Source: Bdellovibrio sp. (GTDB taxonomy: Bacteria; Bdellovibrionota; Bdellovibrionia; Bdellovibrionales; Bdellovibrionaceae). Taken from it: a stretch of DNA of 64,000 bases. Location of the stretch: assembly GCA_036676395.1 (NCBI GenBank), contig JAKFCY010000002.1, positions 352,001 through 416,000 on the forward strand. Reading direction: 5' to 3'. The translations under genes and the position numbers were made by a program. Shown piece by piece: positions 1-64,000 of the stretch (its first letter is position 1; the number at the start of each line of letters is the position of its first letter). The notes under the pieces are model-generated. The model did not search any database and had not been told where the DNA came from. It saw nothing but the letters and a program-made list of their open reading frames with translations.

Positions 1-1
1 G

Positions 2-1033
2 GGTAAGTTTTCTAAAACTCAAATAGCGCTTCCGATGGCAACGATGAATTTAGATTCACCGGAAGAAACGGTGACTTTTGAAATCGTCGATAAGTCTTTA
101 GTTAAAAGACCCTCAGGTTTTAAAATTTTTTTAAGCCTGATTAAATTTCAAAATTTATTTTTAATTTTATTACCCCTTTTTTACGTTTTGGTTAAAAACT
201 ATGTTGATAATCGTTTTCGTGACCCGCAAACATGTTTAATTGCCACCTTTGCGATGTTATTTATTTTTGCAGCGTTAAATATTCGTAACGATGTGAATGA
301 TCATGTTTCGGGTTATGACCGCGTGAATATCTCACCTTCGGAAAAGCCAATTAATAAAGGCTGGATTACAGCGGCGCAGGCCTCGGCTATGAGTTGGCTG
401 CTCACGCTCATCGCCATGATTATTTCGCTTCCGGTGATGTTGCGTCAGCCTGAAGAAGCCCGCGTGATTGCCGTTGTGATAGTATTAATTTTTGCTGGCA
501 GATTGCTTTCAAAAAATTCTTATAAAAACCAACGCTGGGGAGAAGTGATATTTTTTATCCTTGCGGGGCCAGGAGTGGTTTCAGGATACCAAGTGGCTTT
601 AGGAGCAGGAGTTGATACTGAAGTTTTAGCTTTTGGTATCTTATGGGCTTGGGGCATTCAATTTCTAGTTCATTTAAATAATTTCAATCACATTCTAACC
701 AGTTCACAAGCTGGTATTAAAAACACCATGACCAATGCGGGTTTTGATAAAGCCAAAAAGATTTTAATCGGCTGGTGGTGTGCATTTATCGTTTTATGGG
801 TGTTGTACCACTATTTTTACGCTAGCACTTTTTGGTCTTATTTAACGACTGTAGTTTTGATTTTCTGGTCGATTCCTACGTTTATTAAAGTTTCTGAAAT
901 TCAATCACCTTTAGGTTCAGATTTGACCGATGCAAAACGCGTGGGTTATCGCAATTTTTTATTAATGTGTGTATTGATTGTCATCGAATTCTATTGGTAC
1001 CTGGGAAATAAAAACGACTGGTTTGTTGTTTAA
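2..1033 (+). CDS. menA: UbiA-family prenyltransferase, MenA-like (5' end lies outside the window)
   Basis: Multiple TM helices; NxxNDxxD motif (NIRNDVNDH..G.D); second NN motif. Frame is open from base 2, so the ATG at 35 is probably not the true start. Confidence 0.7.
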   Translation, partial: GKFSKTQIALPMATMNLDSPEETVTFEIVDKSLVKRPSGFKIFLSLIKFQNLFLILLPLFYVLVKNYVDNRFRDPQTCLIATFAMLFIFAALNIRNDVNDHVSGYDRVNISPSEKPINKGWITAAQASAMSWLLTLIAMIISLPVMLRQPEEARVIAVVIVLIFAGRLLSKNSYKNQRWGEVIFFILAGPGVVSGYQVALGAGVDTEVLAFGILWAWGIQFLVHLNNFNHILTSSQAGIKNTMTNAGFDKAKKILIGWWCAFIVLWVLYHYFYASTFWSYLTTVVLIFWSIPTFIKVSEIQSPLGSDLTDAKRVGYRNFLLMCVLIVIEFYWYLGNKNDWFVV

Positions 1034-1729
1034 ATGGTGCAATTTGTTTTTGCCAATCAGGATTTAGAAACTAAGTTTGGTCATTGGCAGTCATTTATTG
1101 ATGAAAATTTTAAATCTGCTGAAACCTATAAAGTCCAATTCGATGGCGAAATTCCGACGATTTACGATAATGACGGCCGAAAATTCAAAATTGATTTTTT
1201 AGGTGATAATCTAAATTACAATAAAGTTAAAAGCTCGATCAATAAAGAGCCACTAGCGAAAGCGCTTGGCAGTGGTAATAAAGGTTATAGATTATTAGAT
1301 TTATCAGCAGGTCTTGGTGTGGACTCGGTATTTTTACTGCAGCTTGGTTTTAAGGTAACGGCCATTGAAAGAAACCCTTTGGTGTATATGGCTTTAAAAA
1401 TTGCCTCTGAGCATTTGCCTGAAATTGACTTTATTTATTCTGACTCACTAAAATACTTAGATATAGTGGTGCCTGATCAATTTGATGTGGCTTATTTTGA
1501 TCCGATGTTTCCAGAAAAGAAAAAATCAGCACTGCCTAAGCAAGAGATGGTGTTTTTTAAAAACCTGGTCGGGCATGATGAAGATGCTGGTCGCATTGTT
1601 AATTTAGCTGTTGAAAAAAAGTTATTTAAACGTTTTGTCGTTAAACGGCCACTTTCTGCTGAATCATTTAAAAAGCCAGCAGGCAGTATTGAAGGAAAGA
1701 TTATTCGCTATGATATCTATGGTCTTTGA
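1034..1729 (+). CDS. rsmJ: 16S rRNA m2G1516 methyltransferase RsmJ (YhiQ)-like
   Basis: LDLSAGLGVD SAM motif, ERNP, DPMFP..KKSALP, VVKRP, RYDIY. Confidence 0.85.
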   Translation: MVQFVFANQDLETKFGHWQSFIDENFKSAETYKVQFDGEIPTIYDNDGRKFKIDFLGDNLNYNKVKSSINKEPLAKALGSGNKGYRLLDLSAGLGVDSVFLLQLGFKVTAIERNPLVYMALKIASEHLPEIDFIYSDSLKYLDIVVPDQFDVAYFDPMFPEKKKSALPKQEMVFFKNLVGHDEDAGRIVNLAVEKKLFKRFVVKRPLSAESFKKPAGSIEGKIIRYDIYGL

Positions 1730-2624
1730 ACAATTAAAATTAACTCTAAAAAGTTTTTCGATTTTAAAAAACCAACATCAGGCTTTAGTGACCATGGATT
1801 TTGATAAAAGCCAGCGTTGTGAAGCTTTAATGCGTTTATGTTTTTCACCACTGGCCGCGTGGCCACTGTTATTAGTGCTTTTATTTTTTATCATTAATCC
1901 CCTTCGTTATCATTTTTCTTTAAGCCAAACCCTGGGGATGGATAATATTTTCGTGCAAACCCTGTTTGGTATGGATTGGCTTTACGCGGCTATTTTGGCC
2001 ATCGTTGTTTTTGCGGTTAGCTATGTAAGCCGTAAAGAATTTATCGTTATCGCCATAGTGGGTTTTTTAATATCACAAGGGGATATGCATTTATTATTAG
2101 GCATTATTTTATTAGCCTGTATTGTTCTTGCGCGTATTTTTTTAAATTTACGCTGGGTGCGCTCATTAGAAAGTTATTCGAAAGGCACTTGGTTAGTTAC
2201 GGGTTTATTAAGTTTTGTGTCGTGGGCCTTGGCCGTGCATTTATCATTTGAGTTTTATAATTACTTATTACAAGCGGGGTATTTTACGCAGTCGATGTAT
2301 GCTAACCGCTTAGAAGTCTTTATTTTGACGGTGTGTATGTATTATGGCTTAGAGCTTGTGGTTCTGTCGGTGTGGGGGCATTTCTACACGAAAAAAAATC
2401 CCGAGCCATCAGATTTTGCAATTAAGTACTCAAGCAGCGTTCTTTTGAAAAAGCTGACACTAGGTAAAGCGTTTAAAGAGGACTTACGTGACCAAGTCAT
2501 CGTGATTAAGAATAATCAACGCGTGTATGCAAATGCCGATCTAGACCTTTTGCCTAAACGTTTAGTCGATCTGCATCGAAAAGAAGAATCTTTTTTGACT
2601 ACAGCATTATCCTCTCTAACATAG
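1710..2624 (+). CDS. Hypothetical integral membrane protein
   Basis: About 6 hydrophobic segments; ATG at 1710 or 1719 overlaps the rsmJ end. Confidence 0.7.
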   Translation: MISMVFEQLKLTLKSFSILKNQHQALVTMDFDKSQRCEALMRLCFSPLAAWPLLLVLLFFIINPLRYHFSLSQTLGMDNIFVQTLFGMDWLYAAILAIVVFAVSYVSRKEFIVIAIVGFLISQGDMHLLLGIILLACIVLARIFLNLRWVRSLESYSKGTWLVTGLLSFVSWALAVHLSFEFYNYLLQAGYFTQSMYANRLEVFILTVCMYYGLELVVLSVWGHFYTKKNPEPSDFAIKYSSSVLLKKLTLGKAFKEDLRDQVIVIKNNQRVYANADLDLLPKRLVDLHRKEESFLTTALSSLT

Positions 2625-2628
2625 AGGA

Positions 2629-3477
2629 ATGTCTGACGAAATTGCCCGTTTAAAGGGTATCATTCACATGAAGGATCAAGAGCTTTTGTTGTATAAACAA
2701 GAGTTGTTGAAATTTTCGCATCAGTTAGACAATGTCATGATCCAGATTTCGGGTGATGTCGATTTATTAAAAAAAATCCAAAAAGTTTTAACTCCTACTG
2801 AAATTCCTAATATTCCGGGTTTTGAATTTAGTCGTAAGTTCGTCTATGGGTCACGCTACGGTGGTGATTACTTCGACATTTTTGAACATGAAGACAAATT
2901 GAAGTTCGGTATTTTATTATCGTCATCATCAGGGTATGCGATGTCGGCTTTGTTTTTATCTTTGATTCTAAAAGTAACCCATTTGATGGAAGCTAAAAAA
3001 GGTTTGGCGCCAGAGAAGGTTTTGGAACAGATTGGTGCAGAGCTTAAATCGACAGCAAAAACGACTGATGAAACTCAGGCCTTTTACGGGGTGATTGATC
3101 GTCGTGATTTAACTTTAAATTTTTGTGCAGTTGGCCGAATCAAAGGCTTTTTGCAGTCACCGGGTAAACCGTTGCAAATGATCTCGTCGGATTCGGCAGC
3201 ATTGGGTTCAATGACTTCGCCTGTTTTTAAATCAGCGAGTGTTGAATTAGAACCAAAGTCTAGAGTGGTGCTACTGAGTGATGGTATTTTAGAGGTTTTG
3301 TCGACGGATCAAATTAGTCAATGTTTGCAAGCTCTGGGTAATTCGTCACAGGTTCATGATGTGCGTAATGAAATCTTATTGAAATGCCAGCTGGTGTCTG
3401 GTCTTGATACTCCGCTACGAGATCAGACTGTCGTCGTGATCGAAGTTAAAGACAGAGTGATAAAACTAGCCAAGTAA
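2629..3477 (+). CDS. PP2C/SpoIIE (RsbU-like) phosphatase-family protein with N-terminal coiled coil
   Basis: IQKVLTP, GGDYFD, LSDG and DQT motifs; the DxSGHG motif is degenerate. Confidence 0.8.
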   Translation: MSDEIARLKGIIHMKDQELLLYKQELLKFSHQLDNVMIQISGDVDLLKKIQKVLTPTEIPNIPGFEFSRKFVYGSRYGGDYFDIFEHEDKLKFGILLSSSSGYAMSALFLSLILKVTHLMEAKKGLAPEKVLEQIGAELKSTAKTTDETQAFYGVIDRRDLTLNFCAVGRIKGFLQSPGKPLQMISSDSAALGSMTSPVFKSASVELEPKSRVVLLSDGILEVLSTDQISQCLQALGNSSQVHDVRNEILLKCQLVSGLDTPLRDQTVVVIEVKDRVIKLAK

Positions 3478-3532
3478 TTCGATATTTGGTAATTCTAATA
3501 CGTTACATTCAATCAATGAAGAAGAGGGCATT

Positions 3533-4669
3533 ATGGCTGATATTACTATTTACGAAGGCGCTTTAGATAAAGGTTTAGAAGGCGTTGTTGCTTGTACAAC
3601 AGCGGTTTCATTTATCGTTGGAAATACTTTAAACTATCGTGGTTACACGATTGAAGATTTATCGGCTCATTCAACTTTTGAAGAAGTGATCTATTTACTT
3701 TGGAATAATAAATTACCAAATAAATCTGAACTTGCAGCTATCTCTGAAGACTTAAATAAAAATATGACTTTAGATCCTGCCTACATTGCAGTTCTAAAAA
3801 CATTACCAACTAACGTTCACCCAATGGCGTGGTTACGTACTGCAGTTTCTTTGATGTCTCACTGGGACACTGATGCAAACGATAACTCTGTTGATGCAAA
3901 TGCGCGTAAAGCGGTTCGTTTGACAGCTAAAATGGGTTCAATCGTTGCAGCATTCGAAGCGATTCGTAACAAACGTGAAATCGTTCAGCCTAAATCAGGC
4001 AAGTCTATCGCATGGAATTTCATGTACATGTTAAAAGGTTCTGAGCCAGATGCAGAATTAGTAAAAGTAATGGATACAGCGTTGATCTTACACGCGGATC
4101 ACGAATTAAACTGTTCAGCTTTCGCCACTCGCGTAACAGCTTCTTCATTATCTGACATGCACTCAGCCATCGTTTCTGCTATTGGTGCTTTAAAAGGGCC
4201 TTTACATGGCGGCGCGAACGAACAAGTTATGGTGATGTTAGCTAAAATCGGCACCATGGAAAAAGCACAACAATTCGTGAAAGATGCGTTAGCTGCTAAA
4301 GAAAAAGTAATGGGCATCGGTCACCGTGTTTACAAAGACGGCGATCCTCGTGCCGCTATTTTGAGAAAGATCTCTCAACAGTTAACTAAAAAAATCGGCA
4401 AACCTGAATTGTACGAAATGTCGACTTTGATCGACGATACAATGAATAAAGAAAAAGGTTTAATGCCAAACGTAGATTTCTACTCGGCAACTGTTTACCA
4501 CTCAATGGGAATTCCGACAGATATCTTCACACCTATCTTCGCAGTTTCTCGCGTAGCTGGTTGGATTGCACATGCTAACGAGCAGTACGAAAAAAATCGT
4601 ATTTACCGTCCGCGTGGTAAATGGCAAGGAAAAGAAGGCTTAAGCTGGAAGCCAGTAGACGCTCGCTAA
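3533..4669 (+). CDS. gltA: Citrate synthase / 2-methylcitrate synthase
   Basis: GLEGV, HADHELN, GPLHGGANE, GIGHRVY, PNVDFYS, RVAGW; short 378-aa dimeric type, so PrpC activity is possible. Confidence 0.9.
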   Translation: MADITIYEGALDKGLEGVVACTTAVSFIVGNTLNYRGYTIEDLSAHSTFEEVIYLLWNNKLPNKSELAAISEDLNKNMTLDPAYIAVLKTLPTNVHPMAWLRTAVSLMSHWDTDANDNSVDANARKAVRLTAKMGSIVAAFEAIRNKREIVQPKSGKSIAWNFMYMLKGSEPDAELVKVMDTALILHADHELNCSAFATRVTASSLSDMHSAIVSAIGALKGPLHGGANEQVMVMLAKIGTMEKAQQFVKDALAAKEKVMGIGHRVYKDGDPRAAILRKISQQLTKKIGKPELYEMSTLIDDTMNKEKGLMPNVDFYSATVYHSMGIPTDIFTPIFAVSRVAGWIAHANEQYEKNRIYRPRGKWQGKEGLSWKPVDAR

Positions 4670-4672
4670 ATC

Positions 4673-5296
4673 ATGAACGTCTTAGCTGTCAACGTAGGTA
4701 AACCGCAAAAGTATACCTTAGATGATGTGAGCATTGTAACTTCAATGATCCGTCATCCGGTGGCGGAGATTCAAATCAACAAATTACGCGTTGAAGGGGA
4801 TGAGTTCGCAAATCCTGAACTTCACGGAACCTTCGACGCTGTTGTTTACGCCTTGTCTGCAGATCGCTACCCTGAATGGGAAAAGTTTTTAAAAAAACCA
4901 TTTTCTCTTGGTAACTTAGGCGAAAATTTATCAATCGACATTTTACGTGAAGAAGACTTTTACTTAGGTGATGAGTACCAAGTTGGTACAGCCTTACTTC
5001 GTGCCACAGGCCCTCGTTACCCCTGCAATAAATTAAACTACTCATCAGGCGATAAACGTCTACAGCGCGAGTTTGAAGCGCGTGACTGGTGTGGTATTTA
5101 TTTTGAAGTTATCACAGAGGGTAAAGTGAAAGCGGGCGATAAGCTGAAGCTTGTTAAACGTGTACAAGATAAAATAACCGTTCTAGATTTGTATCAAGCT
5201 ATGCGTGCTAAGAAAAAAGGCCAAAGAGACGATGCCAAATCAGAGCTTATCTTGGCTTGCACAGAGCTTGATGAAAAATATAGAAAAAGAATTTAG
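4673..5296 (+). CDS. MOSC-domain protein (YiiM-like)
   Basis: GD....HG..., GENL, PRYPCNKL, G.Y..VI.EG.V. Confidence 0.85.
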   Translation: MNVLAVNVGKPQKYTLDDVSIVTSMIRHPVAEIQINKLRVEGDEFANPELHGTFDAVVYALSADRYPEWEKFLKKPFSLGNLGENLSIDILREEDFYLGDEYQVGTALLRATGPRYPCNKLNYSSGDKRLQREFEARDWCGIYFEVITEGKVKAGDKLKLVKRVQDKITVLDLYQAMRAKKKGQRDDAKSELILACTELDEKYRKRI

Positions 5297-5305
5297 GGAG
5301 CAACT

Positions 5306-5704
5306 ATGGCTACAGTATTCACAAAAATTATTAACGGCGAATTACCTTCATATAAAATTCATGAAGATGAATTAACGTTGTCATTTTTAGCTTTAGACCA
5401 AGTTAACCCAGGCCATGTGTTAGTGATCCCGAAACAAGAAGTAAATCACTGGTTTGATGTACCTCCTGAAATCTATAATCGTGTTGGCCACAATGCCCAG
5501 ATGATTGCAAAAGCCATTAAAGTAGCTACCGGTTGTCCGCGTGTTGGTGTGATGGTGGCGGGGTTTGAAGTGCCGCACTATCATATGCATTTGATTCCAG
5601 CGAACAGCATTCCTGAATTAGATTTTAAACGCGCCCAAAAACTGCCGCCTGAACAAATGCAGGCGATTCAAAAAAAGATCATTGAAGCTTTAAATTATAA
5701 ATAA
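5306..5704 (+). CDS. HIT-family nucleotide hydrolase
   Basis: VFTKII.GE.P, GH.LVIPK, HYHMH histidine triad. Confidence 0.92.
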   Translation: MATVFTKIINGELPSYKIHEDELTLSFLALDQVNPGHVLVIPKQEVNHWFDVPPEIYNRVGHNAQMIAKAIKVATGCPRVGVMVAGFEVPHYHMHLIPANSIPELDFKRAQKLPPEQMQAIQKKIIEALNYK

Positions 5705-5852
5705 ATTGGCAAACTACGCACCTTCGTCGGGCAAATAAATAAACAGTGAAATATTTTTCGGTTTAATTCGAGAAATTAGGTCAATAATTCTAAACTTTTT
5801 TGTCTCAGAAAGCGCATAAGTTCTTGTTATGGAACACCTAAATTTTTTGATT

Positions 5853-5881
5853 TTGTGAAATCGTTACACCTTTAGTATTCT
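5853..5881 (+). promoter_or_regulatory. Putative sigma70 promoter of the 5888-6119 transcript
   Basis: TTGTGA-N17-TATTCT; predicted +1 near 5888 coincides with the start of a 5' hairpin. Confidence 0.55.
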
Positions 5882-5920
5882 TTACTTAACCGTTCTAACG
5901 GTTCGAAGGGAGGTGGTCTT

Positions 5921-5968
5921 ATGGTTAAACAACAAGACATAACTAAGGCGGAGGTGTCGGCACCTTAG
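5921..5968 (+). CDS. 15-aa small ORF MVKQQDITKAEVSAP
   Basis: ATG 7 nt after GGAGG within a very strong SD; TAG stop lies inside stem P2. Confidence 0.5.
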   Translation: MVKQQDITKAEVSAP

Positions 5969-6078
5969 AGAAATCTAAAGTATCGAAACTTAGTGACCTA
6001 TGGTCGCTGAGGCCTAGCGTAAGCTAAACCTCCGCCGTAGAAATTGTCATTCGAATCTTAAACAAAATTTATGATTCA

Positions 6079-6119
6079 AACGGCTGGTAAGAATAAGATC
6101 TACCAGCCGTTCCTTTTTT
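6079..6119 (+). terminator. Intrinsic terminator
   Basis: AACGGCTGGTA / TACCAGCCGTT stem followed by CC and T6. Confidence 0.8.
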
Positions 6120-6136
6120 GGGGTATCACATTAGCC

Positions 6137-7522
6137 ATGGATATTCTGAACTTTATCGATGGCGACTTCGCCAAACCTGTACAGCCCGCAACGTTCACGC
6201 AAGAGCGTCCATTTAACGATAAAACTATCTTAGTCGCCAATAGTTCAGCTCTCGATTTGGTAAAAGCCATCCAAGGCTCGCACACCGCATTTAATACCTG
6301 GAAAGAATCGACGATTGAAGACCGCGTTGTCTTAGTCGATAAAATCTTACACTACCTTCAAGACCATAAAAATCAATTTGCAGAACAGGAAGCCTGGAAT
6401 CAGGGTTTAAACTTAGCGTTTTCATTATCGGTAAATATTGATGTGGCCATAGCTAAGCTAAAAAACTTAAAAATCGAATTACACAAGGGTATTCCCGAAG
6501 GCTACGGCGTATTACCTGTGGGCGTGGTCGGCGTAGTTTTATCATGGAACTTATCAACAAGACTATTTGTTGAAAAAGTGCTTCCTGCGATTTTAGCCGG
6601 AAACTCTGTGATTGTTAAAATTTCAAGTTATTCACCAGTCACAGCCAAACTTTGGGGAGAGTTATTTCAATCAGTTGGAATGACTGCAGGTCTGGTTCAG
6701 ATGCTGCATAGCCAAGATGCTGGGTTTAAAAAATTATTCATCACGCATCCAGGAATTAAAGCCTTGTTAGTCACTGGCACTTTAGAAAATACCAGCGAAA
6801 TCATAAAAACTGTAGCGCAAATGACGACACAACAGTTTAAGAAAATTCAAATTCACTCGGGATCTAAAAATACTGCAGCAGCACTAAATGAACCTGTTGA
6901 GAAAGAAATGAATGAAATTTTAAATTCTTTTCTTTTTGGCCAAGGACAACTGGCGTGGAATTCATCAAGATTATTTATTTTAGAAAAACACGAACAGCAG
7001 TGGACTGAATTTGTAGCTCATAAGCTACATGATTTAAAGCCGAGCACTGATATTCATGATTGGTCACCGTGGACACCGCTCATGAAAATGAAATCGGTGG
7101 ATCAGTTCGCTTCGTTAGTTCAACAAGCTAAGACAGATCAGGCAAAAATTATATCGGCAGATGGGGCATTGCCCTCAAATAAATATGTAAAACCATTTTT
7201 TACTAAAGACATGTCGAACTGTTCGGTGCTGCAACAAGATCAGGTATTGGGGCCAGCATTTATTTTATCAACGGTGAAATACGCCTTCGATATTCCGAAA
7301 TATAGTAATGTTTCTTATTATGGGCATTCTGCCACAGTGTGGACAGAGGCCGGCAAAAACCAAAAGACCATCCAGCAATTGGATGTTGGTCTAGTTAGTC
7401 TTAATCGCTGGAGTATTTATCAAGATTCAGCCATTGAAGGTGTCAAACAATCATCGTTTGGAAATATGAATAGCCAGATATTTGGCGACTTTTATTGTAA
7501 CGTCAAAAAGCTGACGACTTAA
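6137..7522 (+). CDS. Aldehyde dehydrogenase-fold protein, catalytic residues apparently lost
   Basis: NFIDG, PVGVVGVVLSWN, AGNSVIVK and GP motifs present. Start moved to ATG 6137 because 6071-6136 contains the terminator. Confidence 0.8.
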   Translation: MDILNFIDGDFAKPVQPATFTQERPFNDKTILVANSSALDLVKAIQGSHTAFNTWKESTIEDRVVLVDKILHYLQDHKNQFAEQEAWNQGLNLAFSLSVNIDVAIAKLKNLKIELHKGIPEGYGVLPVGVVGVVLSWNLSTRLFVEKVLPAILAGNSVIVKISSYSPVTAKLWGELFQSVGMTAGLVQMLHSQDAGFKKLFITHPGIKALLVTGTLENTSEIIKTVAQMTTQQFKKIQIHSGSKNTAAALNEPVEKEMNEILNSFLFGQGQLAWNSSRLFILEKHEQQWTEFVAHKLHDLKPSTDIHDWSPWTPLMKMKSVDQFASLVQQAKTDQAKIISADGALPSNKYVKPFFTKDMSNCSVLQQDQVLGPAFILSTVKYAFDIPKYSNVSYYGHSATVWTEAGKNQKTIQQLDVGLVSLNRWSIYQDSAIEGVKQSSFGNMNSQIFGDFYCNVKKLTT

Positions 7523-7535
7523 GTCGGGCGTATGG

Positions 7536-7772
7536 CTATTGAATCGTATGACTTTTTGAGCGCATGCGGATATTGCATTGCGGGCAGAAGGCTTCTTCTT
7601 TAATTTCGCCATTAGCTTCAGTGGTTGTTACTTTAAGTTCTAATGATGTCGCGCACAACACACAGTTGCATTGAAGGGCGATAAACGCTTTTTGAAACGT
7701 GTTTTCAGTTTTCTCGTAACGGGGAAGATCAGATAATTTTAAATGGCTGTTGGCCGTATCTTGAGATCTCAT
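7536..7772 (-). CDS. Small zinc-ribbon-like hypothetical protein
   Basis: CNCVLC...CPQC; GGAGGAG SD upstream. Confidence 0.7.
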   Translation of the reverse strand: MRSQDTANSHLKLSDLPRYEKTENTFQKAFIALQCNCVLCATSLELKVTTTEANGEIKEEAFCPQCNIRMRSKSHTIQ

Positions 7773-7953
7773 ATTGCTCCTCCTGAGCTAAATTCTTTAA
7801 CGTCTTTCGAGAGCCAATTCACATCCTATGAAATGACTGTCTTGTGTAAATACAATCTCACTGCAAAAACCGTTCACAGACCAACGTCAAGTCTATGAGA
7901 GTGAGATACTTATTCTTCGCTTTTTAATACGACAGAATAAATTACAATTTCGG

Positions 7954-9036
7954 TTACGATCTAAAGTCCAAATTTAAACTGTTTTCAAAATCATTTTTAT
8001 CAAACGCTAACTGAATTAATTTTGTAATCAAATCGCTGTAACCCACGCCTTTGGCTTCCCACATCATTGGGTACATCGAAATTTTAGTAAAACCCGGCAG
8101 CGTGTTAATTTCATTAACCGTTAACGAGCCATCTTTTTTCATAAAGAAATCAACGCGAGTTAATCCATCGCAGTATAAAGCTTGATATGTTTTAACAGCT
8201 AAACTTCTGATCTGTTCAGTTTGTTCAGCTGTAACTTTAGCCGGAATGATAATTTCTGCCCCATTAGGATCAAGGTATTTTGCCTCATAAGAATAAAATT
8301 CGTGTTTAACTACTAATTCACCGGGCATAGCGGCTTCTGGTTTTTGATTTAAACCCATCACTGAACATTCAACTTCTCGGCCGTCGATAAATTCTTCAGC
8401 TAATACTTTATGATCGTATTTAAAAGAATCTTTTAATTTAGCAGCAAACTCATCTTTAGATTTAATCTTATGCACGCCCACTGAAGAGCCCGCATTTGCA
8501 GGTTTAATAAAAAATGGAAGGCCCAAGTTTTTGACCAAACCGTCAAAATCCGGAGTTTCATAACTTTTTAAAACCGCATATTTAGAATTCGGAATTCCTG
8601 CAGCCGTCATGATGATTTTCATCACTTCTTTATCCATCGCAATAGCTGAAGACATCACGCCACAGCCTACAAACGGAAGGCCTAAGATTTTAAGATGTCC
8701 TTGCATAGTGCCGTCTTCGCCGTTGGTTCCATGAATGATCGCAAAAGCGCAATCTAATTCTTGGCGTTGTTGGTTTTGCAAATTAAGAGCAAAAACTTTT
8801 GATTGCGCACGAATTAAAGTGATCGTTTGTTCTTGCGCCATTTTGTTATCGTTGATGGCTTCTAAGGTTTCAAAATCTTTTTCATTGATTGCATACCAAG
8901 TTCCTTGCTTAGAAACGCCGATAAGCACCGGAGAAAACTTTGTTTTATCCATAGCTTTAAAAATATTACGAGCAGAGTTAATTGAAACTTCGTGTTCAGA
9001 AGAATGGCCACCAAAAATAACTGCAATTTTTTTCAT
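7954..9036 (-). CDS. ddl: D-alanine--D-alanine ligase
   Basis: GGHSSEHEVS, HGTNGEDG, KPANAGSSVG, YEAKY, EINTLPG, SMYP. Confidence 0.95.
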   Translation of the reverse strand: MKKIAVIFGGHSSEHEVSINSARNIFKAMDKTKFSPVLIGVSKQGTWYAINEKDFETLEAINDNKMAQEQTITLIRAQSKVFALNLQNQQRQELDCAFAIIHGTNGEDGTMQGHLKILGLPFVGCGVMSSAIAMDKEVMKIIMTAAGIPNSKYAVLKSYETPDFDGLVKNLGLPFFIKPANAGSSVGVHKIKSKDEFAAKLKDSFKYDHKVLAEEFIDGREVECSVMGLNQKPEAAMPGELVVKHEFYSYEAKYLDPNGAEIIIPAKVTAEQTEQIRSLAVKTYQALYCDGLTRVDFFMKKDGSLTVNEINTLPGFTKISMYPMMWEAKGVGYSDLITKLIQLAFDKNDFENSLNLDFRS

Positions 9037-9056
9037 ACACAGATAGCTTATGTTAG

Positions 9057-9638
9057 CTAGGCCATCTCGACAAGTTCTTTGGTTAGGCCCCGGATGCCAG
9101 TGAACACTTGAAATGGTGTGGCATCATTCATGTAGGCCGGTGTAGTGATAACTTTTGTATCGCGACAAGTGATGTAATCATCCGACGGACATTCTTCAAC
9201 AGTCACTTTCCAACTTTCAACGATGTTTTTTTCAGAAAAATCCTCGCCTAAAGTAATGTTTGGATTGTGTTTAGCTAAAACTTTAGCCACAACGATCGGC
9301 GCCATACAAATTGCTCCGATGGGTTTGCTTTGTTCGTAAAACCGCTGAATAATTTTTTCCACCGTCGGATTGACCGTCATTTTAATTTTGTCTGTTTTCC
9401 AAGTTGAAATGTGAGTCGCATTACCAGCACCACCTGGCAAAACTAAAGCATCAAATTCATTTGGATTTAATTGCTCAAGCGGGTGTAATTCGTGGTGATT
9501 TAATGCGGTCTGAGTATCGAACGCAAAAATTTTAAATTGCGCTTTAAACTCAGAAAGTGAAATTAATAAACTAATTGTTTCAGTGATTTCAGATTGGCCG
9601 GGGCCAAAACCCACAGCCAAGATAGCGATTTTTTTCAT
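9057..9638 (-). CDS. elbB: DJ-1/PfpI family glyoxalase, ElbB-like
   Basis: SEITE, DALVLPGG.G, KPIGAICMAP, TTPAYM. Confidence 0.8.
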   Translation of the reverse strand: MKKIAILAVGFGPGQSEITETISLLISLSEFKAQFKIFAFDTQTALNHHELHPLEQLNPNEFDALVLPGGAGNATHISTWKTDKIKMTVNPTVEKIIQRFYEQSKPIGAICMAPIVVAKVLAKHNPNITLGEDFSEKNIVESWKVTVEECPSDDYITCRDTKVITTPAYMNDATPFQVFTGIRGLTKELVEMA

Positions 9639-9662
9639 GCGTCTACTCTAAACTAAAAGGGC

Positions 9663-10511
9663 CTAGTCGCCTACTGAAAATCCGTTAACCCCGATGCAGT
9701 CTTCAGCTAAAACCTTGCGATTTTCCATCTGCACAAGACCGCGAACGCAATATTGCAAAACTTTTGAAAAGAAAGGCAGTGAGCTCGACATCATAAATGT
9801 GTAATGCGTGCGCGCTGGCTGACCATCAGTTTGAATATCATTGTTATCAACCAAATCGTACTCAACTTTACGAATCGGGATTTTACAATGTAGAGTGTCG
9901 CTGCAAATGCGCGGGTCGGCTAAATCAGGCGATAACGCCATTTGGCTATCGACAACGCTAAGATTATGACAAGTCACTTTGTCTTCACGGCAGGCAAAAG
10001 CTGCCATCACAATAAATGCACGGTACATAAAAAACGGCACTTTATCAGCAGCTTTAACGGATAAGTCAGAACGCGTTTTAATGCTTTGAGATTCTACTGT
10101 GTTGTTTGATATGTCGTTTGAATGGCCAAAATCTAAGTTGTAAGCAAGATTATTAAAAGATTGATTCGAATTTAAATAATCAACCTTCGAATAATCTAAA
10201 GCAAAGCGGGTCACTGTCGCCCCGCTGACTACAACATCAGTGATTGAATTTACAATGATGGCTTGGCTAAATAGTTTCACAGACTGTGAATCTTCATAAG
10301 TCGTGACCGCAGTCACGTTACTTGACTCGTTACGATTAATATCAGCAGGATCAAGTCCGCCAATACCTTCGGCCATTTTAGATTCGACCTCATCGGCGTC
10401 AACAATGGGTCCTAAATTAGCATCTTCAAGGTTTTGTTTTTTTAAGCAAGACGTTTGCGTGAATACGACGAACAAGGCCGTAAGCACGATGATTGATTGT
10501 TTTAATTTCAT
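9663..10511 (-). CDS. Hypothetical Cys-rich lipoprotein
   Basis: MKLK, hydrophobic stretch, QTSC lipobox-like; ATGA overlap with the upstream GNAT stop. Confidence 0.7.
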   Translation of the reverse strand: MKLKQSIIVLTALFVVFTQTSCLKKQNLEDANLGPIVDADEVESKMAEGIGGLDPADINRNESSNVTAVTTYEDSQSVKLFSQAIIVNSITDVVVSGATVTRFALDYSKVDYLNSNQSFNNLAYNLDFGHSNDISNNTVESQSIKTRSDLSVKAADKVPFFMYRAFIVMAAFACREDKVTCHNLSVVDSQMALSPDLADPRICSDTLHCKIPIRKVEYDLVDNNDIQTDGQPARTHYTFMMSSSLPFFSKVLQYCVRGLVQMENRKVLAEDCIGVNGFSVGD

Positions 10512-11602
10512 ATAGAATCCCAACCCCAAACCCATAGCGGAAGCGGTAATAATGTATTTAAAATTTCGCGCGTTTCCGGTTTAATAAATGTCATTTCATC
10601 GATCGTTGTCGGGCCAAATAAGATTTTTGCTAAATCAGCTTCTTCGTCTAAGGTGTAAAGATCCTGGCCGTAACCAAATACGATTTGACCGTGTTGTTTT
10701 TCTAAAACGATTTGATCAAAACCTTCAGTGCGAAAAGCTCTTTTTACTTTCATCGCCACGGCTTCAAAGTTATGAATGCGTAACATCGCCAAAAAACCGC
10801 GATGACAGTATACTTCTAAATCATCTAAGACTTTGCGCAGATTAGTCGAATGCTGCGGAACCATAAGATGATAATTTTTATTTTCAGTTTTAACCATGTG
10901 GCTAACTAGATCGATAAGTGCGTCGACGTTTCCGCCCCATTCGTGAATAAAAGTTTGCAAATCAGCACCTTTGCCATCAACAGCATAAGCTAAAAGTTGA
11001 TTGCTGCTGCTCCAAGCGGTGTAAAGATTTGCATTCGGAATTTTTAAATACTGTTGGATATCATCGATAGAACGCATCGATCCCACGCTATGTTGAGAAT
11101 AAAGTTTTAAGATAGCTTGGGGATCAACCTGAGTGCCTTTTACGATACGAATGTTTTCGCAGCGCGGGGCCAGTGGTTTATCAAATACATAGGTGTTTTC
11201 GCTGCCGGCTAATTCAAAGCCAAATTTTTGATAAAATTCTGTTTTATCAGTCCACAAAATCACTAAATCACAATCTTGCGCCGTGGCTTTTGCTAAACAA
11301 TTTTGCATATTCAAGGTGCTTAAACCCTGCTGACGATGAGATGGGTCTGTGACCACCGAGCCAATAGCGCCTATTTTGTAGATAGCATAAGGCGTTTTTG
11401 TTATAATAGGCTTAATTAGTGCGTGTGATAAAATGGAACCATCTTCTTCGGTAATAATGCTCATGTTGTGCATATTCGAAGGAGTCAATGCTGTCGGATA
11501 TTCACTGTTAATGGGCCAAGTTGATTCGGCTCTTAATTGATGATTAAGAAATTCGACAACATGATCAAATTCATGCTGTTCTGGAGATCTGGGCTTTAAC
11601 AT
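10508..11602 (-). CDS. GNAT N-acetyltransferase (Eis-like tandem architecture)
   Basis: IGSVVTDPSHRQQGLS motif A; FYQKFGF motif B. Confidence 0.85.
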   Translation of the reverse strand: MLKPRSPEQHEFDHVVEFLNHQLRAESTWPINSEYPTALTPSNMHNMSIITEEDGSILSHALIKPIITKTPYAIYKIGAIGSVVTDPSHRQQGLSTLNMQNCLAKATAQDCDLVILWTDKTEFYQKFGFELAGSENTYVFDKPLAPRCENIRIVKGTQVDPQAILKLYSQHSVGSMRSIDDIQQYLKIPNANLYTAWSSSNQLLAYAVDGKGADLQTFIHEWGGNVDALIDLVSHMVKTENKNYHLMVPQHSTNLRKVLDDLEVYCHRGFLAMLRIHNFEAVAMKVKRAFRTEGFDQIVLEKQHGQIVFGYGQDLYTLDEEADLAKILFGPTTIDEMTFIKPETREILNTLLPLPLWVWGWDSI

Positions 11603-11724
11603 AAAAATAATACTCCTATGATAGAAATATTATAGCTGTGAATGCCCTGTCTGTGATGGCCAGTTCTATGAATTTGACTTAAGCCCAGATATTCCATAGA
11701 TTGCAGTACTGTAAAGGAGCTCAA

Positions 11725-11964
11725 ATGGCTGATCTGGGTCAAAAATGGAAAGAAAATAAAGACGGCAAAATTTTCGTCGATCAATCTTGTATTGCATGTG
11801 ATGCCTGTGTTTTAACGGCTCCAAAAAACTTTACGATGCACGAAGAAGACGGTCATGCATTTGTAACTAAACAACCAGACACTCCTGAAGAAGAAGCGGC
11901 TGTTAAAGAAGCGATGGAAGGCTGTCCTGTTGAAGCCATCGGCGATTTCGGTGACCAAGGTTAA
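11725..11964 (+). CDS. fdx: Single-cluster 4Fe-4S/3Fe-4S ferredoxin
   Basis: CIACDAC...CPVEAI; AAGGAG SD before ATG 11725. Confidence 0.9.
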   Translation: MADLGQKWKENKDGKIFVDQSCIACDACVLTAPKNFTMHEEDGHAFVTKQPDTPEEEAAVKEAMEGCPVEAIGDFGDQG

Positions 11965-12613
11965 GGTCACCAAACCAAAGTCTGGCGCACTCGACGTTAG
12001 TTGGTGCCTGAACCTTCTTAAGAAAAATTATCCTGATGCACACTGTGCACTAATTTTTTCAAATCCGTTTCAATTATTAATCGCGACTATATTATCCGCG
12101 CAATGCACTGATGAACGGGTCAATATCGTCACCAAAGATCTTTTTAAAAAATATAAAAAACCCAGTGATTTAGCAGAAGAAAACGTTGAAGTGATCGAGC
12201 AATACATTCGCTCTGCAGGTTTTTATAAAAACAAAGCTAAAAATATCAAAGCCTGCTGCCAGATTTTAAAAGATAAACATGGTAATCAGGTGCCAAAAAC
12301 TTTAGACGAATTAGTAGAGCTACCAGGGGTAGGGCGAAAAACCGCCAATGTGGTTTTAGGTAATGCTTTTGCTATCGCTACCGGCGTTGTGGTCGACACG
12401 CATGTAACTCGACTAGCGAATCGTTTTGGTTGGGTCAAAATTGTCGACGCTGTAAAGATTGAACAGAAACTTAATGTTATGTTCGAGCAATCTGAATGGA
12501 TCCTGCTTTCGCATTATTTGATTTCACATGGTCGGGCGATTTGCAAAGCTAGATCTCCGGACTGCGAGTCATGTTTTTTAGCTACCCGCTGTCCACGTAA
12601 AGGTCTAAGCTAG
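11951..12613 (+). CDS. nth: Endonuclease III
   Basis: LSAQCTD, HhH LPGVGRKTANV, VDTHV, C-x6-C-x2-C-x5-C Fe-S motif; exact start uncertain (GTG 11951 chosen). Confidence 0.95.
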   Translation: MTKVKVTKPKSGALDVSWCLNLLKKNYPDAHCALIFSNPFQLLIATILSAQCTDERVNIVTKDLFKKYKKPSDLAEENVEVIEQYIRSAGFYKNKAKNIKACCQILKDKHGNQVPKTLDELVELPGVGRKTANVVLGNAFAIATGVVVDTHVTRLANRFGWVKIVDAVKIEQKLNVMFEQSEWILLSHYLISHGRAICKARSPDCESCFLATRCPRKGLS

Positions 12614-12618
12614 TACAC

Positions 12619-13101
12619 ATGCTACAAGCTTATTTTGAAAGTCTAAAATATGTGGGGCATCTGCTTCCCATTTCTTTTCTAAGAATTTTTTTAGGATATT
12701 TTTATTTGCAACAAGCCTTTAAAGATTGGCAAGTTCACGTCATAGGTAATTCGATGGTCAGTGATTTGCTTGTCGAAGCTTTAAATAAAACGCAAATGCC
12801 TTTTTGGTATCGCTTTTTTCTGACTGAGCACTTAATGAGTCACTGGCCTTTTTATGCTTTTGTTCTTGTGGGAATACAGGCCATCATCGGAATTTCATAT
12901 TTAATTGGTTACGTGGTTCGTCCCGCTTCAATTCTGGGATTAATTCTTTGTTTAAATTATTTGGCCGTGGCAAGTTCGAGCCAAGAATTTTTCTTTAAAT
13001 TAATGATCGCTTCACATGTGTTATTAGCATGGGTGGGTGCCGGCCGTTGTTTAGGATTAGATTATTATTTTTATAAACGTTATCGCGGAATTTGGTGGTA
13101 G
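12619..13101 (+). CDS. DoxX-family membrane protein
   Basis: LRIFLG..., 4 TM segments, GAGR..GLD. Confidence 0.75.
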   Translation: MLQAYFESLKYVGHLLPISFLRIFLGYFYLQQAFKDWQVHVIGNSMVSDLLVEALNKTQMPFWYRFFLTEHLMSHWPFYAFVLVGIQAIIGISYLIGYVVRPASILGLILCLNYLAVASSSQEFFFKLMIASHVLLAWVGAGRCLGLDYYFYKRYRGIWW

Positions 13102-13107
13102 TTTTTA

Positions 13108-14139
13108 ATGAAGCATTTTTTAGCTTTTGTCGCAGTTGTTTTTTCATGTTTAACAGTTTTTTACTTTTACCGTGACGATGGGCAAAACAGCGCTGATTAC
13201 ACAAGTCTTAAAGTTTATGGTTCAGGGTCATTTATTGGTTCATGGGGGCCAGGCCCAAAACTAAAAGAAATATTCGAAAAACAAACGGGCATTAAAGTAA
13301 CCTATCTTGAAATGTCTGATCCAGCTTTAGTGTTTCAAAAAATTTCATTCGAAGGGGCGCAAGCTGTCGGTGATGTGATTTTAAGTTTAGATCAATATGA
13401 TTTAGCACGTGCCGCAGATAAATTAACTTGGAAAGCTATTGAAGCAAAGACGTCTTTTAATTTGCCTGATACTTTAAAAGAGCTTGAAAAAATGGAACAG
13501 TTTAAAGCTTATGACTGGGCACCGATTGCTTTTGTGGCTCGTGATGATTTAAAAATAACAATTGAAAAGTTAGATGATTTACTAAATCCAGAACTTAAGG
13601 GTCGCATTGCTTTAGAAGATCCAAGAACAAGTTCACCAGGTTTAAATTTTTTAGCCTGGATTTATAAAACTAAATCTGAAGCAGATGCTGATCAGTTTGT
13701 TAAACAATTAATGGCGCAGGCGCATAGCTTTTCACCTAGTTGGTCAGCGGCTTACGGATTATTTAAAAACAAACAGGCTGATATCGTTTTATCGTACGCT
13801 ACTTCTCCGGTGTATCATTTAGTCGAAGAAAAAGATTCGCACTTTACAGCTTTAGAATTCAAAGACGGTCACCCTGTTCAGGTTGAATTCGCCGGAGTTC
13901 CTGAATCTTGTATTAACTGTGATGCTGGAATTCGTTTTGTTCAGTTTTTACAAACTCCCGAAGCACAAAAAATTATTATGGAAAAGAACTATATGTTTCC
14001 GATGATTAAAGCTGTGCAAGAAGGAACAGCTTTTGATGGTGTGAAAAACTTTAAATTATTGCCATTCAAGCTTGAAGTTAAAGAGCAATTGCAAAAATGG
14101 TTAGGCACTTGGACCGAGCTAAGAAAAAATGAAGGCTAA
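13108..14139 (+). CDS. thiB: Thiamine ABC transporter substrate-binding protein
   Basis: WGPGPKLKE.FE, DPRTSSPG, WSAAYGLF, SYATSP.YH, QVE. Confidence 0.88.
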   Translation: MKHFLAFVAVVFSCLTVFYFYRDDGQNSADYTSLKVYGSGSFIGSWGPGPKLKEIFEKQTGIKVTYLEMSDPALVFQKISFEGAQAVGDVILSLDQYDLARAADKLTWKAIEAKTSFNLPDTLKELEKMEQFKAYDWAPIAFVARDDLKITIEKLDDLLNPELKGRIALEDPRTSSPGLNFLAWIYKTKSEADADQFVKQLMAQAHSFSPSWSAAYGLFKNKQADIVLSYATSPVYHLVEEKDSHFTALEFKDGHPVQVEFAGVPESCINCDAGIRFVQFLQTPEAQKIIMEKNYMFPMIKAVQEGTAFDGVKNFKLLPFKLEVKEQLQKWLGTWTELRKNEG

Positions 14140-15571
14140 AGCTATAAAGCTGGTTTTAGCTTTATTTTTTTTATTTCCGTTTTTTATTCTTTTTTACTAT
14201 TTCAGATTAAATTTAGATTACGACATTCAAGAAATTCTCTGGGCCCTGCGAAACTCTTTAGTGCAAAGCTTATCGACGGCAGCATTGGCAGTATTTTTTG
14301 GTTTTTTCGGGGCGTTAGGGCTTATGCAGCTTTCGGGTGGTAAACAGCGCATCTTAAAGTTTTTAGCGTTAGTGCCTGTATTTATGCCGTCATTATTTTC
14401 GTTGTTAATCGGTATTTCGATCATAAATTTTTTTCCGCTAGGTTCATTGGGAGTTATTTATTTTTTAACTCTTATTTATATTGGTTTTGTTGCCTTTATT
14501 TTGTGTGAAGAGATGACATCACAGCTTGGCCAATTCGGTTTTGTCGGTGAAGTTTACGGGGTATCTAAAAAATCTTTTTTATTAAAAGTCTTATGGCCTT
14601 TGATGCAAAAATCAGTAGGCTTTGTTTTTATCACAGTTTTTGTGAATGCGATGATGGCCTTTACGATTCCGTTATTAGTAGGTGCCGGTCGTGGAACTAA
14701 TTTTGAAGTTTTAATCTATGAAAAAATTTTTATCGAACAAAATTGGTCGGTGGCGTTAGGGCTAAGTTTAATACAACTAGCGTTAGTTGCGGTCTTTGCC
14801 TTTTTATTACAGGCACGGCCTGCAGTCAGTGTCAGCGAGTTTAAAAAAAGTTCTTTGATTGGGTCACACATTGGTTTGGGCGGTTTAGTTTTATATTTAA
14901 CGCTGTATTTTTGGGGTTATATAAAACAATTCGGCAGCAGTTTGCAGGTCTATTATATCGCTGAAATTTTTAATGCTGATTTTTATGCATCGATTTCACA
15001 GTCTCTTCTGCTGTTTTTATTCTGCTTTATGATCTTTTTTATTCTATTGCTGGCAGTTTTATATTTAAAGTATTCTCAGGCTAAAATCCGATTTTTGAAC
15101 TTTTTCTTAAGCCCCTCGTCGGTGTTAGTTGGTTTTGGCTTTTACTTATTATTACCATCACATAATTTATTTTTTTCATTATTAAAACTTTCGCTCGTTA
15201 TTGCGGCTGTGGGCTTTGTTAGTTTTATGAAATCTGTTTTTGAAAATCAATTGCAACTTTTTGAAACACAAATAAAAGTGGCCAGATCATTCGGGATTGG
15301 TTTTTTTGTTTTTGTATTTAAAATTTACTTTCCACAGATTAAAAAGCGTCTGCATTTTGCGATGTCATTATTATTTATTTTTACTATTTCTGAGTTTGGC
15401 TTAGTAAAGGCTTCTGGTGCAGAAGTTAAAACTTTAGGCACCGAGATGGCCAGTTATTTAGGAAGCTATCGTATCGAAGGGGCTTTTGTGATCAGTACTG
15501 TAATTTTATCTATTTGGCTTATAACCGCACTCATTTCAGGAGCAGCACTTGGCGTACATAAAAAATCTTAA
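14129..15571 (+). CDS. thiP: Thiamine ABC transporter permease (divergent)
   Basis: About 12 TM segments, duplicated permease halves, between thiB and the ATPase. Confidence 0.75.
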   Translation: MKAKAIKLVLALFFLFPFFILFYYFRLNLDYDIQEILWALRNSLVQSLSTAALAVFFGFFGALGLMQLSGGKQRILKFLALVPVFMPSLFSLLIGISIINFFPLGSLGVIYFLTLIYIGFVAFILCEEMTSQLGQFGFVGEVYGVSKKSFLLKVLWPLMQKSVGFVFITVFVNAMMAFTIPLLVGAGRGTNFEVLIYEKIFIEQNWSVALGLSLIQLALVAVFAFLLQARPAVSVSEFKKSSLIGSHIGLGGLVLYLTLYFWGYIKQFGSSLQVYYIAEIFNADFYASISQSLLLFLFCFMIFFILLLAVLYLKYSQAKIRFLNFFLSPSSVLVGFGFYLLLPSHNLFFSLLKLSLVIAAVGFVSFMKSVFENQLQLFETQIKVARSFGIGFFVFVFKIYFPQIKKRLHFAMSLLFIFTISEFGLVKASGAEVKTLGTEMASYLGSYRIEGAFVISTVILSIWLITALISGAALGVHKKS

Positions 15572-16187
15572 TTATAAATTCGATAACTTTATTTTAGATA
15601 TTCCGTCGCTTGAGATTAAAGAAAATGAAGTGACTGTGCTTATGGGGCCATCAGGTGCAGGTAAAACCACGCTCTTTAATTTAATTACAGGCTTTGTTCC
15701 CTATCAGGATTGGCAATTTGAAATCGCCGGTATTGATTTAGCAAAAAAAGAAATCTCAGAGCGTGAATTAGGTGTGGTTTTTCAAAGTTTTGAATTGTTT
15801 CCGCATTTGACAGCTAAAGAAAATATAGAATTAGTGATGCAGTCGCGCAAGAACACAAGCAGCCAGGCTTTTGCAGAATTAGAAAAATACAAAAACATTT
15901 TAAAATTAGAAAATTGCTGGAACACCAAAGCTCAAGTGTTGTCGGGCGGAGAAAAGCAACGAGTGGCGTTGCTTCGCGCGGTGATGGCAAAGCCTCGCAT
16001 GTTATTATTAGATGAGCCGTTTTCTGCGTTAGACGAAGCGACTAAAGAAGAAGCGCGTAAGCTTGTTAAAAGCGTATTGCAAGACATTAAGGTAACCACT
16101 TTGATGATCAGTCATGATTCTAAAGATGCGCAGTATTTTGGATCTAATTTAATTTTAATTGATAACGGTCAAATTAAAAAATCCTAA
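15549..16187 (+). CDS. thiQ: ABC transporter ATP-binding protein (ThiQ-like)
   Basis: GPSGAGKT, LSGGEKQR, DEPFSALD, SHD. Confidence 0.85.
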   Translation: MAYIKNLNYKFDNFILDIPSLEIKENEVTVLMGPSGAGKTTLFNLITGFVPYQDWQFEIAGIDLAKKEISERELGVVFQSFELFPHLTAKENIELVMQSRKNTSSQAFAELEKYKNILKLENCWNTKAQVLSGGEKQRVALLRAVMAKPRMLLLDEPFSALDEATKEEARKLVKSVLQDIKVTTLMISHDSKDAQYFGSNLILIDNGQIKKS

Positions 16188-16207
16188 GCTTTTAAGGCTT
16201 AGGATTT
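16179..16207. terminator. Probable bidirectional terminator between convergent genes
   Basis: AAATCCTAAGC / GCTTAGGATTT inverted repeat. Confidence 0.6.
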
Positions 16208-16229
16208 AGTTTTTAAATTGTTTTAATAA

Positions 16230-17171
16230 TTATCTTTTTTCGCAGTTTAATTCGTCGTCAACTTTGAATTTATCTTCTAAGTTGTGAATTTCGATAGTTG
16301 CAAGGCTAGGCTGAAAAGTAATTGAAGGCATTTTCGAGAAGGCTCTTAAATCGAAGTCAGCTAGCGGAAGCTGCTTGTAGATCGCGCCATCAGCTAAGTT
16401 CACACCCATGCTGTTTCCTGTCGGCTGGGTTTGGACAGTTACGTTTTTAAATGTACGATCATTCAATTTTAAAATATTAAAAAAGTATACGCCATTCGAA
16501 CCAGCGATTTCGATTTCGCTTGTAGTGCTTTTGCAAGAGTAAAACGTTCTGCCTGTTTTTACAGTTGCGGATTGTAAACATGAAGCGCTGTCAGAAAACA
16601 AACATCCTACAAGTTTGCGTGAGTTTACAGAATCAGTTACTGGCCCTAGTTGAGAAGCATTTTTACGAACCAAGAAATACCAAGCTTCGTGCATCATGCC
16701 GGCTGCGATATCTGTGTTTGATTTTAATTTATTAAAATGTTTGTCATCAATCACTAACTTTTGTTTTAAACGATCAAAGAACATCATGCCAACAAGAGTG
16801 CAGCCAGATTTTTTATAATTTGAATTGGCATCACGAGGTGGTTCTAGTTCGATTCCAGCTTTAAGTGAAATTTTTGCGTTAAAAAGTTTCAGAGCAATCG
16901 CCGTTAATTCACCAGGAAGTGAAGAATCAATCGCTGCCAGCTTATTAGCCGCATGGTTAAATTGAGTCATTACATCTGCATCTGAGCGAGTGATTGATAA
17001 ATCGTAGAGGACTTCGGCTTCCCATAGATCTAAGAGTTCGGTTTTGCCATCAGCGCATTTAAGCGCGCCGCCTCCGCCAGAGTCTACGCCGCCAGATTCG
17101 CTATCGGCAAAGCTTGCGTGAGCAGTTAATGAAATCATCAGGGCTAAGATAAGGTTTAGAGCTTTTTTCAT
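16230..17171 (-). CDS. Secreted hypothetical protein with GGVDSGGGG motif after the signal peptide
   Basis: MKK signal peptide ending ASFA; GAGGAA SD; HE motif (MMHEAWY); several Cys. Confidence 0.8.
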   Translation of the reverse strand: MKKALNLILALMISLTAHASFADSESGGVDSGGGGALKCADGKTELLDLWEAEVLYDLSITRSDADVMTQFNHAANKLAAIDSSLPGELTAIALKLFNAKISLKAGIELEPPRDANSNYKKSGCTLVGMMFFDRLKQKLVIDDKHFNKLKSNTDIAAGMMHEAWYFLVRKNASQLGPVTDSVNSRKLVGCLFSDSASCLQSATVKTGRTFYSCKSTTSEIEIAGSNGVYFFNILKLNDRTFKNVTVQTQPTGNSMGVNLADGAIYKQLPLADFDLRAFSKMPSITFQPSLATIEIHNLEDKFKVDDELNCEKR

Positions 17172-17195
17172 ATAGGGTTCCTCATGTAAAGACTT

Positions 17196-17212
17196 TGCGA
17201 CATTTGCGCCAA
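17196..17212 (-). promoter_or_regulatory. Sigma54 (-24/-12) promoter
   Basis: TTGGCGCAAATGTCGCA (GG-N10-GC), ~25 nt upstream of ATG 17171. Confidence 0.6.
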
Positions 17213-17349
17213 GCCTGGGGTTAATAGTTTGGTTATGGGTTCTAAGAGACCGTCTACCGTCTTTACATGCGCGCCATGTTTGTTCAGTTAACGACTTCTC
17301 AGTGGGTTGTGAGCCCAATTTAACGCAGCAAGCCATTTAGCTCTATTGT

Positions 17350-17400
17350 TTAATATTTATAAATCAATGAATTTTATATACAATCAGTTATAAATATTAA
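17350..17400. repeat. Perfect 13-bp inverted repeat (candidate operator)
   Basis: TTAATATTTATAA-N25-TTATAAATATTAA between divergent genes. Confidence 0.7.
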
Positions 17401-17416
17401 CTAACTATAGGTAATT

Positions 17417-18226
17417 ATGAGAATTTTTGAATTTAACGATTATCGTGATTTTTTGAAAAAACACATTCATTCGCTGCCAAAGCAGGGGCGCGGTGAGATA
17501 TCTAAAATGGCTGAAGCTCTTCAAGTTGCACAACCCCTGATGAGTCAAATTACAACTGGAGTGAAGAACCTTAACTTGGAACAAGCTGACTTATTGTCTG
17601 AATATCTGCATTTTACCGATAAAGAAAAAGCTTATCTGTTTGTGCTCGTGCAAATTGAGCGTGCCGGAAGGCAAACTTTAAAAAAACATTTTATTACTGA
17701 ACGTGAGCGTTTAAAAAAAGACGCCTTAGACGTTCGAACTGTCATTGCTGCGGATAAAAAATTAACTGATGTAGAGAAATCGATTTTTTATTCGAGCTGG
17801 CTTTATCAAGCGGTGCGCTTGTTAACTTCAATGGAAAAACACGAATATTCTAGTGTTGAACAAATTAGTGTAAAGCTTGGTTATGATCGCACAAAGGTGA
17901 GCGAGATTATGTCTTTTTTGTTACAGACAGGTTTGTGCGTGCAAGAGAAGAATCATATTGTTATGGGGCCGTTAAGCACTCACTTAGAGCACACCTCGCC
18001 GCAGCTTGCTCGTCATCATACAAACTGGCGCCATAAAGCGATTCAAAAATTTGACCAGATTTCTGAAGCTGAATTAGTATTTACTGCGCCGATGACTGTA
18101 AGCCGGGCTGATTTTCAAAAAATTCGCGAAGAAATACTGCAGCTTATAAAATCGATGTATAGCACCGTAAAGGCCTCTCCAGGAGAAGAATTAGCCTGTC
18201 TGAATATCGATTTTTTTAAAATTTAG
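17417..18226 (+). CDS. TIGR02147-family protein (N-terminal HTH plus DUF4423-like domain)
   Basis: IFEFNDYRDFL start, HTH-like middle, FYSSWLY, HHTNWR, C-terminal LNIDFF. Confidence 0.8.
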   Translation: MRIFEFNDYRDFLKKHIHSLPKQGRGEISKMAEALQVAQPLMSQITTGVKNLNLEQADLLSEYLHFTDKEKAYLFVLVQIERAGRQTLKKHFITERERLKKDALDVRTVIAADKKLTDVEKSIFYSSWLYQAVRLLTSMEKHEYSSVEQISVKLGYDRTKVSEIMSFLLQTGLCVQEKNHIVMGPLSTHLEHTSPQLARHHTNWRHKAIQKFDQISEAELVFTAPMTVSRADFQKIREEILQLIKSMYSTVKASPGEELACLNIDFFKI

Positions 18227-18323
18227 CTCTATGTTTGTCCATAAATTTGACAATCAGGTAACTAGGTAAAAAAATAGCGTTAAATTCACCTTTTCAGAGA
18301 GAAATCTGCTATAAAAAGCCAGA

Positions 18324-19082
18324 ATGAAAAAGCTTATTTCGGCTCTTCTTATTATGAATATGTTGCTGCTAGTTGGCTGTGCCGGTGATGAGCCCTCATC
18401 TAGTAAAAAAACACGCACTGCGCGTAAGGCGAAAAAGGTACTGAGCGAATCTGAAAAAGCTAAATTTATTACACCAACAATTTATTACGTTGCTGATTAT
18501 TCTGCAGAAACACAATGTTCTGATACAGCTGAACTTAACTTAAGAAAATCTAAAAATAATATCGTTAAAATTTCAGTCTGTCGTAAAGTTTTAAAAGGCT
18601 GCACAACGCAGGGAAGTTGTTACATCCAGCTCAGCGGTAAAAAAACGATGCTTAACTATCATAAAAAAGTGAATGGTATGGTTCAGTTTATGTTAGTCGA
18701 TCGCTCTGTGTGTAAATATGGATTAGGGGATTCAAGTGATGCTAAGCAATCATTTAAAATAATGTGCTTAGACCCATTTTATTCAGTGGCCGCAGATACG
18801 GCGATTCATCCGCTGGGTACAGTTATTTACATACCGGCTGTGCGGGGCGCTGCTTTACCCGATGGATCAACTCATGATGGTTATTTTATTGTGCGTGATT
18901 CGGGTGGCAATATTGATGGTCGCGGGCGTTTTGACTTCTTTACAGGCGACGTTGGTCTTAACGCAAGCAACCCGTTTTCAAACCTTGGTCTGGGTGGTGA
19001 GTCGAATTTTGATTATCAAGTTGTCTCAAATAGCGATGCGCAGGGTGTGCGTGAGCGTCGAAAATTTCCGTATTTAAAGTAG
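18324..19082 (+). CDS. 3D-domain (MltA/Stp-like lytic transglycosylase) lipoprotein
   Basis: LVGC lipobox; VAAD...PLGTVIYIP, DSGGNI.G..RFDFF (three-Asp motif). Confidence 0.8.
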   Translation: MKKLISALLIMNMLLLVGCAGDEPSSSKKTRTARKAKKVLSESEKAKFITPTIYYVADYSAETQCSDTAELNLRKSKNNIVKISVCRKVLKGCTTQGSCYIQLSGKKTMLNYHKKVNGMVQFMLVDRSVCKYGLGDSSDAKQSFKIMCLDPFYSVAADTAIHPLGTVIYIPAVRGAALPDGSTHDGYFIVRDSGGNIDGRGRFDFFTGDVGLNASNPFSNLGLGGESNFDYQVVSNSDAQGVRERRKFPYLK

Positions 19083-19175
19083 TCTTAAAAATAAATAAAA
19101 TTCTACTTAGTCCTGCTCGATATGCAGAATTCTGCATAACCCACAAGACTGGACGTCTTAGTCGCAATTACGGCT

Positions 19176-19202
19176 TAATATTATTTGAATTTAAGCCGAA
19201 AA
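19176..19202 (+). promoter_or_regulatory. Putative sigma28 (FliA) promoter
   Basis: TAAT-N15-GCCGAAAA. Confidence 0.5.
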
Positions 19203-19209
19203 AAGTAAT

Positions 19210-20073
19210 GTGCATTTAGATCCAATGTCGCAAATCTTTTTATATATTCTTGGTTTAGCCCTGTTTACTTGGGTGGCTAAGTATTTTTTCGTTCTGTATT
19301 ACTATCGTAAAAGAAAAGAAGACATCAATAAACTTGAAGCACGTACTGCGGTTTTACGTATGCTGTTAAAGGCAAAATTAAAACGTAAAGGTTCGCAAAT
19401 GCAGGATCAGTACAAAGATGAAAAAGAATTCATGGCCTCGATCATCTCTAAGCTAGATTTGTTAACTACATTTAATTTTAACCGCACTTCAGATTATGAA
19501 GATGTGTTAGAAATTTTGGGTTCGATTTCTGAGGCGATCGATATGCACACTGTGCAGAAAAATCCTGCCTTGTATGTGGCTCAGCAAGAAAAGATCGTAC
19601 AAGATCGTGAAAAGTTATTCCAGACTTCAGGGGTTGAAGTCGCTAAAAAAGATGAAAATGGTGATGCCAAATCAGCTGATGAGATTGAATCAAAAAAGAA
19701 ATCAGTCGTGAATTTACAAGTGCCACAATATGAGCGTTGGTCGCAATTACTGAAGTACGATAAAGGTAATTTATATATTATTAAAGAGATCATCGAGACG
19801 ACTGAAGATTTAAAAACTAAAGTTGATAGCTATAATATCGAGCAAAATGAAAAAGAATTACAGTTACGTGTTCCAGAATTAATTGAAATTGATAGTTTTG
19901 AAGGTTTGCGTTCAATCGTTGATCGTGATCAGGAGCAAGCCAAAGCCGGAAAAGCTGCTAAAAAACAGAATAAGCAAAAAAGCCCTCAGGAAGATCCAGA
20001 TCTATTGGCTCTTGAGGCGGCGACTAAGCCATCATCATCTGATTCGGGTGGCGGGCAAGACGACGCCGCTTAA
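19210..20073 (+). CDS. Hypothetical protein, N-terminal TM anchor, charged helical body
   Basis: Long ORF with one TM segment; start is GTG 19210 or ATG 19225. Confidence 0.7.
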   Translation: MHLDPMSQIFLYILGLALFTWVAKYFFVLYYYRKRKEDINKLEARTAVLRMLLKAKLKRKGSQMQDQYKDEKEFMASIISKLDLLTTFNFNRTSDYEDVLEILGSISEAIDMHTVQKNPALYVAQQEKIVQDREKLFQTSGVEVAKKDENGDAKSADEIESKKKSVVNLQVPQYERWSQLLKYDKGNLYIIKEIIETTEDLKTKVDSYNIEQNEKELQLRVPELIEIDSFEGLRSIVDRDQEQAKAGKAAKKQNKQKSPQEDPDLLALEAATKPSSSDSGGGQDDAA

Positions 20074-20204
20074 TACAGATGGTTGCGGCGCCATCTAAAC
20101 AAACTCCCATGCATTTAAATACAATATAGACGTCTCAAGCTGTGACAAGTTCGCGGCTTTTTCGCGTTTTCGTCTAACTAAATACTAAAATAACCCATAT
20201 ATAT

Positions 20205-20231
20205 TAAAGTTTTAACGCAGCATGTCGATAA
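20205..20231 (+). promoter_or_regulatory. Sigma28 promoter of flagellin 1
   Basis: TAAA-N15-GTCGATAA. Confidence 0.75.
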
Positions 20232-20312
20232 TACGTGTGACTATCGAACTGGACTTAAGGCTTGTCTCGGGTTGGCCCATTGAGCAGTTCCATTTAAAAA
20301 AGGAACACACGT

Positions 20313-21140
20313 ATGTCGCTTCGGATAAACACGAACGTGGCCTCGTTCGGCGTGCAAAACGCCATGGCCAAGTCTCAAAGACAAATCGAAAGCTCAATGA
20401 AGAGCTTATCTACAGGATCGCGCTTTGCCGAGATCAGCACTGATCCCGCATCAAAAGCCATATCCGAAGACTTGAAAAGTGATATTTCAGGAATGGATGT
20501 TGCTCGAAGAAATGCCGAGCAAGCCGGAAGTTTCGCCGCTATCGCTGAAGGTGGTATGAGCGAACAGTCTAATTTAATTATTCGAATGCGCGAGCTTGCT
20601 GTGCAAGCTGCTTCAGATACTTACTCAGATAATGAACGCGCGTTTATGCAAAATGAATTTTCAAAACTTCAGGAAGAGGTTGAACGTATTGCACAAACCA
20701 GTGCCTTTGGTTCGCGAAAACTCCTCGATGGAACCTCTACAGATATCGACATTCAAGTCGGAACGAAAGGGGATGTGAATTCGCGTATCACGTTTAATGC
20801 CGACACCGACACGACTCTGTCGGGATTAGGAGTGAGTGGAATTACGGTCGATGATAAATCTGCAGCCAGAGATGCGCTTGAATCGCTGGATGGCGGCTTA
20901 GATAAAATCTCGATGCAAAGATCTAAGTACGGTGCCCTGCAATCACGATTGGAATCCGTGCAGAGTTTCTTAGCTTCTTCGATTGAAAATGTGTCGCAAG
21001 CTAACTCTAAGTTAGCAGATACAGACTTAGCGAAAGAAGTTTCAAACTTACGTAAAAATCAGATCTTGCAGCAGTATCAAAGCGCATTGCTGCAGACTGC
21101 AAATGATCAAATGAACAATGCTTTGCGCCTAATCGCGTAA
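20313..21140 (+). CDS. fliC: Flagellin (divergent paralog, 275 aa)
   Basis: MSLRINTN, RMRELAVQAASDT, RSKYGALQSRL, DTDLAKE. Confidence 0.93.
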   Translation: MSLRINTNVASFGVQNAMAKSQRQIESSMKSLSTGSRFAEISTDPASKAISEDLKSDISGMDVARRNAEQAGSFAAIAEGGMSEQSNLIIRMRELAVQAASDTYSDNERAFMQNEFSKLQEEVERIAQTSAFGSRKLLDGTSTDIDIQVGTKGDVNSRITFNADTDTTLSGLGVSGITVDDKSAARDALESLDGGLDKISMQRSKYGALQSRLESVQSFLASSIENVSQANSKLADTDLAKEVSNLRKNQILQQYQSALLQTANDQMNNALRLIA

Positions 21141-21180
21141 GATTGTGATCGCCTTTAGCAGAGTGTTTTTAATCAAATCG

Positions 21181-21213
21181 GGCTTTGGTCTAGGCGAAAC
21201 TAGACCAAAAGCC
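21181..21213 (+). terminator. 3' hairpin after flagellin 1
   Basis: GGCTTTGGTCTAG / CTAGACCAAAAGCC; weak U-tract. Confidence 0.5.
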
Positions 21214-21300
21214 AGTCCTTCTCAAAAAAAAGTTTAATTAAATTCAGTAGTTATCTCGCTGACTTGATGTGTCGCGTCAAATAAAAGCTAGACCAAGGGC

Positions 21301-21328
21301 TAAAGTCTACTAGACCATGGTCCGAAAT
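21301..21328 (+). promoter_or_regulatory. Putative sigma28 promoter of flagellin 2
   Basis: TAAA-N16-TCCGAAAT (spacer one base longer than consensus). Confidence 0.5.
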
Positions 21329-21568
21329 AGTTGTTGTACGGAATGGTGATCTAGAAGCGAAGCGAGAAAGTCCAGTTCGATAGTCAAAACTAACGGGCCT
21401 TTCAAAAAATCCTCTAGAGAACTTAAGAAGGAAAACCCTGGCAGTCACCATGGGCCCCTTCTTAAGTTCACAACCTAACAAATACATTTGAATAAGTTTT
21501 TTTATTTTTGGTGGGTTTAACCAAAATATTTAACAACAAACTATTTAGGGAAATAGGGGGATATCAGT

Positions 21569-22396
21569 ATGGGTTTAAGAATATCAACAAACATGGCGTC
21601 GATCTCAGCACAAAGAGCAATGGGAATGCAAACTAAGCGATTAGAAAAAGCATCTCAATCTTTAGCTTCAGGTAATCGTATTACTAAGTCCGCAGATGAT
21701 TCAGCAGGTTTAGCTATCGCAGAGAACATGAGAATGGAAATTCGCGGTACCGTGCAAGCGCGTTCGAATGCATTTAATGCCATCTCGACAATTCAAGTTG
21801 CAGAGGGTGGTTTATCGGAGCAAGCAAACTTAATCGCTCGTCTACGTGAGTTAGGTGTACAAGCTGCATCTGATACAGTGGGTGAAAAAGAGCGTTTCTA
21901 CTTACAACAAGAAGCCGTTTCGATCACAGATGAGATCGAGCGTATTTCTAAAACAACAAAATTCGGTGATAAATTTTTACTAGATGGATCAAATCCTTCA
22001 TACGATTTCCATGTAGGTTCTGATGCTGCAAAAGAAAATGTGATCACATTCACATCTGAAGCAGACGGAACAATCGATGGTTTAGGTTTAACAGGAGTGG
22101 ATATCTCTGAAAAAGATGGTGCCCGTGACATGTTAAGTACACTGGATGGCGCTCTGGAAAAAGTTTCTAGAATGCGTTCAGGATTCGGTGCTGTACAGTC
22201 TCGTTTAGAATCTACTGTTAACGGTTTAGATGTTAAACAAGAAAACTTACAGTCAGCTCGTTCACGCTTAATGGATGCGGACGTTGCCAAAGAATCTGCG
22301 GATTTAGCGTCGGCTTCAATGTTACAACAAGCTTCTATCAGCGTGTTGTCACAAGCCAACCAACAACCGTACCAAGCCATGAAATTGTTAGGTTAA
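21569..22396 (+). CDS. fliC: Flagellin (275 aa)
   Basis: MGLRISTN, SGNRITKSADDSAGLAI, GAVQSRL, DADVAKE, QANQQP. Confidence 0.95.
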   Translation: MGLRISTNMASISAQRAMGMQTKRLEKASQSLASGNRITKSADDSAGLAIAENMRMEIRGTVQARSNAFNAISTIQVAEGGLSEQANLIARLRELGVQAASDTVGEKERFYLQQEAVSITDEIERISKTTKFGDKFLLDGSNPSYDFHVGSDAAKENVITFTSEADGTIDGLGLTGVDISEKDGARDMLSTLDGALEKVSRMRSGFGAVQSRLESTVNGLDVKQENLQSARSRLMDADVAKESADLASASMLQQASISVLSQANQQPYQAMKLLG

Positions 22397-22570
22397 TTTT
22401 AAGTTGAGAAGTGGGGCGCATGAAAGTGCGCCGCCATGAACTTAGACCATTACAGGTTTTAAGTTTTAAGGCCAGCCCGAGGGCACCGCCCCCGAGCTAG
22501 TCTTATAAGTTAAAAGTTTAAATTTAATAGAGTTTTGAGGCTATCGCCCTATTGATAGTTTCTTAAACCC

Positions 22571-22605
22571 GGGCTCTGGCGGTTGTTCGTCAGAGCTTTT
22601 TTTTT
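22571..22605 (+). terminator. Intrinsic terminator downstream of flagellin 2
   Basis: GCTCTGGCG / CGTCAGAGC stem followed by T9. Confidence 0.7.
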
Positions 22606-22612
22606 GCCTTTT

Positions 22613-23191
22613 TTAGAAATCTAGTTCATCTGGTGCGATCAAATATTCTCCTGGTTTCACTTCAACGACCTTCTCTTTTTTAGGTTTTTCAGCAGGTTTT
22701 GCTTCACCTTTAATATCAGCCATAGCTTCATCTTGATGTTGAACTTCTGCTTTTTTAGGCGGGGCTTTTTTAGCTTTAATTTCTACGTTTACTTCTGCTT
22801 GCGGAGTTTCGACAACTTCTGCTTCTTCTAATGGAGGCTCTTCCGCATATGCATTTTGTATTAATGGATTTTCGTTGCGGGCCGTAGGGCAAGGTTTCAC
22901 TACGCGGGCTAAAGTGTAACCGGTCATATTTTGTAAAAGGTCATAAGCACACATGCCTGGTTTCATACGGTCAGAAACTAAAACTAAAGAAGCGGTATAT
23001 CTGCGGTCGCAGGCATCAACGATTAAATCATAGCCTTGAAGAGCGGCGATATTTTTTTGGCGAAAAACACATTGATTGTTCTGTAAAATATCCGATGGGT
23101 TTTTAAGGGTGCGGCCCGGTTCAGCCTGAATTTGTGCCTGCGCCATAAAAGAAAATACCAGGGCAAAAGAGAAGAATAAAATGTTTTTCAT
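22613..23191 (-). CDS. Secreted hypothetical protein with 4 Cys and a low-complexity E/K/P-rich tail
   Basis: MKN signal peptide ending AQA; GGAG SD. Confidence 0.75.
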   Translation of the reverse strand: MKNILFFSFALVFSFMAQAQIQAEPGRTLKNPSDILQNNQCVFRQKNIAALQGYDLIVDACDRRYTASLVLVSDRMKPGMCAYDLLQNMTGYTLARVVKPCPTARNENPLIQNAYAEEPPLEEAEVVETPQAEVNVEIKAKKAPPKKAEVQHQDEAMADIKGEAKPAEKPKKEKVVEVKPGEYLIAPDELDF

Positions 23192-23420
23192 AACACGCTC
23201 CATTGGTCAAAAGCCAAAAAGTGTAACCCTGTCGAATACACAGACACCGCCATAGCATTTTCTACCGCTATTACGTATCTGAGGGCACCGCCCGCCGACA
23301 TATCTTCTACTTGCGAAGATCCTGCCAAATACACCCTTCGGCGCCATTTCCGAGCTTCGTCATTTAAATCATTCAGGGCACCGCCCCGCAGATCACGCTT
23401 AATTGCACTCGAACGAAGCT

Positions 23421-24017
23421 ATGAATCAACTTACCTTCTTTAAAAGCAAAAATTCAAAAGCTCATGGCGGGGATCCTTCAATAGGAAGAAGACGTTCGAA
23501 GAGAGTGCTAATATTGAAGCGTCCGATGCATGTGACTTTACGTTCTGAATTCGCGTATTCGGGGCGGTGCCTGCTGCGACATCAGAAAATGATTAATAAA
23601 GTTATAAGTAGAGCGGCAAATCGGTTTCGTATTTCTGTTTATGAAAAAGCGATTTGTGGAAATCATCTTCATTTATTAGTGCGAGGTAGAACGCGCTTTG
23701 AAATTCAGAACTTTTTTCGTGTTGTCGCCGGTCATATTGCGCAGAACATTCTAGAGAGTTTTCCAATTCGGGAAAATGAAAAACCTAAGTGGGGCGGTGC
23801 CTCGCGGTTGAGAAAAAATACGTGTCAGCATCCCAAGAACCAGCGAAAGTTTTGGGATGCGCTGATTTATTCGCGAGTGCTTTCGGGATGGGGCCGTGAG
23901 TTCCGTACAGTGAAAAACTATATCGTGCAAAATACGCTGGAAGCTATGGGTGTTATTCCTTATCAGAAGCGTAAAAGTCGCTACGTAACCTATGGCGGGG
24001 CGGTGCCCTCGGGGTGA
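23421..24017 (+). mobile_element. HUH Y1 transposase (IS200/IS605 TnpA or REP-associated tyrosine transposase-like), no TnpB partner
   Basis: HVTLRS strand, GNHLHLLV (HUH motif), FW, YIVQN (catalytic Tyr helix). Confidence 0.85.
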
Positions 24018-24236
24018 GTAAGTTTCTCCTCTGAAATTAAATAAAATTTATTTAAATATTTTACTCGACGAATAGGCCTCAGACTAAAAGCTACAGACTA
24101 GATAGCTATTTAGTCTATGAAGACCCAAGTCTGTCATTTATTAGTCCTGCACAGACTAGCTGAGACCATCAGCGGACCAGGAAAATCCTAGACCAAGGTT
24201 GGGAAAATCGCTGGCAAGAGGTCTATTTTTCAAAAC

Positions 24237-24311
24237 CAAAGTCCAGAACACCTCCGCCGAAGGTCTAGATTTACACGACGAGACTAAAGAGCATCACAGA
24301 CTCGCCGAAAG
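24237..24311 (+). promoter_or_regulatory. Tandem sigma28 promoters of flagellin 3
   Basis: CAAA-N15-GCCGAAGG (24237-24263) and TAAA-N15-GCCGAAAG (24285-24311). Confidence 0.7.
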
Positions 24312-24480
24312 GTATATTAAGCAAACGACTCAGACTCGACTGGATGGGCTGGAGATACTTGGTGTTGTGACTGACAACAGGTGTTGACGAAGGACCGTAA
24401 CGGCAGGGTGTAGGTCACCAAAACGTACAAAACCGGACTATATATTGTAGTCCGGTTTAAAAAACAAAAAGAGGTCTAAC

Positions 24481-25314
24481 ATGGGATTAAGAATTTCAAC
24501 AAACGTAGCAGCGATCAATGCACAAAGAACAATGAGTACAAATACTCGTGAGATGCAAAAATCGATGGCTCAATTATCAACTGGTTCACGTATCACTAAA
24601 GCGGGCGATGATGCTGCAGGTTTAGCGATTTCTGAGAACTTAAAATCTACGATTCGTTCATACGGTCAAGCATCAAGAAATGCTAATGACGGTATCTCAA
24701 TGATTCAAACTGCTGAGCAATCAATGGGTGAAATTTCTAACGTGTTAACTCGCGTACGTGAGTTAGGTATCCAAGCTTCTTCTGATACTATCGGTGATCA
24801 AGAACGTAACTTCATCCAATCTGAGGTTAATGCTCTTAAATCTGAAGTACAACGTGTTGCTGAATCTACAACTTTCGGTTCTCGTAAATTATTAGATGGT
24901 TCTGGCGGCGTATATGACATTCACGTAGGTACTTCTGCAAATGCAGCTACTGACTGGATTGGTTATGATGCAACTTCTACTAACGTGTCTATCAGCAACT
25001 TAGGTATCGAAAATCTAGATTTTACTTCTAAAGAGGGTGCTCGTGAAGGCTTAGGCGCTTTAGATCAAGCTCAATTATCTGTGAACGGTTCTCGCGCTAA
25101 TTTAGGTGCTTTACAAAATCGTTTAACTTCAACTGTGGATGTAATCGGAACTATGTCTGAGTCGATGAGTGCAGCAAATTCACGTCTACGTGATGCTGAC
25201 ATCGCTTCAACAACTTCTGAGTTAGCTCGTAACTCTGTATTATTGCAAGGTACGACTTCTGTGTTAGCTCAAGCTAACCAATCGCCGCAAATGGCTTTAA
25301 AATTGATCGGTTAA
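24481..25314 (+). CDS. fliC: Flagellin (277 aa; probably the major subunit)
   Basis: Canonical N- and C-terminal flagellin motifs; codon choice typical of highly expressed genes (TCT/ACT/CGT/GGT). Confidence 0.97.
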   Translation: MGLRISTNVAAINAQRTMSTNTREMQKSMAQLSTGSRITKAGDDAAGLAISENLKSTIRSYGQASRNANDGISMIQTAEQSMGEISNVLTRVRELGIQASSDTIGDQERNFIQSEVNALKSEVQRVAESTTFGSRKLLDGSGGVYDIHVGTSANAATDWIGYDATSTNVSISNLGIENLDFTSKEGAREGLGALDQAQLSVNGSRANLGALQNRLTSTVDVIGTMSESMSAANSRLRDADIASTTSELARNSVLLQGTTSVLAQANQSPQMALKLIG

Positions 25315-25385
25315 TTAGTTCATATTTGATTAAATTGTTTGGGCGGGGTGCGACCTCGCCCTGCTCAAAAATTTAAATATTGCTT

Positions 25386-25421
25386 AAGCGGGCTTGGGAA
25401 TCACCAAGTTCGCTTTTTTTG
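25386..25421 (+). terminator. Intrinsic terminator after flagellin 3
   Basis: AAGCGGGCTTGG / CCAAGTTCGCTT followed by a T-run; a second hairpin precedes it at 25341-25361. Confidence 0.8.
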
Positions 25422-25523
25422 TTTCAAATCCCTTTCATTTACCAGTTTACAGAGGCAATACCTTGTTGCCGCAAGGCAAAAGTGGCTATGGTGGCCATTC
25501 TCTTGGAACTGAAAGGAATCATC

Positions 25524-26594
25524 ATGTTCAAAAAAAGTTTATTATTATTTGCCGTCTTAGCTACTGGCCTATCGGCTTTAGCCGCAGAAACAGCTGCCCC
25601 AAAAGCAGCAGAAACAAAGCCTACAGAAAAAGAGCTAGTTATTTACTCAGCTCGTAAAGAAGAATTGATTAAACCACTTTTAGATCAATTTACTCAAAAA
25701 ACAGGTATTCCTGTAAAAATGTTATCTGATGATGCGCCAAAATTATTGGCTCGTATCGAATCAGAAGGAGCAGCATCTCCGGCTGATGTATTAATCACTG
25801 TTGATGTGGCGAACTTAAGCATCGCTAAAGACAAAGGTTTATTTGCAAAACTAAACTCGAAAACTTTAAACAAAAATGTTCCGGCTTTATACCGTGACAA
25901 AGACAGCGAGTGGTTTGGTTTAAGCAAACGTGTGCGCGCGGTTTTCTACAATAAAGAAAAAGTTAAACCAGAAGAATTATCTACTTATGAAGATTTAGCG
26001 GATGCAAAATGGAAAGGTAACATTTTAGCACGCTCTTCGGCTCACCCATACAATCAATCATTATTTGCTCATATCATTAAAGTTCACGGTGATAAATATG
26101 CATCTGACTGGGCAAAAGGTTTTGTTACTAATTTGGCTCGTCCTCCACAGGGTGGCGATTCTGATCAATTACGTGCTGTTGCCGCTGGCGAAGCTAAATT
26201 GGCAATCTCAAACAGTTACTATTACGGTAAAATGTTAACTTCAGAACTTCCTGAAGATAAATTAGTGGCGCAAAAAGTTGGAATCTTTTTCCCGAATCAA
26301 AAATCGGCAAAAGGCCAATTAAACGGCGTGCACGTGAATATCAGTGGTGGCGCTGTTCTTAAGACAAGTAAAAATGCGAAAAACGCACAAAAGCTTTTAG
26401 AATTTTTAAGCTCTGCTGAAGCGCAAGATTTATATGCAAGCTTGAATAAAGAATTTCCGGTATTAACAACTGCTAAATCTGATTCAGTCTTAGCTTCTTG
26501 GGGGCCGTTCAAAGAAGATAAAACTTTATTGCACTCTTGGGCACCTCATTCAAAACAAGCGACGTTAATTTCTGACCAAGTGGGTTGGAAGTAA
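25524..26594 (+). CDS. fbpA: Fe(III) ABC transporter substrate-binding protein (FbpA/FutA type)
   Basis: YSAR, SPADVLITVD, YNQSL, GGDSDQ, NSYYY, NISG; AAAGGA SD before 25524. Confidence 0.9.
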   Translation: MFKKSLLLFAVLATGLSALAAETAAPKAAETKPTEKELVIYSARKEELIKPLLDQFTQKTGIPVKMLSDDAPKLLARIESEGAASPADVLITVDVANLSIAKDKGLFAKLNSKTLNKNVPALYRDKDSEWFGLSKRVRAVFYNKEKVKPEELSTYEDLADAKWKGNILARSSAHPYNQSLFAHIIKVHGDKYASDWAKGFVTNLARPPQGGDSDQLRAVAAGEAKLAISNSYYYGKMLTSELPEDKLVAQKVGIFFPNQKSAKGQLNGVHVNISGGAVLKTSKNAKNAQKLLEFLSSAEAQDLYASLNKEFPVLTTAKSDSVLASWGPFKEDKTLLHSWAPHSKQATLISDQVGWK

Positions 26595-26598
26595 TTTC

Positions 26599-28194
26599 GT
26601 GCTTCGAGGAGCAGCGTTACTTTTTGCTGCTTTATGTATAGCGCCGCTTCTGGTGATAGCTACTGCTTGGTTAATTGCAGTTTCTCCAGAAACGGCTGAA
26701 GCTTGGCAACATGTCGTTAAGTATCTTTTAACAAGTTACATTATTGATACGCTGTTGTTAGGTTTCGGAGTTGCTTTCACGGCGGTGGTCGTAGGCGTAT
26801 CAACAGCGTGGGTGAGCTCACGCTTTTCTTTTTTTGGTCAATCTATTTTACAATTCGCGATGATCTTACCGTTGGCCGTACCGGCGTATGTTTCTGCGTA
26901 TTCTTATGGTTGGCTGTTTGAATATGCGGGCCCATTGCAAACTCTGTTGCGCGACTTTACCGGCTGGGAAAAAGGCGATTATTATTTTCCGCAATTTAGA
27001 AATCTTGGTGGAGCGATTATTGTCATTGGTTTTTCGACAGTGCCATACGTTTATTTATTAGCTCGCACGGCGTTTCTAACTCAGCCTTTAGAATGGTGGC
27101 AGGCCGCAAGTTCTATGGGATCTTATCCGCGCCATTTTTTCTGGCGTGTGGCGCTGCCTGCAGCCCGCCCATTTGTTTTTGCTGGTGGGTTATTGGCTTT
27201 AATGGAAGCTTTGGCTGACATCGGTACCGTGTCTATTATGGGCGTGCAAAGTTTCGGTGCTGGCATCTATCGAAGTTGGTTTTACCTAGGTGAACCCCTA
27301 GTTGCCGCGCGATTAGCAGCAGTACTTTTAATTTTTGTTTTTCTATTAATGTCGGTTGAAGCTTTTAATCGGCGCAAACAACGCTACAGTGCAATTATTC
27401 AAAATAATGAAATTAAAAAAATACCACTTACTTTCGGCAAAAGTATTTTCGCTTTTCTATTATGTCTTTTACCCGTGCTTGTCGGGTTTGTAATTCCGAT
27501 ATTAGTATTGTTGCGCTTATTAAGTTATAACAAAGTATTTTCAATGGCACTGTTAGACGGTGAATATGTTTGGCAAACTCTGCGTTTAGGTGGTCTTAGC
27601 GGTTTATTAGTTGCTGTAGTTGCCTTGGTTATGGCTTTAGCTGAACGTTTTTATCCTAAAGGTTGGCTTCGCTATTTTACCGCTTTAGCGAATGTAGGGT
27701 ATGCGATTCCCGGTGCGATTTTAGCAGTGGGATTAATGCTATTGTTTGGCTGGACGCAAAAATACTTTTCTGCAGATAGTTTTATGACAGCGACAATTGC
27801 TGCGTTACTCATTGCCTATGTTGTTCGTTTTGTGGCGACCGCTTATCAGCCCTTACGAAGTGGATTTACGCGCATACCCCAGGAATATGATCAGGCTTCG
27901 GCAGCTTTAGGAAAAAATAAATTAGTTACTTTTTTTCGCGTGCAATTACCTTTGTTATGGCTTCCGCTATCTGTAGCTTTTTTAGTCGTGTTCTTAGATA
28001 CAGTGAAAGAACTTTCGGCGACTTTAATTTTACGTCCTTTTGATGTAAAAAACTTAGCGATCGTGGCCTTTGAGTTTGCCAGCGATGATCGTCATGTTGA
28101 AGCCTCTCCGTATGCCTTAATTTTAATTGCGTTAAGCACAGTAGCTGTAATTATTTTATTTAAATTATACGATAAACTAAAGGTGTACCGATGA
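26599..28194 (+). CDS. fbpB: Fe(III) ABC transporter permease
   Basis: LPLAVPAYV, PYVYLLAR, GYAIPG, KELSATL.LRPF. Confidence 0.9.
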   Translation: MLRGAALLFAALCIAPLLVIATAWLIAVSPETAEAWQHVVKYLLTSYIIDTLLLGFGVAFTAVVVGVSTAWVSSRFSFFGQSILQFAMILPLAVPAYVSAYSYGWLFEYAGPLQTLLRDFTGWEKGDYYFPQFRNLGGAIIVIGFSTVPYVYLLARTAFLTQPLEWWQAASSMGSYPRHFFWRVALPAARPFVFAGGLLALMEALADIGTVSIMGVQSFGAGIYRSWFYLGEPLVAARLAAVLLIFVFLLMSVEAFNRRKQRYSAIIQNNEIKKIPLTFGKSIFAFLLCLLPVLVGFVIPILVLLRLLSYNKVFSMALLDGEYVWQTLRLGGLSGLLVAVVALVMALAERFYPKGWLRYFTALANVGYAIPGAILAVGLMLLFGWTQKYFSADSFMTATIAALLIAYVVRFVATAYQPLRSGFTRIPQEYDQASAALGKNKLVTFFRVQLPLLWLPLSVAFLVVFLDTVKELSATLILRPFDVKNLAIVAFEFASDDRHVEASPYALILIALSTVAVIILFKLYDKLKVYR

Positions 28195-28835
28195 GTGTAA
28201 GACTAACGAATGTCACTTATAATTATCCGGCCGCAAATCGCGGTGTTAAAGATGTCTCATTCATTTTAGAGAGTGGTAAGATTGCCTGCTTGCTTGGCCC
28301 ATCCGGAGCTGGCAAGTCGACGCTGTTAAAAATTATTGCAGGGTTTGTGACTCCAGATCGGGGTGATGTTTTTATCCATGAACAAAAAGTAGCTACATCC
28401 GAAAAGATTATAATTCCTATTCAGAAACGTGAAATTGGGATTGTGTTTCAGCAACATGCACTTTTTCCGCATATGACCGTAGCAGATAATATTTTATACG
28501 GCTGTCGCAGAAAAAAAGCTGAACGCACAGATTTTTTAAATCAATTACTGCAAGAATTTAAAATTGAAATACATAAAAATAAGTTTCCTCATGAAATCTC
28601 GGGCGGTGAAGCCCAGCGTGTGGCCGTAGCCCGCGCGATAGCCTCTGAACCCAGAGTGCTTTTAATGGATGAGCCTTTTTCAAGTTTAGATCAAAGTTTA
28701 CGTTCACAAGTCGAACAGCAATGTTTAGCTATTATCCGTGAACGTAATCTAACAGCGCTGATTGTTACTCATGACGAAGCCAGCGCAAAAAACATGGGTG
28801 ATTTGATTATTCGTATCGACCAAGGTAGTGAGTAA
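28191..28835 (+). CDS. fbpC: Fe(III) ABC transporter ATPase (short, no C-terminal TOBE domain)
   Basis: GPSGAGKS, ISGGEAQR, DEPFSSLD, VTHD. Confidence 0.85.
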   Translation: MSVRLTNVTYNYPAANRGVKDVSFILESGKIACLLGPSGAGKSTLLKIIAGFVTPDRGDVFIHEQKVATSEKIIIPIQKREIGIVFQQHALFPHMTVADNILYGCRRKKAERTDFLNQLLQEFKIEIHKNKFPHEISGGEAQRVAVARAIASEPRVLLMDEPFSSLDQSLRSQVEQQCLAIIRERNLTALIVTHDEASAKNMGDLIIRIDQGSE

Positions 28836-28859
28836 AGGTTTTACATATTATTCCGATAA
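28833..28859 (+). promoter_or_regulatory. Sigma28 promoter; its -35 overlaps the fbpC stop codon
   Basis: TAAA-N15-TCCGATAA, with 6 nt between it and ATG 28866. Confidence 0.75.
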
Positions 28860-28865
28860 GTAGGT

Positions 28866-29255
28866 ATGAATGTAAAAAATCTGGCGGGTAACGCCATTAT
28901 TAATTCATTACCGGCTACTAAGGGGGCGAACGCCTCTGAAAAAACTATTAAGTCAGAAATGACTCATGATCGCGATGCCAATGGCCAGGCGATGTATCAA
29001 AAAAATAAGAAAAAAGAAAAGATGAGCCGCGAACAAGCTGAAAAGGCGATCGCTACTTTAAATGCAAAAACTTTCATGACCGATATGAAATGGATTGCAG
29101 TTCTTGTTGATGATGATGGATTTTTCTATGCTGAAGTGAAAGATCAAGAAGACAGTGTCATTCGTAAAATCGCAGAATTTGATCTATGGGAAGTCTTCGA
29201 TACTCCAGCGGCGGAGCACACGCAAAAAGGTAACTTACTTAAGCGTACTGCTTAG
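28866..29255 (+). CDS. flaG: FlaG-like flagellar protein
   Basis: Position between fliC and fliD; C-terminal V.D....VIRKI...G.LL pattern. Confidence 0.6.
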   Translation: MNVKNLAGNAIINSLPATKGANASEKTIKSEMTHDRDANGQAMYQKNKKKEKMSREQAEKAIATLNAKTFMTDMKWIAVLVDDDGFFYAEVKDQEDSVIRKIAEFDLWEVFDTPAAEHTQKGNLLKRTA

Positions 29256-29283
29256 GGAAAAAAGAAATAAATGGCTTTGCCAT

Positions 29284-29568
29284 TTATTTTCTACCGCGAA
29301 TTCCTAAATTAGAAATAATTAATTTTTCATACTCTTTCATCAGAAAGTTAAACAACTGACGTTCAGGAATATCATATAATTTCATAAGCTTTTTTAAGAT
29401 GTCCCATGGAGGCGAGCATTTACCACGCTCCCAGTTAGAAACGAATTGCGACTTGCACTGGCAGGCCCGGGCAACGTCAATTTGGGTGAGATTTTGACTC
29501 TCGCGTTTGTCTTTTAGGTATTCGCCTAACTTACCAAAGTGCTGTTTTAGCGCATTTTTATTTTCCAT
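29284..29568 (-). CDS. XRE-family HTH transcriptional regulator
   Basis: LK..R....LTQ.DVA.......FVSNWERG..P. Confidence 0.88.
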   Translation of the reverse strand: MENKNALKQHFGKLGEYLKDKRESQNLTQIDVARACQCKSQFVSNWERGKCSPPWDILKKLMKLYDIPERQLFNFLMKEYEKLIISNLGIRGRK

Positions 29569-29764
29569 AAGGTCTAGAGAGTACGCGCTAAACGCTTTCT
29601 TCGTCTAGCTTTGCCGCTCCAAATCCAGAGCAAAGTCTAAGGGACATTTTTGCCCACTAAACCGATGTCCAAAGTTGGTCTAAAGACAAACCTTTGACTC
29701 ACGTTGATATAAGAAAATCTGCCATACTGATTCAAGAGTTATTGTTTTTCATGGAGGAAATACA

Positions 29765-31114
29765 GTGTCTATTCGCATTAGCGGCTTATCAGGTGGAGGG
29801 TTACCCCCAAATCTGGTCGATCAAGTGATCGAAGCAGAGCGCATGCCGTTAAAAAAGATGGAAGCTGACAAAGCTAAAATCGAAGACAAAGTAAAACTTG
29901 TTACCGAATTCGAAACAAAAATTAACGAAATTTTAAAAAACTTAAATTCAATCGTTGGCGCCCGCGGCTTTAGCGATATGAAATTCATGTCGGGATTTCC
30001 TGATATTATCGACGGACAAGTGGATCCGGCGTTAGCAGAATCGGGCGATTGGACTTTCGAAGTTCTGCAATTAGCAACTAAGCCGTCTATCGCTTCAAAC
30101 GGTGCACCTGATAAAGATACCTCTTCAATCGGTGTGGGTTATATCAAATTTGATACTCCAGAAGGCACACAAGAAGTTTATATTGATGCAGAAAATTCAA
30201 CTTTAGAAAAAGTAGCGGCAAAAATTAATGAAGCCGATGTGGGCGTAAAAGCTAACGTCATTAATGATAGAAAAGATAAAGTTGATAGCTTCAGATTGCA
30301 ATTAACAGGCGCTAAAACCGGTGATGACAATGCCGTTGAATTTCCGACAGTGTATATGGTCGACGGGGATTTCGACTTTGAATTTGATCAAACCCTACAA
30401 GCTAAGAATGCTAAATATAAATTAAACGGCCAAGAATTCGAATCAGCAGAAAATAAAATCACGGATGCTATTCCGGGTGTAATTTTAGATTTAAAACAAG
30501 CACGCGAAGGCACGCCAGTTAAATTATCTGTCAGTGAAAACTATGATGCTATCGGTGAAAAGATGAAAAATTTCGTCGATGCTTACAATGGCGCTTTAGG
30601 TTTTATCCAGGGACAAAACAAATTAACGCAAACCAAAGAAGGCGCCCAGCGCCTAGGGCCTTTAGGTGGCGACAGTATGTTGCGTATGACTGAAGGTCGC
30701 TTGCGCAGAATTATTCAAGATGTGCAAGACACGAACAGTTCGTACGAGCGTATTTTAGAATTAGGTGTCGAATTTAACCGTAACGGAACTCTGGATTATA
30801 AAGCTGACACCTTTAAAAAAGCCGTCGCAGAAGATCCGCGCGATGTGATCGAGTTTTTACGCGGAAATTTACAGAACACGGGATTTGTTACGAACATGCG
30901 TACACGCATTCGTGAAATCACAGATCCAACTGTTGGTGCTGTTGGAAACCGTAAAACCAGCATGCAGCGCCAAGTAACAGGTATAGATCAAAAAATTGAT
31001 AGAAAAGAAAAATCGCTCGAAAAGCGGGAAGAGTCTTTACGTCGCCAATTCGCAAAAATGGAAGAAGCAATGTCTAAGATGAATTCGCAGGGCGCAGCAA
31101 TAGGAAAGGGGTAA
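29765..31114 (+). CDS. fliD: Flagellar filament cap protein
   Basis: SGLSGG....LVDQVIEAER, V.QLA, FVDAYN, QFAKME.AMSKMNSQ; GGAGG SD. Confidence 0.92.
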   Translation: MSIRISGLSGGGLPPNLVDQVIEAERMPLKKMEADKAKIEDKVKLVTEFETKINEILKNLNSIVGARGFSDMKFMSGFPDIIDGQVDPALAESGDWTFEVLQLATKPSIASNGAPDKDTSSIGVGYIKFDTPEGTQEVYIDAENSTLEKVAAKINEADVGVKANVINDRKDKVDSFRLQLTGAKTGDDNAVEFPTVYMVDGDFDFEFDQTLQAKNAKYKLNGQEFESAENKITDAIPGVILDLKQAREGTPVKLSVSENYDAIGEKMKNFVDAYNGALGFIQGQNKLTQTKEGAQRLGPLGGDSMLRMTEGRLRRIIQDVQDTNSSYERILELGVEFNRNGTLDYKADTFKKAVAEDPRDVIEFLRGNLQNTGFVTNMRTRIREITDPTVGAVGNRKTSMQRQVTGIDQKIDRKEKSLEKREESLRRQFAKMEEAMSKMNSQGAAIGKG

Positions 31115-31123
31115 TAGAAGTTT

Positions 31124-31528
31124 ATGGCAGCAAATCCATATCAAAAGTACAAACAGACATCAATAACGAGTGCTTCACGTGAGCAGATCTTATTAATGTT
31201 ATATGAGGGCGCGATCAAGTTCACAAAACTTGCCATCCAGGCCGCAGAACAAAAAAAGGTGGCAGACCGCGGAACAAATTTAATGCGCGCGTATGACATC
31301 ATCATGGAACTCCAAGTGTCGCTGGACCACAAAGTTGGGGGCGATATCGCGAAACAACTCGATCAGTTGTATACGTTTGTTTTGGACCAATACACCAAGG
31401 CTAATATTTCTGGTGAAATTGAACCATTGAAGGCCGCATTAAAAGTAATCGAAAATCTATACGAAGGCTGGAAAGTCGCCGTCGAAAAATATAAAAAAGA
31501 TATGGAAGAAAAAGGGGGAACCGCATGA
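31124..31528 (+). CDS. fliS: Flagellin export chaperone
   Basis: Y.KY...ITSAS....LMLYEGAI, EL..SLD...GG.IA..L..LY, W. Confidence 0.95.
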   Translation: MAANPYQKYKQTSITSASREQILLMLYEGAIKFTKLAIQAAEQKKVADRGTNLMRAYDIIMELQVSLDHKVGGDIAKQLDQLYTFVLDQYTKANISGEIEPLKAALKVIENLYEGWKVAVEKYKKDMEEKGGTA

Positions 31529-31923
31529 TCCGCATAGTTCAATTAATGACAGAGAAAAATCACTTCCTTGAGAAGTTCTACACGTTGAATGAGCAGCAGA
31601 TCATTAAACTTGAGAGTGGTAACTATGAAGATATCGAACCGTTTTATAATAAACGTGAAGATATGATCAATATTTTAAAATATATTGATTCAGAAATTAA
31701 CAAAGCTCATTTGCAGCACAAAGACATCAATGGTGTATTTGCTGAAACTGATAAACGGGCTTTGCGCGAGTGCATGCGTACTAAAGAATTGTTTGTAGGT
31801 AAAATTCTTGATCAGGATATGCAAGTTCTTGCCCTGATCGATGAAGCTAAATCTAAGATCATTCGCGAGTTACAAGACGTTCGGTTAGCAAAAAAAGCTA
31901 TGCACGGGTACAAGTCAGCCTAG
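31525..31923 (+). CDS. FliT/FlgN-like helical protein
   Basis: Follows fliS with ATGA overlap; all-helical composition. Confidence 0.55.
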   Translation: MIRIVQLMTEKNHFLEKFYTLNEQQIIKLESGNYEDIEPFYNKREDMINILKYIDSEINKAHLQHKDINGVFAETDKRALRECMRTKELFVGKILDQDMQVLALIDEAKSKIIRELQDVRLAKKAMHGYKSA

Positions 31924-32017
31924 TGGCTGATTTGAAGAAGTTGCACAGCAACTTCTTCCTAGCCTTTTGTTGGCCAAGTCAATTTACTGACTTGGTCGTC
32001 ATGAAAAATATAACTTT

Positions 32018-32053
32018 AAAATAAAACGGGAGCATTGGCTCCCGTTTTATTTG
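32018..32053. terminator. Intrinsic (bidirectional) terminator
   Basis: AAATAAAACGGGAGC / GCTCCCGTTTTATTT. Confidence 0.85.
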
Positions 32054-32064
32054 TTTAAAGGCTC

Positions 32065-32080
32065 TGGCACTCGCCTTGCT
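32065..32080 (+). promoter_or_regulatory. Sigma54 promoter
   Basis: TGGCAC-TCGCC-TTGCT, near-consensus -24/-12. Confidence 0.75.
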
Positions 32081-32157
32081 TTACTAAAAAGTACGATCAC
32101 TGTGAAAACCGCTCAGGACGAGACGGTCCAGGATATATATGCTTTTGGAGGCAAGGA

Positions 32158-32994
32158 ATGCTACATACGAACAGCCAGTTTAAAACGGCTCAAGATCTTT
32201 TCAAAACCGGACAATATAAAAAATCGTTTTTAAACCTGATCACAATTTCTACCGAATTTTCAAACGAACCAGATTTTTTAAGACTGCTGTCACAGGTACA
32301 GATGTCGTTAAAAGATTTCACAGGTCAGATCAAAACACTTCAGGTGTTGTCGCGCAAAAGCGAAGATATCCAGGATAAAGTAAAATACATGATGGCTTTG
32401 TTAGCTCAAGGTCAACGTAACGAATCGTTAGATGAGGCACTTAAGTTATTAAGTATGCCGCTAGCAACGGCCGAAAAAGTTTTTGTTTTTAAGGCATTGA
32501 TAAAAATCTATTCAGTAGAAAATGATTTTGAAGGTTTAGAAGATGTCTGCCGTGAATTAGGAGCCTTGGGTTTAAGTGATGCTGATGTTAGTTATTCGCA
32601 CGCGCTCATTGAAGCTTCTAAAGGTGATTTAGATCAGGCGATCGAACATTTACGTCAGGCTGTTGTGGATAATCCTTCTTTTGACACCGGCTGGGCGGCT
32701 TTAGGTTTATATCACTATAAAAAAGGTGATATCGAATTAGCAAAAGCTAATTTAGAAAAAGCGTTAGACTTAAACCCATCAAACACAACGGCCTTAAAAC
32801 ATATCGCTAATTGGGTTGATGACACACAACCAGATGAATTGAATGCCACTTTAGAAAAAGTAAATTATTATTTGCAGAAATATAATTTCGACGAAGAAAT
32901 TTCTGAATGCCATGCAAAACTTTTGATAAAAAAGGGTCATGTGGATTTGGCGCAATTAGAAATCGCTAAATTGACTTATTATTTTGGAAATTGA
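32158..32994 (+). CDS. Tetratricopeptide repeat protein
   Basis: TPR pattern (WAALGLYHYKKGDIELAKANLEKALDLNP); GGAGG SD. Confidence 0.85.
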   Translation: MLHTNSQFKTAQDLFKTGQYKKSFLNLITISTEFSNEPDFLRLLSQVQMSLKDFTGQIKTLQVLSRKSEDIQDKVKYMMALLAQGQRNESLDEALKLLSMPLATAEKVFVFKALIKIYSVENDFEGLEDVCRELGALGLSDADVSYSHALIEASKGDLDQAIEHLRQAVVDNPSFDTGWAALGLYHYKKGDIELAKANLEKALDLNPSNTTALKHIANWVDDTQPDELNATLEKVNYYLQKYNFDEEISECHAKLLIKKGHVDLAQLEIAKLTYYFGN

Positions 32995-33018
32995 TTAAGT
33001 TCATGCTAGCCTTTTTAG

Positions 33019-34863
33019 GTGAACGTATATGTACAAAACCAATACTTAGAGCAAGTTAAACAAAGCGTTTTAGGCTTAGGTGGCCCACTGCTTAGTGTTG
33101 GTTTGTCAGATAATCTTGAAAAAATGGCTGATTTGGCTGTTTTTGATTTACGCCACGTACCGAATGCAAATCAGCTATCTCATTTTAAAGAAAAAGTTTT
33201 AATTGTCGATCAAGAGCAAGTCGATTTTCAGACTTTAAAACAAATCAATCCGCGCTTAATAGTTAATACGAATCAATTAAATGAGCTTGCCGCATTGATC
33301 CAGTCGATCACGACACAAAAGTCAGTATCACTTTTTAAACAGGCTCAGCTTTTACCTGTTGATGAGTCTGAACAGATAGAAAGCCTGCAAAAAGAACTTA
33401 AAGAAAAATCAGAATCATTAAAATATTTTGTTAATGAAGAAAATTTAAAAAAACAAAAAGAAAAAAAGCTTCTTTATTTTTTAGATTTTTTGAATGCTGA
33501 GCAGGATACACCTGAGTTTATCGAAAATCTTTGCGAACTACTATGGATAGATCTAAAAAAATTAGGTTCATTTCATATGTTGGGTTTCGTTGTCACGCTT
33601 TCAAAACAAGATAATGCTTTTGTATTGTATGATGGCAAACAGGCAAAGTTTAATTATAATATTCGTTTTTCTGGACAAGATGAAAAACAATATGCCGTGC
33701 AATTGGCAGATATCTTACAGCGCCCAATAGCTGCCACCAAGTTTTGGGCCAGTGAAAAAAACCAGCTGAAAAGTTTTTTCTTTTTAGAAAATCGTGGCTC
33801 GCTAGTTTCGCCTGAAAGTTTAGATTCTTATATTTCTGAACGTATTGATTTGATGGTCTTAATGATCCAACGTCATATTTCGCAATTACAAACCAGCTAT
33901 CTTTTGAATAAATGGAATGTGTTTGGTAAAGCCTACCAGCAACCGATGCATGTGATCGATTCTCAATATACGTTAGTTCAGTCAAATTATTTTGATCAGA
34001 CTCAAACTGTAAAGTGCTATAATAAATTAGCCGGCAGAACTGCGCCGTGTGAAAATTGTCCTGTATTGGTGCAAAAAAATGTAAGTCCTGTCGCTATACA
34101 GGGCCGTAAATTCAAATCGTATGCGACTAAATTTTCAACTGATAGAGATTACTTTTTCGTATTCTATGAAAATCAAACCGAAGCCGATCTGGTTAAATCG
34201 AATTTGATTCAGAATGAAAAAATGAATGTCATCGGGCAATTGGCCAATCACTTGGCGCATGAATTAAATAATCCCCTGACGGGTTTAAAACTAGCTACTG
34301 AATTTATTTTACAGCAACCGCAATTAGAAACTTCGGTTAAAAATGATTTTACCGAAGTTTTAAAAGGTATTGATCGCTGCAAAAATATTATTACAGACTT
34401 ATTAGAGTTCAGCTCTGATCAAAGCCCAATTTTGACAATAGGCACAGTGGATGAAGTGATTAAAAAAACGATGCCACTGTTAAAATCAATCACTCGTATG
34501 TTTAATGTTTTCATCGACGTTAAAAATGTGCCGGTGCGAATGAATGCCGGGCATTTGCAGCAAATAATTTTTAATCTGGTGAAGAACTCTTGTCAGGCAA
34601 TGCCCGCGAAAGGTTCAATCAAAATTTATGATATCGATACGCCAAATCACTACGACGTGATCTTTGAAGATAATGGCAGCGGCTTGCCAGATAGTATTAA
34701 AAAGCATTTGTTTGAACCCTTTGCCACCACCAAGACGATCGGTGAAGGCACTGGTTTAGGTTTGTATATTTCAAAAAGTTTAGTGAAGCGAATGTTCGCG
34801 GATCTTTTGTATGATGCCAATTATAAAAATGGCACTCGTTTTATTTTAAGGTTTTTTAAATGA
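33019..34863 (+). CDS. Cytoplasmic sensor histidine kinase
   Basis: AHELNNPL H-box, NLVKNS N-box, DNGSG, FEPF.TTK, GTGLGL; no TM segments. Confidence 0.92.
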   Translation: MNVYVQNQYLEQVKQSVLGLGGPLLSVGLSDNLEKMADLAVFDLRHVPNANQLSHFKEKVLIVDQEQVDFQTLKQINPRLIVNTNQLNELAALIQSITTQKSVSLFKQAQLLPVDESEQIESLQKELKEKSESLKYFVNEENLKKQKEKKLLYFLDFLNAEQDTPEFIENLCELLWIDLKKLGSFHMLGFVVTLSKQDNAFVLYDGKQAKFNYNIRFSGQDEKQYAVQLADILQRPIAATKFWASEKNQLKSFFFLENRGSLVSPESLDSYISERIDLMVLMIQRHISQLQTSYLLNKWNVFGKAYQQPMHVIDSQYTLVQSNYFDQTQTVKCYNKLAGRTAPCENCPVLVQKNVSPVAIQGRKFKSYATKFSTDRDYFFVFYENQTEADLVKSNLIQNEKMNVIGQLANHLAHELNNPLTGLKLATEFILQQPQLETSVKNDFTEVLKGIDRCKNIITDLLEFSSDQSPILTIGTVDEVIKKTMPLLKSITRMFNVFIDVKNVPVRMNAGHLQQIIFNLVKNSCQAMPAKGSIKIYDIDTPNHYDVIFEDNGSGLPDSIKKHLFEPFATTKTIGEGTGLGLYISKSLVKRMFADLLYDANYKNGTRFILRFFK

Positions 34864-35231
34864 AGTTATTAATCTGTGATGATGAAGATCTAATCCGTAA
34901 GTCTTTGGCCAGAGCCTTTCGTGCCCAAGGTCATGAGGTGATCGAAGCCGAAAACGGAGCGGTGGCTTTAGAGCTTTTAAAAGCAAATGACATCGACTTA
35001 TTGGTCTTAGATTTGTTAATGCCAGAAAAAAATGGGTTTGATGTGCTGGCAGAAATGACCGTAGTGAAGCCTGTGATCATCATTTCGGCCTTCTCGGGTC
35101 AACAGCAGGGCCATTTTCATGCTGATGATTACCCGCAAGTAGTGGGTTTTATTAAAAAACCTTTTGACCACCTGAGTGTTGTGATAGAAGAAATGATTAA
35201 GATTTATGAGAATTATATCAGGAAAATTTAA
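34860..35231 (+). CDS. Single-domain response regulator (CheY-like)
   Basis: ICDDE, LDLLMP..NG, ISA, KKPF. Confidence 0.92.
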   Translation: MKLLICDDEDLIRKSLARAFRAQGHEVIEAENGAVALELLKANDIDLLVLDLLMPEKNGFDVLAEMTVVKPVIIISAFSGQQQGHFHADDYPQVVGFIKKPFDHLSVVIEEMIKIYENYIRKI

Positions 35232-35763
35232 AGGCAGAACATTAGTCAGCTTCAAAGCCGACCACATTAGACCGACCATGGATCGAGTCAAAGAGACTCT
35301 ATTCAATAAATGGATGGGCTATGTTGAAGATGCGAAGACCCTGGATTTGTTCGCAGGAACCGGAAACTTAGGCCTAGAGGCCCTTTCGCGCGGAGCAAAG
35401 CACGTTACTTTTGTGGAAAAGAGTGCGAAATCTGTGGATATCATCCGAAAAAACATCGAACTTCTTAAAATCGCTAAAGACGAGCAGGTGGTGCTCACTA
35501 AGGATGTTTTCTCGTTTCTTAAGTCTTACCAAGGCGAGGGCTTCGATATTATCTTTATCGACCCTCCATTTACCGAAAAGCTGGCTGACGATGTGATGAC
35601 AGCCCTGGCAAGTAGCCAATGTTTTCATCAAAACACCTTGATTGCCATCGAGGCCATCAAACAAGAAAAGATCGGTTCTGAGTACGGTGATTTGATATGC
35701 TATGACAAACAAGATTATGGCGATAAAAGTCTTTCCTTGTTTTCAAAAAAGGCGATAGATTAG
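35206..35763 (+). CDS. rsmD: 16S rRNA m2G966 methyltransferase
   Basis: MRIISG, RPT.DRVKE.LF, DLFAGTG.LG.EALSRGA, DPPF. Confidence 0.95.
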   Translation: MRIISGKFKGRTLVSFKADHIRPTMDRVKETLFNKWMGYVEDAKTLDLFAGTGNLGLEALSRGAKHVTFVEKSAKSVDIIRKNIELLKIAKDEQVVLTKDVFSFLKSYQGEGFDIIFIDPPFTEKLADDVMTALASSQCFHQNTLIAIEAIKQEKIGSEYGDLICYDKQDYGDKSLSLFSKKAID

Positions 35764-35790
35764 ACCTCGGTTTGCGAGGGAGTTTATCCA

Positions 35791-36276
35791 GTGTCACAAA
35801 TAGCCGTATATCCCGGAAGTTTTGATCCAATCACATCTGGCCATGTGGATATTATCCATCGGTTGTCAGAAATCTTTGACCAAGTCATTGTGTTGGTGGC
35901 TCAAAGCGGAGATAAAGCCTACATGTTCACCGCTGAAGAGCGCGCTGAGTTCGTACGAAAACAATTCTCACATAAAAAAAATATTCAGATAGATATCTTT
36001 CAAGGTCTTACTGTGGATTACATGAAGAAAAAAGGTGCCAAAGTTATCGTGCGTGGGTTGCGTGCAGTCGCAGATTTTGAATACGAAGGCACCCTGGCTA
36101 ATATCAACAAAAAATTAGCGCCAGAAATTGAAACTTTCATGATTTTCTCAAAACCAGAATTTTATTTTATTTCTTCACGCGGAGTTAAAGAGCTCGCAAA
36201 AAATGGCGGCGCTTTAACTGGCTTAGTTCCAGATATCGTGATTCCAGAATTAGTTAAAAAATTAAATAAAGGATAG
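35791..36276 (+). CDS. coaD: Phosphopantetheine adenylyltransferase
   Basis: YPGSFDPITSGH, RGLR...DFEYE, ISS..VKE. Confidence 0.96.
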   Translation: MSQIAVYPGSFDPITSGHVDIIHRLSEIFDQVIVLVAQSGDKAYMFTAEERAEFVRKQFSHKKNIQIDIFQGLTVDYMKKKGAKVIVRGLRAVADFEYEGTLANINKKLAPEIETFMIFSKPEFYFISSRGVKELAKNGGALTGLVPDIVIPELVKKLNKG

Positions 36277-36280
36277 ATCA

Positions 36281-37480
36281 ATGTTATCAAAAAAAGCAGC
36301 CAGCATTAAATCTTCTCCGACCCTTGCTCTTGTGGCTAAAGCCAAAGAGCTTCAAGCCCAAGGGCACAACGTAATTTCTTTAACAGTAGGTGAGCCTGAC
36401 TGGCCAACATACAAAGTGGCTGCTGACGCTGGTATTAACGCTATTCAAACTGGTTTTACAAAATACACGGCAGCAAATGGTACGATCGAGTTACGTAAAG
36501 CGATTGCAGCACGTACTGAGGCTGATCTTGGTTTTACTTATAATCCCGCAAAAGAAATCGCTGTAACCAGTGGTGCGAAATACGCCATCTACACAGCGCT
36601 ACAGTGTTTATGTGATCCGGGTGATGAAGTCATTATTCATTCACCGTACTGGGTCAGTTATCCAGCGATGGCTGAACTTGCAGATGCGGTTCCTAAAATC
36701 GTTGATTGCCGTTTAGAACATAATTTTAAATTATCAGCTGAGCGTTTAGAACAAGCGATCACACCAAAAACTAAAGTGTTTTTGTTTTGTTCGCCATCGA
36801 ATCCAACCGGATTCATTTATACAAAAGCAGAATTAAAAGCGATGGCTGATGTTCTAAAAAAACATCCTCGTGTCGCGATTATTTCTGATGATATGTATAA
36901 TCGCTTAATGTTAGACGGCACACATATTGCGCCACACTTATTACAAGAGGCTCCAGAATTACGTGAACGTACTATTCTAATCAATGGTGGTTCAAAAGCC
37001 TACTCAATGACAGGCTGGAGAATCGGTTGGGCTATGGGCCCTGAAAAAGTAATTAAAGCGATTGGTGACTTTGCTTCACAATCAACAGGGGCACCTTCTT
37101 CGATTGCCCAAGCTGCTGCTGAGAAAGCTTTATTGCACACTGAAGGTGATATTAAAAACACTGTAGAACTTCTTAAAATGCGCCTAGAAGCTGCGATTAA
37201 ACGGATGGGTGCTATCAATGGACTAGAAGTTTATCGTCCAGACGGGGCCTTTTATTTGTGGATTAATATTCAAAAATTATTAGGTCGTAAATACAAAGGC
37301 GAAGTCGTGCAGTCTTCGGCCCAATTCGGAAAAATCTATTTAGAAGATTTTTTTGTCGCGACTGTGCCTGGCGAAGAATTCGGTGAGCCAGGTTACATGC
37401 GTTTAAGCTTCGCTACAGAAACTGAAAAGTTTATCGAAGCTATGGATAGAATGCAGAAGTTTATCGATCAGATGACTTAG
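36281..37480 (+). CDS. aspC: Aspartate aminotransferase (class I PLP enzyme)
   Basis: GEPD, SPSNPTG, SDDMY, SKAYSMTGWRIG, R.SFA. Confidence 0.9.
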   Translation: MLSKKAASIKSSPTLALVAKAKELQAQGHNVISLTVGEPDWPTYKVAADAGINAIQTGFTKYTAANGTIELRKAIAARTEADLGFTYNPAKEIAVTSGAKYAIYTALQCLCDPGDEVIIHSPYWVSYPAMAELADAVPKIVDCRLEHNFKLSAERLEQAITPKTKVFLFCSPSNPTGFIYTKAELKAMADVLKKHPRVAIISDDMYNRLMLDGTHIAPHLLQEAPELRERTILINGGSKAYSMTGWRIGWAMGPEKVIKAIGDFASQSTGAPSSIAQAAAEKALLHTEGDIKNTVELLKMRLEAAIKRMGAINGLEVYRPDGAFYLWINIQKLLGRKYKGEVVQSSAQFGKIYLEDFFVATVPGEEFGEPGYMRLSFATETEKFIEAMDRMQKFIDQMT

Positions 37481-37535
37481 TAGACCGTCGCCAGAGGCCA
37501 GTAATATTGGATTAAAAATTGCTTTTAAAGTTGGT

Positions 37536-38630
37536 ATGATAAAACTCCAGCTTCCCAAAGTAGCCTTATTGTTTTCTTTTGTCATATCGTTGACATCTGT
37601 TAGGCCAATTATGGCAGCTGATAAATGCTCTGATTTTTTTAATCCTGCTATGTCTCATTCTGAAACGGTTGCGTCCATCAAAATTGTTAATCTTGGTGGG
37701 CCAAACATTAGATCTGATAGGAAGCCTTTTCTGCTAGATTATTACTCAGAAGCTATCGGCAAAGTTCAAAGTTTTATTTTAGACAGAACAAATTTAGTGT
37801 TTCCGACAATGCCTGTAAAAATACGAATTCATCCAGTATTTAATCATCCGGGGTCTGCTGCTTGCCTAAATACAAGACGAGATCTTTTAGATATTACTAT
37901 TCCCTATCGATGGAAGGGTGAAATTAAAGTGGAAGATACTTGGAAAATGGTGAAATCAGAACCTTCAGAAACTTTACCGATGTTTTACCATGAATATGGT
38001 CATGCGGTTTTCCGATCTAATGTAGAAGTAGTAAACTCAGAACTTGGTAATTTCTATCGCAAAGATGCACGACTTGATCAAATAACCCGGGAATCACTAG
38101 CGCTTTTAAAAATTTATGATGCAACCAAGGATAAGTCTCTAAAAAAACAATATGAAGAACAGCTTGAGCTTTTTTATAAAGAATTTAATAGCCTTGATAT
38201 AGAAGTTAATACGAAGAATAAAAAAAGACACATCCTTGTAGGTGTAGATGAACTTTTTGCTGATTTAATTGCAGTACTTGTTAGTCAAAAAAATACAGCC
38301 ATGTCTGACTCGGTAACAATCAATACACAGTATGGAACCTCAATTCACCGCGACGCCCATTATAGAGATTTTAGCAATCCTAGTAATGATTTAAAATCTT
38401 GGGAAGAAAGCTGGAGCGTTCACAATGTTTTTTCACCAACACGATATTATTTGTATAATAAATATTTAAAACATTCTGAATATCTAGCAGGTCCGCGTTC
38501 GGGTAATTTTTTACAACAAATACTTTTAGCTCTGCACAGTTTTTCTAATGATCCGAGGCTAAATGATCCTTCGATTTCGCCAACAGAAGTAAATAAAGTT
38601 TTAATTGAACACTTGGTAGACATTAAGTAA
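37536..38630 (+). CDS. Secreted putative gluzincin-type zinc metalloprotease
   Basis: Signal peptide; HEYGH followed later by ELFAD. Confidence 0.65.
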   Translation: MIKLQLPKVALLFSFVISLTSVRPIMAADKCSDFFNPAMSHSETVASIKIVNLGGPNIRSDRKPFLLDYYSEAIGKVQSFILDRTNLVFPTMPVKIRIHPVFNHPGSAACLNTRRDLLDITIPYRWKGEIKVEDTWKMVKSEPSETLPMFYHEYGHAVFRSNVEVVNSELGNFYRKDARLDQITRESLALLKIYDATKDKSLKKQYEEQLELFYKEFNSLDIEVNTKNKKRHILVGVDELFADLIAVLVSQKNTAMSDSVTINTQYGTSIHRDAHYRDFSNPSNDLKSWEESWSVHNVFSPTRYYLYNKYLKHSEYLAGPRSGNFLQQILLALHSFSNDPRLNDPSISPTEVNKVLIEHLVDIK

Positions 38631-38640
38631 CACTTGTTTT

Positions 38641-39489
38641 CTAGATGAGGCCCGTTCGCCGCGATTTTTTGATTTCTTTTTTGATCTGTAAGAAAAGTTT
38701 TTCTTCAAGTTCTTCGATTAAGTTATTAAGATTTCTCTTATGAAGCCCTAGGTTTTTGCGAACAGGGTCACTCATAACCGCAGCCAGCAGACTAAAAGCG
38801 GTTAACAAAACACCTACACCAAGCGTAATCAGATAGACCTGAGTCTTAGTCGGCTCAGGAGGAAAAGCATTATAAAATGCCGACCCTAATTGCTCGCCAA
38901 AGACAAATCCGGAAGCAGCTTTATCATGCGCCATTTTTCGCGCTATACGATTTCCTATTCCGAAGACTCCTAAAGTTTTATCGCCAAAATAATACCATCC
39001 AATCAGAAGGGTCATTACTGAACCGCTTAGATCTGTAATTAAAGTTTGGCTTGAAGAATATTTATCAATCTCTTTGCGGATCTCGGCTTCAATGTGTTTT
39101 TCATTCAGTACGAGCCCCTGTTTGCGTAATTCTAAAATTAAAGCGTTGTGATCAAGAAGTTCTGTAGCTATTAATTTTTCGATTCTTTTTTGATAACCGG
39201 TTTTTATTCCTGAAGGAATTTTTTCAATAGTCGGTGTAAGTTTGGCCCATCCCAGTTTATCCAGCGTCTCTATAAATTTTTTTAAAGAAAGGTAAGGAAT
39301 CGACCACAGGACGTTTAAAGGATTTAGAAATAAATCTATCGAAAATGTTTTTTTTTGAATTTCAATAGTCTGTTGAATAGAAAAATGACGGTCAATAAAG
39401 TTGTCGACACGTTGTTTTCGATCTTCGGTGTATTTTTCGATGCATTGATCAATAGCGCCAAGAATGGCTGCCAGATTTTGTTCTTCCAT
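38641..39489 (-). CDS. Hypothetical membrane protein
   Basis: Long ORF with 2-3 hydrophobic segments and a DP....LG.H.R.L motif. Confidence 0.7.
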   Translation of the reverse strand: MEEQNLAAILGAIDQCIEKYTEDRKQRVDNFIDRHFSIQQTIEIQKKTFSIDLFLNPLNVLWSIPYLSLKKFIETLDKLGWAKLTPTIEKIPSGIKTGYQKRIEKLIATELLDHNALILELRKQGLVLNEKHIEAEIRKEIDKYSSSQTLITDLSGSVMTLLIGWYYFGDKTLGVFGIGNRIARKMAHDKAASGFVFGEQLGSAFYNAFPPEPTKTQVYLITLGVGVLLTAFSLLAAVMSDPVRKNLGLHKRNLNNLIEELEEKLFLQIKKEIKKSRRTGLI

Positions 39490-39644
39490 GACGTATAAGA
39501 CTCCTGACTTTTAGATTATAAGAAGTTTTTCATGAAGTCTTATGGTTCGAGCTATGATCTCGTTTTAGCCCGATAGCGATTATTAATTTAAATTTTTTTG
39601 TATAATATATTGTCAATAAAAGGGCTCTTGGTAAAACCCTTTGT

Positions 39645-40460
39645 CTAAGTGGATTTTACAATTCGTTTAAATTCAAACGGCCTCACGATTTTACCATCGG
39701 GAGTCGTTGTCGTGCCGTTATCAGAAAAAGTTTGCGGCATCTGTTGAATCGTTTTTTTAAATTCTGTTGTTAATGTTGTTTGCGCGTTCAGGTCTTGTTT
39801 AACTGAATCAAACGCAGTTTCTGTGATCGTGTTATTTAACTTAGCTGTCGAATATAACGAGTTTTGATTCGTTAAGGCTTGGGCAAAGTCATTTAGTTCA
39901 GCCATTGCTGATTGATTGCCGCCACCGGTAGCTTGGGTCGTAGTTCCCTGAGCCCAAGCGGGTAATTGGTCTTCAGCAAACTGAAGATTGTCTTTATTTA
40001 CTTTGATGATCATTTGAACTTCAGCCGGAGTTAATTCAACCTGCGCTAAGATTTGTTCCATATTGTAACCTTGGTGAGCCATTTTCGCTGCAGTTACGTA
40101 AAGATTCGTCTTTTGGCGGTTTTGCATTTCACCTTGTGGAATTTGTTCATGAAATATTTTAGAAATCTCTAGACCTTTGTTCAGCATGGTTTCGATCTGT
40201 TGGATTTGTTCATCACTGGCAGCCATCACTTGGCGAACTTCGCCGGTCTTCTGATCTAAGATATGAATTAATTTTCTAACCTGCTGGTCAGTCTTATCTG
40301 ATAAGTCTTCTAAAATAGAAATTTTATTTTGTAAAAGCTGAAGGCCTTTTGTTAAACGTTGGTCTTCTTTTTTCTCTCTCACACGTAAGAACAAGCTGAA
40401 TGAAAGTCCGGCTAATAAAACGATGTTAAAAAAGGTTAATAATAAAAGCCAAATATTCAC
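39645..40460 (-). CDS. Membrane-anchored coiled-coil protein with DUF2802-like HTH segment
   Basis: N-terminal TM; Y..AAKMA..G....I.....L..AE motif; GTG start with AAGGAG SD. Confidence 0.65.
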   Translation of the reverse strand: MNIWLLLLTFFNIVLLAGLSFSLFLRVREKKEDQRLTKGLQLLQNKISILEDLSDKTDQQVRKLIHILDQKTGEVRQVMAASDEQIQQIETMLNKGLEISKIFHEQIPQGEMQNRQKTNLYVTAAKMAHQGYNMEQILAQVELTPAEVQMIIKVNKDNLQFAEDQLPAWAQGTTTQATGGGNQSAMAELNDFAQALTNQNSLYSTAKLNNTITETAFDSVKQDLNAQTTLTTEFKKTIQQMPQTFSDNGTTTTPDGKIVRPFEFKRIVKST

Positions 40461-40629
40461 GTAAGACTCCTTAGTTCGACTGTTTCAGTTTATGTCTCGG
40501 ATTGAGCCGTCACAAGGTGGTCCAGATCAGTTCTAGACTACAATGACTCATAATTTCACATTTTGGACCTTGGGCGTATTACTAAAATACAATTTATGAC
40601 CTATTATGAAACTTGGGGAGACACTGCGT

Positions 40630-42927
40630 ATGAAACAAAAATTATTGGGTGTGGTTGCGTCTATCGCGTTATTAGGGATAGTGGCCTGTGCACCGGTGAA
40701 GTTTACAAAATCAGATAATCAAAAACTTGATATTGATGATGGTGTAACCGGAACTGCAATCGGATGTGATCCTAGAATTTCCCCAAATTCAATGACTTAC
40801 ACATATGCAGCTACAGGCAACCCAACTTTACTTTCACGTTGTACGCAAACAGGTTTAAATTATGAATGGGTTATCAAACGCTCTGACTCTTCAGTAGTAA
40901 ACGTTTCAATCTCAAATCTTTCTGGTGCCAACCCTGCAAATATTGACTTACGCACATTAGGTGAAGGCACATATTACATTTTTTTAACAGCACGTGATCC
41001 AAATGGCGGAATAGCTCCATACACAGCGACAACTCCTTTAGAATTAGTTGTTCCAGGTGCAGGCACAGGAAATTCTTTAACGTGTGATCCGAAATTAAAT
41101 AACAATTCAACTGCTGTAACTTTAAATTCTGCAGATAACAATCCAACGATCACCGCAAATTGTACACCGGCAGCTGGTTCATATATTTGGTCAGTCACTA
41201 AAGATGGATCTGTAGTAACGATTGCGGGATTAAGTGGTGCAAGTTCAACACCAAACATTAAAGGTTATGGCGCTGGCGTTTATCGTATATCTTTATATGC
41301 AACAGCAACTGGTTCAGCCCACTGGCAAAGTTCAGTGCCTTTAACAGTGACTGTGAATGCAGTAGCTCCTCCAATGACGCAAATTCAGTGTAATCCGAAA
41401 ATTAATGGATCACTAAATTCATTAACAGTTACAAGCACGACAAATAATCCATTAATTGCAGCAAATTGTTCACCAAGTGATGTGAATTATGCTTGGACTG
41501 TAACTAAAAATGGCCAAAACATTAATGTGCCGGCATTAAATGATGCCAATTCAAATCCGGATTTTTCAGCTTTAGGTAACGGAACTTATTTAGTTTATCT
41601 GACAGCGACAAAATCAAATCACTTGAACTACAACACAACAACGCCATTAACTATTACTGTTAATAATTCGGGTGCACCGAATTTAACTATAGATTGTTCG
41701 CCTCGTATTAATACTGATTCAACAGCGGTAACAATCACGAGTGTTATCGGAAACCCAACAGTGAATGCGAACTGTGTTCCTAATACTGTGGTCTACACTT
41801 GGTCAGTTTATAAAGACGGTGTGCCAGTAACAATTTCAGGTCTTGGTGGCGCAAATTCTACTCCGAACTTTTTAGCTGCTGGACTTGGAACATATTATGT
41901 CTATTTAAATGCGGCCCAAGCGAATTACAACGCGTACTCAATTCCAACTCCGCTTGAAGTGACTGTGGCCAATGCGCCATCACTAACTCGTCGGGTGACA
42001 TTATCTAAGAATGTCTTAGTCACTGATAATAAAGTAGATATCGTTCTTATCGTGGATGATTCAAACTCGATGTTAGCTGATAATCGTAAGCTTGCCGAGC
42101 GTTTACAAGGTTTTGTAAATAACCTGACGGCTGCAAGCATTGACTGGCAAATGTGTGCCACGGTAACTCGTTCGCAAGCGATTAATAATATTTATTATTG
42201 GGGAGCTTCGCGCAACTGGTTTGATTATGTGGGCTCGCCGAAATGGATCTTAAAAGCAGGCGCTGCTGACCCGTATGCGATCTTTACTAAAACCATCGAT
42301 GCGATCGGTGCAGGTTGGGAAGGCACAGATGACGAACGCGGTATTAAAGCGGCTTTCTGGCATGCTGAATACACTACAAGTAATAAATGTTACAGAAGTG
42401 ATGCTTCATTATCTGTAATTATGATTTCTGATGAAGATGTGCGTTCAGTCGGTGGTGATCAAGCGCAAGTTTACTACGGCGGAGAATTAAAACCACTTGA
42501 AGCGGATGATCTGCCGCAAAGTTATGTCAGCAAAGTGAAACAAAAATTTGGTATGGATAAACGTTTTACGGTGAATTCAATTATCGTTAAACCAGGTGAT
42601 TCAGCTTGTATGACGGCTCAAGACAGCGGTGGCGCAAAATCGCATTACGGCTATTATTATGATGAACTAGCAAGATTAACGAATGGTTTTAGCTCAAGCA
42701 TTTGTGCCAACGACTATTCATCAAACTTGAATTACTTTCGTGACCGTATCGTGAGTTCATTAGCTTCGATTCCGTTAGAGTGTGCTCCGGTAGGATCAAT
42801 CGATGTGACAGTGACTCCAGCAGTTGCAGGCATGTCGACACGTATTGAGAACAACGTCTTAATCTTTGCTCCAGCAGTGCCAGCGGGACATCATATCGAT
42901 ATCGGTTACAACTGCCCACGCAATTAA
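40630..42927 (+). CDS. Surface lipoprotein with four Ig/PKD-like repeats and a C-terminal vWA (MIDAS) domain
   Basis: IVAC lipobox; four ~100-aa repeats C.P.I/LN...NP....C.....Y.W....G.Y...L.A.....PL..V; DIVLIVDDSNSM. Confidence 0.85.
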   Translation: MKQKLLGVVASIALLGIVACAPVKFTKSDNQKLDIDDGVTGTAIGCDPRISPNSMTYTYAATGNPTLLSRCTQTGLNYEWVIKRSDSSVVNVSISNLSGANPANIDLRTLGEGTYYIFLTARDPNGGIAPYTATTPLELVVPGAGTGNSLTCDPKLNNNSTAVTLNSADNNPTITANCTPAAGSYIWSVTKDGSVVTIAGLSGASSTPNIKGYGAGVYRISLYATATGSAHWQSSVPLTVTVNAVAPPMTQIQCNPKINGSLNSLTVTSTTNNPLIAANCSPSDVNYAWTVTKNGQNINVPALNDANSNPDFSALGNGTYLVYLTATKSNHLNYNTTTPLTITVNNSGAPNLTIDCSPRINTDSTAVTITSVIGNPTVNANCVPNTVVYTWSVYKDGVPVTISGLGGANSTPNFLAAGLGTYYVYLNAAQANYNAYSIPTPLEVTVANAPSLTRRVTLSKNVLVTDNKVDIVLIVDDSNSMLADNRKLAERLQGFVNNLTAASIDWQMCATVTRSQAINNIYYWGASRNWFDYVGSPKWILKAGAADPYAIFTKTIDAIGAGWEGTDDERGIKAAFWHAEYTTSNKCYRSDASLSVIMISDEDVRSVGGDQAQVYYGGELKPLEADDLPQSYVSKVKQKFGMDKRFTVNSIIVKPGDSACMTAQDSGGAKSHYGYYYDELARLTNGFSSSICANDYSSNLNYFRDRIVSSLASIPLECAPVGSIDVTVTPAVAGMSTRIENNVLIFAPAVPAGHHIDIGYNCPRN

Positions 42928-42954
42928 TCGCTCGGTAGAATCAAATTTAGACAT

Positions 42955-42991
42955 AAAAAAAGGGTTTTAGTTCATCACTAAAACCCTTTTT
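42955..42991. terminator. Bidirectional intrinsic terminator
   Basis: AAAAAGGGTTTTAG / CTAAAACCCTTTTT between convergent genes. Confidence 0.85.
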
Positions 42992-43012
42992 AATTTTTAA
43001 GCATATTTTAAA

Positions 43013-43621
43013 TTAGCGCGCAGAATCTTTAATGAATAAGGTCATGTAATGGCGAACTAAGAATTGCGGTTTAAATGATTGGCCTTTGTATGACCATAAC
43101 ACCTCTTCAAACGCGCCCCATTTAGCTTCAAACATTTCTTCATCCATAACGATCGTTACGTTTTCTTTAGCCTGAGGTTGCGGAATAGCCGTGTTACCCA
43201 CGTAGTGAAAACGCATGCTGATCACACCAGCGGCTTTGATCGAAAAAATCATTTTATAGCCATTACGAAAAAGCATAAAATCAGCGTGTGTTTTTGCAAT
43301 ACCGTAAACTTTAATGCGACCTAAAACCGAAGGTTTTAATTCGTTAAAAGAAGCCGCAGCTTCGGCGAAATCATTTTTCAAACGTAATAAAAATTGAATC
43401 GATTCATTTACTAAAATTCTTTGTGTATCTAAACCTAGGTTCATGTCGATCATCACAGATTTTTCAAGCTGTTCATCGGCAGAGACTAATTCACGAATCC
43501 AGCTGTTTTGATTAGTCTGGCTTTGGGCGTGAGCTGCACCAGCATGACTGGTGCCAGAACCAGTAGACTGGTTTGAACTCATTTCAGGCATTCTGTTGTT
43601 TTTAAAAATATCCATTTGCAC
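43013..43621 (-). CDS. Conserved-looking hypothetical protein
   Basis: 202-aa ORF, GGAG SD, motif IKVYGIAKTHADFMLFRNG. Confidence 0.75.
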   Translation of the reverse strand: MQMDIFKNNRMPEMSSNQSTGSGTSHAGAAHAQSQTNQNSWIRELVSADEQLEKSVMIDMNLGLDTQRILVNESIQFLLRLKNDFAEAAASFNELKPSVLGRIKVYGIAKTHADFMLFRNGYKMIFSIKAAGVISMRFHYVGNTAIPQPQAKENVTIVMDEEMFEAKWGAFEEVLWSYKGQSFKPQFLVRHYMTLFIKDSAR

Positions 43622-43677
43622 ACTCCATCTTCATTTTTCTAGGACACCCTAGACCTTGTCAATGGTTAATGTCGCAT

Positions 43678-46560
43678 TTACGGCGACTGGCGCCCTGGGA
43701 TTCCTCCACCTAATTGCAGGCTAAATCCAAATTGAGCGTCGTCTTCAGCATATTGGGGTGAAAGTGGACGGTAATAACCAAGTATAAAATTTACAGGAAG
43801 CAAGTAACCCAAAGTTGTTTCTAAACGAAGTTCAGCACCAGCGCTCCAGAATGAACGGCTCATATTTTCAGCTTTTAAAACATCATCTTTATCAAAAGCT
43901 CCGCCATAAACGCTAAGGCCATCAACAACCAAGGCGCCATTCACACGTTTTAAATAGTACATGTAGGTGCCAGAGCCTTTATTTAAAGTCTGTAACGGAA
44001 AGCGGTATTCGGTGTTCAGTGAAACCATACGCGAACCGAAAAATTGCCCTGCGCCGTAACCACGTAAAACAAAATCAGGAGCCGTGCTATCTGCTAATGT
44101 CGGTAAAACCGCATTACTAGTACCAAAGCGGGTAGAAACTTTTTGTACGGTGTGAAGAAAATTAAATTTAGCGTACATCGTATGATCTTCTGGAAGCCAA
44201 AGCGAATTGTAACCTAAAAGTGATCCGGTGATTTGATCGTAATCGCCTAATAATTTCGGAACATCACGGTCTGTGGATTTTTGATTTTCAAGTTGAATGA
44301 AAGTTCCCCAGCCGCTGGTTGGATAAATATCAAAGGCCGTTTGATTAATACTTTTATATGAAACTTGTAAATAAGGGCCTGAATGTTCTGTGCGCAAATC
44401 AGATTGATCAACTTCAGAAAACTGCATACCCGCATTCATTAAAAGTTTTGGGCTAATTTTAAAAGTGTCTGGAATAAAACCTAAAGAGGCATTACTCCGC
44501 TCGATGAAAATTTCTGTGTTGCCAATCGGGCTAAAAGTTCTTTGCGCCATTAAAGTAAAGGGCCAAGTGAAAGCTGAATTTATATAATCAAAATGATAAC
44601 CCGCTTTTTTAATAAACGTGTCGTAATCAACGGATAAATTATAACGATGAATAAGTAATGGATCCTGGCCGGCTGTAAGAATTTGAAAATACGAGCTGTT
44701 ATTGGCACTCGATGTCGAAAAGAACGGAATCCAATAGTGTGGGTAAAGATATTTTAAACTTTTTGCGTCTTCTTGTGTGGCTTCAAATTCAGGTACTGGT
44801 CGGTCGACATATTCATAGCGGTCACGAAAGCGATTTGAAATTTTTGGCAGGTTTTTGTAAGTCTGTAAATCAAAAGAATGAACGGCAAAGCCATTGGCTG
44901 TGTGAAGGGTAGCCACGGCTAAATTGTTTTTATTCACGTCGAAATCAAGGGTACCAGTTAATAAATGACTGACAGGAATTTCTTCATCCTGATTTTTATA
45001 GTAAATATTTGTTACTCCATTTTTAACTGAAGTAAAATAAACTTTTCCAAAACGATATTTTAAATGTTCAACTTCCGGCGCGGTAATTTTTAAATCAGTT
45101 AACTTATGGGTCGTTAAATTAAAAAGTTTAGGTTTGATGTTTCCTTTGACGTCTTTTATGCCAACAAAAAGTTCATCTTCATTGTATAGTGAAATTTCAT
45201 GTAAACGTTCAGCATAGCTAAGTTCTAATAACTGATCTGTGCTTTCGGTTGAGACGTTGAAGGCTTTTAACTGGGTTTTGCCGTTAAAAGTTGAAATGTA
45301 ATAAAGAATTGTTCCCTGATTGTTCCAGATCGGATTCTTAGCCCGTGCTGATTTTGTAATTTGTGTTTCTTTATCCTCATCTAAATTAAAAATATAAAGA
45401 TCAGAAAAAGAACGCTTGATATCAACTAAATCCATTTTAGCAAAAACAATTTTATTTTGGTAAGGATGAAATTCGAAACTTGAAATATCTCCGTTCGGAG
45501 CTTTTTTGAATTTCAGTTTGTTCCACTTTTTAGTTTCATCGTCTAAATTGTAAAAAGAAATTTTTTTACCTTTTTTCTCGAGTGAAATTAGGCCCAGCTT
45601 GGTTCCGTCAGCATTAAATCTTGGGTGTCGCCCAGAAATAAGTTTAGGGTCAACGGCTGTGGTTGTTGTCGCTGAAACGGTGTTGAGCTGTTTCAATTGT
45701 TCTTCGGCTTGGCGCTGATAAGAATCTAACGTTAATAAATAATGGCTTTCATAATTATTGCCAAATAATTGTTCGTGAGTGTGTTCGACGCTCCAGTAAG
45801 GAAGTGTAGATGCGTGTCCCAAAGTCAGATCATTAATGGCTTTACCTTGATTTTTGCTGCCGATGTCTCCCATTAGCATTGAGCCAAACAAATAAGGACG
45901 ACCACCGTAAGGCCATGTTGGTAACACCTCATTAGCTTCAGCTAAAGTGTAAGTAAAAAGTTTATTTTCTAAAACTAAAGCGCGAATGCCCGCATCCTGA
46001 AAATAAGAACGTGTTCGCCCCTGATGGGTGAAGCGACTTTCGATTTCTACAGCCATGCCTTCTTTCCACCAGAGTGGCAGAAGTAAATTTGGCGCTACGA
46101 TTGAGCCTAAAATAGGCTTAAAAATTTTGAAATAGCTTTCTGCGGGATACAATTGCATCACATGGGCTAATTCGTGAATAAAAAGTTCTTTCGCCCATTC
46201 TGCTGATTCAGACAGCGCATCATCGCGGCCAGCCTGCACGGGATAGATCATGATATAGGGATAAGGTAAAAGTGTAGTGAAACCATTAGGAGCATCGGTT
46301 GAATCATTTAAGATCACCACGATCTTTTCGGTGGGAGCGACTGTGAAAATTGTCATAATTTCGGCATATGACAGCTCGGCAATGCGCGAATAATACAGAC
46401 CTAGGTCTTGATGCTCAGCAGAATAAAAGATCTCAAAATGGGGGGTAGTTAGTATGTGCCATTTTTCTCGTGAATCTCCAATGCGTTGTGCAAAGATCGG
46501 AGTAGAAAACGAGACAAGCAAAACAAAAATTAGGTATAATCTTGAGATAAATTTGATCAT
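43678..46560 (-). CDS. Omp85/BamA-family outer-membrane protein fused to an N-terminal zinc-peptidase-like domain and a TolB-like beta-propeller
   Basis: Signal peptide; HELAH...W..EGMA; propeller-like repeats (P.FN.DG, P.WN..G); LRGY motif and C-terminal beta strands. Confidence 0.75.
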   Translation of the reverse strand: MIKFISRLYLIFVLLVSFSTPIFAQRIGDSREKWHILTTPHFEIFYSAEHQDLGLYYSRIAELSYAEIMTIFTVAPTEKIVVILNDSTDAPNGFTTLLPYPYIMIYPVQAGRDDALSESAEWAKELFIHELAHVMQLYPAESYFKIFKPILGSIVAPNLLLPLWWKEGMAVEIESRFTHQGRTRSYFQDAGIRALVLENKLFTYTLAEANEVLPTWPYGGRPYLFGSMLMGDIGSKNQGKAINDLTLGHASTLPYWSVEHTHEQLFGNNYESHYLLTLDSYQRQAEEQLKQLNTVSATTTTAVDPKLISGRHPRFNADGTKLGLISLEKKGKKISFYNLDDETKKWNKLKFKKAPNGDISSFEFHPYQNKIVFAKMDLVDIKRSFSDLYIFNLDEDKETQITKSARAKNPIWNNQGTILYYISTFNGKTQLKAFNVSTESTDQLLELSYAERLHEISLYNEDELFVGIKDVKGNIKPKLFNLTTHKLTDLKITAPEVEHLKYRFGKVYFTSVKNGVTNIYYKNQDEEIPVSHLLTGTLDFDVNKNNLAVATLHTANGFAVHSFDLQTYKNLPKISNRFRDRYEYVDRPVPEFEATQEDAKSLKYLYPHYWIPFFSTSSANNSSYFQILTAGQDPLLIHRYNLSVDYDTFIKKAGYHFDYINSAFTWPFTLMAQRTFSPIGNTEIFIERSNASLGFIPDTFKISPKLLMNAGMQFSEVDQSDLRTEHSGPYLQVSYKSINQTAFDIYPTSGWGTFIQLENQKSTDRDVPKLLGDYDQITGSLLGYNSLWLPEDHTMYAKFNFLHTVQKVSTRFGTSNAVLPTLADSTAPDFVLRGYGAGQFFGSRMVSLNTEYRFPLQTLNKGSGTYMYYLKRVNGALVVDGLSVYGGAFDKDDVLKAENMSRSFWSAGAELRLETTLGYLLPVNFILGYYRPLSPQYAEDDAQFGFSLQLGGGIPGRQSP

Positions 46561-46647
46561 GGTTGATTGTTCAATGCCTATCAAGGTTTGACAAGGTTTT
46601 ACAATGGTCTAAATTGAAATATGAAATACACATCCTTGGAGGAATCG

Positions 46648-47199
46648 ATGAATCAAAAAATGAAAAAATCACTTACAACACTAACTGCTGCTTTAGTTTT
46701 AGCGTCAATGGTAACGGGCTGTTCTTTATTCAGAAAAAAAAGTGGTGACGGTTCATCAGGCGATGGTTCAAACATTCGCAGTGAAACTACAGCTTCTGGA
46801 TCTTCTGAAACGTTAGATAACTCACCAATCAATTTAGGTGCAACGGGCTCTGACAGCGGATCTATCGAGGGTTTGAAAACTATTTTCTTTCCTTACGATT
46901 CTTCAACTTTATCAGAAACTGAATCAGCTAAATTAATGGGTAACATTGAGTGGATGAAGAAAAACCCTAATTCTAAATTAACTATTGAAGGTCACTGTGA
47001 CCAACGTGGTTCGGCTGAATACAACTTAGCATTAGGTGAGCGTCGTGCAAATGCAGTTCGCCAAGTGTTTGTTTCTAACGGCATTGCTGGTAACCGCGTA
47101 ACTACAGTTAGCTTTGGTAAAGAAAAATTATTAGCTAACGGTGATTCTGATGAAGCGATGGCTAAAAATCGTCGTGCTAACTTTGTTCCGGTACAATAA
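46648..47199 (+). CDS. pal: Peptidoglycan-associated lipoprotein (OmpA-like domain)
   Basis: VTGC lipobox; IEGHCDQRGSAEYNLALGERRA, SFGKEK, NRRA. Confidence 0.93.
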   Translation: MNQKMKKSLTTLTAALVLASMVTGCSLFRKKSGDGSSGDGSNIRSETTASGSSETLDNSPINLGATGSDSGSIEGLKTIFFPYDSSTLSETESAKLMGNIEWMKKNPNSKLTIEGHCDQRGSAEYNLALGERRANAVRQVFVSNGIAGNRVTTVSFGKEKLLANGDSDEAMAKNRRANFVPVQ

Positions 47200-47504
47200 T
47201 GATTAGAGTTCTATTAGCGACTTTGTATTTTTGTTTTGTTGTGGGGTGTGTGACAATACCCCCTCCAAATGAAGAGTACACTCTTGCTAAGACTGCGATT
47301 GAAGCAGCAAAGGCCGTGCAAGCGGCCCGCTATTCGCCAGGTTTTTGGCACCAGGCCGAAGAATTCTACCGCCAAGCTAAGATTCTTTATAATGAGCGCG
47401 AGTACGAAGAAGCCAAATATTTATTTTTAAGCGCAAAAAATTCTGCTGAAAAAGCAGAAAACTCGGCGCGCTTATTACGCCAAAAAAGTGGGGATGTTTT
47501 ATGA
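47199..47504 (+). CDS. Small Ala-rich lipoprotein (DUF4398-like)
   Basis: VVGC lipobox; A..AI..A....A..Y.P..W..A pattern. Confidence 0.7.
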   Translation: MIRVLLATLYFCFVVGCVTIPPPNEEYTLAKTAIEAAKAVQAARYSPGFWHQAEEFYRQAKILYNEREYEEAKYLFLSAKNSAEKAENSARLLRQKSGDVL

Positions 47505-48226
47505 ATAAAGTTAATTTAGTACTTTCAGTTATGGCGGTTTTGTTTTTAAGTTCATGTTTAAAAACTCGCTCTGAATTAGGTGAAGGCTATCAATCTCAAG
47601 TTTATTCAAAAAAACAAGCCGACAATCAAAAACACGCGGCGAATGAACCTTCTGAAGTTGTTAAAGTTGATGAAAAAGACGAATTAATCCGTACTTTGAA
47701 TGGTCGTGTTGAATCTTTAGAAAATCAAATTTCACAAATTCAAAAAGCTAACCAAGAAAATCCAGACGCACAAAAAATCCAGTTACTGCAAGAATCTCTG
47801 GTGAAAATGGAAGCCCAATTAGCAAAACTTGAAACTGAAGCTGCGTTAGCTAAAACAGTTACTCCGCAAGCCGCTCATGCAAATACGCCGGCCGCAAATT
47901 CTTCAGATGCTAAAGTTCCTCCGGTTAAGGGCGGACCACAAACTAATGGTAAAAATGCAGCCTTTGAAGTGGCTCAGGATTTTTTCGCGAAAAAAGATTT
48001 TAAAAACGCGATCTTAGAATATCAAAAATTTGTAGATGCGAATGCTAAATCAAAAAACAAATTAGTACCTGAGGCGAAATACAAAATCGGACTATGCTTT
48101 GAAGCGATGGGCTTAAAAGATGAAGCTCAGTCTTTTTACGAAGAAGTAGCTGCACAACACGGCGCTACTGAATTTGGCAAAAAAGCCAAAGCCAAAGTTA
48201 CTAAAGTGACTAAAACAAAAAAATAA
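47501..48226 (+). CDS. cpoB: CpoB/YbgF-like TPR lipoprotein
   Basis: LSSC lipobox, coiled coil, C-terminal TPRs; follows pal. Confidence 0.75.
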   Translation: MNKVNLVLSVMAVLFLSSCLKTRSELGEGYQSQVYSKKQADNQKHAANEPSEVVKVDEKDELIRTLNGRVESLENQISQIQKANQENPDAQKIQLLQESLVKMEAQLAKLETEAALAKTVTPQAAHANTPAANSSDAKVPPVKGGPQTNGKNAAFEVAQDFFAKKDFKNAILEYQKFVDANAKSKNKLVPEAKYKIGLCFEAMGLKDEAQSFYEEVAAQHGATEFGKKAKAKVTKVTKTKK

Positions 48227-48241
48227 GAAATAAGGCTGTTG

Positions 48242-49297
48242 ATGTTTCGACAAATTTTATCAGTTGAAACCAGTTGTGACGACACATCAGTAGCTATCGT
48301 GAATGCTGAGGGCTTTGTTTTAGGCCAATGTTCAGCAAGTCAGGATTTACAACATGCTCCGTTCGGTGGGGTTGTGCCCGAAGTGGCCAGCCGCAACCAC
48401 ACGATCGCGCTTCTTCCACTGATCGAAGAAACTTTGAACAAAGCTAATATGACAATGAATGATTTAGATGGCTATACGGTAACAAATCGCCCGGGCCTGA
48501 TTGGATCATTGATTGTTGGATTAATGACCGTCAAAGCTTTATCACAAGCGCATAACAAGCCTTTCATTGGTGTTAATCATCTTGAAGGTCATTTGCTTGC
48601 GCCATTTTTAAAAGATAATGAATATGCACCTCCTGCAGATTTTAACTACCCGTATATCGCGCTTGCGGTAAGTGGTGGGCATAGTTCTTTGTATTGGGTA
48701 GAAGCTTTTAATAAATACACTATCATCGGAACCACAAAAGACGATGCTGCCGGCGAAGCGTTTGATAAATTCGCGAAAATGTTAGGTCTGCCATTTCCGG
48801 GTGGAGTAAATGTCGATCGTTTAGCAAAAACGGGTGATCGTAAAAAATATGATTTTCCGCGTGGTTTATTGCATGAAAAAAGTTTGATGATGAGTTTTAG
48901 CGGCTTAAAGTCTGCAGCTCACAGGCTTTTAACAAAAATGTCTGCTGATGAAATGAAAGCTGAAGCTCCAGATTTATGTGCTTCATTTCAAGAAGCTGTG
49001 GTTGAAACGTTAATTGCAAAAATGACGTTAGCCGCAGCTTTATTTAAAACTAAAAAAATCGTGATTACGGGCGGAGTGAGTGCCAACTCACGCCTACGTG
49101 AAAAAGCTAACGAGATGACGGCTAAAGGCTATCAAATCGTCATCCCGCCGATTCGTTATTGTACTGATAATGCAGCGATGATTGGTTATGCCGGAATTTT
49201 ACGTTTGAATGCCGGTGAACGTTCAAGCTTAGATCAGGGACCAGCATCAAGTTCTTATGAAAATGATTTTACTGTGAAATTGCGAGAACAAATATGA
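48242..49297 (+). CDS. tsaD: tRNA N6-threonylcarbamoyltransferase
   Basis: ETSCDDT, GGVVPE.ASR.H, HLEGH, SGGH, DDAAGEAFDK, DNAAMI. Confidence 0.97.
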   Translation: MFRQILSVETSCDDTSVAIVNAEGFVLGQCSASQDLQHAPFGGVVPEVASRNHTIALLPLIEETLNKANMTMNDLDGYTVTNRPGLIGSLIVGLMTVKALSQAHNKPFIGVNHLEGHLLAPFLKDNEYAPPADFNYPYIALAVSGGHSSLYWVEAFNKYTIIGTTKDDAAGEAFDKFAKMLGLPFPGGVNVDRLAKTGDRKKYDFPRGLLHEKSLMMSFSGLKSAAHRLLTKMSADEMKAEAPDLCASFQEAVVETLIAKMTLAAALFKTKKIVITGGVSANSRLREKANEMTAKGYQIVIPPIRYCTDNAAMIGYAGILRLNAGERSSLDQGPASSSYENDFTVKLREQI

Positions 49298-50097
49298 GTC
49301 TTCCATTAGCTAAAGACCGCTTACAAAAACGTATGCAAGAGCTTTCGCATTACACGAAAAAAGCCTTAGGCCAGAACTTTTTAGTTTCAGATGTAGTCAT
49401 TGGTCGAATCATTCAAGCTGTTGAAGATGAAAAACCAGAAAAGTTATTAGAGATCGGTCCGGGGCTTGGTGCTTTGACAGATTTATTGATTGAAAAATTT
49501 GGTCGTTATCAACTGATCGAACTTGATTCTAGTTTAGTAAAATTTTGGCTAAGCCAAGACATGCCAGTCATTGAAGCCGATGCGCTTCAAGTTGACTGGA
49601 GTAAAATTGATTACGATGTTTTAGTTAGTAATCTTCCGTATCAAATTTCTTCATCAATCGTGATTGATCGTTGTATCGACAGTAATCCTCCACGCGCGAT
49701 GATTTTGATGTTTCAAAAAGAAGTTGCGCAAAGAATTCGTGCGCGTCACAACACCGATGAGTACGGCTTATTAACTGTGATTGCCCAGGAATTTTGGGAC
49801 ATCAGCACGGTTTCTGAAGCTGGGCCTAGGGATTTTAATCCCGCTCCAAAGGTTGCAAGCCGCGTTTTAAAGTTTAAACGCAAAGAAAGTCCGGTTACTG
49901 ATAAAAAAGGCTATTTGAGTTTTGTTAAAACTTGCTTTAAACAGCGTCGTCGCATATTAAAATCTAGTCTTGAATCCGCGATGCATGCTCCTTTTTTGGC
50001 TTGGGTTGAAAAGCAAAAGCTTTCAGAAAAAGTGCGCACCGAAGAATTAAGTATCGTTCAGATTCGTGATTTGTATTTTCATCTTAAAGGGGGGTAG
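49294..50097 (+). CDS. rsmA: 16S rRNA m6,2A dimethyltransferase
   Basis: KKALGQNFL, EIGPGLGALT, SNLPYQISS, MFQKEVA, P.PKV.S. Confidence 0.96.
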   Translation: MSLPLAKDRLQKRMQELSHYTKKALGQNFLVSDVVIGRIIQAVEDEKPEKLLEIGPGLGALTDLLIEKFGRYQLIELDSSLVKFWLSQDMPVIEADALQVDWSKIDYDVLVSNLPYQISSSIVIDRCIDSNPPRAMILMFQKEVAQRIRARHNTDEYGLLTVIAQEFWDISTVSEAGPRDFNPAPKVASRVLKFKRKESPVTDKKGYLSFVKTCFKQRRRILKSSLESAMHAPFLAWVEKQKLSEKVRTEELSIVQIRDLYFHLKGG

Positions 50098-50101
50098 TGT
50101 T

Positions 50102-50554
50102 TTGAGTATTTTAATCATTCAAGAAAACAAACAAGCCCGCTTTGATTATTTTATCACAGATACTTATGAAGCCGGTCTTTCGTTAACGGGCAGTGAAGTT
50201 AAGTCACTACGTTTAAAAAATATTACTTTTAAAGATTCGTATATTTCATTTATTAAAGATGAAGCTTATTTACAGAATGCTCATATCTCTGAATACCGTG
50301 CAAGCTCGTACAATAACCATGTGCCCGAGCGCTTACGTAAATTGTTATTACACCGTGCTGAACTTGATAAAATTTTCGGAGCGATCCGCGAAAAAGGATT
50401 AACCTGTATCCCGCTTAAAATTTACTTTAAAGAGGGACGGGTTAAGCTTGAGATTGGTTTAGCTAAGGGTAAAAAAACGCATGATAAGCGCGAATCCATT
50501 AAGAAACGTGACGTTGACCAGCAGCTTCGTCAGGCGAAAGCTCGATCACGTTAG
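50102..50554 (+). CDS. smpB: SsrA-binding protein
   Basis: NKQARFDY, EAGL.L.G.EVKSLR, RKLLLH, KGKK.HDKR; TTG start inferred. Confidence 0.96.
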   Translation: MSILIIQENKQARFDYFITDTYEAGLSLTGSEVKSLRLKNITFKDSYISFIKDEAYLQNAHISEYRASSYNNHVPERLRKLLLHRAELDKIFGAIREKGLTCIPLKIYFKEGRVKLEIGLAKGKKTHDKRESIKKRDVDQQLRQAKARSR

Positions 50555-50888
50555 CGTATTCTAAAGCTTCACGGGTTAATACCCGCGAAAACAGCACGAA
50601 ATTCACAACTCCGGTCATAACAGTACAAACTCCAAATAACAAAACGATCCAATTGCGTTCTGATTCTAAATAAGTTCTTAAATTGTATGACAGAGGAATA
50701 TTATTTTCGAAAAAGCTGTAATTTTGCAAAGACCAATAAAGCAATGGAGATAGAACAATCGCCTGCAACGCTAGACCTATTAAAGCATATTTAAGCGTTG
50801 CCCCATGGCGGTGCTTTAAGCTTTGATGCTTTTCTAAAAAGAAGTTCCAGCGTGGTTTTCGTTTACCGAAATGAAGTCCTATCTGCAT
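50499..50888 (-). CDS. Hypothetical 2-TM membrane protein
   Basis: Two hydrophobic helices; convergent overlap with the smpB end. Confidence 0.6.
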   Translation of the reverse strand: MQIGLHFGKRKPRWNFFLEKHQSLKHRHGATLKYALIGLALQAIVLSPLLYWSLQNYSFFENNIPLSYNLRTYLESERNWIVLLFGVCTVMTGVVNFVLFSRVLTREALEYANVIELSPDEAAGQRHVS

Positions 50889-50948
50889 ACCTAACAGTTT
50901 AAATTAAAAGTGATTGTCTTCTAGTCCATGATTTATCAGAATTGATAT

Positions 50949-51614
50949 ATGAAACAATTACTTAACATTCTATTCCTTGGTTGTGTCATTTTGGGTTGCC
51001 AAATTAAAACAGAGCGCGGCGATGGTCCAGATGAAGCCTCGACTTTGAACGCAGAATCCAGTGCGCGCGATAAATTAAAAAAAGACCCACGCCAAGATGA
51101 ACGTTACAGTTTGGTTGAAGACCGCACTAAGTTTGACGAGTTACGCAAAGACATTCCGGTCGAAACTAAGATTCGTAATGACGAGCGGGCTTTGTACATG
51201 GAGTGGATGGCTGAATACCAACGCGATCCATCTGATATTCGCAGTAAGTTTTCAACGCTGGTGATGAAAAAGCGTGAAAACTTTAATAAAGACATGAATA
51301 AGATTCGTGATCAGTACAACAAAGAAGAGACTAAGAAAAAAGATGTCTTTAATAAGTCTTTGGCTGAAGAGCGTAATGAAATTAAAGATCAAAAAGTAAC
51401 TCGCGAGAAACGCACTGAAATGTATTCTGAAATTGATGGCAAAAGAAAAGATTTTTATGCTCAATTGCGTGAAGATCGTGATTCTTTTGAAACTGATTAC
51501 CGCCAGAAGCGTAAAGACTTTGAAGAATATATCAAAGAGAAGAGCGATGTTTTTTACGCTGAGTTAAAAGAATATACTGTTAAGTTTAATGAACTGAAAA
51601 AACAGAAGAAGTAA
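50949..51614 (+). CDS. Highly charged helical lipoprotein
   Basis: ILGC lipobox; K/E/R/D-rich coiled coil. Confidence 0.75.
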   Translation: MKQLLNILFLGCVILGCQIKTERGDGPDEASTLNAESSARDKLKKDPRQDERYSLVEDRTKFDELRKDIPVETKIRNDERALYMEWMAEYQRDPSDIRSKFSTLVMKKRENFNKDMNKIRDQYNKEETKKKDVFNKSLAEERNEIKDQKVTREKRTEMYSEIDGKRKDFYAQLREDRDSFETDYRQKRKDFEEYIKEKSDVFYAELKEYTVKFNELKKQKK

Positions 51615-52289
51615 TTAAGCTTCTTCTGCGTCTTTGCCGCGCGCGATACGATCAACCTGAATTAGAGTTTGATGTAACGTAGATAACAATGCTGGCTCGA
51701 TGAAGCCAAATTTAATACCGACGACTTGTGTGTTGATCTCTTGGTAGAATTTAGTAAACGCTACAGTCGCATCCACTGTTACTCCGCCAAATTCTAATAA
51801 CTGCACCCAGATACGAATATCTGATTCAATCGGCAGATCAATTTCACTCGTAGTTTTGATGCCGACTTTGCACCCGCCAAGGCTGATATCTTGTAATTCA
51901 TATTTAAATCGGGGATGGTCTAAGATTTTGAATTCGTGTGATAAGTTCATCGGCACTGAAAATCTGAAATTTGTACGACGTTGAATTTTATAAATCTTTT
52001 CTGGATATTTTACTAAATAGTAATTATCAGATGTCGTCATTTTGGCGCGAAAGAAATGTGGTTCACCGCCGCATGTGAAGGTACAAAAAATACTTGTCGT
52101 TTCGTAGTCGTAAGGAAATTTTTTAAAAATTGCAAGATCAGAACCATCAACTTTTACGAATGAGGACTTGGTGTGGATGTCATAAACTTTGAAAGTTACT
52201 TCAACGTTATTTTCAGTAATATAGCTAACGATATCTTTATGCGCCGAACTATCTAGCGGCGTAAAGTAGTTCACCATATTGTTTTCCAT
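51615..52289 (-). CDS. PilZ-domain c-di-GMP receptor (YcgR/flagellar brake-like)
   Basis: QRRTNFR (RxxxR) and DISLGG (D/NxSxxG). Confidence 0.85.
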   Translation of the reverse strand: MENNMVNYFTPLDSSAHKDIVSYITENNVEVTFKVYDIHTKSSFVKVDGSDLAIFKKFPYDYETTSIFCTFTCGGEPHFFRAKMTTSDNYYLVKYPEKIYKIQRRTNFRFSVPMNLSHEFKILDHPRFKYELQDISLGGCKVGIKTTSEIDLPIESDIRIWVQLLEFGGVTVDATVAFTKFYQEINTQVVGIKFGFIEPALLSTLHQTLIQVDRIARGKDAEEA

Positions 52290-53227
52290 TAGTTCTCCTG
52301 CTTAATCCAAGTCACTTCGTTCTTGTTGTGATAAAGTCTGACTACTTTAGAATCAGGTATTTTTAGAAATTTATCAATAATTTCGAAGTCGCAGTCACCT
52401 TTGAATTTGATGGTGCAGACAAAGTTTTTCACTCGACCATGGGCCAGCCAAAACTGAACTGTTTCGTAAATTTTTTCAGGGGTGCAGATTAAATCAGAGA
52501 AGAGCCAACTGCAGTCACTAAACTCATCCGGATCGATCTTAAATGCATCGCCTTTAACGTGGGCGATGTTCTTAATTTTTTTTACTTTCGGATCAAGATC
52601 TGCTCGGTCGAAAGTATAGACTTTTTCAAAGTGCTGACTCAAAACCCAACTCCAACCCCCGGGGGCTGCTCCGATTTCGATGGCGCAGTCTTCAGGTTTG
52701 ATTTTTAAATCCAATGTCGCAAAGACTTCCCAGAGTTTTAAGTAAGCCCTGTTGGGTGGAAAGTCTTTATCTTCGTCGAACTCATGCCAGCCGGCCGGGT
52801 AGTTTTTCAAAGGCGATAGTGAATAAATCACAACATCTTCGTATGTCGTCCAAATGTAATATTTAAAGTTAAATTTTTTCTTAACTGGAAACTTAATCCG
52901 TTTTTCAGGAATGCTTTTTAGGCGGCCAAACAAGCTTTCGATGGCTTTGTTTTTTTCAGTTTTATAGTGGTAAGCCAACAGAGGCAGTGCTTTAAGCTTT
53001 AGTTGTAGCTCTTTGTCAGGCAGAGCTGCATGGCAATCGCGCCAATGATCTTGTGCCCAAATAATGGTTTCATCAGTGGGTTCAATAATAAATAATTTTT
53101 CAGTTTTAATAAAAACTTTGATATTTTTAACCAAGAGCTCTTTTTCAAGCTCTTGGTTAAATTTAAGAAATGGAATTAGAACTTCAAAACTAAGCTGCGA
53201 CTTTTTGAGCTGGTGATAATAATCCAT
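52289..53227 (-). CDS. FtsJ-like rRNA 2'-O-methyltransferase (RlmM-like)
   Basis: PPNRAYLKLWE, EIGAAPGGW, SD, TIK, NE.T (K-D-K-E tetrad). Confidence 0.8.
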   Translation of the reverse strand: MDYYHQLKKSQLSFEVLIPFLKFNQELEKELLVKNIKVFIKTEKLFIIEPTDETIIWAQDHWRDCHAALPDKELQLKLKALPLLAYHYKTEKNKAIESLFGRLKSIPEKRIKFPVKKKFNFKYYIWTTYEDVVIYSLSPLKNYPAGWHEFDEDKDFPPNRAYLKLWEVFATLDLKIKPEDCAIEIGAAPGGWSWVLSQHFEKVYTFDRADLDPKVKKIKNIAHVKGDAFKIDPDEFSDCSWLFSDLICTPEKIYETVQFWLAHGRVKNFVCTIKFKGDCDFEIIDKFLKIPDSKVVRLYHNKNEVTWIKQEN

Positions 53228-53483
53228 GTTGATTTAATGCGTTTGTAGCAAGCTCCCAAAAGTTTTCTTTTAATACGATCTCTTTAGCATTGTATTTCAA
53301 TTTTGGAAAAGTTGCGGCATAAAAATGATTACAAAAATCATTTTCGTTCGTGCGGGCAAACTTCATTAGCATATTAAAGTGAACATCAGTGAAAGGGCCT
53401 GAAATTAACATTTTACGTAATGCACTCTCAGGGGTGTTAATTAAAAAACTGTGTAATAAACCGCCGTCGTAAATCATGCTCAT
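53190..53483 (-). CDS. Hypothetical protein
   Basis: AAGGAG SD; 97-aa ORF. Confidence 0.7.
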   Translation of the reverse strand: MSMIYDGGLLHSFLINTPESALRKMLISGPFTDVHFNMLMKFARTNENDFCNHFYAATFPKLKYNAKEIVLKENFWELATNALNQHGLLSPAQKVAA

Positions 53484-53512
53484 GGAAGATCTCCTTGTTA
53501 AATCTAGATAAG

Positions 53513-53540
53513 CTATCGGCCTAAAGTCCGGGTGAATTGA
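53513..53540 (-). promoter_or_regulatory. Putative sigma28 promoter
   Basis: TCAA-N16-GCCGATAG on the minus strand. Confidence 0.5.
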
Positions 53541-53720
53541 GTTATATTTTAAATTCAGTTTAATTGAGGCCTATCAAGCACTTAGACCGTCTCAAAAAGT
53601 GACAATACCCGTAACACCAGTGAACTTTCTTCATGAAACCTCCCTGTAAGAAACACAATTTTTGCCTCTGAAAGCGGCGGTGTTTTCCTTTAGGCCACGC
53701 TTGGTGTAAAAGCTTAGCCT

Positions 53721-55199
53721 ATGGCAACAGACAATCAAAATACCGGTGTTAATAACGAGGGCCTCGTTGGTCCGCATATCGAGATCGAAAACCGTTCACA
53801 GGAATTACACCGTGAACTGAGTTTAAGCGAAATCACGACTATTGCGCTTCGCAATTGGCCGCTATTTTTAGTTTTGTTCGTAGTCACGACAGCTGTTGGG
53901 CTTTCTTTCTACAAATGGAAAAACCCGTATATTGCTAAAACCACAATCATCATCAACGACAATCAAAATTCACAGTTACAGTCTTTCAGCATGGCTTTGG
54001 CGGGTAATGCTAAAACCAACGAAGCTAAAAAAGCCAATTCAATGGCGCAAAAAAATCTAGAGTATTTCAAAACGACAGATTTCTTACAAAAAGTTTTAAA
54101 CGCAGCTAATAACCCGCTTTTGAACACTGAATTAACTCTTTCAGAAAAAGCCGGGCAAAATATTTTCTTCAAACAGGTTTTGAATGATAAAACAGCTTTA
54201 ACTGAAGATGAAAAATTAAAAGCTTACCAAAAATTAGATAAAATGCTTTCAATCAAAGTTAAAAGCGATTTCGAAGTTGAGATCGCAGCAGCCAACGACC
54301 AACAAGAACTGGCTCTATATGTTTCAAATTTAACGACAAGCGTAGCTTTCGAGAGCTTAAAGCAAAGAGATGCTTTCGAGATTCAAGAAATCAACGATTA
54401 CGTGACTAAAGAAAAAACTGCAGTTGATCTTGAGCTGGCTGATTTAAATGCCAAAATGGCCAAATTCAGCGCAAGGCCTGAAAATTTAATCGCTACGACT
54501 TCTATTGATAGCATCGGGCAATATTTATCGACTTTGAAATTTCAAAAAAATGAAATCTCGATGAAGCTTGCTGAAAATAATAAATTAATCCAAACGCTAA
54601 GCTCTGGTATGGATCAGCGTCGTGAAAGCCAACTGTATGGCAACAACGGCCGTATTCAAGCATTAAAAATGGAGAACGAACAATTGCGTGCAAAGCTTGG
54701 TAATTTACAAGCTGCCTTTGATCGTACTTCAAGCGAAGCTAAAGGTATGCCTTACGCAGCGCAAATGTATGAAGAGTTAAAAAAACGTTCCGAGATGCAA
54801 TTAGAAAAATACAAAGCTCTATCAGCTGATATTTCTAAAGTTGAAGCGTTAAAGATTGCCGCTGCGAACAAATATGAAATCTTTGAAAAATCTCGCATCG
54901 ACAAAGTTGTGCCTGCGGTTTCAATGACGATCATTTTATTTTTATCAGTCCTTATTTCGCAAGTCTTAGGAAGTTTAATCATCTACTTACGCGCGATCTG
55001 GAATTCAAACATCGTAACAGCAGAATCAACTCGCAATGTTGTGGTGCTTGATAGCCATTCTTTAGATCCGCGTGTGATTATCGAAAATTCAAAAATCCGT
55101 TTCAGATTACGTCATTCGACCATCGAAGATGTCGATCAAGAAAATGGCCAGACTAAAAAGCTAGGTTTTAATTTTAAATCTAAAGATCAAAACGGGTAG
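53721..55199 (+). CDS. Wzz/GumC-like polysaccharide co-polymerase-type protein (no kinase domain)
   Basis: TM - periplasmic coiled coil - TM; LSLSEI...LRNW and PY.A...I.I N-terminal pattern. Confidence 0.6.
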   Translation: MATDNQNTGVNNEGLVGPHIEIENRSQELHRELSLSEITTIALRNWPLFLVLFVVTTAVGLSFYKWKNPYIAKTTIIINDNQNSQLQSFSMALAGNAKTNEAKKANSMAQKNLEYFKTTDFLQKVLNAANNPLLNTELTLSEKAGQNIFFKQVLNDKTALTEDEKLKAYQKLDKMLSIKVKSDFEVEIAAANDQQELALYVSNLTTSVAFESLKQRDAFEIQEINDYVTKEKTAVDLELADLNAKMAKFSARPENLIATTSIDSIGQYLSTLKFQKNEISMKLAENNKLIQTLSSGMDQRRESQLYGNNGRIQALKMENEQLRAKLGNLQAAFDRTSSEAKGMPYAAQMYEELKKRSEMQLEKYKALSADISKVEALKIAAANKYEIFEKSRIDKVVPAVSMTIILFLSVLISQVLGSLIIYLRAIWNSNIVTAESTRNVVVLDSHSLDPRVIIENSKIRFRLRHSTIEDVDQENGQTKKLGFNFKSKDQNG

Positions 55200-55211
55200 T
55201 CAAAAAATAAA

Positions 55212-55592
55212 ATGGCTTATGTAGATAAAGACCGCCCATCCACCTGGAAAAAATATGATAAAGACTTCTGCATTTCGTGCAGAGCTAACTGCTGTTGCAT
55301 GCCCGTAGAAGTTAAAGTCGATGATTTAATCCGCTTAGGTGTGACTGATATCGATGAGGTCACAAATTCAATTAAAAAAACTGCCAAGCGCCTTAAAAAA
55401 GAAGGCATCATCATGAGCTACCGTGAAGGCACCGAGTCCTTTATGTTGCAGCAAAAAGCCAATAGTGAATGTATCTTTATGGATTCAAAAACACGCTTCT
55501 GCACAGTGTATGAGAAGCGTCCTGAAACTTGCCGTGATTTCCCTGCTAAAATGGGAACGCGAGTTGGTTATTGTCCGGCTGAGAAAAAGTAA
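55212..55592 (+). CDS. YkgJ-family cysteine-cluster protein
   Basis: CISC..NCC, C.FM....C.VYE.RP..CR.FP. Confidence 0.85.
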   Translation: MAYVDKDRPSTWKKYDKDFCISCRANCCCMPVEVKVDDLIRLGVTDIDEVTNSIKKTAKRLKKEGIIMSYREGTESFMLQQKANSECIFMDSKTRFCTVYEKRPETCRDFPAKMGTRVGYCPAEKK

Positions 55593-55631
55593 ACGCGCGC
55601 CCGACGCCAATCGAAGCGCGCGCTGGGAAAA

Positions 55632-56273
55632 CTATTTTACGTATTCAATAAGGGCGTTGTGTGCATTTCGCACTTTCTTCATCGCTTGAAATCCATCTTC
55701 AACGTGACGATAGCCCAAAGCCACAGACACAACCGATTTCCAGCCCGTACCTTCAAGACCTAAGATTTTATCGTAGGCCTCGGGGTCAAAACCTTCCATC
55801 GGTGTGGCATCGACTTTCAACAAGGCTGCAGTTTCTAAGACGAATCCTAAAGCAATGTAAGTTTGGCGTTTAGCCCATTGACGTGTTTTTTCTTCTGGAG
55901 CTTTGACGATATTTTCAATCATCATATTTTTGTATCCATCTAAAGCTTCAAGCGGTGCGCCGCGAACTTCGGCAACACGCTCAACATATTTTTGAATGAA
56001 TTTTTCATCGACAGAGTCTTTAGCTAAAAAGACAACGTAGTGACTGGCCTCAGTGACTTGAGTTTGCCCCCAAGAGACCGGTTTTAGTTTTTCTCGGACT
56101 GCGGGGTTTTCGATCACTAGAAATTTCCAAGGCTGTAACCCGTACGAGGAAGGGGCGAGGGCTAAAGATTCGGTTAATGTTTTCCAGTCTTGTGCAGAGA
56201 TTTTTTTATTTGCGTCGAATTTTTTCGTAGCGTAGCGCCATTCTAAGGCTTCTTGGATCGTTGAGTGTTGCAT
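55632..56273 (-). CDS. NAD(P)H nitroreductase (NfsB-like)
   Basis: WRYATKKFD, APSSYGLQPW, PMEGFD, LGYR, K.R. Confidence 0.92.
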   Translation of the reverse strand: MQHSTIQEALEWRYATKKFDANKKISAQDWKTLTESLALAPSSYGLQPWKFLVIENPAVREKLKPVSWGQTQVTEASHYVVFLAKDSVDEKFIQKYVERVAEVRGAPLEALDGYKNMMIENIVKAPEEKTRQWAKRQTYIALGFVLETAALLKVDATPMEGFDPEAYDKILGLEGTGWKSVVSVALGYRHVEDGFQAMKKVRNAHNALIEYVK

Positions 56274-56300
56274 GTTTGAAACTCCTGTTAATATTTTAAA

Positions 56301-56361
56301 TGTAACTGTTATGGTTACAATATGAACTTGATTAGGTTTAAATGCAACAATAAAAGTTACA
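56301..56361. promoter_or_regulatory. Two palindromic operators, probably for the adjacent Rrf2 regulator
   Basis: TGTAAC-N7-GTTACA (56301-56319) and TGCAAC-N7-GTTACA (56343-56361). Confidence 0.7.
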
Positions 56362-56448
56362 TTATAGATTTTGCCCGTAAAAACGTCTTAAAACGCGTTA
56401 AATGTGCTTATTATTGTTTCTTTTTGAGTTATGGGTTATTCTTTTTAC

Positions 56449-56859
56449 ATGTTAGATCAACGCTTTGCCGCTTCGGTGCATATTATGACTTTGTTAGCTG
56501 CTCATTCAGAAGAGCTGCAGACGTCAGATGTTTTAGCTGGATACATTCGCACAAACCCCACGGTGGTTCGTCGGTTATTAGCTAAAATGGTTGAGGCGAA
56601 ATTGATTGATTCTTTCAAGGGTAAAGCGGGTGGAGTTCGCTTAGCCAAAACCCCGAATCAAATCACTCTTAAAGATATTTACAAAGCAGTAAGTGATGAT
56701 AAAAATTTATTAAACTGCCGTGATGTTGAAGCCCCGAAAGCCTGTAAAGTCAGTTGCTCGATGAAAGAAATTTTCGAAGGCGTGGCCAGTGGCCTAGAAG
56801 CCAATTCTATGGCTTATCTGGCAAAAATTAAGCTCTCTGATATTCTTGCTAAAGTTTAA
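56449..56859 (+). CDS. Rrf2-family transcriptional regulator
   Basis: RF...VHI..LL, TS..LA..I.TNP.VVRR, G..GG..LAK....ITL.DIY. Confidence 0.92.
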   Translation: MLDQRFAASVHIMTLLAAHSEELQTSDVLAGYIRTNPTVVRRLLAKMVEAKLIDSFKGKAGGVRLAKTPNQITLKDIYKAVSDDKNLLNCRDVEAPKACKVSCSMKEIFEGVASGLEANSMAYLAKIKLSDILAKV

Positions 56860-57341
56860 CCTTTTTTTAAAAAATCAAAATCACGATCTAAAACTGTTTT
56901 GCGCCCCTCAGCACGTGCCTGATCTATGGCGCGATCACATAGAACACGTATGTGATCAGATAAAACATCCATAACTGCTGCCGAAGTATTAAATTCAGAG
57001 CGGGCTTGAATATATTCTTTAAGTCGAGAGGCAATAATTAAAACTTCTTGCGGAGTTTGTGATTTGTTTGCAGAAGCAACAGCTGAAACCGTAGATGGCG
57101 GACGAACTAAAACTCTAGAAGAGGCATCGGCAGATTTGGGAGCCATTTTCTCAATGGCACCAGCATCGCGGTGTCTGGCCCCAGGTAAATGAGCATCAAA
57201 ACAAGGAACGCTACAAAACGCAAAACCCGTACGTTCTCCTGTGCAGGTTGAAACGCTACACACGTAATACCGAGCACCGAATGAAATATTTTTTTTACAG
57301 ATCGTGCACTTTTTCCAGGTTGTTGTGTCAGTGGTGTTCAT
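56856..57341 (-). CDS. Bacterial histone-fold protein with N-terminal Cys/His zinc finger
   Basis: CxxC..CxxxxC..CxxxC...H N-terminus; C-terminal LIIASRLKEYI...NTS..VMD.LS.....LCD.A...A..EGRKTVLDRD. Confidence 0.85.
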   Translation of the reverse strand: MNTTDTTTWKKCTICKKNISFGARYYVCSVSTCTGERTGFAFCSVPCFDAHLPGARHRDAGAIEKMAPKSADASSRVLVRPPSTVSAVASANKSQTPQEVLIIASRLKEYIQARSEFNTSAAVMDVLSDHIRVLCDRAIDQARAEGRKTVLDRDFDFLKKG

Positions 57342-57347
57342 TCACAA

Positions 57348-57376
57348 AGGATATCCAGCGTCTCACTCTGAGACAA
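57348..57376 (-). promoter_or_regulatory. Putative sigma70 promoter for a leaderless histone transcript
   Basis: TTGTCT-N17-TATCCT, 6 nt before ATG 57341; no SD. Confidence 0.5.
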
Positions 57377-57526
57377 CTGTAAAATCACTCTACATAAGTG
57401 CATACCCAAAAACGTCATTTTAACTCTGTGTCTAAGAATGACATGCCTATGGCCATCGTATGCGCCTACAGCGTGCCAACTTGGTTTCATAACTGCATTA
57501 CTAACTCGTATAACGAAGGAGCAATT

Positions 57527-58633
57527 ATGAACTTATCATTCACAAAACAAGAAAAGCTGGCTTTAGCAGGTTTACTGGTTTGCTGTATTGGTCTTGCTTC
57601 TTTCATCACTAACTTTCAAATCGTTTCAAAAACTACTGAAGTCGTTGAATCGGTAATCAATTACAAAATGGGTAAAGCAACTGAAGAGATTTCGAAGTAC
57701 TCTTTAGCAGGTCGTGAAATCGATCGCACCGTGATTAAAGCTGAAGAAGGTTTTGTAGCTAAAGTGGCTCGTAAGATTTCACAGGTTATCGCAAAAGTAA
57801 CGACTAAAAAAGACGCTAAAAAAACTGATGCTAAAAAAGCTACTGTTGCAGCTAAGAAATTACCTAACCGTGACTTTGCTAAAGTCGCACCAGCGGCTCC
57901 TAAAGTAAGACCAGCTGCTCCTGTTAAAGATGAATCTGAAGTTGCTATTGATAACTTCAATAACTCTGGCTACAGCGTTGGAGCTCCGACACAGGCACAA
58001 ACTGAAATTCAACCTACAGCTGAAACTCCTAAAAAAGTTAAAAAGACTTTAGAGCAAATCAAAGCTGAATTTATAGCGGCTCCATCTAAAGAAGCAATGA
58101 TGGCTTTAGTGGCTTCATATAAGAAAAATGAAGTTAACGCTGCTGACTTTTACCAATTTCAGTCTGAGTTATTAGAATCACAAAATGAATCATTAGTAGG
58201 ATTCGCATTGTACGGTATGCGCTTAACTCCATCTATTGAAAGCTTCAGCATGATGACTCAATACCAACCCTCTGCGACTCTGGCTTATCAAACTTATATT
58301 GACGAAGCATTGCTAAGCTATAACCAAACTTCTCAAATCCCTGTTTTAAAAACAGTGATTGGTTCTGGTGATAAAGTGGTTGTAATGAAAGCTTTAAAAG
58401 TAGTTGAAGCAGGTATCAACAGCATTAAAAACGGTACCGTATCACAATTAGTTGATAGCCGTGGTCGTCGTGAATCAACATTCTCTAACTTTAGCCTACA
58501 AAGTTATTTAACGTTATTACCAGTGATCACTCAAGCTTTAGCAAATTCACAGGATAACGAATTGTCAGCTTCTTTAGAATTGATTAAAAACTTAATCAAT
58601 GACAACAACACACAAGTTGCTGCAAATCCTTAA
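57527..58633 (+). CDS. Membrane-anchored hypothetical protein with K/A/P-rich linker and helical-repeat C-terminus
   Basis: AAGGAG SD before ATG 57527; N-terminal TM; possible sigma54 site TTGGTTTCATAACTGCA at 57481-57497. Confidence 0.75.
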
Positions 58634-59106
58634 GTCTTAGATTTAGCGATGATGTTGGTGGTAGATTTACCATCAACGAATTGCAAAGATTTAACTTCGC
58701 CGCCGTAACTTTCAACGAAATCCCAACCCACGATTTGATCTTTCTTCCAGTCGCCACCTTTGACTAAAATATCAGGCTTAACTTTTTTGATCAGGTTGAT
58801 CGGCGTTTCTTCGCCGAACAGAACTGTGTGATCGACAGCTTTTAATGAAGCTAAGATTTCGGCGCGGTCGTTTTCGTTTTGAATTGGGCGCGTAGGGCCT
58901 TTTAAAACCTGCACTGAAGCATCGGTGTTAATACCGACGATTAATACATCACCTAAAGACTTTGCTTGTTCTAAATAACGAACATGGCCGATGTGTAATA
59001 AATCAAAACAGCCATTGGTAAATACGATTTTTTTATTAGCTTTTTTTAAGTCCGCGATGGCCTGTTCAAGAGTTTGACCTGAAAGTACTTTTGGTAACGC
59101 GGACAT
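58630..59106 (-). CDS. rfaE2: D-glycero-beta-D-manno-heptose 1-phosphate adenylyltransferase
   Basis: [31 protein letters not shown]. Confidence 0.93.
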
Positions 59107-59111
59107 GATAA

Positions 59112-59945
59112 TTATGTTTTCTGTCTTTGAATTTGAGTGCCGGTAACAGCAGCTAAAACATCAAAACGTACGATTAATGAAATGATCGTCATTAATACAA
59201 AACCTGTAGCTACGTTAATCACTGAACGGGCAGCTACACGTAAAACATATGTTGAACTTGCTTGTTGTAATTCGTTACCACAACGTTGATCAAACGCCCA
59301 CTCGCCTGGTGTGCAGCCTAAAAATGCACGGCAAGAAACATAGTAAATAATTTGAATCGCGCCTAATAAGCTAACTGTTGCCCAGTAAATTAAATACTGA
59401 GGATCAGGCTGTGAAAGATTGGCGATAAGATCAACTTTAGTTATCGCAAGCATGGCAATTAAACTTAATAAAAAGAACGCCGAAATTAACATCGTATCTA
59501 AAAAGCCTGCAGAGACTGAAGGAACAGCGGCTTTCCATTCAGGACGACGTGTATTGCGCGCTAGTGCTTCTTCTTGTTGTTTTTTTTGGTTTAAGTTTTT
59601 TAAAATTTCATTCACAGCCGTTTGTGCTTTAGTGATTGAATCATCTTCAATCGTTGGCACATGGATCGATTTACGTTGCTGATGCGCATTTGGAGAGGTG
59701 TGAGTTGGCGTTGCGCGCGGTAATGGAGAATTTAAATTAAAACCCAGCGGGGCCGCCGAGGCAGAAGTCGTTGTCGCCGGTGTTTCAAACGTTAAGTGAG
59801 AACTTTTAAAGTCCACTTTTGGAGTCATCGCTTGAGTTTGATTTTTTGATGTCGTTGAATCCTTGTGAAAACCTAAGCCTGCTGTTAAAGGCTTGAATTC
59901 AAATTCATCAAATGGGTCATTTGCAGTATCAGTCTTCTTTGACAT
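59112..59945 (-). CDS. RDD-family membrane protein with long N-terminal disordered region
   Basis: AGFLD..LI, 3 TM segments, G.TPG.W, R...R. Confidence 0.7.
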
Positions 59946-59973
59946 AAAGTTTCTCTCTCCGTGTCGCAGCTGA

Positions 59974-60747
59974 TTACTTCATCAGCCCGAATTCATACTT
60001 TAGGACAGCGACCAAGGTCAGGCAAGCCGTTTCCACTCGTAAAATTTGTGTTCCTAGGGTCACTGGATGAAGGCCCAGTTTGTGCATTTGTTCGGCCTCG
60101 GTTGTGGAAAAACCACCTTCTGACCCCACTATAATCCAAATATTTTCAGGTAATTGGCTATTAGGTGACAGATATTGTTCGCGTAACGTTTTTATTTCAT
60201 CAGCAATAGGTTTAATTGACTGACCCTCATAAGCAAAAAGACACCAATTTTGGGCGTTTGGGTTAATCGTTTGCAGCATATTCTGCCAGTTGGTGACTTC
60301 GTGGATTTTCATTAATTCGCCGCGGCCGCACTGTTGGGTCGCCGAAACGATGATTTTTTGCCAGCGTTCTTGTTTACCTGCAGGCAATTCTTTTTCTTTG
60401 CGAATAAAACTGTATTGCGAAACGAAAGGCAAAATTGAACTCACACCCATTTCGGTAGCACGTTCAATCGTTGAATCCATCACATTGTATCTTGGAATTG
60501 ATAAAGCTACATGAATATGCGGCTTTGGTAGCGCTTTGATGATTCGCTCTTCAATAATTTCAGCTACGGCATCTTTTTTAGTTACAGATTTAACTTCAAC
60601 TAAGAAAGCTTTTGAGTCTTCAGTGATCACTTCAAAGTGGTGGCCCACTTCTTGTCTGCACACATCAAAGATATGATGGTGCTGATCACCCTTAAAAGTG
60701 ACTTGGTTGTTATAAATTTGATTTTTTTCAATCCAATAACGGCGCAT
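59974..60747 (-). CDS. rsmE: 16S rRNA m3U1498 methyltransferase
   Basis: HHI..V.R, TEMGV, QQCGR, VGSEGGF, LG..ILRVETA. Confidence 0.95.
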   Translation of the reverse strand: MRRYWIEKNQIYNNQVTFKGDQHHHIFDVCRQEVGHHFEVITEDSKAFLVEVKSVTKKDAVAEIIEERIIKALPKPHIHVALSIPRYNVMDSTIERATEMGVSSILPFVSQYSFIRKEKELPAGKQERWQKIIVSATQQCGRGELMKIHEVTNWQNMLQTINPNAQNWCLFAYEGQSIKPIADEIKTLREQYLSPNSQLPENIWIIVGSEGGFSTTEAEQMHKLGLHPVTLGTQILRVETACLTLVAVLKYEFGLMK

Positions 60748-60750
60748 GGA

Positions 60751-61659
60751 TTAGTTTACTCTTTGCACCCAGTAACCAACCCATTCATCTTTTTGAATGC
60801 GTTTAATTACTTTAATTTCAGGTGTAGCTTCAATAAATTTCTCAAAAAATAAATTATCACGTTCTTGCAAAACACCCGTTAAGAATAAATAGCCACCGGG
60901 CTTTACAACACGTATTAAGTCTTTACGTAATTTAATTAATACACCATCAATAATATTTGCGATAACCACATCGAATTGTTCGCGCACTTCTTCTAAAAGT
61001 TGATCGGTGATAACACAATCTTTGGTTTCATTAAGCTCTAAATTTTCGCGGGCTTTTCTGCGGGCTTCAGGATCAATTTCGATTCCAGTAATCATCCCGT
61101 AACCGACGCGCTCTGCAAGAACAGCCAAGATCGCCGTGCCGGTTCCGACATCAAGCACTGTCCAATTTTTAACGACGTCAGGATTTTCTTGCGCTAGCTT
61201 GTGAACAAAATAAGAAGCCATCTTAGTTGTTGCGTGAGTGCCAGTACCAAACGCCATGCCAGGATCAATACGAACTTGTAATTGTACTTCTGGAGGTTTT
61301 TCTAACCATGAAGGAACAACCCAAACAGGGCCCACAAGTTTAAAAGGAACAAATCCTTTTTTCCATTCTTCTAACCAATCTTTTTGGTCTTCAGTGATGG
61401 TCTCGATTTGAATTAAAGGATTTAGGCCTTTAACACTATCAAAGAATTTTTGTTCTGGATTTGCTTCAAAGAAAACATCCACATCTAAAAATCGTTTTGG
61501 AATTAACGATGGGTCGTAGGTTAAGTCGGGTTGAGTAAAACTCAAAGCTTCAGAAAGACCTAAAGCGCCATTGCCAAAAGCAATAACAGATAATTCATCT
61601 TCTTGCGAACGGGGGATATTTGTAAGGCGGATTCGGTAGTATTGAGCAGTCTCTGACAT
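60751..61659 (-). CDS. prmA: Ribosomal protein L11 methyltransferase
   Basis: DW...WK, VVPSW, IDPGMAFGTGTHATT, DVGTGTAILA, ANI. Confidence 0.95.
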   Translation of the reverse strand: MSETAQYYRIRLTNIPRSQEDELSVIAFGNGALGLSEALSFTQPDLTYDPSLIPKRFLDVDVFFEANPEQKFFDSVKGLNPLIQIETITEDQKDWLEEWKKGFVPFKLVGPVWVVPSWLEKPPEVQLQVRIDPGMAFGTGTHATTKMASYFVHKLAQENPDVVKNWTVLDVGTGTAILAVLAERVGYGMITGIEIDPEARRKARENLELNETKDCVITDQLLEEVREQFDVVIANIIDGVLIKLRKDLIRVVKPGGYLFLTGVLQERDNLFFEKFIEATPEIKVIKRIQKDEWVGYWVQRVN

Positions 61660-61696
61660 AGGCGGCTAATGTGCCACGGGCAGAGGTAAAAGGTCA

Positions 61697-62125
61697 CTAT
61701 TTTTTCTTATTATCGATGAAGCTTCCGTCTATGTCGATCTGGTCGCCGATCATAATACCAGTTTGCTCAAGCATTGGCTGATCTTCTCGAGGGGTAAGCT
61801 CAAATAAACGGGCAACGGCTACGCCACCCTCAACCTGAATTATTTTCAATAAGCCCACAGTAGTTTTAAAAGTGCCAATAACCTTTTGTCCTTGGTTTTT
61901 AACCGTGATTTTGCGGGTGGCTTTAACAATGAGGTTCTTTTTTAAGGCCGAGTTTTCAGCGGCATTGAGATAGAAATCTTTATATACCGGATCTGTATCG
62001 GCCATTTGGATATTTCGTCTAACATCGACAACTTCAATTTCTGAAGCAGCAAACGCGCGCGAAGAAAATACGCCGAAAATTACATACGAAACCGCAAATA
62101 AATTTAAAATTTGTATCTTACGCAT
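61697..62125 (-). CDS. Secreted hypothetical beta-rich protein
   Basis: Signal peptide ending AFA; TCCGATAC (sigma28 -10-like) 7 nt upstream. Confidence 0.7.
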   Translation of the reverse strand: MRKIQILNLFAVSYVIFGVFSSRAFAASEIEVVDVRRNIQMADTDPVYKDFYLNAAENSALKKNLIVKATRKITVKNQGQKVIGTFKTTVGLLKIIQVEGGVAVARLFELTPREDQPMLEQTGIMIGDQIDIDGSFIDNKKK

Positions 62126-62222
62126 GTTAACTGTATCGGATTGATTCAGTTAGAACTGTGCAGGACCTTAGGTTTATTAAAGTCCAGTTAATGACACGTC
62201 TTCATTCTGACGATAGGTCAAT

Positions 62223-63200
62223 ATGATTAAAAATATTATTTTACTAATTAGTGGCTTATCAATTTTTGGTTGTACTTTTTTATCTAAGCGCCAGCCGCAG
62301 AACGAAGTATCACGCTGGCATTTTGATAAAACTTTGTATGACGTTAAACATCCTTACTTAGCGAATCCCTTAGTACGTGATGTGCATTTACGTACTGGTT
62401 ATTACACCGAATCTGTAAAGGTGCCGTTCAAGGGCTGTGTGATGTACCTTGAAGGTTTGGCGGATTCAGTCGCAAATCAACAACCTTTGTTTCATCATTT
62501 AAGCGAGAATGGTTATCGTGTCGTGTTTTTTGATTACATGGGCCAAGGCGGTTCAGAAGGTTCAATGAATGATTCGCGCGTGATTGATCCAATTAACAAT
62601 TCATTACAAATTTCGACGCAAGCGCAGTTTGTCTGGAAGCAATATTCGCCAGGCTGTGGCAATAGCAAAAAAATCGTGATCGGGTGGTCTACGGGTGGGC
62701 TGGTTAGTTATAAGCTGGCGCATGAGACTTGGGCTGATGCTGTGATTTTGATTGCACCGGGCATTCACGCGAAAAAATTTGTCGGAGAAGCTGCAGCAGC
62801 GCCGTCAACATTAGTGACGTTTAAGCAAGTGATCAGCGAACGCACATTGACTCGTAATTCGTTTAGTAACGGGCAAAACCCGCATGTCGATCCGATCAAA
62901 CCAGATTCGCCAACAAAGGTTCCGCTATTTGCTGCGAACTTACTTGGCTCATCTATAATTTCGCAAAGCTGGAAGGTTAATGCAAAAGTACAAGGCTTAG
63001 TATTTTTATCGGGTGTTGAAGACACTTATGTCGACCGTGATGCGACCATTAAGACATTAGCGAAAAATGCACCACACTTTCATGTGGTTAGCTATGATGG
63101 TGCTTTGCATGAGATTCAAAACGAAATTCCAGAAGTGGCTTTTGATATGTATCAAAAAACCACTCAGTTTTTAGATCAGATTACTTACTCAGAGAAGTAA
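62223..63200 (+). CDS. Alpha/beta hydrolase lipoprotein (lysophospholipase-like)
   Basis: IFGC lipobox; D..GQG.S, GWSTG nucleophile elbow, D..V, HEI..E. Confidence 0.85.
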   Translation: MIKNIILLISGLSIFGCTFLSKRQPQNEVSRWHFDKTLYDVKHPYLANPLVRDVHLRTGYYTESVKVPFKGCVMYLEGLADSVANQQPLFHHLSENGYRVVFFDYMGQGGSEGSMNDSRVIDPINNSLQISTQAQFVWKQYSPGCGNSKKIVIGWSTGGLVSYKLAHETWADAVILIAPGIHAKKFVGEAAAAPSTLVTFKQVISERTLTRNSFSNGQNPHVDPIKPDSPTKVPLFAANLLGSSIISQSWKVNAKVQGLVFLSGVEDTYVDRDATIKTLAKNAPHFHVVSYDGALHEIQNEIPEVAFDMYQKTTQFLDQITYSEK

Positions 63201-63999
63201 GTCTTTTTAGAAAGCTTTTGCGGCTTCCAGATTCAGTTTTCTTTTTAGAAGGATTACGAACATCGCGACGAGCGTGAACTTCAGTTGGAAGATCAGGCAT
63301 AAAAATACGGTCGCGAGCCGCTTCATTGATGAATTGATATTCGCCAGTTTCAAGCGAACCTAGGCGTAATTTACCAATCGCCACACGTTGTAGTTTCATG
63401 ACATCAAAGCCGATTTTTTTGAACATTTCACGAACTTGATGATTTTTACCTTCAGTGATGACGATTTTGAACCAGTCATATTTGTCTGAAGTTTTAGTTG
63501 TTTTAGATTTTGTCATTTTCAATTTTTCGATGTGTTTGGCGCGCACGCGACCATCTGGAATAGAAACACCTGACAATAGTTTTGCAATTTTATCCGGAGC
63601 CGGCTGGCCGTTTACTTTAACATGGTAAGTTTTAGTAACTTCTTTTTTCGGATGCATAACTTCGTTGGCGAAATCACCATCGTTAGTCACTAATAATAAA
63701 CCTTCAGAGTCCCAGTCAAGACGACCAATCGGGAATACGCGACCTGGAACATCAGCTACATAATCAGCTACAGTCGGGCGGTCTAAGGGATCAAACATTG
63801 AAGTGATCACATTTTTTGGTTTATTAAACATGATGTAAAAAATTTGGTTTTTAGAACGGAGTGGTTTTCCGTCGACGATAATTTTATCTTGGTGCTCATC
63901 AACTTTAACGCCAAGCTCGTACACTTTTTTACCGTTAACAGTCACAAGACCTTCGGCAATTAGTTTATCGGCGCCTCGGCGTGAGGCTAAGCCACGCTC
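63181..63999 (-). CDS. rluB: 23S rRNA pseudouridine synthase RluB-like (5' end lies outside the window)
   Basis: S4 motif SRR.AD..I..G.V.VNG, GRLD.DSEGL, EGKNHQVR; frame open to the window edge. Confidence 0.9.
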   Translation of the reverse strand, partial: ERGLASRRGADKLIAEGLVTVNGKKVYELGVKVDEHQDKIIVDGKPLRSKNQIFYIMFNKPKNVITSMFDPLDRPTVADYVADVPGRVFPIGRLDWDSEGLLLVTNDGDFANEVMHPKKEVTKTYHVKVNGQPAPDKIAKLLSGVSIPDGRVRAKHIEKLKMTKSKTTKTSDKYDWFKIVITEGKNHQVREMFKKIGFDVMKLQRVAIGKLRLGSLETGEYQFINEAARDRIFMPDLPTEVHARRDVRNPSKKKTESGSRKSFLKRLTSLSK

Positions 64000-64000
64000 T

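Follow-up and report, generated by a model that had tools for sequence, protein, structure and literature searches.

A conserved single-copy RNA of the Bdellovibrionota, homologous to APsRNA2, whose conserved parts address the ribosome

Introduction

The interval 5853–6119 on the plus strand of the window (a 64,000-nucleotide stretch of Bdellovibrio sp. contig JAKFCY010000002.1, positions 352,001 to 416,000) is an autonomous small gene, with a promoter, a predicted start at about 5888 and a terminator ending at 6119, for an RNA of about 230 nt. On the evidence of covariance-model matches, it is the genus version of a single-copy RNA family that is spread through much of the Bdellovibrionota, and, judged by its sequence, it is homologous to APsRNA2 of Bdellovibrio bacteriovorus. 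Nearly every conserved part of the RNA addresses the ribosome, although binding to the ribosome itself is something that we infer. The family is best read as an mRNA-like RNA in which the conserved parts are directed at the ribosome and not at a protein product. Specifically, our best reading, which we hold about equally likely to be right or wrong, is of a translation-operated switch or ribosome-holding RNA for the non-growing attack phase, and neither of a peptide gene nor of a leader of the neighbouring aldehyde dehydrogenase (ALDH) gene.

APsRNA2 is an attack-phase small RNA of B. bacteriovorus HD100 and is among eight unexplained attack-phase sRNAs of that one species (Karunker et al., 2013, PMC3627812). 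In the published description, its start was mapped, it belongs to a set filtered against long 5' UTRs and it is transcribed separately, at a 43-fold higher level in attack phase than in growth phase (RPKM 8,869 vs 204); it was classed as a non-coding RNA with no known function and no homologue in other species (PMC3627812). In the figures given there, merRNA is at twice the level of tmRNA and APsRNA2 is about 230-fold below merRNA (PMC3627812). We found no relevant literature naming APsRNA or APsRNA2 beyond Karunker et al. (2013), and searches of the Bdellovibrio literature (small RNA, merRNA, leader peptide, ALDH, sORF and ribosome profiling) gave nothing on the ORF, structure or function of APsRNA2. 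The type of transcript is already known; the ORF, the structure and the breadth of the family are new. The initial annotation of this DNA had called the RNA undescribed, which has to be corrected, as a homologous transcript was published in 2013, albeit, in what its description covers, without an ORF, structure, family or function. Its guess that the RNA is relevant to the attack phase, on the other hand, fits the published 43-fold induction of the homologue.

A transcript formerly confined to a single species, and reported without homologues, can now be seen as a single-copy gene conserved in much of a phylum. The question that it raises is how a non-growing, highly motile attack-phase cell deals with its ribosomes and returns to growth. 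Rfam has no family for this RNA, for which the present alignments would provide a basis.

The transcription unit

Every feature that the initial annotation had listed, namely promoter, 5' hairpin, SD, ORF, fold and terminator, was confirmed in the sequence (Table 1). The -10 element is conserved across the genus alignment, and a simple consensus scan missed the promoter because it matches the consensus at 8/12 positions. The RNA start was placed by alignment to the mapped 5' end of APsRNA2. The terminator was also absent from the simple-scan output; MFE folding puts a short two-pair stem within its loop, and a terminator-like hairpin was present in every homologue inspected. Further upstream, the relatives' version of the conserved palindrome reads ATAAC-N5-GTTAT. 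With Rfam 15 there were no matches at gathering score across the whole window, and at E ≤10 the region 5700–6200 gave chance-level matches only (best 16–22 bits vs cut-offs of 45–208).

Table 1. Features of the RNA gene and its upstream region (positions in the window).
Feature	Position	Strand	Details
Upstream palindrome	5816–5830	+	ATAAG-N5-GTTAT; conserved in genus alignment; may be a regulator site
Promoter, weak sigma70-like	5853–5881	+	-35 TTGTGA 5853–5858; 17-nt spacer; -10 TATTCT 5876–5881
5'-terminal hairpin H0	5888–5903	+	AACCG / TTCTAA / CGGTT; all 5/5 pairs covary
SD1	5905–5919	+	GAAGGGAGGTGGTCT; 15 uninterrupted pairs, 3 of them G-U, to the 3' tail of this genome's 16S
Start-codon hairpin S	5918–5943	+	TTATG 5919–5923 pairs CATAA 5938–5942; loop = N-terminal codons
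Mini-ORF	5921–5968	+	15 codons, MVKQQDITKAEVSAP; stop TAG 5966–5968
P0, extension of P1	5936–6048	+	GACA 5936–5939 pairs TGTC 6045–6048
P1-closed domain	5947–6036	+	5' arm GGCGGAGGT 5947–5955; 3' arm ACCTCCGCC 6028–6036 (anti-SD mimic)
SD2	5950–5954	+	GGAGG core inside the ORF, part of GGCGGAGGTG; 11 nt before the stop
P2	5957–5986	+	contains stop codon; predicted (MFE)
P3	5989–6011	+	predicted (MFE)
P4	6015–6026	+	predicted (MFE)
Extra hairpin	6053–6077	+	GAATC ... GATTC, between P1 domain and terminator; MFE; varies among relatives
Intrinsic terminator	6080–6119	+	stem 6080–6089/6102–6111, then CC, T-run 6114–6119; MFE-predicted

Contigs from three RNA-library runs, 100% identical and 154–175 nt long, lie wholly within the element (5899/5901 to 6054/6073); being contigs, they may include DNA and show no transcript ends. 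Of the words sampled, the four sequencing runs contain only a small part. Neither the HIT nor the ALDH flank was covered in runs X1–X3, which says nothing about absence.

The standalone unit proposed initially is supported by the element's own promoter and terminator, and by homologues that adjoin unrelated, often convergent or divergent, genes. ALDH is downstream in three genera, convergent or divergent genes are found elsewhere, and in another genus the neighbouring gene is CheA/Hpt-like and has a sigma28-like promoter of its own. This variety bears on the idea that the element is a cis-acting leader or attenuator of ALDH, the ATG of which (6137) lies 17 nt after the terminator. The element is on the same strand and directly upstream, it stays with ALDH where the upstream HIT gene has been displaced, ALDH comes after it in genera g16 and g18 as well, one RNA-library contig of a relative (93% identity) spans 6080–6249 from the terminator into ALDH, and the ALDH start in the window has no SD. 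However, the downstream gene is different, convergent or absent in genera g17, g19 and g20 and in most other families, and in many relatives the ALDH start carries a promoter-like element, CTTGTA-N16/17-TAAATT-N6-ATG, which is conserved. Moreover, folding with the ORF forced unpaired gave no antiterminator, the terminator persisting in every fold displayed, and the interior of P1, with its one to three hairpins, is unlike a ligand-binding aptamer. We regard an ALDH leader as highly improbable. A transcription attenuator of the leader-peptide type was rejected, there being no antiterminator in the constrained folds displayed and no constant downstream operon, as was a riboswitch, since a conserved ligand-binding core is lacking and conservation falls on the SD-like and anti-SD-like arms.

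Homologues in the Bdellovibrionota

Two covariance models, R1 and R2, were built from the genus of the window. R1 found one locus per genome in 51/151 genomes of the order, and R2 one locus per genome in 52/151 genomes of the phylum sample. The same layout was seen in 19 of the 20 matches fetched from outside the order; L127, among the 20 phylum matches, is the start of a real protein gene and was set aside as a false positive. Conserved across the 85 homologues are H0, SD1, the buried start codon, the in-frame ORF, the SD2 spacing and the anti-SD mimic. These sequences are related by descent, and counts made on them overstate independence.

The printed 134-nt sequence of APsRNA2 is an exact substring of one such locus (L076) at the model match, which scored E 4.7e-16 with R1 and E 1.1e-21 with R2. 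The parts of APsRNA2 follow one another as in the window: 5' hairpin, SD1, 15-codon ORF (MVKNVDITKAEVTSS), SD2 at 11 nt before a TAG, P1 and terminator. In APsRNA2, P1 encloses the stop-codon hairpin only (134 nt annotated), whereas the RNA of the window has two extra hairpins, a predicted four-way junction and a length of about 230 nt; the neighbouring gene is CheA/Hpt-like in the former and ALDH in the latter.

The 5' hairpin and SD1

Covariation in H0 is seen in the genus set and also in the wider set (n = 51), where 95.3% of cells are paired, 56 cells are changed on both sides and 0/500 shuffles scored as high. Loops of UUCNUA type, common to H0 and the stop-codon hairpin, occur within the order only and are absent from out-of-order homologues; they were discarded as a family feature.

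SD1 begins 17 nt from the inferred 5' end. The initial annotation had reported AGGGAGGTGGTCT at 5907–5919 and an extended complementarity to the 16S tail, and both are correct: the 16S 3' end of this genome reads ...GGATCACCTCCTTTCTAAGG, and the pairing, here over 15 contiguous positions, is conserved far outside the genus. In a scan of the 3.4-Mb genome, SD1 was the longest 16S-tail match among 934 GGAGG sites, a ranking which leaves out the 16S antisense and an inverted repeat in contig C14. The consensus across the 85 homologues is (A/G)GAAAGG(A/G)GGTG(G/A)T, and the match to 16S extends over 11–16 nt in most of the 66 that were scored, falling to 7 nt in six genus sequences with the core GGTGG. 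All five genomes checked (G000, G003, G029, G116 and G175) share one 16S tail, so that a test for trans covariation between SD1 and the tail was uninformative. Conservation that reaches GGTG(G/A)T fits 16S rather than the CsrA motif, and a CsrA sponge of the CsrB/RsmZ type was rejected on the finding of two GGA sites, one in the single-stranded SD1 and the other inside P1, with none in loops.

One possibility is that the RNA is a bulk 30S sponge or hibernation RNA, with SD1 titrating 30S or 70S and so shutting down translation in attack phase. This would suit an SD1 that pairs over the full 16S tail and exceeds all other such sites of the genome in strength, a start codon locked in S and a homologue induced in attack phase. 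However, the RPKM of 8,869 is, in the published figures, far below that of tmRNA and merRNA, and a level some 230-fold below merRNA makes bulk titration of ribosomes unlikely. Nor would a sponge need a conserved frame, a fixed distance from SD2 to the stop or a stop codon at all, and we consider this explanation very unlikely.

The start-codon hairpin and the mini-ORF

The start codon lies 7–8 nt past the SD1 core in 72/85 homologues, and its middle base is paired in 62/66, as counted on MFE folds, which are biased toward pairing; an alignment-based count of helix S was impossible because the columns of its 3' arm differ between families. The hairpin is solved by different sequences (GUUAUG/CAUAAC, GCCCAUG/CAUGGGC and AAUGGUU/AACCAUU) and is weakest in the clade of the window, where a G-to-C change leaves 5 pairs.

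Among the homologues the ORF has 12–22 codons. In the genus, the spacer from the start to GAC is 9, 12 or 15 nt in 41/41 matches, and an unbiased frame test found the frame kept in 70/70 testable homologues of 9 length classes. There are no in-frame stops in the variable regions, though the same regions carry out-of-frame stops. The tiny ORF of the initial annotation held up, as did the burial of its 3' half and stop codon in structure, and both are conserved far outside the genus. On the strength of the SD, the start codon and the conserved frame, the mini-ORF is probably translated.

If so, the 12–22 residue peptide could itself be the product, the RNA structure serving to tune its synthesis. 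A micropeptide gene of this kind would account for the strong SD with an ATG or GTG start at 7–8 nt and for the frame with its lack of in-frame stops, and a peptide core, DITKAEV, is conserved through genera g1, g16 and g17. The core is also conserved within family f1, where the peptide may have a role. Across families, however, only E-V survives, which corresponds to the GAGGUG of SD2. The last three residues vary, and the codon before E-V is ACG, UCG, GCG or CCG (residue T, S, A or P), with one freely changing base. Radical replacements, K-to-M and E-to-G, occur in the peptide, and the near-invariant synonymous positions in the genus (GAC ATA AC[T/A] AAG GCG GAG GTG) point to a constraint at the RNA level. 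The lack of peptide conservation over the phylum as a whole speaks against a functional micropeptide, which we think quite unlikely. A ribosome-arrest peptide of the TnaC or SecM type was rejected, as only the E-V of SD2 is conserved across families, and a PqqA-like precursor was dropped, as there is no Tyr after Glu.

SD2, the anti-SD mimic and the fold

The distance from SD2 to the stop is 11 nt in about 74/85 homologues (68/85 by script, plus 6 re-read by eye: L084, L085, L087, L088, L115 and L117) and departs from this in about 11/85; four loci of family f22 lack the canonical spacing. The distance is kept even in L086–L088, where P1 has shifted off SD2. The stop codons are TAG in 57, TAA in 28 and TGA in 0 homologues, the genome background for the three being 0.28, 0.60 and 0.12, respectively.

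SD2 pairs with, and is masked by, a CCUCC-type arm, the anti-SD mimic. In L121 this arm is CACCUCCGUG and has 8 bases in common with the 16S tail. A longest-run test of SD2 against the downstream sequence gave a mean of 8.7 vs 6.8 in shuffles, but it is a weak discriminator because G-U pairs are allowed, and we base masking on the identity of the arm and on covariation.

The MFE of the fold is -87.5 kcal/mol (z -6.7), and none of 200 shuffles equalled it; the fold of the minus strand is just as good (z -6.7). P1 is 99% paired within the genus and its base covaries across families (GGCGG/CCGCC, GCCGG/CCGGC and UACGG/CCGUG), while P0 appears in relatives as AUGAC/GUCAU, UUGAC/GUCAA or AUGAC/GUCGU. 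In the clade of the window (7 distinct sequences) there are compensatory changes at 4 pairs in P2 and P3, and in P4 by eye, which support the predicted four-way junction. The junction and the GNRA loops that had first drawn notice, GAAA and GUAA, are present in the window but are not defining features of the family. P3 and P4 are specific to the clade, P1 encloses anything from one hairpin (g17, L013 and L035) to the three of the window's clade, and GUAA gives way to UAAA, UAAAA or UCUAA in close relatives. T-loops were considered and dropped, the loops being one base short.

A conserved anti-SD-like arm is also what a trans-acting base-pairing sRNA might carry, with the mimic, or the purine-rich SD1, as the seed for pairing with other mRNAs and the mini-ORF as a gate or stabiliser. 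Small RNAs with anti-SD seeds exist in other bacteria, and the element has the size, promoter and terminator of an sRNA. Base-pairing regulation was, moreover, proposed for the APsRNAs by their authors (PMC3627812). Against this, all ground-state folds have the mimic paired in P1, and the sequences conserved across the phylum match only the 16S tail or its complement, so that no separate target-specific seed is visible; a pure base-pairing RNA would also have no need of a conserved frame. We consider such an sRNA unlikely.

A proposed mechanism

The autonomy of the gene, its homology to APsRNA2 and the conservation of H0, SD1, S, the frame, the SD2-stop spacing and P1 are established. Building on these, the reading of a translation-operated, ribosome-holding RNA proposes ribosome docking, a hand-over to SD2 and a physiological output, as follows. 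H0 would protect the 5' end of the RNA. SD1, complementary to the single-stranded 16S tail, would dock a 30S subunit beside the start codon closed by hairpin S. Upon opening of S, the ribosome would read the 12–22 codons and unzip P1 and P2, and with UAG or UAA in the A site, SD2 would come to lie 8 nt before the P-site codon. As this is an initiation-like geometry, the anti-SD of the ribosome could displace the internal mimic on SD2. Capture by SD2 would hold the ribosome on the RNA, and the freed mimic could mask SD1 or pair elsewhere. Geometry and complementarity are what suggest the hand-over and the masking of SD1 by the mimic. When the stop was occupied by a 'ribosome' in MFE folding, SD1 was fully paired downstream in 31/65 and not at all in 15/65, a noisy result in which SD1 often paired with the U-rich 3' tail instead of the mimic.

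More tentatively, and with the expectation that it is somewhat unlikely, we raise the possibility of a phylum-wide RNA dedicated to the ribosome, which docks 30S, has a meaningless mini-ORF read and re-captures the ribosome at the stop by means of a masked second SD. We know of no described riboregulator that works by such re-capture. If true, this would be a translation-operated device for parking ribosomes or for sensing translation capacity, and hence part of ribosome management in the non-growing attack phase.

Comparison with known systems

The design is a precise and unusual one, combining an SD for the 16S tail, a locked start, a variable ORF with a conserved frame, an SD2 at 11 nt and a mimic of the 16S tail, and parts of it have counterparts elsewhere. 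The STAB-SD of Bacillus thuringiensis cry3A, as far as its published account goes, is an SD-like sequence near the 5' end that is complementary to the 3' end of 16S, as is SD1 in the window, and the bound 30S is thought to protect the RNA (Agaisse and Lereclus, 1996, via PMC4113751). According to the same account, it protects a long downstream mRNA from RNase J1 and does not direct initiation (PMC4113751). Unlike STAB-SD, SD1 in the window is followed by a start codon at 7 nt and by an ORF with a conserved frame, and the RNA ends about 150 nt past the ORF.

At the prfB +1 and dnaX -1 frameshift sites, an internal SD-like element acts via the anti-SD of the translating ribosome. The likeness lies in an ORF-internal sequence of GGAGG type that keeps a fixed distance to the recoding or stop site, dnaX also having a downstream hairpin. 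However, the present RNA has no slippery sequence, second frame or downstream ORF, its SD2 is 11 nt from the stop, compared with 3 nt in prfB, and this SD2 is pre-masked by the anti-SD mimic.

Leader-peptide systems, such as the trp and his attenuators, the translational attenuation of ermC and cat, and TnaC, likewise have a very short, well-initiated ORF that remodels the RNA structure downstream, followed by a terminator. The present family differs from them: no regulated gene is conserved downstream, and it has neither an antiterminator nor a run of regulatory codons nor an arrest peptide that is conserved. Compared with dual-function sRNAs, it is an sRNA-sized element with a small ORF, for which we infer translation from the SD, the start and the frame. 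Finally, sRNAs of the RsaE/RoxS type have C/U-rich, CCUCC-like anti-SD seeds, which could pair with the ribosome-binding sites of mRNAs. Unlike in these sRNAs, an internal SD always occupies the CCUCC arm of the present family, and a full SD and a conserved frame come in addition.

Identity and distribution

The element at 5853-6119 is a gene homologous to APsRNA2, one of eight attack-phase small RNAs of B. bacteriovorus HD100 catalogued by Karunker et al. (2013; PMC3627812), which describes it as 134 nt long, with a mapped start, without a FliA promoter and with an RPKM of 8,869 in attack phase vs 204 in growth phase (43-fold). The printed APsRNA2 sequence is an exact substring of homologue locus L076, at our covariance model's match, and its first base is that of the conserved 5' hairpin, which places the RNA start in the window at about 5888. 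Transcript evidence from this genus is thin: three RNA-library runs gave 100%-identical contigs of 154-175 nt inside the element (5899/5901 to 6054/6073), which show no ends and come from libraries that can carry DNA.

The transcript type is already known, as APsRNA2; what is new is the family, its breadth, the putatively translated frame and a design with two Shine-Dalgarno (SD) stretches and a mimic of the 16S tail. The catalogue describes the APsRNAs as non-coding and as having no homology beyond the species, and our literature search found APsRNA2 named in no other relevant paper, and nothing on its ORF or function. The initial annotation had read the element as a standalone, ribosome-directed RNA relevant to the attack phase. 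All of its listed features are present in the sequence, and its interpretation is partly supported, the 43-fold induction being consistent with the attack-phase guess, but its word "undescribed" falls with the 2013 publication. The published abundance also argues against bulk titration of ribosomes, and we regard a bulk ribosome sponge, the third-ranked alternative, as improbable. Separately, APsRNA5, 6 and 7, as given in supplementary Fig. S1 of the catalogue, have an SD-like stretch and then an ATG close to their 5' ends, so that they may be small mRNAs too.

No family in Rfam 15 was matched. Of 24 other genomes from the genus, 19 gave a BLASTN match to the element, against none of 16 from other families; a degenerate pattern matched 41/52 genus genomes, exactly once in each, the reversed-pattern control finding none. 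Covariance model R1 (alignment A2, 34 distinct genus sequences) gave one locus per genome in 51/151 genomes of the order, including 16/17 of sister genus g17; R2 (alignment A4, 51 diverse sequences) gave one match per genome in 52/151 genomes sampled from the phylum, with matches outside the order in families f15 (9/20), f17 (8/20), f22 (7/14) and f29 (3/3). The layout is the same in 19 of 20 out-of-order R2 matches fetched, the other (L127) being a false positive at a protein-gene start.

In the window the element is flanked by a HIT-family gene and by an aldehyde dehydrogenase (ALDH) gene (ATG at 6137). In g17 the downstream gene is CheA/Hpt-like, preceded by its own TAAA-N15-CCGATAA element (L069-L079, about 100-200 nt 3' of the RNA gene), which has the consensus form of a sigma28 (FliA)-type promoter. 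Unrelated genes flank the element in other families, frequently in convergent or divergent orientation. With one match per genome, varied neighbours and a common layout, it is therefore an autonomous, single-copy gene, and standalone as the initial annotation had held.

Several nearby ORFs were observed: a methyltransferase-like one between element and ALDH in one genus genome (L033 1713-2504); two secreted-looking ones after the element in another locus (L036 1837-3018), with ALDH not found within 1.5 kb; and a 78-aa Cys-rich, zinc-ribbon-like one convergent to ALDH (window 7536-7772, minus strand; no Pfam match), a zinc-ribbon-like ORF also lying directly 3' of the element in genus g19 (L085 853-1104, minus strand), where ALDH is missing.

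Architecture

Parts of the element in the window. P1 is the helix closing the 3' domain.
Feature	Position and detail	Strand	Basis
Promoter	-35 TTGTGA 5853-5858, 17-nt spacer, -10 TATTCT 5876-5881	+	sequence read
5' hairpin	5888-5903	+	
SD1 (5'-proximal SD)	GAAGGGAGGTGGTCT, 5905-5919	+	
15-codon ORF	MVKQQDITKAEVSAP, stop TAG, 5921-5968	+	
P1-closed domain	arms GGCGGAGGT 5947-5955 and ACCTCCGCC 6028-6036	+	
Terminator	6080-6119	+	

A consensus promoter scan did not call the promoter because its 8/12 consensus matches fall below threshold. The element folds at -87.5 kcal/mol (z -6.7) on the plus strand, the minus strand likewise having z -6.7. About 60 nt 5' of the RNA start lies a palindrome, ATAAG-N5-GTTAT (5816-5830; genus form ATAAC-N5-GTTAT, not seen in g17 loci), which may be a candidate regulator-binding site.

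The genome's own 16S rRNA ends in ...GGATCACCTCCTTTCTAAGG, and SD1 therefore forms 15 contiguous pairs with it. Among 934 GGAGG sites in the 3.4-Mb genome, only the 16S antisense and a small-contig inverted repeat match the tail equally; on contig C14 (7 kb, about 3480-3640) the arms of a long inverted repeat resemble a 15-nt perfect SD (AGAAAGGAGGTGGTC...) and its complement. Across 85 homologues the SD1 consensus is (A/G)GAAAGG(A/G)GGTG(G/A)T, complementary to the single-stranded 16S tail, which is identical in 5/5 genomes checked.

In the same 85, the 5' hairpin is paired in 95% of cells, with both-side changes in 56 cells (0/500 shuffles reaching this level), and the terminator is the last conserved part. 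The start codon (ATG 73, GTG 12) stands 7-8 nt 3' of the SD1 core in 72/85, and its middle base is paired, in a start-codon hairpin (S), in 62/66 MFE folds; the sequence of S differs by family (GUUAUG/CAUAAC, GCCCAUG/CAUGGGC, AAUGGUU/AACCAUU and others). ORF length ranges over 12-22 codons, and 44 homologues have 15. Its frame is conserved in the genus alignment, where the ATG-to-GAC spacer is 9, 12 or 15 nt in 41/41 matches and stops occur out of frame, none in frame. When the start was located solely by its distance to SD1, and the stop solely by its distance to the internal SD2, 70/70 usable sequences, in nine length classes, were in frame (15/85 fell outside the definitions). Peptide conservation is limited to E-V, preceded by ACG, UCG, GCG or CCG, and the E-V codons, GAGGUG, are SD2 itself. 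The extended SD and the ORF are kept in relatives, as the initial annotation's reading required; the peptide beyond E-V is not, which speaks against a micropeptide gene, our second-ranked alternative and a distinctly unlikely one, despite the conserved frame.

The GGAGG core of SD2 ends exactly 11 nt 5' of the stop in 68/85 by script and in six more re-read by eye, even in L086-L088, where P1 has moved elsewhere. Stops are TAG 57, TAA 28 and TGA 0 (background in this genome 0.28, 0.60 and 0.12), and they sit within a hairpin or at its loop. SD2 is paired with a CCUCC-type arm to form P1, which is 99% paired within the genus and whose base covaries across families (GGCGG/CCGCC, GCCGG/CCGGC, UACGG/CCGUG); in L121 this arm, CACCUCCGUG, has eight bases in common with the 16S tail. 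What has been selected is 16S-tail pairing, a locked start codon, the frame though not its peptide, the 11-nt distance from SD2 to stop, and the masking of SD2 by an arm that mimics the 16S tail.

The initial annotation had described a four-way junction with two GNRA loops; these are not the essence of the RNA. RNAalifold on seven distinct sequences of the window's clade keeps P0-P3 (P0 being the outer extension of P1) with four compensatory pairs, and P4 covaries there by eye, so the junction is real for that clade. It is clade-specific, however: P1 encloses just one hairpin in g17, as it does in two sequences of the genus, whereas most of the genus has two there, and the GNRA loops show no conservation among homologues, which rules out a conserved ligand pocket.

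Relation to the ALDH gene

Our first hypothesis was an ALDH leader, and the element does remain beside ALDH where the HIT gene is displaced. Three results are against it: among the folds shown, forcing the ORF unpaired never lost the terminator; a promoter-like CTTGTA-N16/17-TAAATT-N6-ATG lies at the ALDH start in many relatives (L007-L010, L012, L015-L020); and in one genome the element is present but ALDH is not. We rank it fourth, as the least probable alternative. The motif in relatives looks as if a promoter of its own gave ALDH a leaderless mRNA; the window has no SD at its ALDH start (6120-6139), only a weak TATCAC 7 nt before the ATG. A relative's contig in RNA-library run X6 (93% identical, with 12 differences) covers 6080-6249, from the terminator through the initial 110 nt of ALDH, and may reflect either read-through RNA or carried-over DNA.

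Proposed mechanism

We propose that a 30S subunit would dock on SD1, that hairpin S would open, and that the ribosome would read the mini-ORF, unzipping P1 and P2. Once the stop codon occupies the A site, SD2 would lie 8 nt 5' of the P-site codon, an initiation-like spacing, so that the ribosome's anti-SD could then take SD2 from the mimic, the ribosome being held and the mimic freed. MFE tests of this last step were noisy. The output may be a stabilised RNA, a parked ribosome, single-occupancy translation or an action in trans of the arm once it is freed. A trans-acting base-pairing sRNA is the first-ranked alternative to this mechanism, and is itself unlikely.

We can name no riboregulator like the double-SD and mimic design as a whole; its docking step may be likened to the 30S docking on an SD-like sequence proposed for STAB-SD (PMC4113751).

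Follow-up and report, generated by a model that had tools for sequence, protein, structure and literature searches.

A Y1/HUH nuclease gene in the genome of a Bdellovibrio sp. is accompanied by six exact copies, around and inside it, of an 11–12-base word, GGCACCGCCC, and the strand that carries the word switches at the start codon. As judged from sequence comparison across relatives, the word is cognate to its Y1 gene, and several of the local copies are short patches in intact host DNA that are present in one close relative and absent from another. We regard the chances as evenly balanced that a Y1 nuclease acting in cis would read its cognate word by sequence and patch word-bearing pieces into nearby tolerant sites; from these observations we infer local tag writing by the Y1 enzyme.

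Results

In the window, by which we mean the whole analysed stretch of 64,000 nucleotides, GGCACCGCCC lies on the plus strand at 22482, 23284 and 23377, upstream of the gene, and on the minus strand at 23562–23571, 23792–23801 and 23998–24007, inside it (Table 1). An earlier note on this DNA had listed six oriented copies, three of them within the reading frame, and exact matches were found at all six; its coordinates were off by 1–6 bases. It had seen no copy elsewhere, and the 64 kb indeed contain none at up to one mismatch; shuffled sequences held 0.87 copies on average, none of 100 shuffles reaching six. The flip in orientation, which had been placed near the gene start, falls at the start codon. 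The in-gene copies begin at offsets 141, 371 and 577 from the ATG and thus sit in three different frames, again as first described. The word had been called non-palindromic, which is true of related D-, E- and F-type words, which have no stem, but not strictly of the core found here: GGGC-ACC-GCCC is a quasi-palindrome with a 4-bp stem and a 3-nt loop (−3.2 kcal/mol), a hairpin no more stable than those of shuffles. A further pair, CCGCCATAG/CTATGGCGG, is present at 23247 and 23990 as reported, but is broken in locus L071 and absent from L151, and since it is not conserved it is probably incidental.

Upstream of the gene, TTGC occurs at −17 to −19 from the start 37 times among 51 genes, and the D clade has TTGAA at a similar place before the ATG; the TTGCA of the window was ruled out as a sigma-54 −12 box or a sigma-70 −35 box by its spacing. 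Rfam gave no match in window positions 21000–25600. An isolated B-type word (GGGGCATTGCCC) is found at window 7163–7174, 16 kb from the gene.

Table 1 Features of the Y1/HUH locus and its word copies (window coordinates)
Feature	Position	Strand	Remarks
Y1/HUH nuclease gene	23421..24017	+	198 aa from ATG; frame open from TTG 23403
HUH motif (NHLH)	23661–23672	+	in Y1 gene
Candidate catalytic Tyr codon	23919–23921	+	in Y1 gene
Far upstream copy	22481..22492	−	loop of intergenic hairpin after first flagellin gene
Hypothetical exported-protein gene	22613..23203	−	locus resident: in L166 without Y1 or word
Second upstream copy	23283..23293	−	equal-length host stretch instead in L072, L073, L166
Start-proximal copy	23376..23387	− (GGGGCGGTGCCC on − strand)	conserved partner of loop copy
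TTGCA	23403..23407	+	18 bases before ATG; position conserved in A/B clades
In-gene copy 1 (SGRC)	23561..23571	+	mainly in P1's subclade
Loop copy (WGGA)	23791..23801	+	disordered alphaC-beta4 loop between HUH and Tyr; clade-wide frozen silent sites
3' copy (GGAVP)	23997..24008	+	directly before stop codon; some clades only; hypervariable stretch after
Intergenic hairpin	29269..29285	.	5.3 kb downstream; no copy here

An HUH motif and a single candidate catalytic tyrosine on a predicted Y1 fold place the protein in the TnpA-Y1 (HUH/Y1) superfamily. The reading frame matches Pfam Y1_Tnp with E 3.4e-7, above the cut-off, and stays below the NCBIfam cut-offs for both IS200/IS605 (score 24, cut-off 55) and RAYT (score 19, cut-off 80); its protein holds no second Pfam domain. 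N87-H88-x-H90 and Y173 (numbered from the TTG at 23403) are invariant in 35 sequences. The tyrosine motif reads Y-I-x-x-N-T, which is neither the class 1 nor the class 2 signature, and the invariant N177 is followed by T, V, I or N, never by P. In the AlphaFold model (pLDDT 72.7), the Y1 core is well predicted, whereas loop 130–151 and both of the long, basic N- and C-terminal tails are disordered. The best structural matches found by Foldseek are the TnpA proteins of IS608 and ISDra2 (E 1e-5 to 1e-4), and RayT 4ER8 was matched at E 7e-4 (TM 0.46 by query). The helix before the loop aligns, weakly (E 0.06), with ISDra2 residues ending in LWGG, which makes the loop the alphaC-beta4 segment. With dN/dS values of 0.06–0.28 in 16 pairs, the family is, on this estimate, under purifying selection. 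In many of its members, a variable basic tail precedes a final N/D-T/S-S/G/A-stop; a DNA signal at the stop codon was rejected, as the C-terminal serine uses both TCN and AGY codons, so that the N/D-T/S-S/G ending looks like a protein-level feature.

Matches to the family were found in 43 of 61 relatives and in 77 of the 201 genomes of the phylum Bdellovibrionota, at 1–26 diverged matches per genome; searches for relatives in plasmids and in viral contigs found none. From 165 loci, 140 had both catalytic landmarks, 113 of these were distinct and 88 remained at less than 90% identity with enough flank; after removal of six more without landmarks, 82 were analysed. An in-frame word stands in the loop between HUH and Tyr at 72 of the 82 loci, and at 65 of these 72 a copy of matching type stands in inverted orientation no more than 150 bases upstream of the start. 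An unbiased search for inverted matches scoring at least 9 between loop and upstream region succeeded at 68/82 loci, compared with 10/82 for a control region and 16/82 for direct matches. This inverted complementarity does not reach past the word; folding being close to that of shuffles as well, a hairpin or pairing was rejected as the conserved feature, and the fold-back of left and right copies in single-stranded DNA, which the earlier note had envisaged, is possible and goes unsupported. A 3' copy is present at only about 18/82 loci. The 10/82 loci without loop copy, together with short-loop relatives that have none, indicate that the loop copy is not essential family-wide.

The words of the family are 11–14 bases long and fall into seven clade-specific types (GGGCGGTGCCC, GGGCAATGCCC, GGGCGGTACCC, GGGCGATGG, GGGCGAGGGG, GTGACCGATACCC and GTGACCGGTACCC). 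Word type follows the protein tree with 12 changes as against 39.8 after shuffling, a figure that shows clustering only, as it comes from a quick tree in which kin share labels. Within the loop, the third positions of Gly-Gly-Ala have entropies of 0.37, 0.16 and 0.15 bits compared with a median of 1.86 (48 columns, 54 genes), and the host codes Gly-Gly-Ala as GGCGGTGCC in just 9 of 387 cases; frozen third positions and the rare codon choice mean that constraint acts on the DNA, and since the loop Gly-Gly aligns with LWGG of ISDra2 TnpA, a protein-level constraint may contribute. The loop is 25 to 76 residues long, and in 19 of 116 homologous loops at least two word-derived peptides are matched in frame when counted at the peptide level. 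Among another 56, mostly distant, loci, the short-loop forms show no inverted loop match above control. At about 30 of the 56 (by eye), a related word, CATTGCCCC or ACATCGCT, immediately precedes the start and is often placed between TTGACA-like −35 and −10-like boxes (also by eye), and short-loop relatives retain at most this upstream word. That distant short-loop loci keep the upstream word without a loop copy suggests that the upstream site is ancestral and that the loop copy was co-opted later.

The assembly (3.4 Mb, about 39% G+C) contains 16 exact copies of the word where Markov models predict about 2, and in this genome-wide count, which the earlier note had proposed, the word is tied to Y1 genes: ten copies are at three of the five Y1 paralogues, namely six at P1 (the gene in the window), three at P2 and one at P3, and the remaining six are scattered and show no link to Y1 genes. 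The transposase, which had been described as lone, is so within the window, but the genome contains these five paralogues, at 32–58% amino acid identity to the query. P3 otherwise uses GGGCAATGCCC, while P4 and P5 use GTGACC(C/G)ATACCC. Both of these have one inverted copy beside the start codon and one direct copy in the corresponding loop, to which P5 adds one at its 3' end. Three F-type copies lie 2–11 kb upstream of P5, all of them outward.

Beyond the immediate surroundings of the genes, taken as more than 200 bases upstream or more than 60 downstream, 284 kb of flank of 72 genes hold 21 cognate and 2 non-cognate copies. The cognate flank copies point outward in 18 cases and inward in 3, not all of them independent, as two pairs are orthologous. 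Exact cognate copies upstream of the start favour one orientation by 64 to 6, and those in or after the gene favour the opposite one by 79 to 5. A long-range strand skew around the gene was discarded in terms of total base skew, which was seen only within about 150 bases upstream. In close relatives, some sites are filled and others are not. Where the window has the copy at 22482, L072 and L073 have a T-run in the hairpin loop, and the copy at 23284 replaces an equal-length stretch of host DNA. At window 29269, L250 (95% identical there) and L249 each carry an outward copy, at different offsets; a B-type copy that L078 and L080 have is missing from L084, at 91% identity. Only here and in L254 does the neighbour gene of P3 contain an in-frame copy, close to its 5' end; the copy upstream of P3 is A-type here and B-type in L254. 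In the alignment of orthologues that the earlier note had suggested, copies appear as short patches that differ between close relatives; gain and loss are unrooted in these comparisons, so that some patches may reflect decay.

The Y1 gene is flanked by two flagellin genes and, on the 5' side, also by a single hypothetical gene; window 20313–25314 comprises at least three tandem flagellin genes, about 45% identical to one another. Here and in L071, Y1 stands between the hypothetical neighbour and the second flagellin gene, and the part of the locus covered by the L151 contig shows this order too. In L072 and L073 it stands between the terminator and the neighbour gene, hence at a second position within the flagellin locus, and L166 has no Y1 in the locus; L074 and L141 are devoid of the neighbour gene, L141 being a deletion remnant. 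In line with the earlier note, no TnpB gene was found beside Y1 genes among the 133 of 143 listed neighbours that were scanned, which are mostly ordinary housekeeping or unassigned genes and share no common cargo class. Window 24030–24480, in front of the second flagellin gene, consists of 450 bases of non-coding DNA that are strongly conserved throughout the genus, also in L179, which has no Y1; it is rich in AGAC/GTCT words, has no Rfam match and is possibly a regulatory RNA or a multi-site promoter. In a contig of run X14, the terminator is followed by 386 extra bases (window 22604–22613), where L071 has an extra word copy, and a contig of run X2 has one base fewer at window 23250.

Copies of the gene within one genome are 70–93% identical and never near-identical in the 11 genomes examined, and identical multi-copy IS elements with standard ends, which the earlier note had named as speaking against its reading, were not seen. 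In A-type sets, similarity between copies of one genome ends 80–100 bases upstream and 3–9 bases after the stop codon, near which no right-hand repeat or hairpin common to them was seen. No precise empty site was found either: where the element would stand, L248 carries about 126 bases of unrelated sequence. Both remnants examined are simple deletions with endpoints away from the word, and a recombination hot spot at the loop was rejected, given similar identities of the 5' and 3' halves. No strand-switch joints were found among the listed rows for the contigs of six runs, bearing in mind that contigs drop rare forms. Unrelated neighbours, diverged copies and the shifting position in the locus indicate that the gene moves slowly and without recognisable ends. 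The 1–26 matches per genome, in unrelated neighbourhoods, and the two positions within this locus give no support to the view of it as domesticated, in the sense of a single-copy gene at a fixed locus, although the family is under purifying selection and near-identical pairs were absent among those examined.

The same kinds of host site recur in different clades (mlaD-dciA in L051, L065 and L024; flagellin in L001, L096, L122 and L147), which suggests insertion hot spots. In the distant short-loop loci L227/L230 and L242/L243, similarity between copies breaks off at GAGATTGC...CTCGCAA palindromes, which resemble a REP-like family, presumably the CGTC-type repeats. In PMC3733652, CGTC repeats appear as elements without a dedicated transposase.

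Discussion

In-frame repeats and gene-overlapping inverted repeats have already been published for other Y1 subclasses (subclass 2.4 and TIRYT, respectively), so that the label 'atypical' in the earlier note is only partly right. As far as the following comparisons reach, the element works like a TIRYT or a REPtron but fails defining features of each subclass tested. It shares with the TIRYT/TIRtron elements of Di Nocera et al. (2013) a Y1 gene with its own short inverted repeats, distinct from GTAG REPs, low repeat abundance and the presence in one genome of several diverged genes with a separate repeat for each. PMC3733652 states that the inverted repeats of TIRYT genes may overlap the 5' or 3' gene end and gives a GGGGWSAS motif, and PMC6006769 largely equates TIRYT with TnpA-Y1 subclass 2.1. 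The P1 gene is likewise bracketed by its own inverted repeats (23376 and 23997), an arrangement seen in about 18/82 relatives only. Unlike in TIRYT, however, the conserved partner of the upstream copy lies mid-gene and not at the 3' end, the words (GGGGCGGT, GGGGCAAT, GGGGTATC and similar) do not fit GGGGWSAS, the C-terminus has no helix-turn-helix (no second Pfam domain, disordered tail in the model), the tyrosine motif is without NP, and the flank copies form a local polar halo. Subclass 2.4 (RAYT group 4; Quentin et al. 2018) also has in-frame repeats between HUH and Tyr in a peripheral region of variable length; those are long GT[AG]G-footed hairpins in the beta3-alphaC insertion, as described in PMC6006769, whereas here a footless 11–14-base word occupies a fixed position in the alphaC-beta4 loop with frozen silent sites.

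With REPtrons (E. coli TnpA-REP/RayT 4ER8 and group 3 RAYTs, PMC8266576), the family has in common the fold, a cognate, co-evolving repeat and purifying selection. REP recognition proceeds through a foot and a folded hairpin according to PMC8266576, which calls the mechanisms of RAYT repeat dissemination poorly understood. Here, in contrast, no conserved foot of the GT[AG]G kind that marks the flanking hairpin REPs of subclasses 2.2, 2.4, 2.5, 2.7 and 2.8 stands beside the word, the stem has only 4 bp, there is no genome-wide population (16 copies in 3.4 Mb, 10 of them at genes), the gene is multi-copy, and the Y---NP motif of class 2 RAYTs is absent; domestication criteria are given in bioRxiv 119735. 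Dispersed copies in unrelated neighbourhoods recall the TnpA genes of IS200/IS605 (IS608, ISDra2), but the Y---Q motif of subclass 1.1, TnpB, identical copies, conserved terminal hairpins and a precise empty site were all not found, and the basic N- and C-terminal tails are longer. TnpA-Y1 class 3 (Y----Q, CnGA-footed hairpins) was compared by its published signature only, which was not matched by eye. In the literature covered, with subscription papers outside its scope, only the REP, RAYT and TIRYT papers cited here came up, and neither this family nor a fixed promoter-plus-loop pair nor a polar local halo was described, although figures S6 and S10 of PMC6006769 and Figure 9 of PMC3733652 may show similar cases; a term search for 'Bdellovibrio' gave no hit in the main text of PMC3733652 or in the supplements of PMC6006769.

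Nicking by Y1 enzymes and strand transfer are established for IS608 TnpA and TnpA-REP. By analogy, local patch writing in the present family would proceed mainly in cis, on transiently single-stranded DNA: the protein likely binds its cognate 11–14-base word by sequence, and the enzyme, whose activity is suggested by dN/dS and by the invariant HUH and Tyr, likely makes nicks and patches short pieces carrying the word into tolerant sites close to its gene. New copies would survive only where they are tolerated, such as its own disordered loop, the C-terminal tail, intergenic hairpins or a signal peptide. The start-proximal copy would be the ancestral site and likely also an operator; the loop copy may derive by co-option from a Gly-x-Ala loop, and its retention would mean either that the pair is required, for synapsis or autorepression, or that this copy is repeatedly rewritten. 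The whole gene would move rarely, by a route without target duplication or precise ends. Such a scheme accommodates the proposal of the earlier note that the protein recognises or deposits a short tag, also in its own gene, in that it fits the link to Y1, the clade specificity, the constraint on DNA and the patches. Several observations count against it. The loop copy is missing from 10/82 loci and dispensable in distant relatives, three of the 21 flank copies point inward and two pairs among the 21 are orthologous, constraint on the protein may contribute at the loop Gly-Gly, some of the unrooted patches may be decay, and no precise empty site was found. Nothing observed here accounts for the switch in polarity at the start codon, and the word folds weakly or not at all, unlike the hairpins read by known Y1 enzymes; to our knowledge, those enzymes all read folded hairpins. 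A bolder version is a self-writing HUH nuclease that would stamp its own 11–14-base tag nearby by short-patch replacement, with strict outward polarity from the start codon and neither hairpin substrate nor target duplication, and that would keep rewriting this tag in a loop of its own coding sequence. We put this forward tentatively and consider it doubtful.

Two other readings dispense with tag writing. If the element were of the TIRtron type, the upstream and 3' copies would be terminal inverted repeats and the other copies scars of local hops or adjacent deletions. At the P1 locus, the copies at 23376 and 23997 do bracket the reading frame in inverted orientation, the Y1 gene is found to the left of the neighbour gene in L072/L073 and to its right here, with the neighbour lost in L074 and L141, and the published TIRYT repeats overlap gene ends (PMC3733652, cited above). 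We nevertheless think this unlikely, since the supposed right end is so much rarer than the loop copy (about 18/82 versus 72/82 loci), since A-type copies stop resembling each other 80–100 bases upstream and 3–9 bases after the stop codon with no right-hand repeat, and since distant copies are found as far as 5 kb off in host DNA that is intact apart from them. The words might instead be operators only, with the protein binding the duplex word and repressing its own promoter by looping to the site inside the gene, and with extra copies arising by host recombination, gene conversion or selection. The long basic protein tails, the spacing of the two sites (about 400 bases) and the upstream word, which adjoins the start codon and in short-loop relatives lies between promoter-like boxes, would suit such a repressor. 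Neither the multi-base, cognate and polar patches kilobases away between 91–95% identical genomes nor the invariant HUH and Tyr would be explained, and we judge it rather unlikely.

The conserved inverted repeat around the 5' part of the gene could also be an invertible switch in which inversion between the upstream and loop copies turns over the 5' two-thirds of the gene as an on/off device. This is very improbable: no strand-switch joint appears in the listed rows for the six contig sets, both remnants are simple deletions with ends away from the word, and the 5' and 3' halves diverge similarly. Integron-like capture, with the word marking recombination sites at which the neighbour gene is inserted, was proposed by the position of the 22613–23203 gene between same-direction copies in L071 and L151 and its lack at that position in L072, L073 and L074; the comparison of loci largely refutes it, as L166 has the gene without Y1 or word, L072/L073 have it on the other side of Y1, and the 133 neighbours share no cargo class, and we rejected it as hardly credible. 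That chance or codon usage produced the word, Gly-Gly-Ala and similar peptides happening to yield it, has practically no probability left. In its favour, six genomic copies show no link to Y1 genes and Gly-Gly is found in the IS200 loop too, but occurrence in three reading frames and in non-coding DNA would stay unexplained, and frozen silent sites and co-variation over the seven word types refute it.

Taken as local patch writing, the family represents a minimal, local version of repeat spread, with filled and unfilled sites in close relatives. Its seven natural enzyme-word pairs are usable for specificity swaps, and the loop copy offers a built-in silent-mutation test. If patch writing is true, the enzyme would possibly be a compact tool for short single-stranded DNA insertion. 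If the self-writing version is true, tag, promoter site and part of the protein would change together. For the host, patch writing would mean a local mutator, directed by sequence, that alters intergenic regions and in places even coding DNA.
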